From Pelomyxa schiedti (taxonomy: Eukaryota > Protista > Evosea): a stretch of 64,000 nucleotides of DNA. Below the pieces are notes generated by a model. The model saw only the letters and a list, made by a program, of their open reading frames with translations. It had not been told where the DNA came from and did not search any database. How positions within the stretch are numbered: position 1 is the stretch's first letter; each line of letters begins with the position of its first letter. Both the position numbers and the translations under genes were made by a program. Positions 1 to 64,000 of this stretch are shown piece after piece. The stretch lies in contig JAHLWZ010000310.1 in the NCBI GenBank assembly GCA_020536535.1, forward strand, positions 1-64,000, given 5' to 3'.

Positions 1-139
1 CCCTTGGAATCTCTGTCTTGGACGTGCATATGTTGTTGTGTCCTGCAATGGTTGGGCTGGAACCTGCTGGATAATAAATGGTGGTTGATACCCTGGGTTT
101 GTAATCACTGGGTATGAGGTAAGTAACGGCAACATTGGG

Positions 140-1248
140 CTAGTGGTGCCTCCTAGAACTGGCACTGCTTGTGGGATTGGTGCTTGACATTGGGCGATGG
201 TGTGGGGGAACCCTTGTGCTCATTGTTGCAGGTGTATATAGTTGGGTCTCACTTAGTGCTGCCATTTGGGGCATGCTGCTGTGTGGGTCCTGGACTTGTG
301 CCATCTGGCTTGTTGGGGGTGTCATCATCTGTTGGCTAAGGGATGGGGTATTGCTGGTGGTGAAGCACTGTGCGTTGGTGAGAAGTATGCACTGCTCCTC
401 TGCCTTGGCCTTCTGCTTGTCCAATTGTTCTGCCAGCCTGTCTATTATGCCTTCTATTGCCTCCATCTTCTCTCTGATCTCACTCTCACGCCTTTCCTGT
501 CCTGTGGTTCCGGGTTTCTTCCCTGCCTTCTTGTTGTTGGGCTGGTGTCCAGCAGGAGGCACACTTCCCCCTCTTCTCATACTCCCCATCCTGTTCCTCC
601 TCTTCCAGCTCCCCTTGAGTGATGAATGTGTTGGCCCTGTTCCCTTGTTGTGTGTCTTCTCCAGCAATCCTAATGGCTTCTTCCTCGTTAGTGGCCTTTG
701 CTGCCAGGTCTACCACCAATGATGCCCCACCTGCCCAAGTGACTAACTACAGCTTGCAGAGCCCTCGACAGTCCCTCCTTGATCCTCCTGGTCAGTGAAT
801 GCTCTGATATGTCTGGCTACAGCCAACGCCATTTCATCTCCATCATGCGAATGTAGTCAGATGCAGGCTCACCCGAATATTGGTGCCTCTTGGATAGCTT
901 CTGCTTGTACTTCTCCCTCTGTGCATCATCAACATAAGTCTCCCTGAAGTTGTAAATCATATCAGTACACCCCAGGTCAGCAGGTAGTCCTTGCATCCAA
1001 CTATTGGCTGGTCTGTCCATCGCCAGACAGAATTCACTCACCGCCTCTGCATCACTCAGCTGTCTACTGCGAATATTATTCTCAAATTCGGCAATCCATT
1101 TCAACACCCTGCCAGTCGACATGTGAGTTGGGTTGATGGTGTCCAAAATATGTCTACAGATACTAGACTGACCGTGCACCAGAGTGAAGGTCCTGTTTGC
1201 TAACATTGTGTCTGTGTCTGTTGGGAAGAGCTGAAATACTTCCCTCAC
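140..1248 (-). mobile_element. Degenerate LTR-retrotransposon gag (Ty3/gypsy-like capsid), disrupted
   Basis: ORF 817-1248 shows a retrotransposon-gag-like pattern (KWIAEFE..AMDRPANSWMQGL..FRETYV..Q.SGEPASDYIRMM). The frame reads on past the TAG (PDISEHSLTRRIKEGLSRALQ) and then frameshifts into further fragments. Intronless, unlike host genes. Confidence 0.7.
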
Positions 1249-1249
1249 C

Positions 1250-2392
1250 TGCAGAGATCAAGAAAGGATTCTATTATTTGTTCTGTTTGTTTGTTGTTTG
1301 TTTTGAGGTTTAAGTTGTGATTCTAAGGTTGGAGTGTGTTGGGGTTATAAGAACTTGAAAAAGACTTGAAATCAAGGTGAACTTGATTTCTTAAGATGTC
1401 AGGTCTGAGTGCTGAGTCAGCAGGCCAGTCTCTCAGTTTGCTTGTGTATTCTACTGAATCACACAACCTGTGATTTCCTCTTGAAAAACCACCCCAGGTT
1501 ACATATTGCTTCCATAAGTGTTAAAGAAGAATGGAGGCTTCAGCTAGTGAAAAATAACTTTTCCTTGTGTGTTTACTTCCAGAGACCCACCCAAAAATGG
1601 CTCTCTTTGTTCGCACATTTTTGGGTGGTTTCCTATTTCCGATATTGCCTGTTGGATCGCAACAAGCGTTCCGATATTGCCTGTTGGATCGCAACAAGCG
1701 TTCCGATATTGCCTGTGGTGAGACTGAAATATTCATTTTGCCTGTGGTTTTTTGGTGGTTACACCATATGTGTGTTTTGTTGTATTCTGTTTCATTTTTT
1801 TGTAAAAAATACCGTAGTGTGTGATTCTGTGAACACACAGGCAAACTGTGTGCAAGGCACTCACGAGACTCGAGACTGGACACTCAGAGGCTGAGTCATC
1901 ACTTACCAAGTTCAGAAATCAAGTTCACAGAAAGATCATCGAGATACCCAAGACCTTTCCCTTGACTTTAGAATCCTTTATAAACACACACCATGTTCAC
2001 CTCATTTCTATACAAAAATATACAAAAATCCCAATACAAATACACAAACACAAAAACCTACACCCAAATGTATCCATCCATTCCAAGATGAATAAAATAC
2101 TTTGTGCCTCTTTGTTCTCTTTTGGTGCAGTTTCCCACCCACTGAAGGAAACTGTACTGACTTCTCTAGGTACAGTTCTAATCCCTCACTGATGGATTTC
2201 TGGGAGAACTACTTAGAACTGATTCTAGTGCCTTTATAAGGCGGAAACAAACCATTGCTCAGTGAAAGCAATAAACAATAAACTCCCCAAGTTTCGATTT
2301 CCACGAACTTGATTTCCTAAGATGCAGCACCAGTGCTCTCTCGATGTTTGTGCTCGCAGAGAGTTTGCTTTGTGTTGTTGTACAGTACAACA
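1250..2392. repeat. Cluster of three related LTR-like sequences (minus from 1465, plus from 1818, minus from 2392)
   Basis: Each begins TGT when read in its own sense. All share GCAAACT and GAAATCAAGTTC blocks (the latter at 1379-1390 rc, 1915-1926, 2305-2316 rc) followed by a TTATAA box. The plus copy has AATAAA at about 2091. 3' ends are not defined. Confidence 0.5.
1637..1716. repeat. 32-bp tandem repeat, 2.5 copies (TTCCGATATTGCCTGTTGGATCGCAACAAGCG)
   Basis: Identical units start at 1637 and 1669, with a partial unit at 1701-1716. Confidence 0.95.
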
Positions 2393-2476
2393 AAAGGAAC
2401 ACAGAAATTAGGTAAAAACTTTGGTTGTTTCCTTCAAGGTTTTTCAGGTTTGTTGTCCTTAATCCAGAAGGAACCC

Positions 2477-5400
2477 TCACACCAACCCTGGGAAAGGCAG
2501 TTGAGTTGATGGAAATGTAAATGGAGAGGGTGACCAATACCATCGCTCTGTATCAACTGTTCAATTATCTGGAAAGCGGGTGATTCGGCAATGTTGAGTG
2601 AAGGCTGTTGTATTTTAAGTTCAAGGAGCTGGTCCAGCTGCACCCGGAGTGCTTTGATAAGAACCTTTGGGTACAAATAATTAAGAATGTGGAGGGTATG
2701 AGTAATAGGGAGGTACTGCAATTCTTGGTGTTGCATGGAACTTGATCCACTTGTTTAGTACAATAAATGCACCACTGTGATGAACTTCGATTGTTCCACC
2801 TCCAAGAAGCAGTAAGCTATAGGCGTTTACCATAGTGTTTTCTCTGTGTGATGTGATTTGGAGTCGAGTTGAAAGAGGAGCTGAGTTGTGGTACTTGATA
2901 AATACTTTCCCAGATTTCTGTGTTTTACTCAGATAAACAAGCCATGGAGTTTCAAATACACCATATACAAAGTTGACAGACTGAGGATGCAGGAAGACCC
3001 TCTCTATCAATCTGTTAAGCTGAAGTAGTGTATGTGCAATTAACACACCCCGTGTTTGTAGAACAAACTTTAACTGTTGTGGCAATGGATTTTGCAGTAC
3101 CGCTCCACTACGAGATTCTACAAACTTATCCAGGGGGGCATCCACTCTTACTACATTTGGATACAAACCAGCACAGACAACGGCCTAGGCAGGAAATCAG
3201 CTGTGATGTTTGATTTGTGTGGGAAGGGTCATACACGCAGGGTTCGAAGGTCTTGCCCATTCCTGTTGTGGGTGGCAAGTGCACTGTTGCTGGCTGTGCT
3301 CTTGGCATTCACACATTCGTTTAGAGCCCACACAGGATCAAGAAAACCAATATCGGCCATAAGTGTTGCAAGCTGTTTCCTGGTATCAAATATCTCCTTG
3401 AGAACACCAACAGACAGACCATTCTGATAGAGCACTCAGTGAGTTCAAAGAAAGCAACAAGCAATCTGTCACTTACTTTTGAAATATAATCACTATCTTT
3501 TCGCTGAAGACGTGACTCCAGCCATCCATTGTATAACCGTAAGTTTACAATGGAGTCACTTTTGCATCCAGCAAGAGTGATTCTTGCCTTATCTCCACTC
3601 TGTAGAGCCCTGCTGAATAAAAAAAAAGAGAGATGGAGAACTCACTGCCCGCTTCTCGATTGAGGAAAGAAAAATAGAGCGGCTGACACTAAGTGATGCA
3701 GCCATTGTGAGAGTGGCATCGGTACAACCGAGAACAACACCAAATATGAGCATCTTCCCGATAAGAGGGTCAACGGGAAGTAAAGCTAAATGGTGGCCCT
3801 ACAGAGTCCTGTGTGAGTATATATGAACTTCGATTTGGTGGGGAGCAAACAAGTGGTGTCAGAGAATCAGATCCACAATTTACTGATTGGAGGTAGATAA
3901 ATAGAAGGAAAGTTGGAGTATTAGGGAGAAGTAAAGGTATAGTACTAACCAGCAGCAATCTCTCGTAAAAAGTTCATGGAACCAGTAATTGCAGCAATGG
4001 AAGGAGGAGTTGGAGCAGATAAAAGAACTTCGGCAACAGAACCTCCCAGTGCCAATTTCATCACAGACAAGCAAAGAGACTGAAGAGATATGTTAAGAGA
4101 TAAGTAGAGATAAGTATGGAAATTCTCACCTCAATCGGAGCTCTTAAAATCTCAGGAAGATCGGAATTTACAAGTTTGGAGGGAGCAAACAATTGTATGC
4201 ATTTACCAGGTCTTAAGCGTCCTGCTCGACCCATTCGCTGTCTGAAAAGAGTTCACATATTTATATTGCTAGCCAGTTCCATACTTTGCACTGGACAGAG
4301 AGATCCAAGTTTCAATCATTGTTGATATGTGTGTCTCAGAGTTGTAATGCACTACATTGGCACGGCCAGTGTCAATTACAACAGTTGTATCATCGATTGT
4401 AATCGAACTTGTGAAAAGAGTTAAAGGGGAAATAAATCCCTCCTCACTCTGCTACCTCTCAGCAATGTTGGTTGATAAGATCACCTTGATTAAGCCAGGT
4501 GGTGCGGGTAAAAATATTCTTTNNNNNNNNNNNNNNNNNNNNNNNNNNNNNNNNNNNNNNNNNNNNNNNNNNNNNNNNNNNNNNNNNNNNNNNNNNNNNN
4601 NNNNNNNNNNNNNNNNNNNNNNATCGAACTTGTGAAAAGAGTTAAAGGGGAAATAAATCCCTCCTCACTCTGCTACCTCTCAGCAATGTTGGTTGATAAG
4701 ATCACCTTGATTAAGCCAGGTGGTGCGGGTAAAAATATTCTTTGTTGTCCTGGTGCAGGTAAATTATTGTATGGGAAAAAAAGGAGTAAGGTACTCACTC
4801 TCTGTAGATAAAGACGAGTGGAGTGGTAGAATAAACAGCTTAGAGACAATTGATAACTTCCTTTGCAATGCAATTATATCTGCCATCCCAGGTAAGAAAA
4901 CGAGTATGGAACCACAATCATGGAGGTTGTTGTCTGTACACCTAGTGTGCCACTTTAGCGGTGGTTATTGGGTCCCTGCTCAGCACAGACCACAAAATTA
5001 CTTTTTCAACTAGCTCTAAATCAACCCTCTCTCGTTTCCACGACTGAACGCCTGGTTCAGTGTGCTTTGCATCCCCAGTTGAATTCAAACTCGTCGAGGT
5101 GCTGAAAGATATTCCACAAGCTTTTCTCACTGTATAAAGATCTATTGTACTGACAGGAAAAACTTGCCCTGGTATTTCAATACATTGAGCCCCACAAAAA
5201 TAGTTTCGCAGTTCAGAGATATCCACTGTGGCACTCATAAGTACTACCCGTAGGGCTAAAGGTAGTGTCAATAGAATCTCAAGAGGAATTTCTTTAAACC
5301 ATGGTTTTGGGTAAGCACCCTCTTTAATAAGAGCAACAAGAAGTCAGTGTCAATATCACGTTCATGAACCTGAATGAGAAGTGTGAGTATAAATTATTTG

Positions 5401-8336
5401 CTAGCACAAACAAAACACATTACCTCATCTACAATGATATGGGTAACCCTTGATAAGTATTCTGGGTTTTGCAACTTTCTCAGTAACACTCCTGTGGTGC
5501 AAAATAACAACTTTGTTCTCTTGGAGGCTCTTGACAGCAGCCTTATTTGATAGCCCACACAACCTCCAACTTCTTCACCTCTTTCTGATGCCACACGTTC
5601 AGCTATCCCCATTGCTGCTATACGTCGTGGTTGGGTTGCCACAATATTCACTGTGTCAAAGATTGAGGCACCGCATAGCTTGGCTGAGTCAAGAAGCATT
5701 TGCGGAATTTGGGTCGATTTTCCACAACCCGTGTGCCCTTGGATTATGGTAACCTGTAATGTGTTAACTGTGAGTGAGGTGAGCTCTGACAACCTGGCTG
5801 TTTGCAATTGTGCTAAGTATTTCAGCACAACAAAGGTTAGCAGGCAGAGATCTTTTGGAGGGTGGCATGACTGTTAGCATTGCGCCAATGTCACTAGGGA
5901 GAATGACATTAGGTACAAGGGAGACCAGAGATGAATTCTGACTTGGCTGTGTAGGCTTGGTATTTTAATGCAGAGAATGAAAGAATTCTTCATACTTGAG
6001 GGGCTATCTCTGTTTTGGGGGGTTCCACTGTGGTTCCAGTACTGAGAGGTGCTGATAAGCTAACTGGAGCAGCAGTGGCAAGATTCCTATTTGAGGACTC
6101 CAACAGGATTCGATCGAAATCGTTTTCCAACCAGGTAATTAATTCATATAGCATCAGGGCTCCAACTAACTCCTTTGTCTTCTTGGAGATTCTTTTATTG
6201 TGGTGTTAACTTCTTCACTAGAAAACAGTAAAAAATTAAGACCTGGAGGTGATGAAAAAACATTGCGCAGGTGGAAGATTGCTTGACTCAAAAATGACCA
6301 CAGGAGGAGATTGAGGGTAGGCACAATCAGGACCTACAACACTGTGAAGCCAGGCTTCGACCTACTGATCCAGTGTTTTCTTTATTAGTTATTCCCATTA
6401 TTAGAGGGGTGAGGCACACCTTTGTAATAGGCAATTTTAGACTGCAGTACACATTCACAGATGGTAATGTGTTAACACTGTCACCATATATAGCACGCAG
6501 AGCTTCAATTTCTTCTGTGAATAATGTATTATTGACAAGGTTGGCATTCTTTTGAGTGTCAGATGTTTTTTTCCTTAGCTTTTATTTTTACTTGATTGCT
6601 GGAGGAAACACTCCCATTTTCTTCATTTCCATGAGGCACAGAGAGCCCAGAGAGGTAAAATGCACTGCAAATGATATTGGGAATGCTTTCTGATTGCTTG
6701 CAGCATGTTGCAATTACAGCGTGGGAAAACCCAGCTCTGGAAAGAATGTTCATGGCCTTACAGTTGTCATTTCCAAGTTTTTTTCAAATATTCATGGTGG
6801 AGCATACAATCTTTTGATTTGGGCTTAACTCTTTTTGCAGTATGTCAAGGGAATGGTTTCGACCCTGATCTCCCCGAGTAGGTGGAGGAGTTGTTGACTT
6901 GGGTACAATAACTACAGGGCTGTTTCCTGCCTCAAATCGTTTTGGCAGAGCTTCCTCTGGCTGAAGGGGTCAACAAATACATTGCAGCAGAATGCTGTTT
7001 TTTGCTTACTAGATTCAGACATAGCCAATCCAAAGCAGTTGAAACTGAGTTGCACTGAGAAGAAGCTTGTTCTGCATGGATTGGAGAAAATCCCATTCGT
7101 GTGAGGACCCGGGCCAACCAAGCAGCATGTTCAGGGGCTATACAATTGCTTCAGTGATGTTTGTGGTCTGTCTAAAGTTACATGTAGGAGATGCCGTCAT
7201 GGTAGATGGGACTGTTGCTTTAGCCATGGCTTCAATCGCAGTTCGGGCTTGCTCACTCATGAAAACCTGTTTAACTGGTTAATATGTACTTGAGTTACTT
7301 GCCAATGGTACCTGAAAGTGTTTGTGTGCATGCGTCTTCTGGGGGATTGCTGCCAGTGCAGCCATTTCAGCAGCTTCTTTTTGTTTAAGTGCAAGGTCTT
7401 GCTCTTTTTTCTCTGCTTCCAGCTGAAACCATATTTCCCTGAATTCCTAAATGGAAATAAGAAGATTCAAGTCTATGGTGAGAGGGGCAGAAACTGGAGC
7501 AATGAGCTGGTGGAGTGGTACATCAGAGCGCAGCTTGAATAACAGTGCCACAGCGGCCGCGTGCCTTGCTTCTTGAACATTACTAGAGCATACTGGTGGT
7601 ATGGCTTCCTGGCACACATGACCATTAACATTTTTTCTGTTGTGTTTGCTTGGTTGTATTTTCATTGTTTTTGTGTGAATGAAACAGGCAGTTAAATGGA
7701 GGAATGCCAAACCACAATGGACTTATCAGGCATCACCAGCGACGCTCTGCATAATAAAGTCGCCGCCGCAGATCCAACACCACAGCCACTGCTGCCACTA
7801 ACACCGCTACCACCACCACTACTGCTACTACTACTACTCGTAGAATGACTCACCACTGTCGCAGATCCGGTGTTGTTCTGCTGCAGCTGCAGCAGCTGCA
7901 GCAGCTGATGCGCAGCAGGGTGCCCGCGCACGCGAGAATATTCCCTGTGTGAGCGAGGGACCGGGATGAGATCTATCCTGAGATTGGACTGGGGCACCCT
8001 GAGCCTGTCGCAGCGCTCGCGCAGCAGCGTCAGGGGCGTCTTGCCGCTCCACGACGCGCGGCGGGCGCGGTCCGCCTCCTGCCGGGCTTGCTGCTGCTGC
8101 TCTTGCTGTTGCTGGAGCTCCATCTGCTGTTTCTTGTGGCTCTTGGCGGCGTACTTGGTGGTGCTTGTTGTTGCTGTTGTTGCTGTTGTTGTAGCGGTGC
8201 ACGTGGACGTGGCGGATGGTGGGGAACGACCGCCGGAATTGTGGGACGAGGCGGTGCTTTTGGCGGCAGTTGCCTGCGTTGATTTGGGCGGCTGGGGGGT
8301 CGGTGGCGCCTTGTGCCCTTTGTTACCCTTGGGCAT
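2477..8336 (-). CDS. DEAH-box RNA helicase, DHX57/DHX29/YLR419W-like (multi-exon)
   Basis: Spliced motifs GHTGCGKSTQIPQ, TQPRRIAA, CTTGVLLR, IIVDE|VHER, LMSAT, LVFLPG, STNIAESSITIDD, QRMGRAGR, HA2 region (GHHLALLPVDPLIGKMLIFG) and OB-fold (AGLYPNV, FLHPQSVN). N-terminal WSGKTP segment. Stop TGA at 2477-2479. Confidence 0.88.
4523..4622. other. Assembly gap (100 N) with about 120 bp duplicated on both flanks
   Basis: 4402-4522 is repeated identically at 4623-4743. The helicase splices cleanly if the copies are collapsed. Confidence 0.9.
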
Positions 8337-8528
8337 CTCGCCTGACGATCAGATACGCTGCGATTTGAAAATGAAACGTACTCGTTCTAAGCTTTTTGTT
8401 CTCCTAGAACCAGAAGCACAATCAGTTCCCTCCCCCACCAGTGCCCTGAGATAGCAGTGCGAATTTCCATTTCCAGGGGGTTTATTTTGCCTCAAACCGG
8501 GAGGGAAGAAGAAAAAAAGTTTGAGGTG

Positions 8529-11095
8529 ATGGACGAACGAGCGACCCCAAGTTGGTGCCACGACACGCCGGTCCCTGTGTACAACTTGCGCGTTCCGGGT
8601 GTCACCTCGAGGTTTTTTTTTTTTTAACCGTTTACGTTTGCGTTTCCGTTTCCAGCGTTATTATTAGTGTTGGTGATGGCAAGAAGTATGCAATAGTATT
8701 CTACAATGGAAGTTTCAACCCATTTCACCCTGGTCACCTGGAGACCCTTATTTTTGCCAAATTGTTCCTTGAGAATGAACTGCATGTTTGTGTTCACCTT
8801 TATCTTTTTTTAACCACTAACCATCAAACAACAAATTAGTATGAAGTTATTGGGGGCTATCTTTCGCCCTGCAGCCCTCTTCATGCTACTAGAAAACTGG
8901 GCTTACAGAGGTCTTTCTATCTATCCCCAGTATTAATTCCCATAGGAAATAGGCTTGAGACTCGGCACAGGATGAACATTTGCCACCTGGCCGTTGACCC
9001 TACTGGTTGGGTCATGGTGGATCCTTTTGAATCTGTCCAAAACAGGATATGCCCGAAAACTGCATACCTTTCTCTCAAGAAAAGGTTACTTGCCAGTGTA
9101 CCACAACTGTGAGCTGTCTTCTTTCTTGGGCTGTCTTACTTTTTTTCCTTTTGAAGAACATCACTGGATATCACTGTATTCTGGCTTGGAGGGGTAGACA
9201 ATACTTGGTACATGCGCCAAAACAACATTCACCAGTTGGTAGGCAGGGATGTCAGTTAGATAGGTCTAATCTTCAAAAAGTTGATTTTTAGAAAAGGATT
9301 CGAGCAGAGAGCACAAACCCTCAAGTCTCAGCATATGCAATTACATTCAAGGTAGCAAATTACTGAGTTTGTGACTCATTTACCTAAGCAGATTTCCTTC
9401 CAAACTTTTTTTTGTAGTTGATGTCGATGACAAAGGAATTTCTTCCTCGTCTATTAGGCAGGGGCTTCAATTAGACCAAACTTATCAATGTAATGCCTTA
9501 TGTTATTTCTTCACTGACTTGGTTTTAGCCCTTCCAAGTGTACTACAATACATGAAAGAACACTTCATCTATCACACTCCCCCAGAAGTCTCGTGGGCGA
9601 AAATTGCTGAGGAGTTGAACATCAATGATCTGTCTCATTCCTTAGTCAATTCAACATCTCTGAAAGATGCAGTACTCTCCCCTGGTATTGAGATAGTCTA
9701 ATATATTTCAGTCTCCGGCTTCCCTACTACCAGTACTAGAGCAGCTCCTCAAAGCGTGCTCACTAATGCCACAGTCATGTAGACTCATCAAGTTCAATGG
9801 GACAAGAATGGAGCGTTTTAAGGGCTTCAGGTCTGCCATCCTCAGAGTGTCTGATCTTATTTGTTCCGAGGTATCTCCCGGCTTTCACTTTGTCAGTGAC
9901 AGTGATGTAGGGGGAAGAGCAGTCACCTTTGCAACCATCATCATTTGTGATAAAATGTTTTCCAATTCGGAATAGGTATGCCTTCGATCATCACCTCATT
10001 TTACGAGCTTTTGTCTGCAGAAATGTGGCAGAACACTGGATGCGTGAATTCCTTTTTTTTACGAGAATCGCTCCATCCTTGGTATTCACTCCACTTCCAA
10101 AGAGTTGCTCACTCAGGAGCTCCAAAGGGTTCGATTAGAGTACCTTACTGCCACTTTGCTTCACCGTCTTTAATATTACTTGAGGACTGCAGCGATGCTA
10201 TTCATAAAAAGTAGCCTGTCACGCTGGTAATACACTAACACTTACAGGTATGCTGTAGATGGCTGTTCTCTAGAAGAAGTTCTATGTCTTACTAGAAGCA
10301 TAGCTGAGTTCCATGGAGCTTTTTGGAATAATGAAGTTTTCTACAGTTACCAGAAGTACACTAACTTGGGAAAAAGGGCTTTGCAGATAGGAACAACTAC
10401 CAATTTGGATGGGTCAAACCAGCAAATGATGAAGATATGGTGGCGGAAATAATCAAAAACTTCGAGAGATTCAAAGGGGACTTAGACTTGTATCTACTCA
10501 AACAGATTTCTAAAACTCTAACGGAAACGAGGTCCGTTTACAATGAAGATTTCTTTCACTTCTGTAATACACCTACTATTTCCATTCCGGAATTATGCAA
10601 CCAAATACAGGCGAATTCTCCACACACACTAGTCCATGGAGACACATGGATCCACAACTGGTGTATCTTTCCTGACCGACTACCACAATTTGGTTAGTAC
10701 AGTGGAATTTTCTTCTTTCCTTGTAAAATTGTTCTCACTAAAAAAAAACAGACATTAATAGTCGGTTTTCTACAACGAACCACGCAAACCCCCCATACCT
10801 CCCTGTGTTCTTTGATTGGCAGACAATAGCCTATGGTTGCCCATTGCTTGACCTTGCAACTGTGGTGGATACCTGTCAGCAATATTCCCCGGCCAATCAG
10901 GCTACAATTCTATCAGTCTGGTATGACACTGTGTGCCGCTGTGGTGCTGATCAAAAGGCGTTCTCTTGGGACCAGGCACAAATGTTATTCAAATTGTGCA
11001 AAAGATGGTCTCTTGCTTGCAATGCTGTGGCTCTTGCTCCCCTTGCCCAAAAGACAAAGGACCCGGAAATAGCTGCTGATTTGCTGAACAGATAG
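8529..11095 (+). CDS. NMNAT-type (HIGH-family) nucleotidyltransferase fused to an EcKL/APH-like small-molecule kinase
   Basis: N-half: NGSFNPFHPGH, GGYLSP, GWVMVDPFES, ISSSSIRQG, VLQYMKEH. C-half: MREFLFFTRIAP, ILLED, AEFHGAFW, TLVHGDTWIHN, FFDWQ, GCPLLDLA. Joined in frame through GT-AG introns. Confidence 0.8.
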
Positions 11096-11203
11096 CAATA
11101 GAACAAAGGAATGAAGAATACAAAGGGGTAATGCATAAAAGATATATGATATCTTACCGGCTTTCTTTATAAATAACACAGTTTATTGCTGCTCGAGTGG
11201 TGT

Positions 11204-12329
11204 TCAGCAGCATTTTTTCTCCCTTTCAGTTCCAGCCACCTTTACAGTGTCTTTTGGGGGAGGGGGATTATTCTTCAGTTTCACAGCCAATGTTCTCGCA
11301 AGTGATTCAAAAAGTTGGTCAATACCTGCAGACATGTTTATAGTCGAAACAGGAGTTCAGAAAAAATACCTTCACCTGTTTTAGCAGATGTTTCGAAATA
11401 GGGTATCTTGGTGGCGTATTGTAAACTAGCAACAAACATCTGGCCTTGCTCAGCTGTTACTACTCTCCGAGGAGCATCAATTTTATTTCCAACTACGGCA
11501 ATGGCTAGTTGTCTTGGAATCAGTGGCAGGAACAACAAAAAAGAGAGAGAGGAGGGCAAGATATACCAATTTCGCCATTCACATGAGTTTTTATATCTAT
11601 AGATGTTTATTTCTGAGGAAGTTTCTTGAAGATGAAGAACCTGTGAACCAATCGTTCACGTCATTAAATGTTGTAGAATCAGACACATCAAACTAGAAGA
11701 ATTTGGAAGAAAAGAGAGAATAACAATGCTGTACATACAACAATAACTGCAGCTTGTGCTCCTCGATAATACCTTGGAGTTTTAGAAAGAGAATTCACAA
11801 ACATAGATAAGTGACAGTTTATGTTAAGGGCGAGGTTGGATGGAATGATACATAGGAGTCATTGACCGAAATTTCTCTTGTCCAGCAGTATCCCACTACA
11901 CATGTCAGTATTCAATAGGTACAATGGAAGCATACAATCTGCATGGATATGTTATTTATCCCAAACGTATGTTGTTAGGAAACCACCTGCAATTTCACTT
12001 GCATGTCTCCTACAGTACTGAAAAAATAATAAAATTAATCATAATAAGAAAGAAAAAAAAAAGGGGGTCAACAAACATGGATTTTGACAAAAAAGAAGCA
12101 CCAATTGTTGCCAAGTATTCGGTAGAAAATGTTTGATTCACAAATCTACCACTCACGCTGGTCTTCCCAACCCCTGCGTGTCATGTCCGTTACAAAGGCA
12201 CTGCCCACCACCACGCACGCGATTGTGGGACGACAAAGCAAGTAAAAGGGGAAAACCAAGCGAAACCATACCCGAGCTCCCTATCAACACAATTTTCGCC
12301 GCTACGCTGTTGGGATTACCGTGCGACAT
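11204..12329 (-). CDS. Rab GTPase (Rab5/21/22-like), includes a 3-nt exon
   Basis: GSSGVGKTS, TIGASFLSK, KLQ|I|WDTAGQEKFRSMTPMYYRGA, GNKID, ETSAKTG, C-terminal KKCC*. Confidence 0.92.
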
Positions 12330-12559
12330 CGTCGTTGTTTTGCGTTTTTCGCCTCTTTCCCCCTCTCTGAACTTCCACTGATCTTGGAACTGTGCACCAA
12401 CTTTGACATCTGGGAGATTGCCCTGCAGATCGGACTGCTCTCAGAGACTCCCACCGACACAGGACACTGTTGAATTCGCTCCGTCGGCGGCTCGAAAGTG
12501 AGGAACCGTTTTGAACGCCAGCGAAAAAAAAGAAAAAAAAACCAACGGTTAACGTCGGG

Positions 12560-14406
12560 ATGGTTATCGTTACGACGGATCTACACTTTGGGCGGCACAT
12601 AGGCCCTTGGTCACAAACACCGATCATTAATGCACTCAAGGCAGCCGCAACTTCTCCGCAAGACAAAGTGCTCATTATAGCGGGTGCGAGGGTTTTTTTT
12701 GTTTTGCTTTGTTGTTTTAGGTTAAACATTGCAAAGGGGACTTGGTGGATGATGACTCTCCTGATACTCTTGAATCTGCAATTAACTTTATCAAGACTTT
12801 GATAACGGATCACAAATTTGTGGTCATTTATACCCCCGGGAATCATGGTGTGGCGCATAACCATTATCCGCATAACCTTGGAACTCAATGGTTAATCGCA
12901 CTCCGTAGAAAGGAAGTTCTCTGGCAAGATGCAGAGGCTTTTTGAGCCAATTCAGAACCAATCTGCTTTGCAAGCCTTTGATTTTTCTTATTGTGATACT
13001 ATCACTAGACAAGGAGATGATGTTTTTATCTCGCTTTGTAGTGCTCACCAACTTGTACTCCTGACTCAAAGTTCATACAATTTCTTGTAATCTCCTCCAT
13101 TAACAGTGCCCACGAATTGAAAAGAAGCAACTAAAATGGGCTACGCAAATGCTTCGCTCACTTCACTTAGAATCATCAAGTGCAAGCAGAAGTCGTCTCC
13201 ACTTTATAACGCACTACTCTATGTGGTCGGATCCAAACGACACACACCATCTCATGGATTTCCGGGAAACTGTAGAAGACTCTCTCTTGGTCCCATTCAG
13301 ATTTTCTTCCGTAATCCATGCACACAGAACGAAGTATATGAACGCCCATCAATTCAAACCCTCTGATTGAAATTCGTAGGTTTACCTATGGTCAGGTGCA
13401 ACTGCCCAAGTCACACCAGAAAATTGTACGACTTGCTGCCCCAACACTGAACGGAAAGTGAGTCTTTGTCCAAAACAACTTACAAGAGGGAAACTCACAA
13501 TCACCAGGAAAGAAATCACCTTGTTAGTATGGGCTCCCCAACACTTGGAAACTGAACCGAAAGCAATAAAAGTCAGGATTGAAATGACACTGAAGGGTCA
13601 CCAGAAACACCTTGACCCTACCGAGATTATTGATGGCCCCAAAATTCCAGAAACCGACCTGTCCTCTTTCCATCTCCCCACTACCACCATTCCAACAATT
13701 ACATCGAGTCTACCCCCAGTACCGCATGTCGAACCCATCCCATTACCACCAGGATTCAACAGTCTGGACGAAATGATGGAAAAAGCTGCGCAAGATGCCA
13801 AAAGAATGTTTGACAATAGCATAGATTCCTTCAACAAAGGTAGTTGTCCCGATTCTCATCATATGACATTAACACCTACACTTTTTAGCACACCCAGCAC
13901 CCCCTCCCACTACAAGCACATCGGCAAGCAGTACAACTCCATCACATAACCCGGATCCACCCCCTCATAACGACTCTACCAATCACGACTCACCACAACC
14001 CACCACCACGGATCCTTCACGCCAACCACAACCACAACCACAACCACAACCACAATTAACATCAACAACAACACCAACTCCACAAACCCAACCACCATTG
14101 GCATCAACCCCCACTGCAACACCAAATCCCAGTGGCAGCAACCTAACATACACCACATACCCACAGCAACCCATGGTCATGGGCACAATGCCGCAAATGG
14201 GAATCGGCATGACACCAATGGGAATGGGGGGGACCATGCCACAAATGGGCATGGGAATGGGAATGGGAATGGGCATGCCAATGGGAATGACTCCAATGGG
14301 AATGGGATACCCCCAACAACGCCAAATGGGTTACATGCCACCTACCACTATGATGTACCCCCAAACCATGAACTACCCAATGGGCTACAGGCCCTATGGT
14401 CTGTAG
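12560..14406 (+). CDS. Calcineurin-like metallophosphoesterase with Pro/Thr- and Met/Gly-rich C-terminal tail
   Basis: TDLHFG, IAG|DLVD, PGNH|E, QLKW, HFITHY and IHAH motifs after splicing. Low-complexity MGMGMG tail ends at 14406. Confidence 0.7.
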
Positions 14407-14567
14407 AGTACATAAAAACAAAACTGTCCCAATTTGTTTTCAAATTAAATGAGCATCATGAGACCCTTAAACACCAGGTCACACTGCTTGTCTCTCACAC
14501 AAAAAGTAAAGAAAAAGTGCAATGAAGACTTGTTCTATTTTTTAGTGTGCAGGCAAAACTCCAAACA

Positions 14568-16022
14568 TTACCCCAAATCAGGACCAGCAGTAGCACAACA
14601 AAACGGGGCTGGTAATGTGATGTTGCATGAAGGATCCACTGGTAACCTCATGGGCCTGCATTCCCGACCAACACACTCCACAAACCCAAGAGATATGAAT
14701 GTAGTTGATGAGTAACTTGGTGCGGTATCTGGTATGTATACCTGTGTGCACAGGATTGTTATCGTTAGTTGCGGGGATAAGGCTTTATCTGACTGAATGT
14801 GCAAGAGGGTGTTTTATGAGAACCTGAACGCCTTTCATTAATGATTCAGGTGCATTCAAACAGAGTGCGGCAAGTAGAATTCGAAGAGAATGTTCGTTGT
14901 GGGCATAAATTGGCCCTATTTGCAAAGACATCGCACCTTCCTAAATGAGGAAAAAAAAAGGTCAAAAGGTTGCGACTCGAAACGGAACAGCAAACCTTGC
15001 ACAGAAGACCCTCTGAAGGTTTCACCGGCTTGACGCAAACTGAGTTTGAAAGAAAATGGTCAGCAAGACACACACCATGAGGAGGGCCATCTGTGGGAGA
15101 ATGTATCCATAAGGGAAGATGGCACGATTTGCGAGTATCTGAAAGAAACATACAGAAGAAATTAACCAAGAAAGAAGAGTTTTGTGAAGTAGTTTACACT
15201 CGTTCTGTCTGCTCCAAATGAAAGTCTGTCTGTGTGAGCAAGCAATTTTCTTTCAGCAATCCCAGCCAACCCTTTTGCTTCATCAAGTTCGCTTCTTGAA
15301 AAGACTGAGAGAGCTGTTCTTTTATTATCAATCACTCAGAGAGGCCAACAAGAAAAAAGGTGTAAAAACCTGAAATTGTCCGCCATATAGAGCCGATTGT
15401 GGGTGTTTTGATCCATGAATCCAATTCGTTTGTAAATGCCATATCCCATTGCCGAGGCATCCAGACCAAGAATTTGAACACCCTGGGAAATCAGAATTTC
15501 ATCCGCTTTTCTGACTAGGGCTTCACATATCCCTTGTGAAAAAAGTTTTCCAATAGGATACAGCGGTGACAGCACTTAAACCTTTACGCCTGTGTGCGGA
15601 AGTGACAATCACAGCAGCAATTAACCCGTACTTTTTGTCATCAGTGATTCCCCCACAAGTGGTTCCAACAAGGAGCCCAGAAACTGTTACAGCTGCCAGG
15701 CAACACTGAAGCCAAAGTCACATCGAAGAGACAAAACAAACAGAAGTAAGTAGTGGGTGATGATCACAATTGGGTTGTTTTCCATAAACATCCTCCATGG
15801 TCTCTCACTTGCATGGTTGCACCACCCAACCTGTGTAAAAAGTGAGTTGCGTTGTTTTGTTTTTATTTTGCTGCTCAAGCATCTCATCCCCTCCAAACTC
15901 TTAGCGGTGAATTAAGTGATTGAGCCCACCTCATTTTCCAATGCAATTGCAGCATCGATGTCACTCTCCTGCAACTGCCTTATTCTGTACTCGCTCCCAT
16001 CACCGATGCACCACCCTTCCAT
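14568..16022 (-). CDS. Two-domain GNAT acetyltransferase (YitH/HolE-like)
   Basis: YRIRQLQESDI..VGW, VIVTSAHRRK|GICEALV, LDASAMGYGIYKRIGF, C-terminal ATAGPDLG*. Confidence 0.75.
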
Positions 16023-16194
16023 CACAATTAAACAAAAAGCTTCGACTCTCCTAAAACCGCCAAAGCGGTTGATGACGCGACAGGCGGCGCAAACTCCAGG
16101 GGCGATCGACAGTCGCTCCACATCGGTGCAGCAGCAGGGCACCTGCCATTCGCCGGCAGAGGGCCCGCCCCCCTCCTCGGCATCACTCCATATA

Positions 16195-19100
16195 AGCGCT
16201 TGCCAACCCAGTCAGGCTTTTGCCAGAAAACCAGGCTTCGTCTGGCTTACTCCTTTTCAGAAATGCCTGCTCATATGTGGGTTTTGGGGGATGAAACTCT
16301 CATTTCGTTTCAATAAGTTTTGGTTTTTACAGTGTTGGCTCAGAAGAACACTGTTGGCTGTTGTTGGGTTTTATGTAGTTAGCATGGAATTGTCCAAGGG
16401 GGAACATCACCACCCAAGAGCGTAAAGGAAATTTCTGTTGGGTGAGCAGTGACTGCTTGCACCAGAGAGAAGCAAGCATTGGGGTTGAAGTACTCACAAG
16501 TGTATTTTGGTTTTTTTTGTGGTGATGTGGTATTACCTGCTGTCTGACTGATGACAGTCGTGGTGTGCCTGGGATTGATTTGATACAGGCCAGAGGAGTG
16601 AACCTGGAGGTTGCAAGATTTTGGTCTTTCCAGAAAGGGGCCGGAGATGGCATAGTTGTGGTGCCAAGGGAAAGGAAATTGCACAATAATAAGATAGCAG
16701 GTGGCCAAGAGCTAGTGGGAACCTCTTTGACTAGTGTGCTGTTTAATCTTCTCTTTGGGAAGTCAGATCACCCTTTTTTGTCTGAGAGGACTGGCATCTT
16801 GCTGAGCTGTGAACAAGACAGTAAGGGAACTTTCTGGTACCTCGTGTGAGCAATGAAATGGAAACCACAGGGTGTCTCAGTGTGTGAGTCAAGTATGACA
16901 GCAAAAAATCTCTCTCTGTTACTCTCAGAGAAAAACAGAGATTTTTCCCATGGAAAAAGCATGAATAACAGAACAGGAATCCTTCAGGCATTCTTTCAAG
17001 GCACAAGTGAAAGGCGGCACAAGGGAACATGTGTTGTGAATCCATCACACAGGACTTGTCTTGCATTTAACTGTTCCTGAAATGAGTGGATTGAGTGAAT
17101 GGCAAAACAACCACACACAACACATATGATGTAAGGCAGTCAAGACAGACATTACACATGAATGGAATAAAACCAGAAGTAGAAAGAAAACGGACTGGCT
17201 GAAAGAGCTTGAGCTGGACGCTGTGCTCCATTCACAAAAGGTGGTACATCCAGCTCATTGTGAAGAAAAGTAAGGTCAGCCACCATAAAAGAGAACCTTG
17301 TTGCCTTGGAGTGAGTTTGAGCTGCACATAGGGTCAAGTACAGTGGAACACTTCTGTGTTGTGAGGACAAAAGGGCAAAAGGAAAAAAAAAAAGGAATCT
17401 GAATGTCATTGTGCCATGTGGGATGTGTTCTAGTTACTGTGAACCATCTTCAGCCGCAATGACCCCCTTCATGCACTGTGCGGTTGGAGTTGAGGAGAGG
17501 CATTCACAGTGCTTTTGGACCCACGGTGCTGTGGTTCGTTGCCACACTTTTCGTCCCATCACTGAGTTCGGTGTTGTGCATGTTTCACCTCATTTTTCAC
17601 CTTGACACCACTCACTTCTCGGATTTTTTTCTGGCCGGCGCCGGCCGAACCATCGCCAAGACTCGACACCACAAAATCGAAAAACAACAACTTCTTCCCG
17701 GAAATCGGTCCGGCCGGCGCCGGCTGAACGAATCCCAGATTTGACACCCAATCTTCGTTTTTGTTCCTGACAATAGCCCCACCACTCACAGCACTGGTCG
17801 TAGTCTCTCCAGTTGTTTGTTGTTGTTTCGGTTCACATCCGGAGAAAAGCGTCCTCTGAGACTTGCCAAGGGGTCGGTGGCTCTCCCCCTCAAGACAAAA
17901 CACGACACTGTCCAAAAAACATGTTTTATAGTGCGCGATGGTGCGGTTTTTGTGGTTGAGGGGTGCCAAAAAAGAGTTCATCGGGGGTGGCCCTGTGTTT
18001 TTGCCACCCCTCTCAGGGGTGTGTGGCAAGACACTATTTCGGTTTTTTTGTTCATTTTGTGTCTTTTGCTGCATGTTTTTGTGGTTTTTGCCAAGTGATA
18101 CACAGTGCAGCGAAGTGAACTCCCAGCGTTTTATTCGGCCAAGGGAATGTTTTCATTGGGGCATGGGCCCCTGCTCGTATGTCCCACAGATGCTTCCTGG
18201 TTTCCATTGACCGCAGCCAGGGAGAGTATGTATCCCTTTTCTTTTCTGCCCACAGTTTGAAAGTGTGTTTATTCTCAGACACCAACAAAGTTGTGGGACT
18301 CGTTCCCTGTGTGCTTGTTCCTTTCTGCCTTGGTGTTGTGGTTTTAATGTTTCACCACACATGCAACATATAACCCTTGTGATCTGCTGCGTGTTGTTTG
18401 TTGGATTTTCCCTTTTACTTTGTACAGCATGTGGAAAAACCCTTTGGGCTCAGGGCCTACTTTCTGTTTGCGCAGAAATGTGCTGACCAATGGTGAAAGC
18501 TTCTGCAGAATGTGGTGGATAGTTCGGCTTTGATATTCATGTTAATTCTCATCAGAAAAAGGTTGCAAGTTGCCAACAGTATCATGAATTTGAACTTCCA
18601 AGATGGATGCGTGTATTTCTGAGATGTCTGTACTGACTCAGAAAGGAAAAACCCACGCCAATGCACTTCAAAGAGTGAATCCCCTGCGTTGTTTCTGCAT
18701 GAATACAAACTTCCTGCGTGAGTCTTGCATCTCACAATCACTACTAACACTAATACAGTGTTTGTAATGTCCTTCACACCAGCAACGCCATGAGAAGTTT
18801 ACATGTACTTCACATGATGTTATTTTCGGTCTTCAAAGAATCTGAAGCACAGCAGCACAATCTGTAACACCTTCAGTTGTGAAGTAAGTTTACCAGAGCT
18901 AGAGACTTATGTGTGTATTCTGTGACTTTCCATGCTGTTTTCGAAAGATACTCGATTCTCTGTGGGGTAATGGAAGAATATGGTCACCTGTTTTTCCCAC
19001 TGGGGGGTGATTTGTTTATCTTACAGCTTTTCACTTTGTTTGTGCCAACTGTTTGGCAAGAAGCATTTTGGGAATGACAACAAGTCCGCTGTTGAGGCAT

Positions 19101-19653
19101 TAGCTTATGACCATTAAAACCCTGAATTAACCTGTTCCAGAAAGGCTTAACATGGTCACTGGATGCTTTCCCTGGCATGGCCGAATTGAGGCACCCAGGT
19201 TTTATTCTCTGTACCCTTGTCATCAGTGTCTGTTGTGTCTTTTTTTCAGAACCTTTTCCCATAGTGCTCCATTTTCCCTCTTGTAGTTTTACACCCCCAG
19301 GAAAAAGCATCCTGCTTTTCTTCAAGGTGGCTTTTTTGCATCTCAGAGTTGTGGTGCCAGTCTAGAAAAGAAAAAACACAATTTTGTCTCCAGTTTTTCT
19401 TCTGGTTGTTGGTGTGCAAGCCATTTTTTTACAAGGTGCAGTGGCACCCTCAACGCAACTCACCCAAGAATCTTCCGAAAACACAAGATGATTCACAACA
19501 TCCAACAGTGAAACCAGGAAAAAAAAACCCCAAACTGAAAAAATGTGAAGCACAGTGGGTGTTGAAACCCCCCACAAGCTGGGAAAAAAGGGTATTTCTC
19601 ACAAACAGGAAGCCTGGTATTAAGGCAAAAGCCTGACTGTGTTGGCAAGCGCT
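16195..19653. mobile_element. 3.46-kb TIR DNA transposon, probably non-autonomous or decayed, with TA flanks
   Basis: 45-bp inverted repeats at 16195-16239 and 19609-19653 (41/45 match, AGCGCTTGCCAAC.CAGTCAGGCTTTTGCC...ACCAGGCTTC). TA on both sides (16193-16194 and 19654-19655). No recognisable transposase or intact gene inside. Confidence 0.8.
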
Positions 19654-20825
19654 TAACTGCTGAACTTTAGGGTGTAAGATTCCTCCAGCATAGGGATAGG
19701 CTGATGCCACAAACAATTACCAGTGAGGGCATCAAGGAGTGCAATGTAGTCACGTCTTTGGACTGCAATCAACCCATTGTCAACCTTGAAGGCTGTGTCA
19801 GCTAAGTGGAACACAGAGCATGGAGCAACCCAGCCATCAGCATTTGAGAACACTCGCAGGGTGTCAGTGCCACAATCAAACTCACAAAAGTGGCATTCAT
19901 CAACCTTGATTGGAAATGAAGTGCACTTCCTGATCACATTGTTTGTTTCCAAGTTGACCAGGAAAATGTCCCGCTGGCAGGGCACCCGAAAAACCTGTGG
20001 TGCAGCAAGGAATGTGTACTTGTCAGACCAGTAAAAGGAATAACAGGTGTCCGCATGGAACTCTTGAATGATGGAGAACACACCCTGTTGGTACGTTTTC
20101 GCCAGGTCAACAATCCACAGTGCGCGATTGCCCCCTCTCTTCGTCACTGACACCACAGCACTGTTCCCACTGTGCCTGCCCACCATCACATCGATCCAAT
20201 TCACAGCCTCCAACTCTCCAATTGACACCACCCTCACAGGAAATTGCATTGATGGCCTCCTTCCTGTGCTGCTCCCAGTCAGTGGCTTTGGCCTCGGCCA
20301 CATCGGGAAGCTTTTCCTGTCCGCCGCGTACACCAACTGCCACCGCTTGTTCCTCACCATCGATGCGTTGCGGGTGTCAAAGGTGCCGTCCCACCGAGCC
20401 ACCTCCTGCTCTGTTTCAAGCTCCGCAATCACAGAGTGAGAGGGGAGCTCGACTGGAACAGGAGCTGCGAAGTGATCGCGGTCCACCCACCCGTAAATAA
20501 ACTTGGTGCACATCTTCGTTTGGCGCTCAACGTCCACGACGCCAAGTGTGTGTGACACACTCACAAACCACGTGGCTTCCACTTGCCGATACACTGAATC
20601 GCGAGAGCCCACAACGACGCTGTCGCGCACACCCATGATCCAGTTTCTGCCGATTTCGTGGCACAACACGTGGTGGGGAATCACCCGCAAAGGTGACACC
20701 GACGCGCACCGTCCCACAATTCCCCCAGAGCACAGAGCAACGAATTGGTCTCGTGCCCACAAAACGTGGTAGGCAGGTGGCATCGGGGTTACCTGCGAAC
20801 GACGGAACAAGAGTCGAAACGCCAT
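19653..20825 (-). CDS. Intronless hypothetical protein (about 390 aa), likely from a lineage-expanded family
   Basis: Long uninterrupted ORF (first ATG at 20825) with an ARDQFVAL..GRC..SPLR..HEIGRNW..HTLGVV N-terminal pattern. No known domain recognised. Confidence 0.65.
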   Translation of the reverse strand: MAFRLLFRRSQVTPMPPAYHVLWARDQFVALCSGGIVGRCASVSPLRVIPHHVLCHEIGRNWIMGVRDSVVVGSRDSVYRQVEATWFVSVSHTLGVVDVERQTKMCTKFIYGWVDRDHFAAPVPVELPSHSVIAELETEQEVARWDGTFDTRNASMVRNKRWQLVYAADRKSFPMWPRPKPLTGSSTGRRPSMQFPVRVVSIGELEAVNWIDVMVGRHSGNSAVVSVTKRGGNRALWIVDLAKTYQQGVFSIIQEFHADTCYSFYWSDKYTFLAAPQVFRVPCQRDIFLVNLETNNVIRKCTSFPIKVDECHFCEFDCGTDTLRVFSNADGWVAPCSVFHLADTAFKVDNGLIAVQRRDYIALLDALTGNCLWHQPIPMLEESYTLKFSS

Positions 20826-21075
20826 CAATTCTTCGATTTCTGATGAGGGACTTGGACTCACCTCACCTGAGTGCCCACTGATTGAGGAGTTGAGTGCCAA
20901 CGCATGGAACTACTCTCTCTACTGTATACGAGAGAGTGCCTTTTCAAAAAGCGAAAGTACCGTAATTCACAAAAGAAACTATTGATGAGTAGCGGCAACG
21001 AGTGCAGGTGCCTGGCACACTCAGCAAACTTCAACAAAAAACAAACTGGTTTGTACCCACTGACAACAACCAAAT

Positions 21076-22401
21076 ATGACGACGATGATGCACCGAACGA
21101 GCGGTGGGATTATGGGCGGAGGCGGCGGGGGGGTTGGGCTGAGGTTCACGGTGAGGATCGCGGCGGTCGACCACATACAGCCAGGCCGCGACGTCGAGGT
21201 TGCGTGGTGCCACGGCCTGAGGGCAAGGCAGCGCGGCAGGACCGTCGCCGCTACCGCCTCCTCATCCCCACTTATGGGAGCTACTTGTGGTGTATCTGGC
21301 ACGTCACCTGTTGTTACAATGATGACTGGGACTGGTACTGGGACTGGGACTATGAATACAGGAGGTGCTGTTCAGGGTGTGTCTGGTTATTGTTATTACT
21401 AACTTGATTGATGAATTCATAATAATTATTAAGTACGGGGTGAGATTGGGAATGAGATTTTGTTTGGGGAAGGGGGATTTTAAATCAAGCACAAGTGATA
21501 CGTGGTTATAATTGATATCCTTCAATTCTTCTAATTTATGTTTAGTTGCAACTGTTGGGGAGGGTGGAGCTGTTGCGAGATGGGGCGGTGGCGGGGAGTC
21601 TTTCAGCGTGGCTATCAACGAACCTGGCTCTAGGAACGCTGGTGTTGTGTGGAGGCTCGCGGCCAATGCTGCACAGAGGGTGGCCAGGATCGTGGGAGTT
21701 GGTGAGGATATGACTGAAGGTGTGATCAAGTTTGAGATGTGGGAGAGGGTGAGGAAATCTGGTGCTGTAGTTGTACTGAAGGCCGCTTCTTCAAAGCTCA
21801 TTGGAAAGGTTCCATCTTCCCTCCTTTTTTCTGTATTCACTTTAACTCTACTAAAGGCAAGTCTGGACTTGAGTGAGTTTGTTGATGCCACTAATGCTCC
21901 CAAATTCATTGACTTCAAGCTTAAAAATGTTTCACCGGCTGTATGCGTTCCCAAAATTACATTTCCGCAAGAAACAGCATTTCTCATTTTCCCACGCAGG
22001 TTCTGTGCCCAAGGTTACTTGTGTACATCACATGCGAGAGGCAGCCCCTTAATGCGCAGCTTGTAGGCCCCCCAATGACAGTCATTGCCCAGCAGCAACA
22101 ACCCCTTACTGTCCCACCCCCTTTGGCCACCATTCCCACGGTTACCCCCGCTTCTGCATTACCTTCTGGTTCCAATAACCAACCTTCTGTAAGCACTGTG
22201 ACCCCCACGCAACAACCCCAATCACAGAGTCCCTCCGTAATGTATCCTTCTTGTGGCACTGGGTCAGCGTCATCCTCTACTTCTGAACTGAGTTCATCCA
22301 TTTGTTCTGCCCCAGTTACCTCTATCAGTACTACAACTAGTCCTGAGCAAATCTCCACCTTTCTTCCTTCACCTGTCACTTCTGCGACCAACACTGAATA
22401 A
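21076..22401 (+). CDS. Putative NT-C2 (EEIG1/EHBP1-type C2) domain protein with Ser/Thr/Pro-rich tail
   Basis: Spliceable ORF segments LRFTVRIAAVDHI..VEVAW, IKFEMWE, KLIGK|ASLDLSEFV, LLVYITC. Domain call is tentative. Confidence 0.5.
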
Positions 22402-22480
22402 AATGCCAACATGAAGTCATTTATAATAGAATTTCTATTGTTATTGTTTACAATTCTGTTGTTCTTTCTTGAAGCCACTA

Positions 22481-23395
22481 TTAACATATGCAGCACTTTG
22501 GTGGGGAAGTGCGGTTTGGTGCCTGGGGTCTCATTTGCCTCACCAATTGGTGAAACACCTCGCGTACATTGACTTGTTCTTTGCAGGAGGTCTCCCTGGT
22601 GCATTCTGTTAGTTGGTGTGGAAAACCACAAGGGTATTACATAAATGGAATTCCGTAGCTATTTGCCAGGGTGGTTCCTTCAGTGAGGGAAACTTGCCTC
22701 TGTGTAAGATCGGATTTGTTGCCGCACAGAACCATTGGGAACGTTGGGTTCTTCTGAGTCAAGCATTTGTCTCTGTTCATAACATCACCGTAACGCATTG
22801 CGGTTTTTTTAAGGATACCTAATAGCTGGAATGTTTTCAAATGATGACCGAGAATCAATCGCATAAACAATGACGAACCCATTCGCTTCGGCCATATACC
22901 TTGAAAATGTTAAGGCGAGATAGAATGGTTTTCCATAAAGAAGAACTGGCTACTGTTTATACAAAGAACTCGGTTCAGTATTCGGACCTGAAAAGTAATG
23001 TAACAAAGAAACATTTCATGCTGAATTCAGCACACCAATATCCAAGATATCCAATACACAGGCCGGCTCCTCATCAATGCAAACTCCTTGTCGGTAGGTG
23101 TCCTAAAGAAAGAGTTATTAATACAATAACAGCCTTTTGACATGACCTCATTAGATGGTGCCCACTCTTTTAAAAAAAAAAAACCCAATTATGGCACGCG
23201 TAAGTTCCATAGTATCGTGAAGATGAAGGAAAATGGAGAAATACCCCCAACGAAAGCACCTACACTAAAGGCCACAATCAAAGCCGACTTACCCACACCA
23301 CGTTCTCCTTCAACAACTACTTTATATTCCTACATGTGCATCGTCAACAAACTGAACAACCACGTTGATCACACGCAACCAACTTGTACTGCCAT
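22481..23395 (-). CDS. Divergent Ras-family GTPase with CaaX
   Basis: MAVQ|EYKVVVEGERGVGKSAL, E|DTYRQ, CVLDILDI, GFVIVYAI, MVLCGNKSDL, ETSCK, C-terminal KCCIC*. Confidence 0.85.
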
Positions 23396-23561
23396 CAAAG
23401 GATCAGATGGTCGCTTTCTGTGAACAGTAAAAAATTTTGTCCAACACGTGGACACAACGAAGACGATGAAAACGTAGAGACTATGTCGAGTGTGAGGGGG
23501 TTTAAAAAGTCATCTTACGATGCAAACCAAACACAAATAAATAAAAAAATAAACAAAGTAA

Positions 23562-24243
<682 letters not shown>

Positions 24244-24518
24244 GCTGAGAGGAAACATGGAATGTTAAGGGGAACCTTAACATACCACTTGTCAAATACA
24301 ATGTAAAAAGAAGATTATGGCATTTGGCAGTAGTTGCCTGCACACACTTTTTAAGCTCCGCTTTACACATAGGTACAAAATTATAAAAAACAAAGCCTGG
24401 AACATCAGAGCCCATCCTCAGTGCGACAAGTCCGTATTCCAATTTTTTGGACTCAGACACAGTCGCAGTTGCGGACCAGCTCTTAATCTCTTAAACTACA
24501 AAAAAGCGGTCTGTGTCG

Positions 24519-25664
24519 ATGAGGAGTCGTGAGGCGACGCGGGTCGGTGTGACGGGGGCGTGCGGGCGAATCGGCAGGGTGCTGGCTCGTCACTGGACCT
24601 CCCACTCCCACAATCGCGATGTCACTCTGTTTGTTCGCGACGAGGAACAGAAGGCCGCCCTCGACGCCGACATCATCGCGTCCGCGGCGCAGTTACCACC
24701 AACTACTACAACAACTACAACTTGCAGAGTTGTGGACCTGGTCACTTGCACCAACTTGGAGGGTGATTCTGTCCGCTCCTTGCTATTTATTTTATATACG
24801 CACATATCCATTTACATTGTAATCGCTGACCAGAAGTGTTCTCTGGATTGGATGTTGTTATTCACTTGGCGGCTTTGGTTGATTGCAGCACTGACGCTAG
24901 TAATGTCCGGCTGTGGAACGGAATTCTACACAACAACATAGCTGCAACATATAACGTATTAAACGCTTGCGTCAAGGCAAAGGTATCTCAACAACAACCC
25001 CGTTTGCCCTGACATGAAATAAACCTAAAAAGAACAGGTCAAGAGAGTGATTCTGGCCTCTTCGAATCACGTGCAACACGGAATCACAATTGGTGACCCA
25101 AAGGACCCCCGTACTTTGGGCCCAAACAAGCTCGGCGGCAGAAGGATGCATATTGGCGATGATCCATGGCCCGATAGCCTCTACGGTGCCAGTAAACTCT
25201 TTGCCGAAGACCTGGGCAAAGTATATGCACTCCGCTACGGGCTAGAAGTAGTTGCCTTAAGAATTGGCTGGGTCAGAATAAGAGGTAAATATTCACGCCT
25301 GTTTCAACCACTAATTCACAAGTACAGATGATCCCAGCGATTTGCGAGGAACTCCAAGTGAGCCGTTCATGCGGGCCATATACCTAAGCTATAAAGATTG
25401 TATTGGGTTCTTCAATGCTGTATGCCGGCCTCTCCAACCCACAACACTCTGACCTCCTTTCCTATTTCGCATCTAATAAGTTACACAAAGGCCATTGACA
25501 CGCCACTGAAAGGGAAGACACCAAAAGGAATTCCATTCATGTGTGCCTATGCATGCAGCAACAACACACTGAGAGTGTGGGACCTCTCTCAGTCGATATT
25601 ACGGCTTGGGTATTCACCCACCGACAATGCTGAGCTGTTTTTCCTCCCCTCTGCAAAACTCTAA
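24519..25664 (+). CDS. NAD-dependent epimerase/dehydratase (extended SDR), uronate dehydrogenase-like
   Basis: VTGACGRIG, VVIHLAA, ASSNHV, PDSLYGASK, LRIGW, SNN..VWDL..LGYSPTDNAE. Confidence 0.8.
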
Positions 25665-25757
25665 GTAACTTAGTTGCACAAAGGGAAGGAGCAAACCAAG
25701 TGGAATATTAAGAAACGCCTACAAGGAAAAGGAAAAATAAAACAAACAAACAATTGT

Positions 25758-28284
25758 TCACAAATTTTTCAGTACCATATTGAAGGCTTTTTCAACGTGA
25801 CGGTTGTGTGAAATACTTGTTTCTACATAGAGCCCTTTTGTATGGGCACCAGAAAACTGAATTGCCTAAATGTTGTTAGTACATCCTATTTACGGGAAAA
25901 TAATTCAGTAGGCACCAGCTCTTTTGGAACAAGTCTCTCTGAGAGGTCGATTTTATTTGCGAGAAGGAGTATAGGGGCATCAGGATTTTTGCTGAACCGG
26001 TGAATATCATCAACCCATTTGGTGGCATGGTCATAGGTATCTACGTGGATAAGAATACAATCTAAGAATAAAGGCATAAAACCTGGACGCGTTACATCAA
26101 ACATCACAATGAAGCCTTGTGCATATCCAAATACACTACAAACAGTTACATGGATACAGGGATAAATAGCGAAAGCCTTCTTGCCGGTATCCTTAGGAAC
26201 CAGTCATGCTTTTTCTTGGATAGAAGTAGCTTTATTCTCTGACGGAGGCGTTAATAGACGAAGGTAAAGAAATTGGTAACAACCTTACCATTCACTTTGC
26301 GTACTATTGTAACACTTTGATCGGAGTCATGCTCTTGACCCAAAATAAGGGGTGGAGTGCCGTGAACAGCACTGGAAGAGAAAAGGGGTTACTAAAGTGT
26401 AAGGAAGGTTATCAGTAACCAGTGAACCAAGCTAGTTTTCCCTGCGTCATGTCACCAATTGGAAAAAGAAAGATTACCAGTTTTACCTACGTTCTCGTCG
26501 CCTAGAATAACAAGCATGAATGATGAATCGGCAACTTGATCCATCCGGTGTTGCTCTGCCATCAGGTCGGCGTATTTGACTTGCTGATTCGGTTTCACTT
26601 GCACCCCTTTTGGTAAAGTACGAAGCATATCTATGGGTTCATCACCCTGTTCATGTGGTTCTTCTGTGCGTTCAGCTGCAAGTTGCCGTGTTACTTCGGC
26701 CAGAGTGAAGGTCTTTGCGGCTGGAGTTGGTGAAGACGGTGCAGAAAATAAAGAGAACTTTCCAGTAGGAGTAGATGAGAAGTCCAGGTCAATGAGTTCC
26801 TGAGTAACTACTGGTTTTACCCTTCTGTGCTCATGCGAAGAGGCTGAAGAGGAAGAGTTACTTCTTGTCTTTGGGCTTTCACTGTCACTTGAACTCCTAT
26901 GTGATGGCTTTTCACTTGAGGTTGTAGAACTTTTGTCAGGCTCTGCCTGTACTGACCCACCAGTAATAGGAGCTACCTCTTTGCCACCAATCTCGCTACT
27001 TGTTTTGAGGGTGCTTGGCTTTGGGTCACTGGTTGTTTCCACTGGCTTGCTGTCATTGAGGTCCAACTCTGGAGTACCCTCTGAGCTCGTGTCTTTGTCT
27101 CTCTCTATAGAGATAACGGGAGAATGGCGAGAAGAAAGGACCGGGCTGGATGTTGCGAGACGCCATTGAGGCTTAGTTGCAGTAGGGCTGGGAGGAGTAC
27201 CAGGAGCGTTTGATTGGGCAGTAGCCGGACCTGTACTATCCTGTAGTATGTTGGTTGTAGTTGTACCAGTAGTTACAGGAGCCGCTTCTTTCTCCTTGCG
27301 CTTTTCAGTTGCAATATCCACCGACGCAGAAAGCAAATCCGGCTTGTCGCCCTTAAAATCCCTATCTCCCATAATCCGGGCCTGGGTCCGGAACTCGTAC
27401 AAGGGAGACGGCATGTTAGCAACCCATAATGCCAAGTCGTCGGTGTCCGTGCAAGCATCAACCACAGCGACCCTGTGACACCTGCACCCGCACGACGCCC
27501 CGCACTCGCCCCCACCCCCACCACCACCACCACCACCAGCCCCGCTCGATCTCTTCAAACCAGAGGCCCCCCCGCTCGACGAATGATGCCCGTGGTGCGA
27601 CGACGACGACGACGAGTGATGCAGCGCAGACGACGACGACGACGAAGATTTGACGAGGCCGGAGCGAGACGTCGAGGAACTACTACTACTAGTGGGGTTG
27701 GTGGAACGGGGCAGGACCGGGCTGGAGTGCTCCCGGCTGTTGCTCGAGTCCTTTTTGGTTCTGCTGCCCCCGCTGTGGTGGCCGTGGCTGCCGCTGCTGC
27801 TGGTTGTGGCGACGTCGCCGGCGGAGGACACCCGCAGCAACGACGACTTGGAGGTCGAGTGGTGCGTGGCGGTGGGCTCGGGGGACGACGGGTGGTTGCC
27901 GAGGAGCAGGATGAGGTCTCCCCCTCCGCCGGTTCCCAGCGGGGCGCTGGCCGCCCCTGGGGGCCGCTCCCCCGGCTCCGCCTGTACCGTGGCCCCCACT
28001 ACCCCGCCGCCGCCGCCGGTGGTGGTGGTGGTGGTAGTGGTGGGGTCCCCCAGCAGGGAACCCGATTGCAAGATGGCAGCGGCCGAGGGGGGGTACGGGG
28101 AGGGGGCTGCGGCGGGGGGTGGGGGGCTCTGGGCGCCGCCGTCGCCCCCGCTGCGGTGGCCGCCTCTTGTGCGCTTGTGGTTATTGGTGTCGGCAGGGTT
28201 GGGAGCGAGCTTGGGGACCACTAGCTGGAGATCGTCCGACGTCGAATCGAGCGGCACGAGTGCCGCTTCAACGCCTGATGACAT
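25758..28284 (-). CDS. Long low-complexity N-terminus plus C-terminal Rab-like (pseudo)GTPase domain
   Basis: 610-aa first exon, then VILGDENV|GKTSL, AQGFIVMFDVT, ILLLANKIDL, YVETS. No DxxG (G3) motif is recoverable. Confidence 0.75.
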
Positions 28285-28491
28285 TATCTTCGGCTAATCC
28301 CCTCCGACGTTGATTTAGGTGAGCGGTGCGGTTGACAGATTCGAATCTGGGCAGCCTCTGAGCCCGAGTCTTGCTCACCATTTCGGGAGCCGTACCCGTA
28401 TTCCGTGCTACACGGTCTTTCGTCGAGGCACAGGGCCAAGAACCTGGAGAGACAGTCTGGTGCAGAAAAGTAACTCAAACGATCACAGACG

Positions 28492-30163
28492 ATGACGGAG
28501 TTCCGGGGATCTCAGGCTGATGAGGTGTGTCGCGTTTGTTGGTACAACAAAGGGGATATTAACAGTTGTGTAGTTGCGAATAATGCAACTTGAGAAAGAC
28601 CGCGAGAAAGCTCTGCGGGAATTTGAAGCGAAGAAAAGCGCAATCGAACGTGGTACCTTTGCTTTACTAACTTTTACTTTTACTTTTGTTAACTGTTGCT
28701 GGTGAAGAAAACTCGCAGTCAGTTCTTGTTGCCATCAAGGATAAGTTTGCACACAAGTCCAGCAAAGCCGAGGAGGATTTCCACAAAGAGACTACGGGAT
28801 TGGTCACCGCGGAGCAGTATAGGCGAAAACGGCTACTCGCTGACCAGTATCAGGAGGACGCTGAACGCGCCAGGAGGGCTCAGCAAGAAGAGTGCGTATC
28901 TCGGCTGCACTTTATTTATCTTCTTCTTTTAACCCTTTCAACAGAGAGGAAAGAAGAAGAGCTAAACGCTCCCGAACTGAAACGTCAAAACTGAGTTTTA
29001 GTGTGGATGAAGAAAACACTGATGAGGTAGAACCCGGGGAAGAAACTACAAGTGAAGGTGTGTCTACATGAACTCATATTCCATTGTAACATCACGAGGT
29101 GCACGCTTCCAGCAGTAACAACAACTACATCATCTACATCTACATCTACGCCTGCGCCTGCGCCCACGCCTGCACCTACGTCTACATCAACGTCATCTGC
29201 ATCGTCGACAACTACCACCTCTCCGACTCCTGCTGCACCCATCATCAAAATAAAGAAAAACCCACACATCGATACCTCGTTCCTACCTGACAGAGAAAGA
29301 GAGGTTTCTTTTTCCCCAATTATAGTTCCACTAACCCTTTTTAAGTTACGAGCCACTGAGTTGCGAGAGAAGCTTGCAAAAGAGTGGCTTGCAGAACAAG
29401 AAAAAATTAAAAGTAAGTGTGCAACTAAATAAGCCTTCCAGTTCACAATGCACAGAAGAAGTTATTGAAATCACATTCAGCTTTTGGGATGGATCTGGAC
29501 ACAGAAGGACTTCTAAAGTAGCCTTTCTTGGTTATTGTTTGGGCTTCCTTCTTACCGCTTAGAAGGTACCGAAGGGAACAACTATTGAACAATTCCTTGA
29601 GACGGTCAAGCACGATTTTAAGGAGATTAGGAACGTGAGTAGGAAATTGATGCGGCGAACTATTCTCTTTTCCAACATTAACTTTATTTAGATAAGTGTG
29701 GACAATCTTATGTTCGTGAAGGAAGATCTAATAATTCCTCGTATGCAACACTTTTTCGTGTTCCGCTCCTCACAACCGTCAGACCACTATTCCTTCTACG
29801 ACCTTATTGAGAGCCGGGCCCGCGGAAAGTCAGGCCCGCTGTTCCACTTTGATGTGCACGATGACGTCCGCCTTGTGTCTGATGCCGCCCACGAAAAAGA
29901 TGAGGTATTACACTCCTCTGGCCATCTCAGCACTCAAATCAACCACAGTCCCACGCAGCAAAGGTTCTAGAACGCCGCTGGTACGATCACAACAAGCACA
30001 TATTCCCAGCCTCCCGGTGGGAGGTTTTCGATCCCAATATTCAACGAGACAAGTAATTTCCTACCCCTCTCCCATTCCATATGCACAACCAATCCCTTAT
30101 TGCCTCACCTAACACTAACACTCACACAGGTACACAATACGTGATACATTATCCTCTCATTGA
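28492..30163 (+). CDS. FAM50: XAP5/FAM50 family spliceosome-associated protein
   Basis: [85 protein letters not shown]. Confidence 0.93.
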
Positions 30164-30306
30164 ATCAATAAATCAAACCCCACACTTCAGTCTCTGAGCA
30201 AAACTTTTACTTGCCGCTTTAAGAAACCAACCGTTTTACTGAAAGTAACAAATCCCCTCGGCCTTTTTTGTTGAAAGACCAAAAAAATCACAAAAAACAC
30301 AATACG

Positions 30307-32482
30307 ATGGCGGCTACGGCACCCCCTGTTGCGAGTCTCGACTCGTTAGATCTCAAAGGTGGGTCTATCGTTTCGCGTTTCCCGTTATGCACTTTTTTCT
30401 CCTTTTTTTTTTGGTGATACGCGTGTGGCGTTTGACCTAGTTTCGGCTTTTGTTTTTTTTGCGAGTTAAATGTTTTTTCTTTTCTTTTTTTTTTTTCCCC
30501 TATAGTGTTGCAAGCTAAAAATTTGCCTGTTACTGGGAAGAAGGAGGGTGCCAAGGCCTATGTCAGACTCAACACAAACTTCAGCACACAACAGTGGAAA
30601 ACCAAGGTAACAGAGCGGACATCGTTCCCCGCCTGGAACCAAGACTTCAATGTAATGTAAGTGTTGAAATCAATTCAATTACCTTGATGACTGTTTTGTA
30701 GGATCCCCACAAACATCACTACACTTACAAAGAGAACTATTATTCTCACTCTCTTTGAGAAGCATTCCTTCCCCCGATCCGGTATGGCTCTCCCAGTAAT
30801 AACAAAAAAAAGTGATGCAAAACAGATGTTGTTCTTGGCGAAGCATTCTTGTCCCTTGATGGTGCCTAGTTTTTTGCTCATTCTCGTTTTACTAATAAAT
30901 TCAGATACCAACAATAAGGAGATATGGATTCCGCTGGAGAACGAACCAAAGAGAAAGAGGAACCCCGGACACGCTGAACTTCAAATTGCTTTGGCATTCC
31001 ATGTCCAAGTATGCTTCCGCACCAATTACCTCTGTAAACCACATACAGGCAGCTGCCCCCCCTGTCCGAAGAATGGAAGATTTGTACACTGTTGGCGCAG
31101 TCCTAGGAAGGTAGCGGTTAATTGTCTTACTTCCTCCCCTAATTTTTCAACAGAGGAGGCTTCAGTGTAGTCTATGAGGGAATTGAAAAGGCAACTGGAA
31201 AGAAACTTGCAATTAAATACGTTAACAAACTGGACAAAGAGCCGGAAGTAATCAAGCTTCTACAAAGGCACCACCAAGTTGTTTGACCGTTGTGATAAGA
31301 CTTTCTAGGGAGATTTCCGTCATGACAAAATTGAAGCACCCAAATATTGTCGAGCTACGAGACGTTTTTGAAACTTCTTCGGAGATCAACATGGTGCTTG
31401 AATAGTATGCCATTTACGAACAATACTTCTGGTGTAACACTTTGTTTTAGTGTGTCAGGAGGAGAGCTCTACGATAAGGTTTCCCTCGAGTAACGAGTCA
31501 GTATTGACTTCTTTAGATTATCGAACGAGGTTATTATACTGAGAGAGATGCGGCAGGTGTTATAAAGCAATTACTTCAAGCTGCCGAGTACATGCACGGT
31601 CACGGGGTTGCACATAGGTATAAAGAATAAAATTCGCTTCGTTCTAATCCTCACAAACAGGGATCTCAAGGTGTGTGCCACTTTTTATCTTCTGTTTCTT
31701 ATTGCATTTTTAGCCGGAGAACTTGCTTTGTGAAGGTGACCTGGTTAAAGTATGCTGGCATTGTGTTGGGCTTAATTCCAACCACCACCATAGATTGCAG
31801 ATTTTGGTTTATCCAAGGACTTCACTATGGCTTCAGTGATGAATACTTGCTGTGGGTCTCCATCCTACGTAGCTCCGGAGGTTCTTTCCGGGGCTGCTGC
31901 CTATGACTGTGAATGCGATATTTGGTCAATTGGTGTAATCGCTTACGTGCTGTATGTTCTTAGCCCCAACTAGCGTCGATTACTTAGCAATCCTTAGTGT
32001 CAGTGGATATCTGCCGTTCTTTGCCGACAATCAGCAAGAGTTGTTTGAGAAAATTCTTGAAGGAGTTTTCCATTTCAGCCAACCCGTCTGGACTGATGTC
32101 TCCCCACAAGGTTCGTTATCCTGCTGCAGTAGTCACAACGAAAACTCACATTGCGCACCTTTTTATAGCAAAGGACTTCATTACCAAGACTCTCACATTA
32201 GCCCCGGCTTCTCGCCCTAATGCCGCCGATTGTCTACGGCACCCATGGCTAGCTGTATGTTCAATAAACATTAATAAAACACACTCCCACTCACTAAACC
32301 CCGCTACAAGCAAAGAACAACCAATACACACGCGAACAACACCACCATCCCACAATACGAGACCGGGGGTCTAACTCAACACACAACAGGGTGCCGCCGC
32401 CACTGCCCACCTTCCCACCACGGCATCAATGTCTGACCTCAGGAGTGGGTTCAACCCCAAGACAAGAGGAAAGGTAGAGTAG
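30307..32482 (+). CDS. C2-domain plus CaMK-family Ser/Thr kinase (multi-exon)
   Basis: C2 (VLQAKNLP, PAWNQDF) then LGRGGFSVV, AIKY, LKHPNIV, HR|DLK|PEN, ADFGLSK, CGSPSYVAPE, DIWSIGV. Confidence 0.9.
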
Positions 32483-32832
32483 AGAAGACTCAGGGTGTGA
32501 TAAGAAGGAAAAGAAAGAGAAACAAAGGGAAATTTGATTGAAAACTCGTGGTGTCTCTCATAAAAGTATTAGCGTAACATCACCTTCTCGCCAGGTTTTT
32601 GACGTTAGTTGCGCTAGTTCCCTGCGTGGGTTTGGGGTGATCTGAACGAAAAAGTAAACACAAAAATAAAAAAATCGGTGGTGTGTGATCGGTGCTGCGT
32701 AACCAGGAAGAAAAAAGAACCCCGAAAGGAGACAGTACAAAGGTGAGGTGTGCTTGTTGTGAGTGCCGTGGGATTTAGTGCGCTTTAAGAGAGCGAGGAC
32801 GTGGGTGAACGAGCTCAAACGTAGCGTAGAAA

Positions 32833-34884
32833 ATGACAGAGAAAACGCCGCTAATGGCATCGGTGCGCATAGAGGCACCCTCACCACCATCTGACCCGGA
32901 GCCCAATGAGGCCGCGGACACAGAAGAAAGACATACGTCTGCTGCAGTAATTGTAATTCCACAATACGGGTCAGACACCCAAAATGAAGTCGTTGAAAAC
33001 GGTGATGGTCATCACCACCATCACCACCAACACCACCATCACCACGATCGCCACATCGACGTGGTTCTTCCCGCAGAGGAGTCAGTTAATCACGACGATG
33101 AAACTCCTATCGCTACTGAAAACCACCCTCTCATTGACAATAATCCCTCTGTATCATCAACACCACCGCTACAATCAATCAACACTCAGGGTCTTCTTTC
33201 CCACAATTCGGACTATAGCAAAAGACTACTCTCCGACGCCGAGACACGCAGGAAGGCGGAAGCTGACACCCGAAGAGGAAGTTCTTCAGTTGGCGCAACT
33301 GCGAACTTCATCAAGGGCATGCTCGGTGCAGGTATCCTATCAATGCCGAAAGCTTTCGGCGAATCTGGATTGTGGCTGGGGTCAATAGTGCTCCCACTTT
33401 TAACTGGAATTACACTTTTCTCCATGCTGATTATTATCAAGGTAATTCTTTCTTATGTTGAAAGTACATTTTGACTCTTATAGCTCAAACGTGCAGCCAA
33501 CCGGTCGATCTGTGGCACATCTTTTTCTGGTCCAGTTATAACATACCAGGATATTGGTAGAGCAGCACATCCATACGGGAATTGGGTGGTTCTGGTCTCT
33601 GTAGTTGCATTACAACTGTGTTTCTGTACTGGATGGGTTATTGTCATGGTGAACAACCTTCACACTATGTTGCCGGACTTTTCGAGGCTTTTTCAGATTT
33701 TTTGGGTATCTTTTTTTTTGCTCCATTGGACTCTCTCATTTCGACTCTCGCAGCTTCTCCCGATCTTGGTTGGCTTGACATGGATCAGATACATTAAGCA
33801 ACTGGTCTATACATCATTTTTTGGGCTGATTGTGTACTTATTTGGAGTTATGGGCGTATCTTACTACTACGGGGTTCCTGACATCAGTGCGGAGTCTTAT
33901 CACAATTCCGTTCTGTTCAATTGGCAACAACTACCTCTCTTCATGACAACTGCTGTATATGCAATAGGTACAGCGATTGTTACACCTCCAACCATTTATG
34001 CGACACATAGGGGGCTTCAATGGGGTCGTTTCATGTGAAGCGACTCTGAAAAAGCCGTCGCATGCTCCTGGAATGGTTTCTATCGGGCTACCTTTGTATG
34101 CTTTCAATGTAATGCTATTTGGGGCTATTATGTACGTGTCCGGCTATGGCACGTGCAGTGTTGTTTTAGATTGTTTGCCCGACGATTGGCCAATTATTGT
34201 TGTGAAGGTATTCTGTTTTTCATTTGAAGGCTTTTGTTCCAACTTAATCCAGCACAGTGTGCATTGACACTGGCGCTTATTTTCACATTCCCACTTGGGA
34301 TGAACTACGCACTTGAAATACTTGAAGACGTTCTTTTCAGTGAACGTACTTCCATCATTGTCCGTTGCCTGGAGAGAACTGTATTAGTAGTGTTAGTATG
34401 TGCAATAGCCTGGGCTGTTCCCGACTTCTCTGTGTTTAGGTACGTCCCTTCCATCTTACCCAAAACTCCACCAACTCTACCTCAGTAACATTGTCGGTTC
34501 CATACTTCTTCCATTTGTGGGCTTCATCCTGCCCCCTTATTTATTCTTCCGGTGTGTTTTTCCCCTTTTCGATACTCACTTTACTCTTCCCAAGAACAAC
34601 AACACCCGCACTCTGCACTCTCACCACCACTCTTACCGGTCCCATTCTCCCACATGCACTCCTCCCTTTTGTTTTTGGGGTTCACATGGCACTTTAGCTA
34701 ACACCCACACCACACACATAGGTTGTGTATGCCCGCGCAGTGGTGGCATAAAACTGAGTTTGACACCACGTGGAGCTGGGCACAGCGGTGGCTGTGGGCT
34801 GTGTCACTGACTGCAATGTTGATTTTCGGTGCTGCTTTCCAAATCGTTGGTCTATACACCACCATCATTCAAGACTTCTCGTGA
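32833..34884 (+). CDS. Amino-acid transporter (AAAP/SLC36-like)
   Basis: NFIKGMLGAGILSMPKAF..SGL, ITYQDIG..A, multiple hydrophobic segments, FTFPLGM, GFILPP. His-rich N-terminal tail. Confidence 0.88.
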
Positions 34885-34956
34885 CAAGAATTGTTTGCAC
34901 AGAATAGTAACAAAGAGTAGGGCTGGGTTTGTTTTTTTGTTTCCGCTTGGGTTTGT

Positions 34957-36919
34957 TTATGATTTCGTAAGAGCGGCCTTGAGGGCAGCAACCCAGGCCT
35001 GTTGATCAGCCATGCTGGATGCTTGAAGGTGGAAGTCGCGCCCTGGGGTTCTGTGTGTTGTGTTAGTTGCTGGATCGACATTGAGTGAAGTGTGCGGTTG
35101 GATTTTTGATGTACCTCAGGGTGAAAGAGAATTCACGGCCTGGGGCAATGTCATTTGTTACATCGGCTTGGGAAAGGCTGATAACTCCTTGTGGTGATGT
35201 CTTGGAGTGGTGTGAGTTTGGAAGTGGGTTGGTTCTTCATACCGAGTCCGAGGTTTTGGAGTAAGTGAGGCTCTTCTTATCGGGGTCCAAGTCGAACCAC
35301 CTCCTCTGCCACCCTTTGAATGTTCCGCCGGCATCCTTGAACATCCACCCGGAGATCTAAGAGATATCATGAGTGCATACAGATAGTATTATGGTAATAC
35401 CTTGACCGGCTTTGGGGTTGCTGGTACTGCTGGTGTTGGTTGTGCCGGTTGAATAATAATTGGAGGTTGTGACGAGGCAGATTTGCGGGCACTGGAAGTT
35501 GATGGTGATGATACAGGAGGAGAAGTGGCTCTGGGAGGTGGTGAGACATGTCTGGTTTCTTCCGCGGGTGGTGGTGCTTCTGTTGATTTTGGAGGGGGAT
35601 TTGGTACTGTCTTGGGTGGAGGGGTGGGCACAGTCTTTGGTGGTGGCGTTGGTGTAGGTTTGGGCTGCGGCAGTGGTTTTTGGGGGGCAGTTGATGTGGA
35701 TGTTGTCGTGGTTGTTGGTGTTGGTGCTGTCCATTGTGTAGCTCCTGTTGTGGTGTTGATAAAGAGTTTTCTACCCTCTGGATCTGTAATGGCCTTCCAA
35801 TCAGGTGGAAGGGGCTAGAATACATTAATTACACAAGGATTGAGATGAACTGTACCTGCTCTTCTGCTGGTTTTTTGCTCTGAAAAGCCATACTTTTATG
35901 AGAAAAGCGGTTAAAGGAAAGTCAGACGAACCTTTTTCAAGGCTTTGGGGAGATCCCATTGAGTGTAGTTCCCTATTTTGTGACAATAAAAAGCTCTTCC
36001 TGATTTGTCTGCGCATTCCATCCAGTCGTCTGGATTAGACTATGTTGATGAGACATTGGAAAGGCGGATAATGTAGCACCTCGAATATATCAGGGAAGTG
36101 AAGAATCAGTGTGGTTACAATATCAGCATGCTGCTGCATGCTCGTTGCAGCGGAGGCGGGGTCTTCTTCCCGAAAGAGCTTAGGATCACCAGTTAAGGTA
36201 CTTATTATTACATAGAATGTGATACCGATGGCCCAATAACAACACCAAGATTGTTGGCATCCATCATATTTGATCTCGATTCGTCACTGGGCGGTGTAAG
36301 ACATGTTAATCTAAACTTGATGTGCGGACCTGACTTTAACAAGGAATCTCACGAGAATTTGCAATGCCGCTCGATTGTTGGCTGGGAGCCCAGTAACAGC
36401 AGCCGTAAGTGCTCCAAGACTACCATTTCTGACTTGTGCTGCAGACGTATTACTATTAGACAGTCCATAGAATAACTCAGTTGCCTACCTAGAGCATCTT
36501 TGAACGACTTAACTTTGGCAGGCGGGATGACAGGTTCGTCCAGGGCTTTCAAGTACTGTTTGAAGGCGCTTGTAACATCGTGAGGTGAGAGCTCGGCGCC
36601 CGCTGCAGTGCGTATTGCCCTAGCGACGGACGACTGATCCGTCGACGTAGTAGCGTGAATAGCAGTACCAATGCGCTCTACTACAACACGTCCGCCAGAA
36701 ACCCGGAAAAGGCCCTCACACGAGGCACCTATGTCGAAAAATGAGGGGGAAAAAAAGAAGAAAGAACAAAAAAAAAAAATGTCCTCTCAAACGGTGTTTT
36801 ATGCGCCGTGCGATTACGGAACTTTTTGTGGTTTTACCCCTGCGAACGAAAAACACAAGGTACATACTGGTAGATAATACATCACACACGGCGCCTACCA
36901 CCTCGGGCCGGACGCTCAT
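34957..36919 (-). CDS. RhoGAP-WW-proline-rich-PH domain protein
   Basis: EGLFRVSG (Arg finger), FKQYLKALDEPVIP, NMMDANNLGVVIGP. WW: WMECADKSGRAFYCHKIGNYTQWDLP. PH: GWMFKDAGGTFKGWQRRWF..FHLQASSMADQQAWVAALK. Confidence 0.85.
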
Positions 36920-37177
36920 CTCACCACCACTGGTTAGATTTTTTGATTTCTTTGTTTGTTTTTACGTCTGCTGGAAAAAACACTCAGATCTCAGAACACA
37001 ACAACGACGCAGGGTTTTCACTCGTGCCAAATTATACGCCGAAATCTAAAACGAGCGCTCCATCATGACAGAGGCTCGTCAGTGTTGTGGTTTGGAAGTT
37101 CTATTCTCTGATAGAACCAGCACAATAGCCCCATTGTGTGAATAAGGCTGAATATAACTATGAAAACAAACAACAAG

Positions 37178-38373
37178 TCATGCCAGTGAACTGGAAGATA
37201 CCCTGTAGAAGAACATGGAATGAGTAAAGGAAAATCTAAAAAATAATGTTGTAGGGAAATACTCTTCAGAATTATCGGCTATGATATCGAAGGTCAAAAC
37301 AACAAAGAATCCGATGAAGAACCATATATGAACCCACCAAACATCAGCACCCTTGGTTTCATGGGCTTCCGCCAACTGAGAAAAACAATTAATATGCAGA
37401 AAAAGATAGCGGGGTGGCAAACCAATTCACAGACTACTAGAAATATAAGGTTGGAAACACCAAATGCATACAGAAGCTGTATTCCATATTCTCCCATTAA
37501 AGGGATTACAAGAGCACCCAGAAGGCCAGATAAAGGTAGAAATAGAGGGATGACCAAGCACAGTATGATTACTATGTACCTCTTGACTGTTTTTCTCAAG
37601 CTGGTGCTCATGGAGACACCCACAAAGCACATTTCTATTGCCAGTGCAAAGGATACAATAGCTCCAGCAGATAGATCAGCGCTGGCACTGAAAGAAATAC
37701 TGATGAGTAATCCATCCAGCACGGAATTCAAGGTAATGGATAGAACTAAGCCCCATGGAACACCCCGCCATCCATATCGAGTAGTCGGTAGAAGAGCAGT
37801 ATCTTCAACATCTTGTACACTAGTTCTGCGATTTGTACTGAAGCTACTTAGTACGGTAAAGACCATGAGAATTTAAACACACAAGGAGCCCACGGGTGTG
37901 CTTGCTTGTGCCTTTTTGGATTCTTTTTCGAATTTTTCAGCAAAGTAGTCACTTATTGCCTCGACTGCAAACATAAGAACAACCCCCACCACAAAGCCAA
38001 TAAGTTTTGCAGAATATGAAGCTCCCCTAGATGCCCACTTGTTCAAATCACTTTCACTGGCACTTGGATAGTTCCGTTTTGGAACAGCTGAAGTAGTAAG
38101 GTAAGTTGGAATGCCAATAAAATTACACGGTAATTTTAAAATACAACGATATTAATACTAGAAAAAGAATAGCAAAAAACCAGAGGAAAGCAGCACCGGA
38201 GCAAATTCAGTTGCAATTGCGCACATTACAACCCCGGACGCGAATTGCTGGAGGGCCGCAGATAACCTGGGCCCAGGCGAGCGCCACACCACCACGATGG
38301 AGCCCCCGATCATCGCAATTGTGGGAAACGCAGTCAGAGCCGCCACTGCCTCGTAGTCCGATGCACTCGCCAT
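37178..38373 (-). CDS. ZIP-family (ZupT/GufA-like) divalent metal transporter
   Basis: ALQQFASGVV, NSVLDGLLISISF, ALAIEMCFVG, YAFG..LIFLVVCE|LAEAH; about 8 hydrophobic segments. Confidence 0.8.
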
Positions 38374-38981
38374 GTGTTGCGCACACAAGTTGGGTGTGTC
38401 TGTTGCTTGTTTTTTTTTTTTTGCTCCTCTATTTACTCACGGTGGTGGGTTGGGTTGCTCGGGAGACCAAGAGAGGGAGAGATCACGATGAACGACGATG
38501 ATCTGCGGTGACGAAACGGCGAACGAAAAAGTGCTTTTCTGAATGTTTTGCTGTTTCGGTTCCTTTGCTTTTTCTCCTTGTCTGAACAAAGAGAGGAAAA
38601 GAACTCCGCGAAATTCCAAATGGCCAGTTGGCACTGATAAGGTCATGATGCCGGCAGGGCACAGCACAAGCAGAACAAAGCCCTAATTGTCCCCGGTGCC
38701 CTGTTGAGGACTTACCTTGTTCTCTTTCCGCAATGGATTCAACGGACACTTCGAGTGGTTGTGGAGGGAGGAATTTTTGAGAGGGTGGTGCCGATGTACG
38801 CTCCAAAGGATTTCAGGTGTCAAATTGTGATTGTGATTTGATTGGCACATCGAGATTCAAAACGTCTGGAACTTTTGTTCATTTCTTTTCCCCGACCGTC
38901 GATTAATCGCTTGCGTGTCGTTTGTCGTGTCGGTGCTCCGGCGGGTCGTTTTTGAGCTCTAAGATCTCACGGGATCGCACG

Positions 38982-41900
38982 ATGGCAACGACACTGCAAC
39001 AACAGGTCTGTTTATTGTAGTTGTTTTGAATGACTACAAACCCTCTCTCTTTTTGCTGTTCAATAGGACCCCCTTTCATCATCCTCTGGTACTACGGGCA
39101 CTACCAGTGGTCGTTCGTACGAGAGTGGGGGAAGCGGCGGGGGCGTCGGCAGTGGCATTGGTAGTGTCTATGATGCACCCTATGGAATTCACAAGCACGC
39201 GAGGATGGGAGATGCGAATGGTGTTATGGCTTGCCTGCTTAGGCACGATGACATTGATGTGGTATTATGCCCTTTGGTTCGTCTCGATTTCTAACATTCC
39301 TAAAGCAGGTACACCTACTTTCACTTGTGACGTTTCTTTGACTTTTTTTCTTTTAAAATTCTCTTTGGTTGCCAATTGCAGCTGGTAGTCTTCATTCCTC
39401 ATTTATTTTGTTTTTAAGCAACCATTAGCCTGTATGTTACTCTGATTTATGAACAATACCCTAATTTTTTTCTTGCTATATGGTTATTCTGTTTTTAGGA
39501 TGTACGCTTTTCTTTAATTTACTGTTTTGTCTAACCTTTTTTTTTTCGTAGCCTGTATGTTCCTATTCCCTGTTCCTCTTGTTAACTTTTGTGTAGTGGG
39601 TATTCTCCCTTTATTTGACTTATTTCTGTGTCTAACTTTCATTTGCCTCTGGATCTTAAGTTCAAAAACGTATTCCCAATTCCTTTGTAATAAATGACTT
39701 TCTCATTGTTCACAAGGGGGTAAAGTTGCCTTTTTTTTTGTTTATTACTGACCTTAGTTTCCCGTACAACTCTGTACTTTCTCAGCCTGTATGTTTACTT
39801 CTCTCACCTTTTACACCTCTAACAAGTTCCATTCCAGAGGGTACCCATTTTTCCTCACTTTTTTTACAATATTAACTTCATTGTGTTCTCGCTTCAAATA
39901 TTTGTAGATGGTATGAGTGTATTTCTTGCAATCTCTAAGAATAAATAGGACACAGCCTTGCACATAGCATGTAGGCTCAATAATTATGATATTGTGAGAC
40001 TTCTACTTTCCCATGGCGCTTCAACAACAATTAAAAACTCTGCCCAAAAAACACCTCTGGACGTGTCCTCAAAGCAGTTTAATGAAAGAGTTAATGGTGG
40101 GTATTGAACCATTCAATTTGAATCTAACCTTTGACTAGCCTTGATAATTGAGATTCAAAGGTTTCTTCTGTATTCCCATTTTCAAACACAAACCCTGTCC
40201 ATCCAGTGATGTGACCAAAAACAAAGAAGGAATTGTAGTTGCAACACCTGCTGCAAGGCCCGTCCAAGAAGTATCATCACCTAGTCTCTCTCAAGAGAGT
40301 TATAGTCCCATCATTGCACCACAAACACCTCCACCAGTAGCATCTCCAAACCCATCACCACAGCCAGAGTTTGATTCCTCTCGATCATTTACATCAGATG
40401 AATGCATGGTACTACATAATGTTGATTTCATATTGCATTCTCACCGTTATTATTAGAATAAGAAAACCGATAAGCATACAGACCCAGAAGGAACAGGGAT
40501 GATTCCAAAAGTTGAGAAAAGTGGGGGTGCCACCACGCCTACTATTGCTGACAGTCCACGAGACAGTCCTATGGGTATGGAAAGGAACAGAGCTGCATCA
40601 GCAATTGGGACTTCAGGAGGATTATGGGATATGAAGATGTATAAACCAATTGACTCTTTTCCAGAGGTACTTTGATCTCCGGCGGTTATCTCTCAAAATA
40701 TTACAGTTTGAAGATCCTACATATGCACCAGCAAAAATTGAAGAAACAAAAAAACAACAACCAAGTCAAGCTCCCCAACCGGTCCAACCAGTGCAACCAG
40801 TGACTCAAAAGGCCTTACTTACCCAACCATCAACATTCTTCAAAAAATTTTTTGGAGGAGCCATGGTATTTTCTTTCTTAAATGTGACACAACTAATTTT
40901 AAATTAGACTGACAAACGCGATACACCATCTTCACCAACAATACAACCCCAGCCAACTCCCCAACTCCCACCACCCTCACAAGCAGTTCAAACGCCTCCC
41001 GTGCAATGGGCAGCTACCACACTACCATCAACACCATCCCCTCAATTCCCACTACCACCAAAACCTGTACATCATGCTCCAGTGCTTGGTGTCAACAGAG
41101 CCAGAACATTCCCACAGAAACCATTGCCTCAAAATCCCCCTTTATCGCCTATTGACACAGAGACTACACACGAAAGATCCCATGCACAGCCACCTCCCAC
41201 ACCTGTGGCCGCACAACCAATTCCAGACAATCTTCCCACCACACAACCAGCCCTTAGCAACGAGGTCAGTACCCAAGAACCGCATGTCGATACTACTGCT
41301 ATGCCAGTACCCACCGACCCAAAAGCAGCAATGCCCTTGCAAGCTGATACACATGCTACTCCTGCAACACAGGAAGTCCCCACTCTGCCTCGAACCACTG
41401 AACAAATCTCACCCACGGTTGCACCTTCCCCCTCACCAGTACAAGTGCCGGATGCACCTCCGGTACAACCAGCCCTCACGCAAGTCCTTGAAGCAACCAT
41501 TACAGACGCCACGCCTCCTCAAGTACCTCGTGTTGCCATTCCAACTGATGACCCATCCGCACTTTCTCCGACCCTCCCACAGCTTCCTCCACCTCCCCTT
41601 CCACAACTTCCTATTCCCCCGCTTACCCTAGATATAGCTTTACTTCCACCTCCGCCTCCAGTTCCTACAGGCCTTGTTCAGCCTCTTGGTGTGGCACCCA
41701 CACCTCAAGGTTTACAGCAGCCGGGACACACACCAACGCAGATGGCACAGTCACCCTCACCTGTTCTCCACCACCATGGAGTCCAAAGGAATGTCCCACT
41801 CCCCCCAGGCTGGATAGAACGGAAAGACCCCAAAACGGGGGCATTTTACTTTGTAAATACAGTAACAAAGACATCACAGGTACCACCACAAATCTCTTTC

Positions 41901-43383
41901 GTCTTAACTAATTGAGGCAGTGGGCCAGGCCAACCGCTCCCGCTTCCAAACCATGTATCTTTCTAGTCCCAAGATATATTAAATTCATTTTAAAACTTCT
42001 CAATAGCTATTCCACTTCCTCCTACACCTGTACAGCGGCATCAACCACAAGAGGATTCACAAAATCATCATTTGGCATCATCTGAGACATCAACTTTGGA
42101 TGAAATACAACAAAAACTGGAGTTGTTGAAACAAACTGAATTATTATTGCAACAAAAACAAGTATGAGGTCTGAATTTGGTGGCTTTTTAATCAATACTA
42201 GGAAGAACTCGCTCGAAAAGAACGGGAGCTGGAAGCACGGAAAAACCTAGAGGCAATTCGATCAGCTCAACCAAATTGGCAGATTAATTTTAGCGATCTG
42301 GTATTACAAGAAAAAATAGGAGAAGGAGGATACGGCGAGGTACTTAACTTTCAGTTTCCAATGCCTTCTAGGACTAATTTGTATGAAGGTATATAAAGGC
42401 ACATGGCAAGGCACAGTAGTTGCCATAAAAACTCTGAAGGGATTTGAGTCCTCACTGAAAGAAATTGCCTCTTTTACGAAAGAAGTGTCAATTCTCAGGT
42501 TGATTTCTACTTACATCGCACTTCTGACATATAAAAGGACCTTGCACCATCCAAATTTGGTGCTATTCCTTGGTGCCTGTACTGCCCCAAAACTCTGTAT
42601 GGTTTCAGAATTCATGCACGGTGGAAGTTTATTTCAATTACTGTACGTGATCACCACCATCCCTTTGTTGACCACAATAGTTATAAAAAGAAAGTGGTAC
42701 CCACACCTCCAAGAAGACAGATTCTAGCTCTAGATATGGCACGAGGATTAGCATACCTTCACAATTGTCATCCACCAATTATACACAGGTAGAATTTTCG
42801 TATCAACTTATCATAAGAATATTCTGGCAGAGATATCAAGAGCCTTAACATCCTCTTGGACGAAAAAGCAGAACACGCTAAGATATGTGATGTTGGACTT
42901 GCTAGGGTTTTTGATGATGACACCGCCTCACTTATGACGAATGCCGTTGGTACATTCTGCTGGATGCCTCCGGAAATGATGGTGTGCCATATCCAGTTAC
43001 TCGTCGTCGATTAATGTCACACAGAAAGGAGAAAAATATAACGAAAAGGCGGACGTGTAGGCTTTCTCTCTCCGAGATGGTGTAATACCCCTATTAACCG
43101 TTTTCCCAGGTACAGTTACGCTTTAGTAGTAACAGAGATGATTACCGGGAAACTCCCGTTTTCCGGGCTGGCACCGGCACAGATAACACTCAAAGTGGCA
43201 GTCTCACAAGAAAGACCACCTCTTCCCACCTCGGTACATCTCTTTCTTAGACTCTTTACCAGTTCTCACTCTTTTCAGTTGAATCACCAGTGGCGGGAGC
43301 TTCTAGTTGCATGCTGGGCCCAAGACCCAACCACAAGGCCCTCCTGCATCGAAATCATTCAGGCACTCACCAGCATGACGTAG
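38982..43383 (+). CDS. Ankyrin repeat-proline-rich-WW-coiled-coil-TKL kinase, containing a micro-exon array
   Basis: ANK (IHKHARMG; DTALHIACRLNNYDIVRLLLSHGA; KTPLDV). WW (LPPGWIERKDPKTGAFYFVNTVTKTSQ|WARP). Kinase (IGEGGYGE|VYKG, VAIK, HHPNLVLFLG, HR|DIKSLN, CDVG, GTFCWMPPE, DV|YSY). Confidence 0.9.
39262..39948 (+). other. Array of 11 micro-exons (ten 3-nt, one 9-nt) separated by 12 phase-0 GT-AG introns
   Basis: AG|exon|GT at 39306-08 CAG, 39382-84 CTG, 39429-31 CCT, 39499-501 GAT, 39552-54 CCT, 39597-99 TGG, 39661-69 TTCAAAAAC, 39717-19 GGG, 39786-88 CCT, 39838-40 AGG, 39908-10 ATG. Introns are 38-73 nt and pyrimidine-rich. Confidence 0.85.
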
Positions 43384-43545
43384 ACAGAGTACTTCCCCGA
43401 CCCCAAATCACTAGAGTGTAACGCACTAACACAAAAAAGGCAAAAATTATCCATCCTATCCTTCTCTCTTTCATACCAACATTATGTGTAAGGGAGTAGT
43501 ATTCCTATCAACCCCAATCTGTGGTAATTAACTATCTTTCATTAT

Positions 43546-46500
43546 TTACTTCTTCCTGCTCATAGTCCTTTGCTTCTCGCCGCTCTCCACTATTTTCTGC
43601 ATCAAAGGCATGCCCTTTCTTTTCCTGACACTGTCCACATACTTGCGGGCTATGTTAGGAGGCAGGCCAGACTGGTCACTAGCATGCCCGTACTCTATGA
43701 CCTCTTCCTCAGTCGTGGGCACAAAGAATGGGTCCTGCTCAATGGTCTCATAGTGGTCAAACACAAGCTGCGGTACTGCCGCCCCTGATGTCTTGGTCCT
43801 TATTTCTGTCGTTGTGATTGTGATTGTGATTGTTGTTTTTGGATTAGAAAATAGGAAGTTCCAAGTGAATGAGTGTTGCAGTTGTGTGGGTGATAGGGAT
43901 AGAAAAGGAAAACATAAATGAACTGCAAAAAAAGGAAAATAAATTGGAGGAGAAAGAAAGGGCGGGCACACACCATCACTGAAGCCAAAACTTTCGGCAA
44001 CAGGTAGCCAGGCTCTGATAGTGAATATGCTTGTGCTGTCACTAACCTCTTCGCTGAACACTCTCGCTCTTCTTCTATGAAGAACGCCGTATACCTTGCC
44101 AAGGCTGTCCACTGTGTGGAAAATAAGTGTCATTGTGTTTAATGGGTTTTGTAGAGGGTAGTTACTTGGTATTCTTATCTCACATAAGAACAAAGGTTCC
44201 ATTAATCGTATCTGGCAGTCTTGAAGTGCCTGATAATAACTGTGTTAGGACAAGGAGTGATTAATTAGTATTTAACATTAATGCATCCTTCTTTCATTGC
44301 AGCAACAATCTGCCCGGACATTGGTCCTAGGTGGTCAACTGGAAATATCACAGTGAGACCTTTTTGAAACAAAAACGGAGGCACACATTCAGTAGAGGAA
44401 GTAAGCTCCACCGAAGTGACAATAAATCCAACAGAACACAGAGGTTCACCACAAAGAGGTCCGAAAGATACAGCCATTTGGAATCCGGCAACAAAACTGC
44501 TATCCAGATCACCGAGGGTAACTGAGAAGTTGTGAGCTATTTTAAAGATGTTCAACAGTGCACAATTTGACTTGATTGATGGGGTAACATCCGATGAAGC
44601 AGATGACGTTGTTGTATGCTCAACGGAAGCAGTGGGGAGAACATCGGTACTTCCTTTCTTTCTTTGCATGAACGGAATCCAATCCCTAGAAGAACGTAAA
44701 TTCATTTTTGTGGAACTATTGTATGAGACAGACGTGAAGTCAGGAACACAATTAAACAAGACATTTGGGCCACTGAAGTGAGGGCCAAGAGACCATATAC
44801 TAGGCAGTAGATTAAAAAAGAAATTTGAAGTGAAAAAGAATTCGCACCAGTGTGAAAGTCGCTCCCAAAATGGACCTTCTTCTCTGAACAGGGAAATAAA
44901 TTCTTCATAGAAAGCCAGTGCTTCATCTCCAGCAAGTTTCCCCTGTGTGACACTTAAAAATGGAAATTGGCAGGTCCGCCCAGGGCACCTGTTTTCGAAG
45001 TGCCTTTATCTGACTTGTATTATCGTTGATGAATTTAGTGATTTTCTCCGGTAGACGAATTGCTTGTATCTTGAGTAATCCTTGCTTGTTGGCTGTCCAA
45101 GTTTCAACTACGCCAGTGTTCTCAGTGGAGCTCTCAGCATCAGTATCGTCTGTTGTTGCTGTTGTTGTGCTAGCTTCATCTACATGATGGTGTGAGTTAG
45201 CTTCAGTACGCCAACTTTTTACCAGAAACAGTTGTGGGCAATATTGTTTCCTGGAAGGGAACAATTGGATCAGAACGTATTATGTCTATTCGTGCAAATG
45301 TGTCACGAAGGTCTCTCATGCATCTCTTTTAGAGATTTAAACAAGATGATGGAATTTTGCTGTGGAACCTCTAAGTGCAACTCTCCTGAGGTTAGCAAAT
45401 TGAGCTCTCCGGTATGGTGAATAAGAGTTTGACAAGCCGGGTCTGCTTGATTAAGCTGCTTCAATGCGGCAACTAGTTTGCCTCTCTCCGCTTTTTCACT
45501 TTGAGTTGGGTGGTTTATAAAAAAAATGTTGGTATACAAGGATTCCGCGGTTCTAACGCAACGCGTACAATTGGTTTCATCTTACGCTTCAGTTAGCTTC
45601 TAAAAGAAAAAAGAGACATCTTACCATAGAGCTCCAAAGAGGGGGAAATGAAGGAACATCCAAAACAGAGGATATAGTAGCAGTTTTAGTTACTACACCA
45701 CCAAGGCCACCTATACCAAAGATATTGCCCGCGTAGGCAACATCTAATGCTTCCAGACTTTGCCCTTTAGCACTTAAGTCAAATTGATCATTAACAGTGC
45801 GGTACCCATAAGCAAGAACAGGTTTTCAACAGTGGTGGATACAACATATTTACTGGGATCAGTGGGATCATAACGGGGTCCAAGAATAAAAACCTTCATC
45901 TGCTGTTACGTAAAGATCAAGAAAGGAAGGGTTGAACCTTTTTCCCTTTTCTAAGATTCCCACTAAACAAGCGAGCAACTGCAATGAAGACCTCATTTTC
46001 TTCGGAATCAGTACTCACATGCACAGGTATGGCCAATTCTGTGGGGCTAGATGTCACAGGTTCGCTTGGGGGAGATAGAAGTTCGCAGGGCTGTGCAGCT
46101 TCCGTGGACTGAGAGGCTGTTCCCGTCGGTGGGGATGGTTGCTCTGTTGGTATTTCTACAGGTTGTTGTGGTACTGGCTCAGGTGTATGCATTGGTACAA
46201 CAGTGCTTGTTTCTATGGGGAAGACAGTTTGTGGTGATGTAATTTCTTGATTGGGGACCCCAGTTGCGCTCTGCATGACATCAATGCTTGCTGTAGGTGT
46301 TTGCGAAGTTGCGGTAGCCTGTTGTGTGGGTGGTGTGAGTGCTTGTAGAAGTTGTACCCTTGGCCTTGCGTGAGGGTCCTTCTGCTTGAAGCAACCTCCT
46401 GGTAAGTAATCCTGACGAGATTAGTGGCAAAAAAAGGATTTCCAAGAAACCTTGTGGATCTTAAACACTTTGGCAATGTATGCTATAACTGGTGCCTCTT

Positions 46501-48311
46501 CAGCTTTAGAGCACTCAGTTATGGCACTCAACGCATTTCTTCTTGTGTTAGTGAAATCGATTTACGACGAAGCCATACTGTATCGCACTGCTAGTTCGAG
46601 AAGTTGACAGTGTTTTCAATAAGAACGGTAATCGTCGCTTCTGACCCTCTTGTGGACAGGGGATTTTTTCAACAATGGTATCTTCAATTGTTGAGTTGTA
46701 TGTAGTTATGAAATGAAGTACCAAGGATGGTGGGCGCAATAGGCCACCATGCTCGCATTATGGCTTGTAAACCTTCCCTCTTGTCGGGTTTTGCAAGTTC
46801 CTTTTCGTTAATATTGACATGCTTCAGGGTAGCCAAAATTTTCGCAAGCTTATCAGAATCTCTATTGTTTGGTGATCAGTTGGATTTACTTTCTTTTACC
46901 TTACGGGTTGATAAAAGAAGCTGTGTATACTTCCCAGATAGGTTTCAGGATAAACAGGGAAAACATTGTAGGTGCAGAAAAATAGGGTCCAAGGCGTTTA
47001 AAAACGCGTTTGACTTTGGGATCAAATGTGAAATTTCCCCATAAAGTTTGCATAAGAACTTCCTTTCTCATTCCGAGTTTTGTGCTGTACAGATTGGCGA
47101 ACTGCTCTAGCCTGTGTTTCGTTAACCACCAAGGCAAAGGATTTTCTTGTACCTGAAAGCCCAGCCATCCACAGCACTTGCAAATATCACATTCCCTTTT
47201 TCTGGCATGAAATAGGAATTAGCTTCCTCCGCTTCTTGTGTATCTAATGAGGCTGATGTCGATGTTGGTGCCGGTGTCGATATCGACGTGGATGTTGAAG
47301 TTGAAGTTGAAGTTGAAGTTGGGGCTGAGGTAGGAGATGAGGTAGCGGTAGATGGGGGAAGAACTTCTGTTTCAGGTTTTGTGTGTGCATGATCCAGATC
47401 TCGTATAGTTTCTTCATGGTGGAGAGTGCCCATAACAGCATTGACCTAAGTGCTCTCAGATGAAGTTAATACCGCCAGTCCAAAAAATAAAACCTGCTCA
47501 AGAATTTTTTGGAGGTGGACAAACGCTTCTTGTGGGGAAAGGTGCAGGTCTGTAACTAATCTGTTGATCATGTTGGAAAAGAGTAGTGCATTTCAAGGCA
47601 CACCGATCCATTTTATTGATCACCAGCACTGGAGTTAGCTTTTCAGACCAAGCTTGACGCAAGACAGCATGGGTCTGGATTTTGTTCAACCAAAAGTCGA
47701 ACCGAAGGGAATAACAGACCTGTATCAAAACCCCTTCAACAGCATCTACCAAGACAAGAGCTCCATCAGTTAACCTCACAGCAGCAGAGACCTCACCTAG
47801 ATAACTTTAAATATGATATAAACCGGGTCCTGGGTTCGCACACCACTAAAATCAACGTGGCCAGGTGAATCAACAAGGTTCATAAGAAACCTCTGTTCGT
47901 TTGGAGCTGTGGATGTAAGTAGTGGGAGGTGAAATCAAGATACACACACTCCCTGGTTTGCTAACATGAAGCAGAGAAATAGCACTAGCCTATTGAAGGT
48001 CAACAAAAAGTAACCAAAAAAAAGAGTTGTTTTAGGGGAAACTACCTTCATTGTTATCCTGTGTTCCTGTTCATCAGGTCTGAAATCAAGCAGTTTTACC
48101 TTACCAGCCAACTTTGGAGATATAATCCCATTTGTAGATATCAATGTGTCAGATAGTGTCGTTTTACCTTCAGGAAAAAAAGAGGTGAACCCACAAACCC
48201 ATAACTTCGGTATTGGTTACCATGGTCAACGTGAGCCACGATTGAGAAGTTCCGGATGTTATCCGTAGACGCTTGCAACGACCTCAACGTAGCACCACTC
48301 ACAACCGGCAT
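43546..48311 (-). CDS. EFL1: Elongation factor-like GTPase 1 (EFL1/Ria1), 60S maturation factor
   Basis: [13 protein letters not shown]|[18 protein letters not shown]|[29 protein letters not shown]|[20 protein letters not shown]-terminal VRKRKG...[11 protein letters not shown] typical of EFL1. Confidence 0.92.
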
Positions 48312-48364
48312 TCTTAATTACGTACGAAGACAGGAAAATGATTGCTTGATCAATGGTGAGGAAC

Positions 48365-49122
48365 CGGGACTTGGGGTAAAATACAAAAAACACTGATTTC
48401 CTCTGTGACAACAAGAAACACGTGAACAATGTGTTGCCCACACTGTCGTGTTGCAGTGATTTTAGAAGACGTCACACTCCCGAACAGTGGTGGAATTGTC
48501 CTGACACCCAAACAAAGCTGCCGCACCCCCGTGATCGAGGCCACACCCTCCCCGTTTTTCTCCCTCCAACAAGAAAAGCATGGTCACACACGACGTTCAG
48601 AACGAAACCCAGCCTCCCCCGAATCGAATTTTTGGTGTGTCGTTTTTCTCGGCTATGGAGCCTTGGTGTGTCCTGGAAACACGCTCCCCGGGCATCCCCA
48701 TCGACGGTCTGCCTGCGCTGCGGGGAAGTGGGAAACACTTCCCGCCAACTTGGAGGCCCCAGTGTGGAGAACCAGGCCCACGCACTTTTCACTTTTGGTG
48801 CGTCCACGCACCCGTCAAAAATCTCTGCGCTTTTCGCACACGCTGGTGCTTTTTCACGCACCAGTGCGTCCCGTTTTCCATTTTCATCATTTTGTTTTTG
48901 CAGCCTTGGAGTGGGGCGGGTGCGTGTGGTTCGACGGCGGTTAATGGCATGGGTGGGTGTGGTTGGTCGGTGTTGCTGGCAACAGCTTGAGAATGAAATG
49001 CCAGTGTACATCGACTGTGGACAAAATAACAAGGAAGTGTGGTGGGCACACTGTGACCCACCACTTTCAAACTGTGACTCCCCACACACAACGGTCGTTT
49101 TGGCATTTTACCCCAAGTCCCG
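48365..49122. repeat. 758-bp intergenic segment bounded by a perfect 18-bp inverted repeat (MITE-like or paired promoter motif)
   Basis: CGGGACTTGGGGTAAAAT at 48365-48382 and its reverse complement at 49105-49122. No TSD evident. Confidence 0.6.
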
Positions 49123-49371
49123 CTGGATTTTCTTGTCTACCACTACTTCCCATAGTTGCATTTGGGAGGCAAAAAGAGGAGGGAAACAATGGATTTCTTG
49201 GGGGACATTTGGTCCACGAGCCCAGAGGGATTTCTGCACCGGAGGTGCTTGAAATGTTGAAGGAAATAACTTCTCGAGAACTTCAAGGACCTTGGGAATC
49301 ACAAATTCCGTGTGGGCCCGTTTGGGCTGCCCTTCTTTTTTCCTCTACGCGTGATGATTTAGCGTAATACG

Positions 49372-52300
49372 ATGAGGGCACACGAGGTAACCTGCGTTGT
49401 GGTGGGGGAGAGCGACCACCTTGTGGAGCAGCTGCACGGAGCCATCTGCTGCGACCTCCGAGACCAATCAGCAGCGGCGCCGGGCTGCCACCACCACCCC
49501 GATCGCCGCCCCGCGACGATCACTGTGCCACCCCCCTTTCTCCCCACCACATGTGCTACATCAACCCCACACGTCATTGACATTTATCTGTGCCCTCCTC
49601 CTCCTCGTCGTGGTGCCACGCAAGCCCCCACAGAGGAGGAGGAGGATCCCACAGGGCCGCCGTCCCCCAACCACCACCCCCACCCCCACCACCACAACGT
49701 GCAGACACCGAACTCCACAAGCACATCGTCGTGGCCGATACAGGGCCCGGCATCATCAGCAGCATCATCACCAGCACGTGCAGGGGATCGCAGGAGCGAG
49801 TGCCCCCAGGGGGCCAGCGTGGGTGCCGAGGAGGTGGTGGTGGTGTGGTGGAAGGGCGACACCGCACAGCCACCACCACCGCAACCACCAGGCAAACAAA
49901 GCACTTGTGGGATGATGATGGGAATGGCTGCCACTGATGCCGAACCTGATGGTAACAGTAAGGGTGATGAGGATGATGGGACAGGGACTAGTAGTGGGTC
50001 TGCTGCTGCTACCACTATAAATACCGGGACTATTATGACCACCGGCGCAGTGGGAGTGGGTGGGGGAACGAGGAGGGAAGCGGTTGTGGTGTTGCTCCTG
50101 GTCAGGTGCCCCAAAGGAATTCCGGCCGAGAATGTCATTACTGACCTGAGGCGCGTGTACGGCAGCGACGCTGCTATGAAGGCCAACAGGAATTTGTTGA
50201 TGGTGGACTGCGGGATTCCTTCTGCGGGCCACAGAAAGGGCGCCCCTCTGGAAATGGCCTTCAGAGTGCGTGTGCGAATCGTGTTTCTAGGTTTATATCT
50301 CTTACTTTCTATTCACCAGCTCTGTGCATACAAGTTTGTGCAATGGAAGCCGGACTCGAAAACAGCCTTTGTGCAGCAGCTGGTTTCTTTAATTATTGAA
50401 TCCGCGAAGGCACAATGCTGCGGTGAGTTGGGATTGTAACTCTTCAGTGTATTCATTCTTCATTCAGATCAAATGGAAATGGAATACATATCGCCTGGCA
50501 AAGTCGGAACAGCACTCGATATTACTGAGATGGCTCCTCCAGCAGTCGACTCCCTCCTGCAGTTTCTAAGTCTAACCCCAGATGAAATGGAAAAGAGTAC
50601 TTCTGAGGGGAACGTTGCAGGTCTCACTGAAGCAGCTGCACTACGGAGATGGATTCAGGTGAAAAACTGGCCTGCAGTTAGGGAACTTGTCGGACTGGCA
50701 CAAACCTTGAGAGAACAGGATGTAAATCTTTCGGACTTGGAGTTGAATACTATTCCAGAACAGCTTGTGGGAATATCTTGCCGAATATTGGAACTTAGTG
50801 ACAACCCCATAAGGTACCTGCCGCCATGGTTCTTCCGTTGCAAGATACAGACTGTAGTATTGAGTGACAACTGTCCATTACTGGAATATGTTCCAGCACA
50901 CCTGAAGAAGAGATGGCAGGCACTGAAGCATTACCTACTCTTTGGGGAAGAACCTGTACTTCCACGTGGTTCAAAACTCCACAAACTGGTTCTTATTGGT
51001 GAACCTGGGGCTGAGAAGTCAGCCTTCTTGAAGTGCTTGATGGAAAAGAAGAAAGGAATAAAATCTATTAAACGAAAGAGCAGCCAACAATTCACACAGT
51101 CCACTCCAGTCATATCAGTACATAAGCCCTTCAAGTTATCTAAAACATCAGTGACCACATGGACAGCATGGGAATTACGTGTGCTGTGCTCACTTCTGGT
51201 TTTTATTTACTTATTTTTCCCAGGCACAGAGCATCCCTTGTATCCTTGCTTCTTCTGCAGTTACTCTATATTCCTTTTGTTCTTTGATTTCGACAAATTT
51301 TTTGGTCTTAAGGGAGAAGAAAGCAATGTCCACTTCTGGCTCAACGAACTATCTACCTGCCAAAGACTAACGAATCGATATGAGAATGCTGAAGTCATTC
51401 TAATTGGGTTTTCTGTTCACAAAGGTCGTCATGACAGTAAAGCCATTTATGACAATCTTCTGCACCCTTGTGTGATTTCTCACCTTGGAGGCAACATTTC
51501 CTTCCGTGGCTGTATGATTCTCAATCTGAGGAAAGCAGAGGGACATTTTATTGAATACCCATATACTACATACACTGTGGGCCTTACATCTCTGGAACCA
51601 ATCAAAGAAATAAGTCAATTACTGGATCGGTTAGTAGACGATCAGAATGCGCCAATCTCTTCCAGATGGGTCCACTTCTCTACAAGACTCTCACACGTGA
51701 AAGAACCTGTAATCAGCTGGTCCAAGTTTGTTGCATTGGCCAGAGGCTCTGGTGTCGGGATACAGCAGACATTAAACTCAGATGTGGACATTCAAATGTG
51801 CTGTGATTACTTGTCAGACACAGGAGCAATCATACACTTCAAGCATGAGTACTGGTCATGTTCCAATGGGAACTTGTCACAGTTAGTAGTGTTGAAGCCG
51901 GAATGGTTCAATGAAATCATGAACGTTGTGACTAATTCTGTTAAGAGACATGTGGATTTTTTGGAAAGATCCCAGCAGTATGGTGTGGATAGAACAGCAA
52001 CTTTTTTACGTGAAGTTCCTGGCTACCCTATTCTTCTGTCATTACTCTCATATCTAGATATGGTGCTGCTACATGATCAGATACCGCAACTTTCCATTTC
52101 AATGTTCCGCTGTAACTACTCATTGGATGCCCTCTGGAGCAGCAGCGCAGTTTCCGACAACCAAGCAATTGCGAATTGTATCAGGACAATTGAATTTGGC
52201 TCTCTACACAATAAAATGCTCCCACAATTGATGAATATGCTGTGCCAAGTACCAGGTGTGGAACCAAAGTTGTCTGGAAAAACTGGAGTATGGTTTTCTA

Positions 52301-53765
52301 AGAGCTGCAAGGAAGGAATATCAGAGGACTTGTACCTCAGATCCACTTCTAACAAAGATACCTCGATTGATCTCTTCATGAAGCTAACGTGGGAAAATCA
52401 TGATATTGATCCACTGCCTAGCTATAGCAGAAATTTGGGTGTGCTTTGCATAATGTGGTTGAATGACTTCTGCAGAGCAAACAATCTTCCAAATTTAGAG
52501 CAAACATTTTCTTGTGCAACGTGTTTGAGGAAGCGGCTCGAGTCTAAAAATACAATTCTGCCATGCGAATTTCACTCTTTCAAGGAGAGTGAAGTACTCG
52601 AAGTTGTGCAGAATGGCAAGGAAGACCTCATTTGCTCTGTGGGTGGAAACGACCCACTGTACCTGGCAGATACTGCGCCAGAGTTTTCTCTCCTTGTATG
52701 CGAGGACAAGATAAAAACTTCTACCCACGAAACATGCCAGTTGATTGCAAAGGGAAGCGGTGTCTCCACGGCGTTACCAAAAGTTCTGCCAGTTCTATCT
52801 GTTTTAAGGGGTATTCCCCAACATCTCAACGTTGTCAAATACACTGGAGCCTGCATCGGAAAAGAAGGTCATCTCTTTTCGGTAACTGAATCCTTTCCTC
52901 TTAGAATTCCTCCGCAGTTGGAAGCCCTTGGCCTTAAAAATCATAACTCCTTGAACCTGCGGGATTTGATGGAACTGTGCATGCAAAGAGAGAATGAACC
53001 CAGAACACCCAAAACAAGTTTGGACTGTTTATTTCCAATGTCTCTTAGGGAGAAATTACTCAAAGACGTGGCACGGGGTTTGCATCATCTCCATGCCGAA
53101 CTTCCTTTTGTTGTTCACGGTGACCTTGTTGAAGATGGTTCATTATATCACACTAGCTTAACGCTTCTAACCCGCACACCAGGGAATGTGTTGATCTCAT
53201 CCCTAGAAGAAACCGGAACTGGGCCATGGGCAAAGGTTTTATATTTGAACCTATATCTGAGCCTCACATAAAAATAGATTGCACATCTGGGTGTGTCACG
53301 GCCGGAAAAGCCGTACCAAAGTGGGCCGTGGTACCACAAGGGTCAAGGCTTGAGTTCGCAACATAACCTCAAGTCTGATCTCCGGAATTTCGGTATGTAG
53401 TTCGCTCTCATCACCCCATGATACCTTACCAAATTCCAAAAGGAATACTGGTTCACAAGGTTGTTTCTATGACCCAGCATCCAGTACACTTCCACCCAAC
53501 TTGTAGTCCTCCCACAATCTCTCCTGCTGCAACGCCATTACAACCCGCTGCGCACCCGCCGGCACTGTCCTCAGTACCACCGATTCAACAACGAACAGAC
53601 ACCAGCAGTCATGAAACCACCATCACAACTACAAATCACACAGCAGCAGAAGTAGGGATACCAGTTTGGGCACAGCAAGTAATTGAGTGCTGCAGTCCCA
53701 GTCCCACATCACAGTCACCACCACCATCATTCCAACACCTCCTCCATATTTGGGGCCACTACTGA
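49372..53765 (+). CDS. Roco-family-like protein (LRR-ROC-COR-kinase) with degenerate catalytic motifs
   Basis: LRR (VNLSDLELNTIP..LELSDNPIRYLP). ROC (KLVLIGEPGAEKS, YPCFFCSYSIFLLFFD, HFWL). COR (CDYLSDTGAIIHF, LVVLKPEWF). Kinase-like (HLNVVKYTG, KDVARGLHHLH..VHGDL, GNVLI, WAK|IAHLG). Confidence 0.8.
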
Positions 53766-54052
53766 GGCACAACAAGCAAAATGGGGGAACAAGAAAAAAA
53801 AAAAAAAAGCAGCTTCAGACCTCCCTTTTTTTCATAGACGAGAGGAGGAGGAGGGCAAAGGGGTCTCTCACTCCGCCTGCCATCCCCCATCCCTCGTACA
53901 ACTATCTTTTCAAATTATGCCCGCGGAGTCCAGGAACATCATGAATGGCTTCCTCCCACCAGCGCCCAGGGCAAGACTGCGACAGGTGCCCTTGCAAATT
54001 TTTCATTGTGGGTGACGTTCCTTTTTTCCGGGTTGAAGTCCTAATTATTGTG

Positions 54053-55821
54053 ATGTCGTCTGCTGCGGTCACCCCCACAAGTGGCGGCGCGGTAGGCACC
54101 CCCAGCTCGGGCACCGAGTCGCCCGGGACGGCAACAGAGCCCGCCACCACCACCACCACCACCACGCCCACAGCAGCGTCGTCGGTGGGGGCGGTGGTCC
54201 TGCCTTCACCCCCGCCCACCAGATTCGTCGGCCACCCACAGCAGCCCACCACCACCACCGGTAGTAGTAGTAGCAGCAGCAGCACGAGCACGGTCACGGG
54301 TGGCGGTGGTATTCCTCCTCCTCCTATGCCCTCTTCTGCTGCTACTAGTGGTGGTGGGGGTGGTGGGGGGGTGGCGAAGGGGGGGATTGGGCGTAAGTTG
54401 GTGATGGCGGCCAAGGAGAGCTGCACGAGCGTGGCGTGGAGCGGGCTGGTTCAGGGTGAGAACGAATCCTTTTGGGCCTCCCAGTTCCAAAAGTACTTTT
54501 TGTGTATCACACACTTATTATTATGATAATTGATCGGTGCAACGCTGTGTGATTGTAATTTTGAATTGGCGCAAAAAATAGTACCTGGCAATAACTTGTT
54601 TACTCACTCACCTCCATTCATATTCATATTCATCCAGGGCATTTGTTGTTGGACAGATACCTCCTTCTTGTCCACCTCCTGACATAAGCGCAGCGACATC
54701 AACATCCACCACGACCACCTCAACGGTCTCCACACAACGGGTACTCTCAACTTCTTCGTATTTACTTTCTTGACATGTTGCTAGCAAGATGAGGATGATA
54801 TGTTATTTTTCATCATACAAAAAATCGGGTGAGTTTACCAAATTGATTCGGAAAATGACCTAATTATTCCGTGTGATCACAGAAAAGGAGGAAAACCCGA
54901 GGAAGAAGTGTCTGTAAAAAGAAAGAACTCAAAGACTTTACCAGAGCTGGAGTTTCCTGGTCTTTCTTGGGAAAGTCTGTACCCGTTCCTTACTTAACTC
55001 TCTAATCGCTCAATAGAATCCTTTTTATTGACTATGATTACGCAATTATTGCACTATTCCTTGACTGTGTATGTTTGCTACAATGAAACTGAAGAAACCA
55101 GGAAACCTTTTCAAACTCTCAGTGCTGTTCAAAGACAAGTGTACATACATAATCATAAATTTCAAGACTCTGATCTTGTCCAGATTTGCATCACCCACCA
55201 AAGTTAGGATGGATGCTAAGGTAAATACAACATCCCCAGCCTGGCCGTTCCTATATTTCTCTGTTGAAGAGTTCGGCGATGTTTGGCAGGGGATATCTCT
55301 CTCACAGTACCAACTATCTTCCGTGAACTCTTTTCACCTTAGAACAGGTTTGGAGAGTTCATTGCTGTAGACCTATCAGTTTCCGGCACAGTTTTTGGAA
55401 TACCAATCAAAGATCTCAGTATATTCAGAGGAGGAATTGGATTTAGGTTTTCCTTTTTTTCTACTCCCTTCCACTAAATACTTGATTAGCACTATGCAGA
55501 AGGTTTTTACACGGCCTATACGCAGCCCACCTGTAAACACAAATAGCTGGTTTGGGTCCATTATATCCAAGCTTGCCCCTCCGCCACAAACACCAGTCAA
55601 TGACAAGTTTGTGGAAATTAGAGGACCTGGTGGAAAAGGTCTAGTTCAAATGGCCCTTGTAAAACCCTACGGTAATTCTTTTCTTCCTCCTATTATTCAA
55701 TTCTTATTGCTTTGGTGCAGATGGGGAACCAAAGATGAATTGTGCACTCACTTTTATTTGTATTCATTACCAGTCCATAGCCCGTGATGTTTTTGACTGG
55801 CTGGACACTGCCACCGAATAG
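54053..55821 (+). CDS. KIAA0930/DUF2045 family protein
   Basis: FWASQFQK, EDDMLFFI, KRKNSKTLPEL..SWE, FASPTKVRMDAK, WPFLYFSVEEF, FVEIRGPGGKGLVQMAL match my recollection of the KIAA0930 motif order. Confidence 0.75.
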
Positions 55822-55946
55822 TTAATCAAAAAGCGTCCCCACGTAAAAAAAATCCACAAGAACAAGAAGAATTGTATGTTCGGCTTATTAATTTGACAAA
55901 CTTCCTGAAAACCATGGTTTTCTATTACCTGAGCTCATTCCTCTGC

Positions 55947-58900
55947 TCAGTCAAGGAATGTATCCGGCTCAATAGCATCCACAGTAGCAATAGGATACTC
56001 CTCTGCCGGACCATCGGGAACTTGTGTGATGATAGTAGCTGTTGGTGTTGCTTCCACAGGCTTTATGATGGATGCACTGAGTTCTATGGGGTGTGTGTTG
56101 GGCCTGGCGCCGAGAGTTACAGTCACTGTGGATAGAAGCTGATATACTTTCTCAATGCTTGTTGTAGCTGTGGTGGCTGCGGCTGTGGATGTGGTTGTTG
56201 TTGACTCGGATTCTGAAGAACCGGTTTGTTTTGGTGATGAACCATGGCCGAGTGTAAAGGGCTTCTTGCGCCGGATCGCTTGTTGGTCTTCAGTTACCTT
56301 AAAGAGGAATGAATTAAATGATGGTTATTTGGTAATTAATTAATGGGGCACCTCTACTGTTGATGACCCGGAGAGGGAGGAAATAAGTGTGGCTTCGTTC
56401 ATGTCGGGTATAAGGAGCCGCATTCGTTTGAAAGATAGTATAAGTGGTATGGATACTCCAGAATCAGGACGGTGCCCCATGTGAGTCCTGCTTTGGGTGA
56501 GTATTCTATGTGACGGTTCGGGACTAATACCTCATAAACATGTCGTGAGCTAGATTGGAATCACTGAAATAAAACTCAATCTGTTTCCGAATGTCATCCT
56601 GATCTTGGAATGAGAAAGAGTGGTAAAAAAATAAAACTGCAGACATTCTTAGAGCGATCTACAGTAGACCACTTTAATGTCAAAGTGTTGTTCTTTTCAT
56701 CATAGTGACTTCCATCGAGGGGCATGTCCTCCATCCAAGTGTTTACTTCAAATCCTATTAAGAGTCAGAGTCGAACCTAAAAACAAAAAGAAACAACCAT
56801 ATTCCGGGAGGAAAAGCGTAATGTACTTCTCACCCAGTGAAATAATGATAGCGGGGGTGTTCGCTTTTAAAGTAAGGATGGGCATCAAATGTTGAAGAAA
56901 ATACCGGGGCGCTGTTTGAGCAACAATGCAAGAAATAGTTGTGAACTAGAATCACTGGCCTTACGTGCCGCTTGCTTCCGGTCATTACTGGTATTACACA
57001 TCTTTGTAAGTTGGATTTCATCGGGAAGGCTGGAAAAGACTGACGCCTCGGCATTCAAGAGGTCCTCATAGAACTAAATACGAAAGATGATCAAGAGGCC
57101 ATACCGCTTTGGAGTTGTCCATTTCGATACTGGCAAGCAAGAAACGGTGTGCAAGGAGGTCGGGATACCTGAATTAATATGAGTCTATCATCGCGACCTT
57201 CTAAAATAATTTACCTCCTGATAGGGGATGTGAAGTGCGTGTAGATATCAACGCCAAGTGCATAATGGTGGGTGTCCACTTTGGTGCCACTGGCGTATTT
57301 AGCAAGCTGGAAAGATTGAGCAGCCAGATGGTCTACAACATCTGAAAGCTCAGGCGATAGTTGAGAAGCGCGTTCACGTGCTCTATCAAGGGATCTGGCA
57401 TAATGATAACTAGACGTGAAATCAATCTTCCCTAATCCCATGTTTTCTAGCATTTGGCTGAATCGAGAGCGCCTGTCAACTTTGGGAGGAGGGTGACTTG
57501 AAAAGTGATTTAGTTTGAAGGGTGAAATTATTTGTGTCATACTGGCGAATAATAGCCATAGGGAAGTGCTTTTGGTTGAACATGGCTACTCTAATGTTGG
57601 CTAACAACATAAATTCCTCCACTAACTTATTGCTTTCTTTTATGAGATAATGATGAGCTGATACAGGCTGGCCTTTTTCGTCAAGTTTGAACCACAATTT
57701 CTTATGACTTATTTCGATGCACCCATTCTGCCAAGGTAAGAAAAGTTAGGGTAGGAAAATTCTTACCTCTACTCGTTTTTTTCGAAGTACCATGGCTAAA
57801 TTGTTAAGGTTGAGGATGTCACTCACGATATGCTCCACGCTCACTGCTCCAAATGGGCCCAGCATAGGGTTAACCAAATCAGGGTGGCAAGTACTCCAAT
57901 CGTTCACAACTCTTCCCTCAATGCAATCCTGCGCCACATCATAGCTCAACTTCGCACAAGACCGAATCTGTTTAAGGTAAATCATGTGCATAGCCAAGCT
58001 ATGAATATACAATGGTTCTTCCAAACCACTCTTGAAGAATTTCTCCAGAGGGTGAAATGACCCATATAGCAGAAAAAGCTAATCTAAAAATTTTATTACC
58101 ACTGGGTGTGGTTAAAAAGGTTGATTTAACCTATCTTCATCTGGGTTAAGACTGCAAAGATTGTTTGCCAATGTCTCTGGGAGCATAGGAATGACTCTTT
58201 GAAGTAGATACACACTTGTGCTTCGTTCTTGTGCAACTTTATCAAGAGGGGAACCTGGAGGCACGAAATAGCTTACATCAGCTATGTGCACTCCAACCTT
58301 GGGAGAGGAGTAAATCCGTGTAACTGGACGAGAGAACCGACCTCGAAGTTGCCATCGGGAAGGCTGGTACAAGATAAAGCATCATCCATATCACGACAAG
58401 TTAAGGGATCAATTGTAAAGATTCTGTTGCGCCTTTACTCTTTGAGGGGAAGAAGTGTGTCAATAACCTTTTATTGCGTAAATCTCTTCTTGATGCAATC
58501 TCTGATGGTGGTATAACCCAAGGAAGTTTAGGAAGAACTTCCAAAGCCCGTGGGGGGAAGGGTGAATCTTCCACGTGGTTTGCCACGAGAATTGACTATC
58601 CCAAAAAAAAAAGGTTAGTACAACCCAAACGAACAGCATCATACTTTTGTTTCTGCTTCAATATCATCACATTGTCCTATAAGCGAAATAAAACTGTGAT
58701 GGGTAAACATGATGTCCAGTCTTTATTAATAATACCGAACAGGTGGCCGGCGGTGTTGAGATAACCATGGGCAGTATTTGCCGTGACATAACTTATGTAG
58801 GACTCCTCTCTCAAGGTTCCTTAGATGATCTGGACCCTGTGGTATTCCTAGAGCAGTTTTAATTTCGAACATTCGAATGACTCCAATGGGCAAGTGCTTG

Positions 58901-61402
58901 TCAATAGGACGGAAAAGTACATAGTTATCCCTCTCACTAAATAAAGTTAAGTGGAGAAGAACATATAAGCAATACACACAGGAATTGGCGGGAATCCATA
59001 TCAAGGGGCTCAACGTAACCTACAGTATCCTCTGAATGATGCATCTCATATATCCCCACCACTTTTCCAAGGGGCTGCAAGGTAGTGGTTCGAGCAGCTG
59101 TTATGAGTTCTTGCTGTTGTAACAGATGTTGCTCACTCGTCTTTTGAGGTGTGGGCTGAGAGACTTTTTCTTCTACTTGGTTTGTCTCTAGATTTGATTG
59201 TGCTTGCAAATCTGGGCATAGTGGTTTGGGGGACTCTGTTTGTTGCGGTTTCTCTGCATTTTCTGGTACTGTAAGGGAGTGAGGAGCCTGTGGCGGGTGA
59301 AGGGGTTCCTGTTCCGTCAGAGGAAGGGAGGGCTGTTTAGGTTCTGGTGCAGGAACTAATTTTTCTTCTGGAGTGAGTGAAAGTTGATTTGTAGGCGAGT
59401 CACGTTGCTCCTCTTCGATAACTTGTTGAGGTAGTTCATTTGTGGTAGACTCTGCAGGTTGAATAGAGCTCAGCATTTTTATCTCTCTTGCTAGCATTTC
59501 GTCAAGATCGCGGTCATTGTTCTCTGTGCAGGTTTCGATTTGACCCTCATCATCGCTTTCCTCCAGCTCCACAACTCCATCTTCCAACTGAGATGTTGAG
59601 AGATCATTTAAGGAATCGTCTTCCACTTCAACTAAGTTTTCACTGGCATGCTTGAGAGGCTCTGTACGCTAGTAAGCACAAAGTAGAGATGTGACAAAGG
59701 GATGTGTGCCTTCTGGTTGTGCTTTTGATTTCCATGAAGACATGGGATCCAGCTCTAAGACTACTACATCACCATCAAATGCTCGATTGCGGTTCTACAC
59801 AGCGGTGAGAAGGTTTTCTTTTTTTGATTTGCGTACTGCAATTGACTCTATGAAAACGTCTTGCGGAAAACCTTCTACTGTGGCATAGGCGTGCATGTAG
59901 TTTTTTGCATTAACACGAAGTGCTCCAAGGACAACGCTTCCCGCCTAGATGGGTGTGAGTTTCTTTAAATTGATTTAGGTCAAACCTTTAATCTTTGCTC
60001 AGCGGTAGCTGAATCAAGATGTTCAGGGAAGAACTTCCGCGCTATAGTTGTTGTTAGATCGCAATAACATAGACAACGCACCATGTTTATTGCGCTCACG
60101 ATTGTCAAACGATGGGGAAAATTGATTGGAAGGCATCCTTCGACCACGTGGTCCCTGTTGTTGGAAATTACCATACGGTGCTCCTCTTTGGTTCCAGTAT
60201 TGCCGGCCATTCTGATTGTTCTGCATGTAATACATAGGATTGCCTTGCTGAACTGCAGTATTATTTGCATATTGAGGTTGACTAGTCACCTGTTGTGGCT
60301 GTTGCATGATAGTGTAATGCTGTGGAGGGCTTGACAACGACTTTTGAATCAAAAACTGGTTTTGATGAGGAAGGTTGGACTCCTGTTGAGGCATAGGACT
60401 GAGTGTGTGCTGAGGCATTGCGGGCATGGTCTGTTGGGGAGCCATGGCAGTGAAGGTGGATTGGGGCACAGCATTGCATTGAGAAGGAAACACATTATAT
60501 TGCTGTTGGGGATAGGCACCTAGCTGTTGCTGAGGAAACTGCTGCTGAGGAAACGAATTATATGCCTGCTGCTGGTTGATGAAAGGCTGCTGCTGTACCG
60601 GAACTTGCTGCACCGCCGACCTGGAGTTCTGGAACTGACTTGGCATGCTCAGATTAGAATTTGGCTTATGCACAATGGAAATGCAGATGGACTTCTTGGT
60701 TTCGACGCCCTGCGGCGTGGCCCGTTGCTGCTGCAGCTGGTTCACGAGCTGAGATTGCAACACCTGATTTGGATCCTGCTGGTGGCCCTGGGGTCTCGGC
60801 TGAGATATAAGAAGGGAATTGGTCTGCTGCTGAAGCTGCTGAGTGTATCCCACAGTCCCCGGCTGCGCTTGCGGGTAGAACCTCTGCTGCGCCTGCCCAT
60901 AATTGTAATTCGCGGGGGAAGGGGGAGCGTACTGGAAAGTAGACGGCTGCAACTGCGGCTGCTGGACTTGCATTTGTTGCTGCTGCTGTGGGACATATCC
61001 ACAGTTACTAATATAGGAGCTAGTGGGGGCCTGGTAGTTGTAGTTTGAAGTACCACAATTACCCCCTGATGCCATTGGCATGTTTCCGGTTCTCCCATAA
61101 GTGTGGTTTTGTTGCTGCGGCGTGTAGCCGTAATTCGTTGAACAGGCTCCCTGTGGGACCCCCGTGGAATGCTGAGAAGCAGGAGGAAACGACGACGTTT
61201 GTGCGTTTGTGTAGTTGTTGGTGTAGTAACTGTTGGATTGCTGTGGTTGTTGTTGGTTCCACTGAGTGTTTGCGTTCGGGGCGCTGGGGGACATTATGGG
61301 AGGGGGCGAGGGCGAGTAGTAGTACCCCTGTTGTTGTTGGGGTTGTTGCTGGTTGTACGCGGCACCAGAGGTCGCCATCACGTGGCCCCCGCGGTACATC
61401 AT
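55947..61402 (-). CDS. DIS3L2: DIS3L2-like RNB 3'-5' exoribonuclease with Q-rich N-terminus and an inserted La motif
   Basis: [93 protein letters not shown]|YPD. No PIN domain. Confidence 0.88.
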
Positions 61403-61686
61403 CCGTAATGGACGCTGGTAGGGCTTAGTCTACGCTATTATGGGCACAGTTCGCGTGTAACTACGAGGGGGGCGCAGGGCGTGGTCGCGGTGGGTATCGA
61501 ATAGGCTCTTATCGCGTTCGATCTGATCAGATCAGGAATTGGAACTCCCAGCACCGTGGGATTCTTGAAAGCACTACGCAACAGATGCAACCCATCCTCT
61601 CTCCACCCTCCCTCCTTCCCAGCTTTGAACCAATCCCCCATCATCAACCAGATAGAGATACGGAACCGAATCGTTGGGTGTAGGGA

Positions 61687-62274
61687 ATGGACAACTTCAA
61701 GGATGTGCGGGCGGCGATGACGTGGCGAGCGAAGTTGTTTGGGTGCACTGAAGACACTGAGTCCTGTGCGCGTGCATTTGTTGTTGCTGTTATCATTATT
61801 AGTCTAACACTTATTGTGGGAGAGCGTCGCTCTCGTCTAACAGGGCACTTGGGTAGGTTTGTTTTCTTGGTTCTTGCCTTGTGTGCAATATGGGAGGAAT
61901 GTGGAATCACTTGGGGAGGGCATTGTTGGTGACAGGTGTGGCAACACTTCCCACTTCCCAATAACTAGAATCCTCAATCCAACGCCTTTTTTTTCTTTGC
62001 TCAGGTGCCAGGAGAATTGCTGTGCGTACACTGCGTTGATGCTGTGTGGCCTCAGTGTAATTGCTTCATGCACTCAAAGGGTCTCAGTAAGGAACAAATA
62101 TAAAATCGAGGTATTGTCTCCTCTTTACCTTTTACCTTGTTTTCAACCAACCAAACATAGGGCAGCTCTCTTGTAGATTTCGGGTTGTCATATTGCTGCT
62201 GGTGTTTTGTTCTATCCCAAAATCACCGTGAGATGTTCCATCCAGATAGGCTCATGGAAGGCAACGCTGTGTGA
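61687..62274 (+). CDS. PLAC8 (Cys-rich, DUF614) family protein
   Basis: WRAKLFGCTED, FLPCVQYGRNVESL, QRVSVRNKYKIE|GSSLVDF..YCCWCFVLSQNHRE. Confidence 0.85.
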
Positions 62275-62487
62275 ATGTAATCCACGATCGTGGAAAAACT
62301 CCTGTATCTAATTATAATATTCTCATATTCACTTTTCCGTTGAGATGATGTCTCATTTAGCACCAGTAATGCAGATGGGGGATGGAGATGGTGTGCTTCC
62401 ATTACACCGCATAACTCCTACGTAGTAGTTTCCTCTTTGGCTTGGATTTCCAGTAACTGGAATTGCGGGATCTCTATCAATTTCGTG

Positions 62488-64000
62488 ATGGCAACCACGA
62501 CACCGAAACTACGAGAGGCGTGCAGGGTACTCACCATCTCACGAGTGTCGTGGGACTACGCCATCCAGCCTGTCCTCGCCAGCTCCTTCCGATCCCTCGA
62601 GCGCGACGACGTGGTGTGGGCGTTCCGCGCGGCCTCGGCCCTGTTCCCCCTCGTCGCCCTCGTGTGCCGCGGCGTCGCCGCCGCCCCCGCGGTGCTCAAG
62701 CGCCCCGGCGACGAGTACCCGGAGCCACACTCGCGACACTGGGACTTGCGGTGCGCGGCCCTCGCGGGGAGCACCACGTGCATCGCGTGGATGCTGAGGC
62801 ACAAGCCCACGACCAACAACGCGAAGGACTGCCTGGGGGTGCTGTGGGGGCTCTGCGGCGGCGGTCACCTCGCGCTGGCCAAGCAGCTCGTCGACGGGGA
62901 CGACGCCGACGCTGGGACGGATAAGCGCGGGGCCGGCGGCCTCGGCTGCGATTATGGGCGGAGGGCCAACGCGAGGTGGGTGAGGGAATCAGGGCTGGAG
63001 TGGCCTGTCTGTGCCAACGGGCTCAGGGACGAGGTCAGGGAAGTAGTGGTGACCCGGGGGGGGGATGACACGTTGATGTCAGTGGTGTGTGCGGGTGGGC
63101 ACATCGACACCGCCAAGTGGGTTGTTGAGAGGTTCGGGCTCAAGGAGAGCTGGGAGCTTGCGGCCCCGTTCATGGCCGCCGTGCGCGCTGGGAAGCTCGA
63201 GGTGGCCAAGTGGCTGTGTTCCTCGTTCGGAGTAGTTTGGGCTGTAAACATGCTTGGCCTGAATTATCCAGCTGACCTCAGTGTTGGTGGCGATTTGGAG
63301 ATGATCAAGTGGCTGGTCGAGGTTTTCCCAGACAGCTGGAAATGGGAGAAGGACGCGAAAACGTGCACGCCGCTGGTGCTGTGTGATGTCATGAACAACA
63401 GGGACATCACACTGAAGGAGAGAATCGAGGCTTTCCAGTGGATCAAGTCCTACTTCTCCTTTGACCAGGAGGCAATCCAGAATGCTTCTCTCCAAAGGAT
63501 AACAAACGTGGAATCACTCAAGTGGTTGGTGGAGACTCACGGGGTGGTGCTCAGCGATGCGTTGTTGTCAGTGCTGTGGTGGAAAAGTGTTGAGGGTGTC
63601 GAGTCTGTTGAGTGGCTTGTAAAGCACCACCGAATGTCATTGACAGTGGCTACTTTCGTTGGAGCTTGCAGAAACATCAAAGATGACTTGCACTGTGTCA
63701 AGGTTCTGTCACAGGTTGTTGATCTCCCGCCAACCAGCCCTGATGAGGCTCTTGTTGTAGCCCTCGCCACTGGGAACATGAAAATCGCGAACTGGCTGGA
63801 ATCGAGCTTCCATGTCCTGGAGAAAAACATCAAATCCAGTCCAGAAAGGGTAAATTCCACTCTTGGTGAGCTCTGCACGCGTTCTGGCAACCATTGTGAC
63901 ACAAGGGCCATCAAGTGGTTCTTCCAGCAGGTCCCGGCACCAGTTATTCAGGAGGACACTGTGACTGGTCTGATTTTCAAACGCAGGGTCCGTTTCTCGA
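62488..64000 (+). CDS. Intronless ankyrin-like repeat protein, truncated by the window end
   Basis: Frame from ATG 62488 appears open to the window end (absent from the ORF track, which lists only stop-terminated ORFs). Repeats include LCGGGHLALAKQLV, CAGGHIDTAKWVVERFG and AVRAGKLEVAKWLC. Confidence 0.7.
   Translation, partial: MATTTPKLREACRVLTISRVSWDYAIQPVLASSFRSLERDDVVWAFRAASALFPLVALVCRGVAAAPAVLKRPGDEYPEPHSRHWDLRCAALAGSTTCIAWMLRHKPTTNNAKDCLGVLWGLCGGGHLALAKQLVDGDDADAGTDKRGAGGLGCDYGRRANARWVRESGLEWPVCANGLRDEVREVVVTRGGDDTLMSVVCAGGHIDTAKWVVERFGLKESWELAAPFMAAVRAGKLEVAKWLCSSFGVVWAVNMLGLNYPADLSVGGDLEMIKWLVEVFPDSWKWEKDAKTCTPLVLCDVMNNRDITLKERIEAFQWIKSYFSFDQEAIQNASLQRITNVESLKWLVETHGVVLSDALLSVLWWKSVEGVESVEWLVKHHRMSLTVATFVGACRNIKDDLHCVKVLSQVVDLPPTSPDEALVVALATGNMKIANWLESSFHVLEKNIKSSPERVNSTLGELCTRSGNHCDTRAIKWFFQQVPAPVIQEDTVTGLIFKRRVRFS

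Follow-up and report, generated by a model that had tools for sequence, protein, structure and literature searches.

Is the 687-nt T-rich stretch that separates two ankyrin-encoding exons of a Pelomyxa schiedti kinase gene a single intron, or is it a series of exons hardly larger than a codon, and in the latter case do these exons serve to vary the protein? The window, by which we mean the whole 64-kb stretch of DNA that was analysed, covers positions 1-64,000 of the forward strand of contig JAHLWZ010000310.1 (assembly GCA_020536535.1). It is highly probable that the stretch is a constitutively spliced and evolutionarily old micro-exon array encoding a conserved loop in an ANK-WW-kinase, and constitutive splicing, which the original prediction gave only as its alternative, is the better reading. 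The array is a conserved working gene structure, and not a proven generator of diversity.

The gene lies on the + strand, as do all features given below, and its product consists of two ankyrin repeats, a proline-rich linker, a WW domain, a coiled coil and a TKL-type kinase. Translation of the upstream exon (39067-39261) gives a Gly/Ser-rich N-terminus, in which no signal peptide was evident by eye, and a first ankyrin-like repeat with ...DDIDV as its last residues; RNA contigs span this exon from 39071/39076 and break at 39261. Alone it gave no Pfam match, and it aligns with the upstream ANK exons of two paralogs, C1151 and C814. The downstream exon (39949-40096), also found in RNA contigs, encodes the second repeat with DTALH as its first residues, and is matched by Pfam Ank (PF00023, E = 7e-10) over profile positions 3-32 from residue 1, with 39.1 bits for 39949-40095 against a curated cut-off of 21.1. 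The profile begins with the residue that directly follows the array, as it does in C814, which agrees with the earlier placement of the array at the ankyrin hairpin of an ANK-WW-kinase. Exons in 40139-40865, outside the set of ten searched against Pfam, appeared Pro/Ser-rich by eye. The WW domain (41799-41954), interrupted by an intron at 41880-41920, is supported by an RNA joint and by Pfam WW (PF00397, E = 2.3e-10, residues 298-324 of exon 40908-41879). The TKL-like protein kinase domain (42202-43383) is divided among about eight small exons and ends at the stop codon. Kinase profiles (PK_Tyr_Ser-Thr and Pkinase) match exons 42539-42646 and 42832-42981, with 26.2 and 30.7 bits for PF07714 and 41.5 bits for PF00069 when each exon is scored singly; translation of the kinase exons shows the glycine loop, the catalytic-loop Asp and a DVG motif, and RNA joints reach 42536. 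In the ten exons searched, Pfam found Ank, WW and kinase domains only, and no NACHT NTPase domain. The gene's ten other RNA-supported introns are all GT..AG and measure 40-52 nt.

Within the array (39262-39948) twelve GT-AG introns alternate with eleven micro-exons. Ten AG|NNN|GT sites (39304, 39380, 39427, 39497, 39550, 39595, 39715, 39784, 39836 and 39906) and one AG|9 nt|GT site (39659) were located as originally predicted, and the twelve intron lengths agree exactly with those predicted (44, 73, 44, 67, 50, 42, 61, 47, 66, 49, 67 and 38 nt in order). The micro-exons are CAG (Q, 39306-39308), CTG (L, 39382-39384), CCT (P, 39429-39431), GAT (D, 39499-39501), CCT (P, 39552-39554), TGG (W, 39597-39599), a 9-nt exon encoding FKN (39661-39669), GGG (G, 39717-39719), CCT (P, 39786-39788), AGG (R, 39838-39840) and ATG (M, 39908-39910). 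Translation confirmed that every junction is in phase 0 and that no micro-exon is a stop codon. The introns contain 47% T and all donors are GTA (the first at 39262 and eleven after micro-exons); the branch-like motifs claimed for several introns were recovered as at least one YTRAY in 9 of the 12, lying 11-34 nt from the acceptor in seven. When the 687 nt were shuffled 2000 times with dinucleotides preserved, AGNNNGTA sites averaged 0.27 (maximum 3) compared with the ten observed, and no other 700-nt stretch on either strand of the 64-kb window has more than four. Ab initio parsing of the region is ambiguous, since it allows 36 in-frame AG..GT chains. A 6-nt in-frame candidate at 39758, which competes with micro-exon 9, is unused in the RNA contigs.

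The RNA evidence consists of three assembled contigs (X1, X2 and X3), rather than raw reads, from three single-cell libraries of one sample in one study. In X1 and X2 all 39 predicted nucleotides are present between 39261 and 39949 in genomic order, the final G of micro-exon 11 being aligned onto 39948, so that apparently 38 letters lie between and the joint runs from 39261 to 39948/9. X3 carries the predicted micro-exon letters without exactly micro-exon 5, and all the others, from CAG onwards, are therefore found in three of three contigs. The micro-exons are joined in genomic order into mRNA. The spliced sequence and peptide in the RNA contigs are those predicted, which establishes that the stretch is not one intron, and none of the contigs joins 39261 directly to 39949 without micro-exons or retains the introns. 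RNA depth is zero over 39270-39939, where a DNA run has a depth of 26. As the downstream exon matches at 100% at one assembly locus only, the RNA contigs do not derive from a processed copy. Assembled contigs mask rare isoforms and do not separate a skipped exon from an allele, and constitutive is used here to mean dominant rather than exclusive.

The array contributes 39 nt to a coding sequence of more than 3 kb, in which other exons measure up to 972 nt. The hairpin that it encodes between the two ankyrin repeats has 13 residues and exceeds the canonical ANK turn by about six. Without the micro-exons no turn of normal length could be made: as we read the Pfam Ank consensus, about eight residues belong where a direct joint of 39261 to 39949 would put one. 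A gene finder that called the array one intron would give a protein whose ankyrin module is broken. Retention of introns would introduce in-frame stops from 9 of the 12, and in 10 of the 12 the length is not a multiple of three.

The paralogs on contigs C1151 and C814, which belong to the same genome, were compared with the window gene. Each has an array of 12 micro-exons at the corresponding ankyrin hairpin, the splicing of which is inferred from homology only, and no locus other than these two and the window gene shares this array. When the paralog chains closest to the window loop were chosen from 8 and 2 possible 13-codon chains, six of the 13 codon columns were identical in the three paralogs, five differed by synonymous changes only and two changed the residue. 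Micro-exon 1 has the identical codon in both paralogs, and micro-exons 2, 4, 6, 7 and 8 likewise have their counterparts there; synonymous changes include micro-exon 3 (CCT and CCA), micro-exon 9 (CCG in one paralog) and micro-exon 10 (AGA in both). Micro-exon 11 is matched by ATG and AAT, and codon 5, which encodes P, Q or S, is alone among the first twelve positions in varying, and is the same codon that is missing in X3. The loops are 85-92% identical compared with 26-47% for the flanking ANK exons, and invariant columns number 11/13 in the loop and 25/76 in the flanks (Fisher p = 0.0006, from three old paralogs). Intron positions are kept in 12 of 13 cases, the difference being the FK|N intron, which in both paralogs divides micro-exon 7 into a 6-nt exon (FK) and a 3-nt exon (N). 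In contrast to the loop, the array introns cannot be aligned between paralogs, and since homologous pairs are no more alike than non-homologous ones the layout must be old. A loop peptide that is nearly invariant, with changes that are mostly synonymous, between flanks and introns that have diverged shows purifying selection on the loop, and the same layout and a near-identical peptide in such divergent paralogs mark the loop as a conserved functional surface. The downstream exon also matches C165 (twice), C1401, C635 and C530, where the loop lies undivided within one exon of an ordinary ANK gene. A profile search of protein representatives with this exon was dominated by giant multi-ANK proteins and picked out no orthologs. 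The upstream exon gave no match in a length-filtered protein collection lacking these RNA contigs, which is uninformative.

It is possible to envisage how such an array is spliced. With introns so short (about 40-70 nt), each might be recognised as a unit by intron definition, in which case exon length would not limit recognition. A 3-nt exon would be too small for two spliceosomes at once, and neighbouring introns would then have to be removed sequentially. As every piece is one or more whole codons, an occasional skip would delete one residue without a frameshift, and X3 is probably the result of such a skip at the single tolerant position.

A possible but rather doubtful explanation of X3 is allelic, in that one haplotype might lack micro-exon 5 or have an adjacent splice site disabled. 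The assembly was made from seven cells (PMC8887013), several single-base differences from the window occur in the DNA and RNA runs, one of them at the final base of micro-exon 7, and position 5 varies among the paralogs. However, X2 and X3 share a synonymous T at that base, where the genome and X1 have C, and codon 5 is missing only in X3, so that an allele would require a third haplotype; in addition, the one DNA run examined has an intact array. More speculatively, and with little likelihood, skipping of codon 5 and perhaps of others might be used by cells or conditions to set the length of the ANK finger. The P. schiedti arrays would then be a second, independent (Amoebozoa versus Fungi) splice-coded variable loop resembling that of DARPins, with the three-gene subfamily as its oldest and partly frozen member.

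The wider proposal that micro-exons are independently included or skipped, giving many loop variants (up to 2^11 had been suggested) by which the kinase would tune its binding specificity, is quite improbable for this gene. Any subset of the micro-exons keeps the frame, being in phase 0 and a multiple of three in length, and X3 does lack exactly one. Truffle nank genes are reported, in the accounts that relay the original work, to diversify in this way (PMC9815663, PMC3689799, PMC4986451), and within P. schiedti itself a separate ANK family comprises at least 28 loci whose predicted arrays encode hypervariable loops. Set against this, the complete form is present in two of three contigs and the sole variant is short by one codon, which is that of the single tolerant position, as would be expected of harmless splicing noise. 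The loop is also the best-conserved part of the ANK module in three old paralogs, contrary to what a diversifying surface would show, and the five codons with synonymous changes only imply selection on the complete peptide. Less likely again is a regulatory device, in which kinase expression would be delayed or quality-checked by having to pass through twelve splicing steps in obligatory sequence, and in which this, as well as the peptide, would be the reason for keeping the introns. The 12 of 13 positions kept among intron sequences saturated with change would suit this, as would the fact that most introns if retained are out of frame or carry stops, but in an intron-rich genome (7.43 introns per gene, PMC8887013) passive retention would suffice, and the differing FK|N intron indicates that the layout is not strictly fixed. 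That the stretch is one ordinary 687-nt intron with its AG|NNN|GT sites there by chance has a negligible probability, as the ambiguity of parsing 36 in-frame chains is outweighed by ten sites against 0.27 in shuffles and by the same pieces in the paralogs, and three RNA contigs carrying the predicted letters refute it.

The conserved, constitutively spliced array can be compared with several known systems. Schistosome micro-exon genes (MEGs) have exons of 6-36 nt, which account for most of a secreted protein and undergo alternative splicing as a means of antigenic variation. The P. schiedti array is similar in its tandem symmetric small exons (multiples of three), which allow in-frame skipping, but differs in having 3-nt exons that encode one loop of a cytosolic kinase, with no signal peptide or variation seen. 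Ratchet points of recursive splicing, found in Drosophila Ubx and other long introns, leave zero nucleotides behind and lie in very long introns. There, as here, 3' and 5' splice sites are juxtaposed, by which a long stretch would be taken out step by step, although in the array 3 or 9 nt per site are left in the mRNA and the introns measure only 38-73 nt. The isolated 3-nt micro-Ex8 of Drosophila homothorax (PMC7392893) and plant micro-exons of 1-15 nt (PMC8831610) demonstrate that exons of 3 nt are within the capacity of spliceosomes and are overlooked by annotation pipelines. Those occur singly or in small clusters, whereas here eleven are consecutive and build one loop. Ten 3-nt exons accurately joined in series demonstrate that a spliceosome is able to work with almost no exon between introns, and the array offers a natural substrate on which the recognition and order of use of splice sites 3 nt apart could be studied.

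The original prediction knew of no described tandem run of single-codon exons, but ankyrin genes with arrays of codon-sized micro-exons had been reported before, in the nank (NACHT-ANK) family of the truffle Tuber melanosporum, for which tens of such exons are described (Iotti 2012, Fungal Biol 116:261, as relayed in PMC9815663, PMC3689799 and PMC4986451). As far as those accounts go, both systems have many consecutive 3-nt in-frame exons in an ankyrin-encoding gene, pieces of which can be omitted without a frameshift. The truffle genes are fungal and encode NACHT NLR-type receptors, whereas the present gene is an amoebozoan ANK-WW-kinase. They are also described as an expanded and polymorphic family diversifying by alternative splicing, while the P. 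schiedti loop is conserved, its subfamily has three members and its RNA is mainly of the full form. The window array is real and proven by RNA, and is a conserved version of a gene design of which little is known. Here an architecture of codon-sized exons can be separated from its supposed purpose of diversification, as it is kept under purifying selection, and the gene could act as a control for both the truffle nank genes and the hypervariable P. schiedti arrays.

Those hypervariable arrays (the C418/C328 family, C176 and C851) resemble the window array in occupying the junction between one ANK repeat and the T-A/P-L-H with which the next one opens, and in sharing its AG|NNN|GT grammar and short T-rich introns. 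They are longer, with up to about 20 or more codons, and vary in length and sequence between paralogs, whereas the window array is of fixed length and has a conserved peptide. Their introns are still alike (mean 61%, maximum 83%), in contrast to the unrelated introns of the window array. By analogy with these apparently younger arrays, the window array probably arose from 'codon plus intron' cassettes that were duplicated in the ANK hairpin, and it may have become fixed once the loop had gained a conserved partner. The mutual similarity of the window introns is near the shuffle level (mean identity 0.56 against 0.52 in shuffles), which counts against an origin by cassette duplication, and recent tandem duplication within the array was rejected for this reason. 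Three 'CCT+GTATGTT' repeats, considered as a trace of duplication, can be accounted for by a proline codon with the donor hexamer GTATGT after it, and this hexamer recurs in all three paralog arrays. In the scan of the genome for AG(NNN)GT runs that had been proposed, the bare pattern of three AGNNNGTA sites 30-60 nt apart was not enriched genome-wide (73 matches compared with 148 in the reversed control), and one match, in C1564, proved not to be an array, but real arrays were present among the matches, and these were the T-rich ones adjoining ANK exons.

The 687 nt that separate the exon ending at 39261 (...DDIDV) from the exon beginning at 39949 (DTALH...) are 45% T, and a sequence scan of this stretch finds ten AG|NNN|GT sites and one AG|9 nt|GT site. 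These candidate micro-exons are spaced by twelve introns of, in order, 44, 73, 44, 67, 50, 42, 61, 47, 66, 49, 67 and 38 nt. Array donors begin with GTA in all twelve cases, against seven of ten in the gene's other introns, and the 3' ends are AAG, CAG or TAG. Nine of the twelve contain at least one copy of a YTRAY branch-like motif, located 11-34 nt from the acceptor in seven of these. All junctions are phase 0 and the micro-exons translate to Q-L-P-D-P-W-FKN-G-P-R-M. In 2000 dinucleotide-preserving shuffles of the region there were on average 0.27 AGNNNGTA sites, with a maximum of 3, compared with the 10 observed, and elsewhere in the window no 700-nt stretch has more than four on either strand. 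The coordinates, counts and lengths of the original prediction were exact. The sequence alone is nevertheless ambiguous, since the array region admits 36 different in-frame AG..GT chains.

In a single search the stretch was present in three single-cell RNA libraries, all from one sample of one study, and in one DNA run. RNA and DNA contigs were aligned to window positions 38600-42600. The DNA contig spans this whole interval at a depth of 26, and RNA depth over 39270-39939 is zero. Each RNA contig leaps from 39261 to 39948 with additional letters between. In the first contig (X1) these match the eleven micro-exons exactly and in their genomic order, reported as 38 letters because the aligner set the final G of micro-exon 11 on base 39948. 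The second (X2) is the same save for a synonymous C>T at the final base of the 9-nt micro-exon, and the third (X3) carries the same T and is without exactly micro-exon 5 (39552-39554). The same contigs back ten ordinary downstream introns of 40-52 nt and two small exons, one of 22 nt (40139-40160) and one of 34 nt (41921-41954) that splits the WW domain. At 100% identity the downstream exon matches the assembly at a single locus, and the RNA contigs therefore do not derive from an intron-free copy. The presence of the predicted letters, together with zero intron depth, establishes that the array is spliced as predicted; direct joining of 39261 to 39949, or retention of the region, was seen in none of the three contigs. 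The RNA data are assembled contigs and reveal presence and the dominant form rather than isoform frequencies. The assembly, the DNA run and the three RNA libraries differ from one another by single bases at 39669, 40376, 40674, 40862, 40983, 41178, 41354 and 41723. The sampled cells contain several haplotypes, consistent with assembly from a pool of seven cells; the published assembly comprises 52.4 Mb in 5337 scaffolds, was made from seven cells isolated by micromanipulation, and has an intron density of 7.43 per gene (PMC8887013).

Exon-by-exon translation, with Pfam searches on the exons, gave the layout of the gene: a Gly/Ser-rich N-terminus, two ankyrin (ANK) repeats, long Pro-rich exons, a WW domain (E = 2.3e-10), a coiled-coil-like exon and, at the end, a TKL-type kinase (PF07714/PF00069 on single exons). 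The Pfam Ank profile (E = 7e-10) starts at the first residue past the array, and the array encodes the turn joining repeat 1 to repeat 2. By the Pfam Ank consensus the turn before the Thr of TxLH normally has about 8 residues, compared with 14 in the window gene. Direct joining of 39261 to 39949 would leave a turn of one residue; the micro-exons are required for a normal ANK module.

With the downstream exon as query, eight loci were found in the genome itself. Contigs C1151 and C814 each hold one that has an array at the same place. In the remaining five, which are ordinary ANK genes, a single exon encodes the turn. Both paralogous arrays have twelve predicted micro-exons in the window order, with FKN divided into a 6-nt FK and a 3-nt N exon, and predicted loops of Q-L-P-D-Q-W-FK-N-G-P-R-M and Q-L-P-D-S-W-FK-N-G-P-R-N; these chains are the best matches to the window loop among 8 and 2 possible 13-codon chains. 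The FK|N intron may have been lost in the window lineage or gained in the other. Among the 13 loop codon columns of the three genes, six are identical, five differ only synonymously and two change the residue. Within the ANK module conservation is highest in the loop, where 11 of 13 columns are invariant, compared with 7 of 27 in the upstream flank and 18 of 49 in the downstream flank (Fisher p = 0.0006). Similarity between homologous introns does not exceed that between non-homologous ones, so the duplications behind the three genes are old. Downstream exon identity is 67% between C1151 and C814, and 43-47% between either and the window gene. Between its ANK module and WW domain the C814 gene (L043 6106-7088) has weak matches to RhoGAP (E = 3e-4) and SH3 (E = 5e-4), and RhoGAP-like sequence was recognised by eye only in C1151 (L042). 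Such exons were not seen in the window gene, where Pro-rich exons stand.

The original prediction proposed that skipping could diversify the loop into as many as 2^11 variants. This is not supported for the window gene, as two of the three contigs have the full form, and the conserved loop behaves like a fixed binding or structural element rather than a variable one. Codon 5 (P/Q/S) is the sole variable position among the first twelve, and it is this codon that is missing from X3. On the simplest reading the gene's product is the full form, and occasional loss of the one tolerant codon by skipping is harmless noise or a minor isoform. The shorter RNA may instead represent an allele without micro-exon 5, given the several haplotypes among the sampled cells, but a third haplotype would then be required, as X2 and X3 share the T allele yet differ at codon 5. 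All three proline micro-exons lie in the context tag/cag + CCT + gtatgtt, 16-18 nt that are 89-94% alike (39426-39441, 39549-39564, 39778-39795). The paralogs have a different codon and donor at position 5, and in the window lineage this position may have been overwritten from micro-exon 3 or 9 by a small conversion.

In vertebrate splicing, very short internal exons impede simultaneous assembly on both flanking sites. Introns of the window gene are 38-73 nt long, and at this size the intron rather than the exon would be the recognition unit. With an acceptor AG only 3 nt from the next donor GT, neighbouring introns could hardly be engaged together, and removal one by one, in sequence, would be expected. 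Retention of any one of nine array introns would introduce in-frame stops, and in 10 of the 12 the length is not divisible by three.

The array itself is confirmed, and the interpretation first placed on it partly supported: the predicted array and mRNA sequence hold, whereas loop diversification and the lack of a precedent do not. The P. schiedti genome paper (PMC8887013) makes no mention of exons or ankyrin, and our literature search found no paper linking micro-exons to Pelomyxa or Archamoebae. Contrary to the initial remark that no described tandem run of single-codon exons was known, the design has a precedent in the truffle Tuber melanosporum. As described in three citing papers, its expanded NACHT-ANK (nank) family has 'dozens of 3 bp mini-exons' or 'tens of codon-sized microexons', which are alternatively spliced and so diversify the protein (Iotti et al. 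2012, via PMC9815663, PMC3689799, PMC4986451). On that description both systems have arrays of codon-sized micro-exons in ANK genes, whereas the window gene belongs to Amoebozoa, is a kinase in which no NACHT domain was found, is one of a small, conserved subfamily, and has RNA mainly of the full form. The kind is already known but obscure, and the window array is of high interest for splicing mechanism and gene annotation and, because of the fungal precedent, of moderate weight as a finding.

Other arrays were found in the P. schiedti assembly (52,367,397 bases, 5337 contigs). The upstream ANK exon of a second gene type, on C418 (L039 4458-6460), matches 28 loci, and these form another ANK-kinase family with at least 28 members. 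Behind most of these, pattern chaining gives 4-19 candidate single-codon exons at the inter-repeat turn, and the candidate loops have conserved ends and highly variable centres rich in Tyr, Gly, Phe and Leu. Two genes unlike the window gene have arrays between two ANK repeat exons, with about 17 single-codon candidates on C851 (L072 2734-3830, reverse strand) and at least 10 on C176 (L040 5022-5604). All arrays examined lie at the junction of two ANK repeats, after the first has ended and before the TxLH of the second. Introns within the C418 array are still alike (mean 61%, maximum 83%), whereas those of the window array are at shuffle level (56% versus 52%), so that the window array has the look of an old and fixed representative of a broader class. 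Younger arrays of the class seem to grow by cassette duplication; the window array may have had the same origin, though this is not visible in its sequence. On a reading by eye only, a lone single-codon exon, cag|ATT|gta, at 11936-11938 on the minus strand appears to contribute the Ile that links ...KLQ to WDTAGQ in a Rab-like GTPase, so that in this genome 3-nt exons occur outside ANK loops as well.
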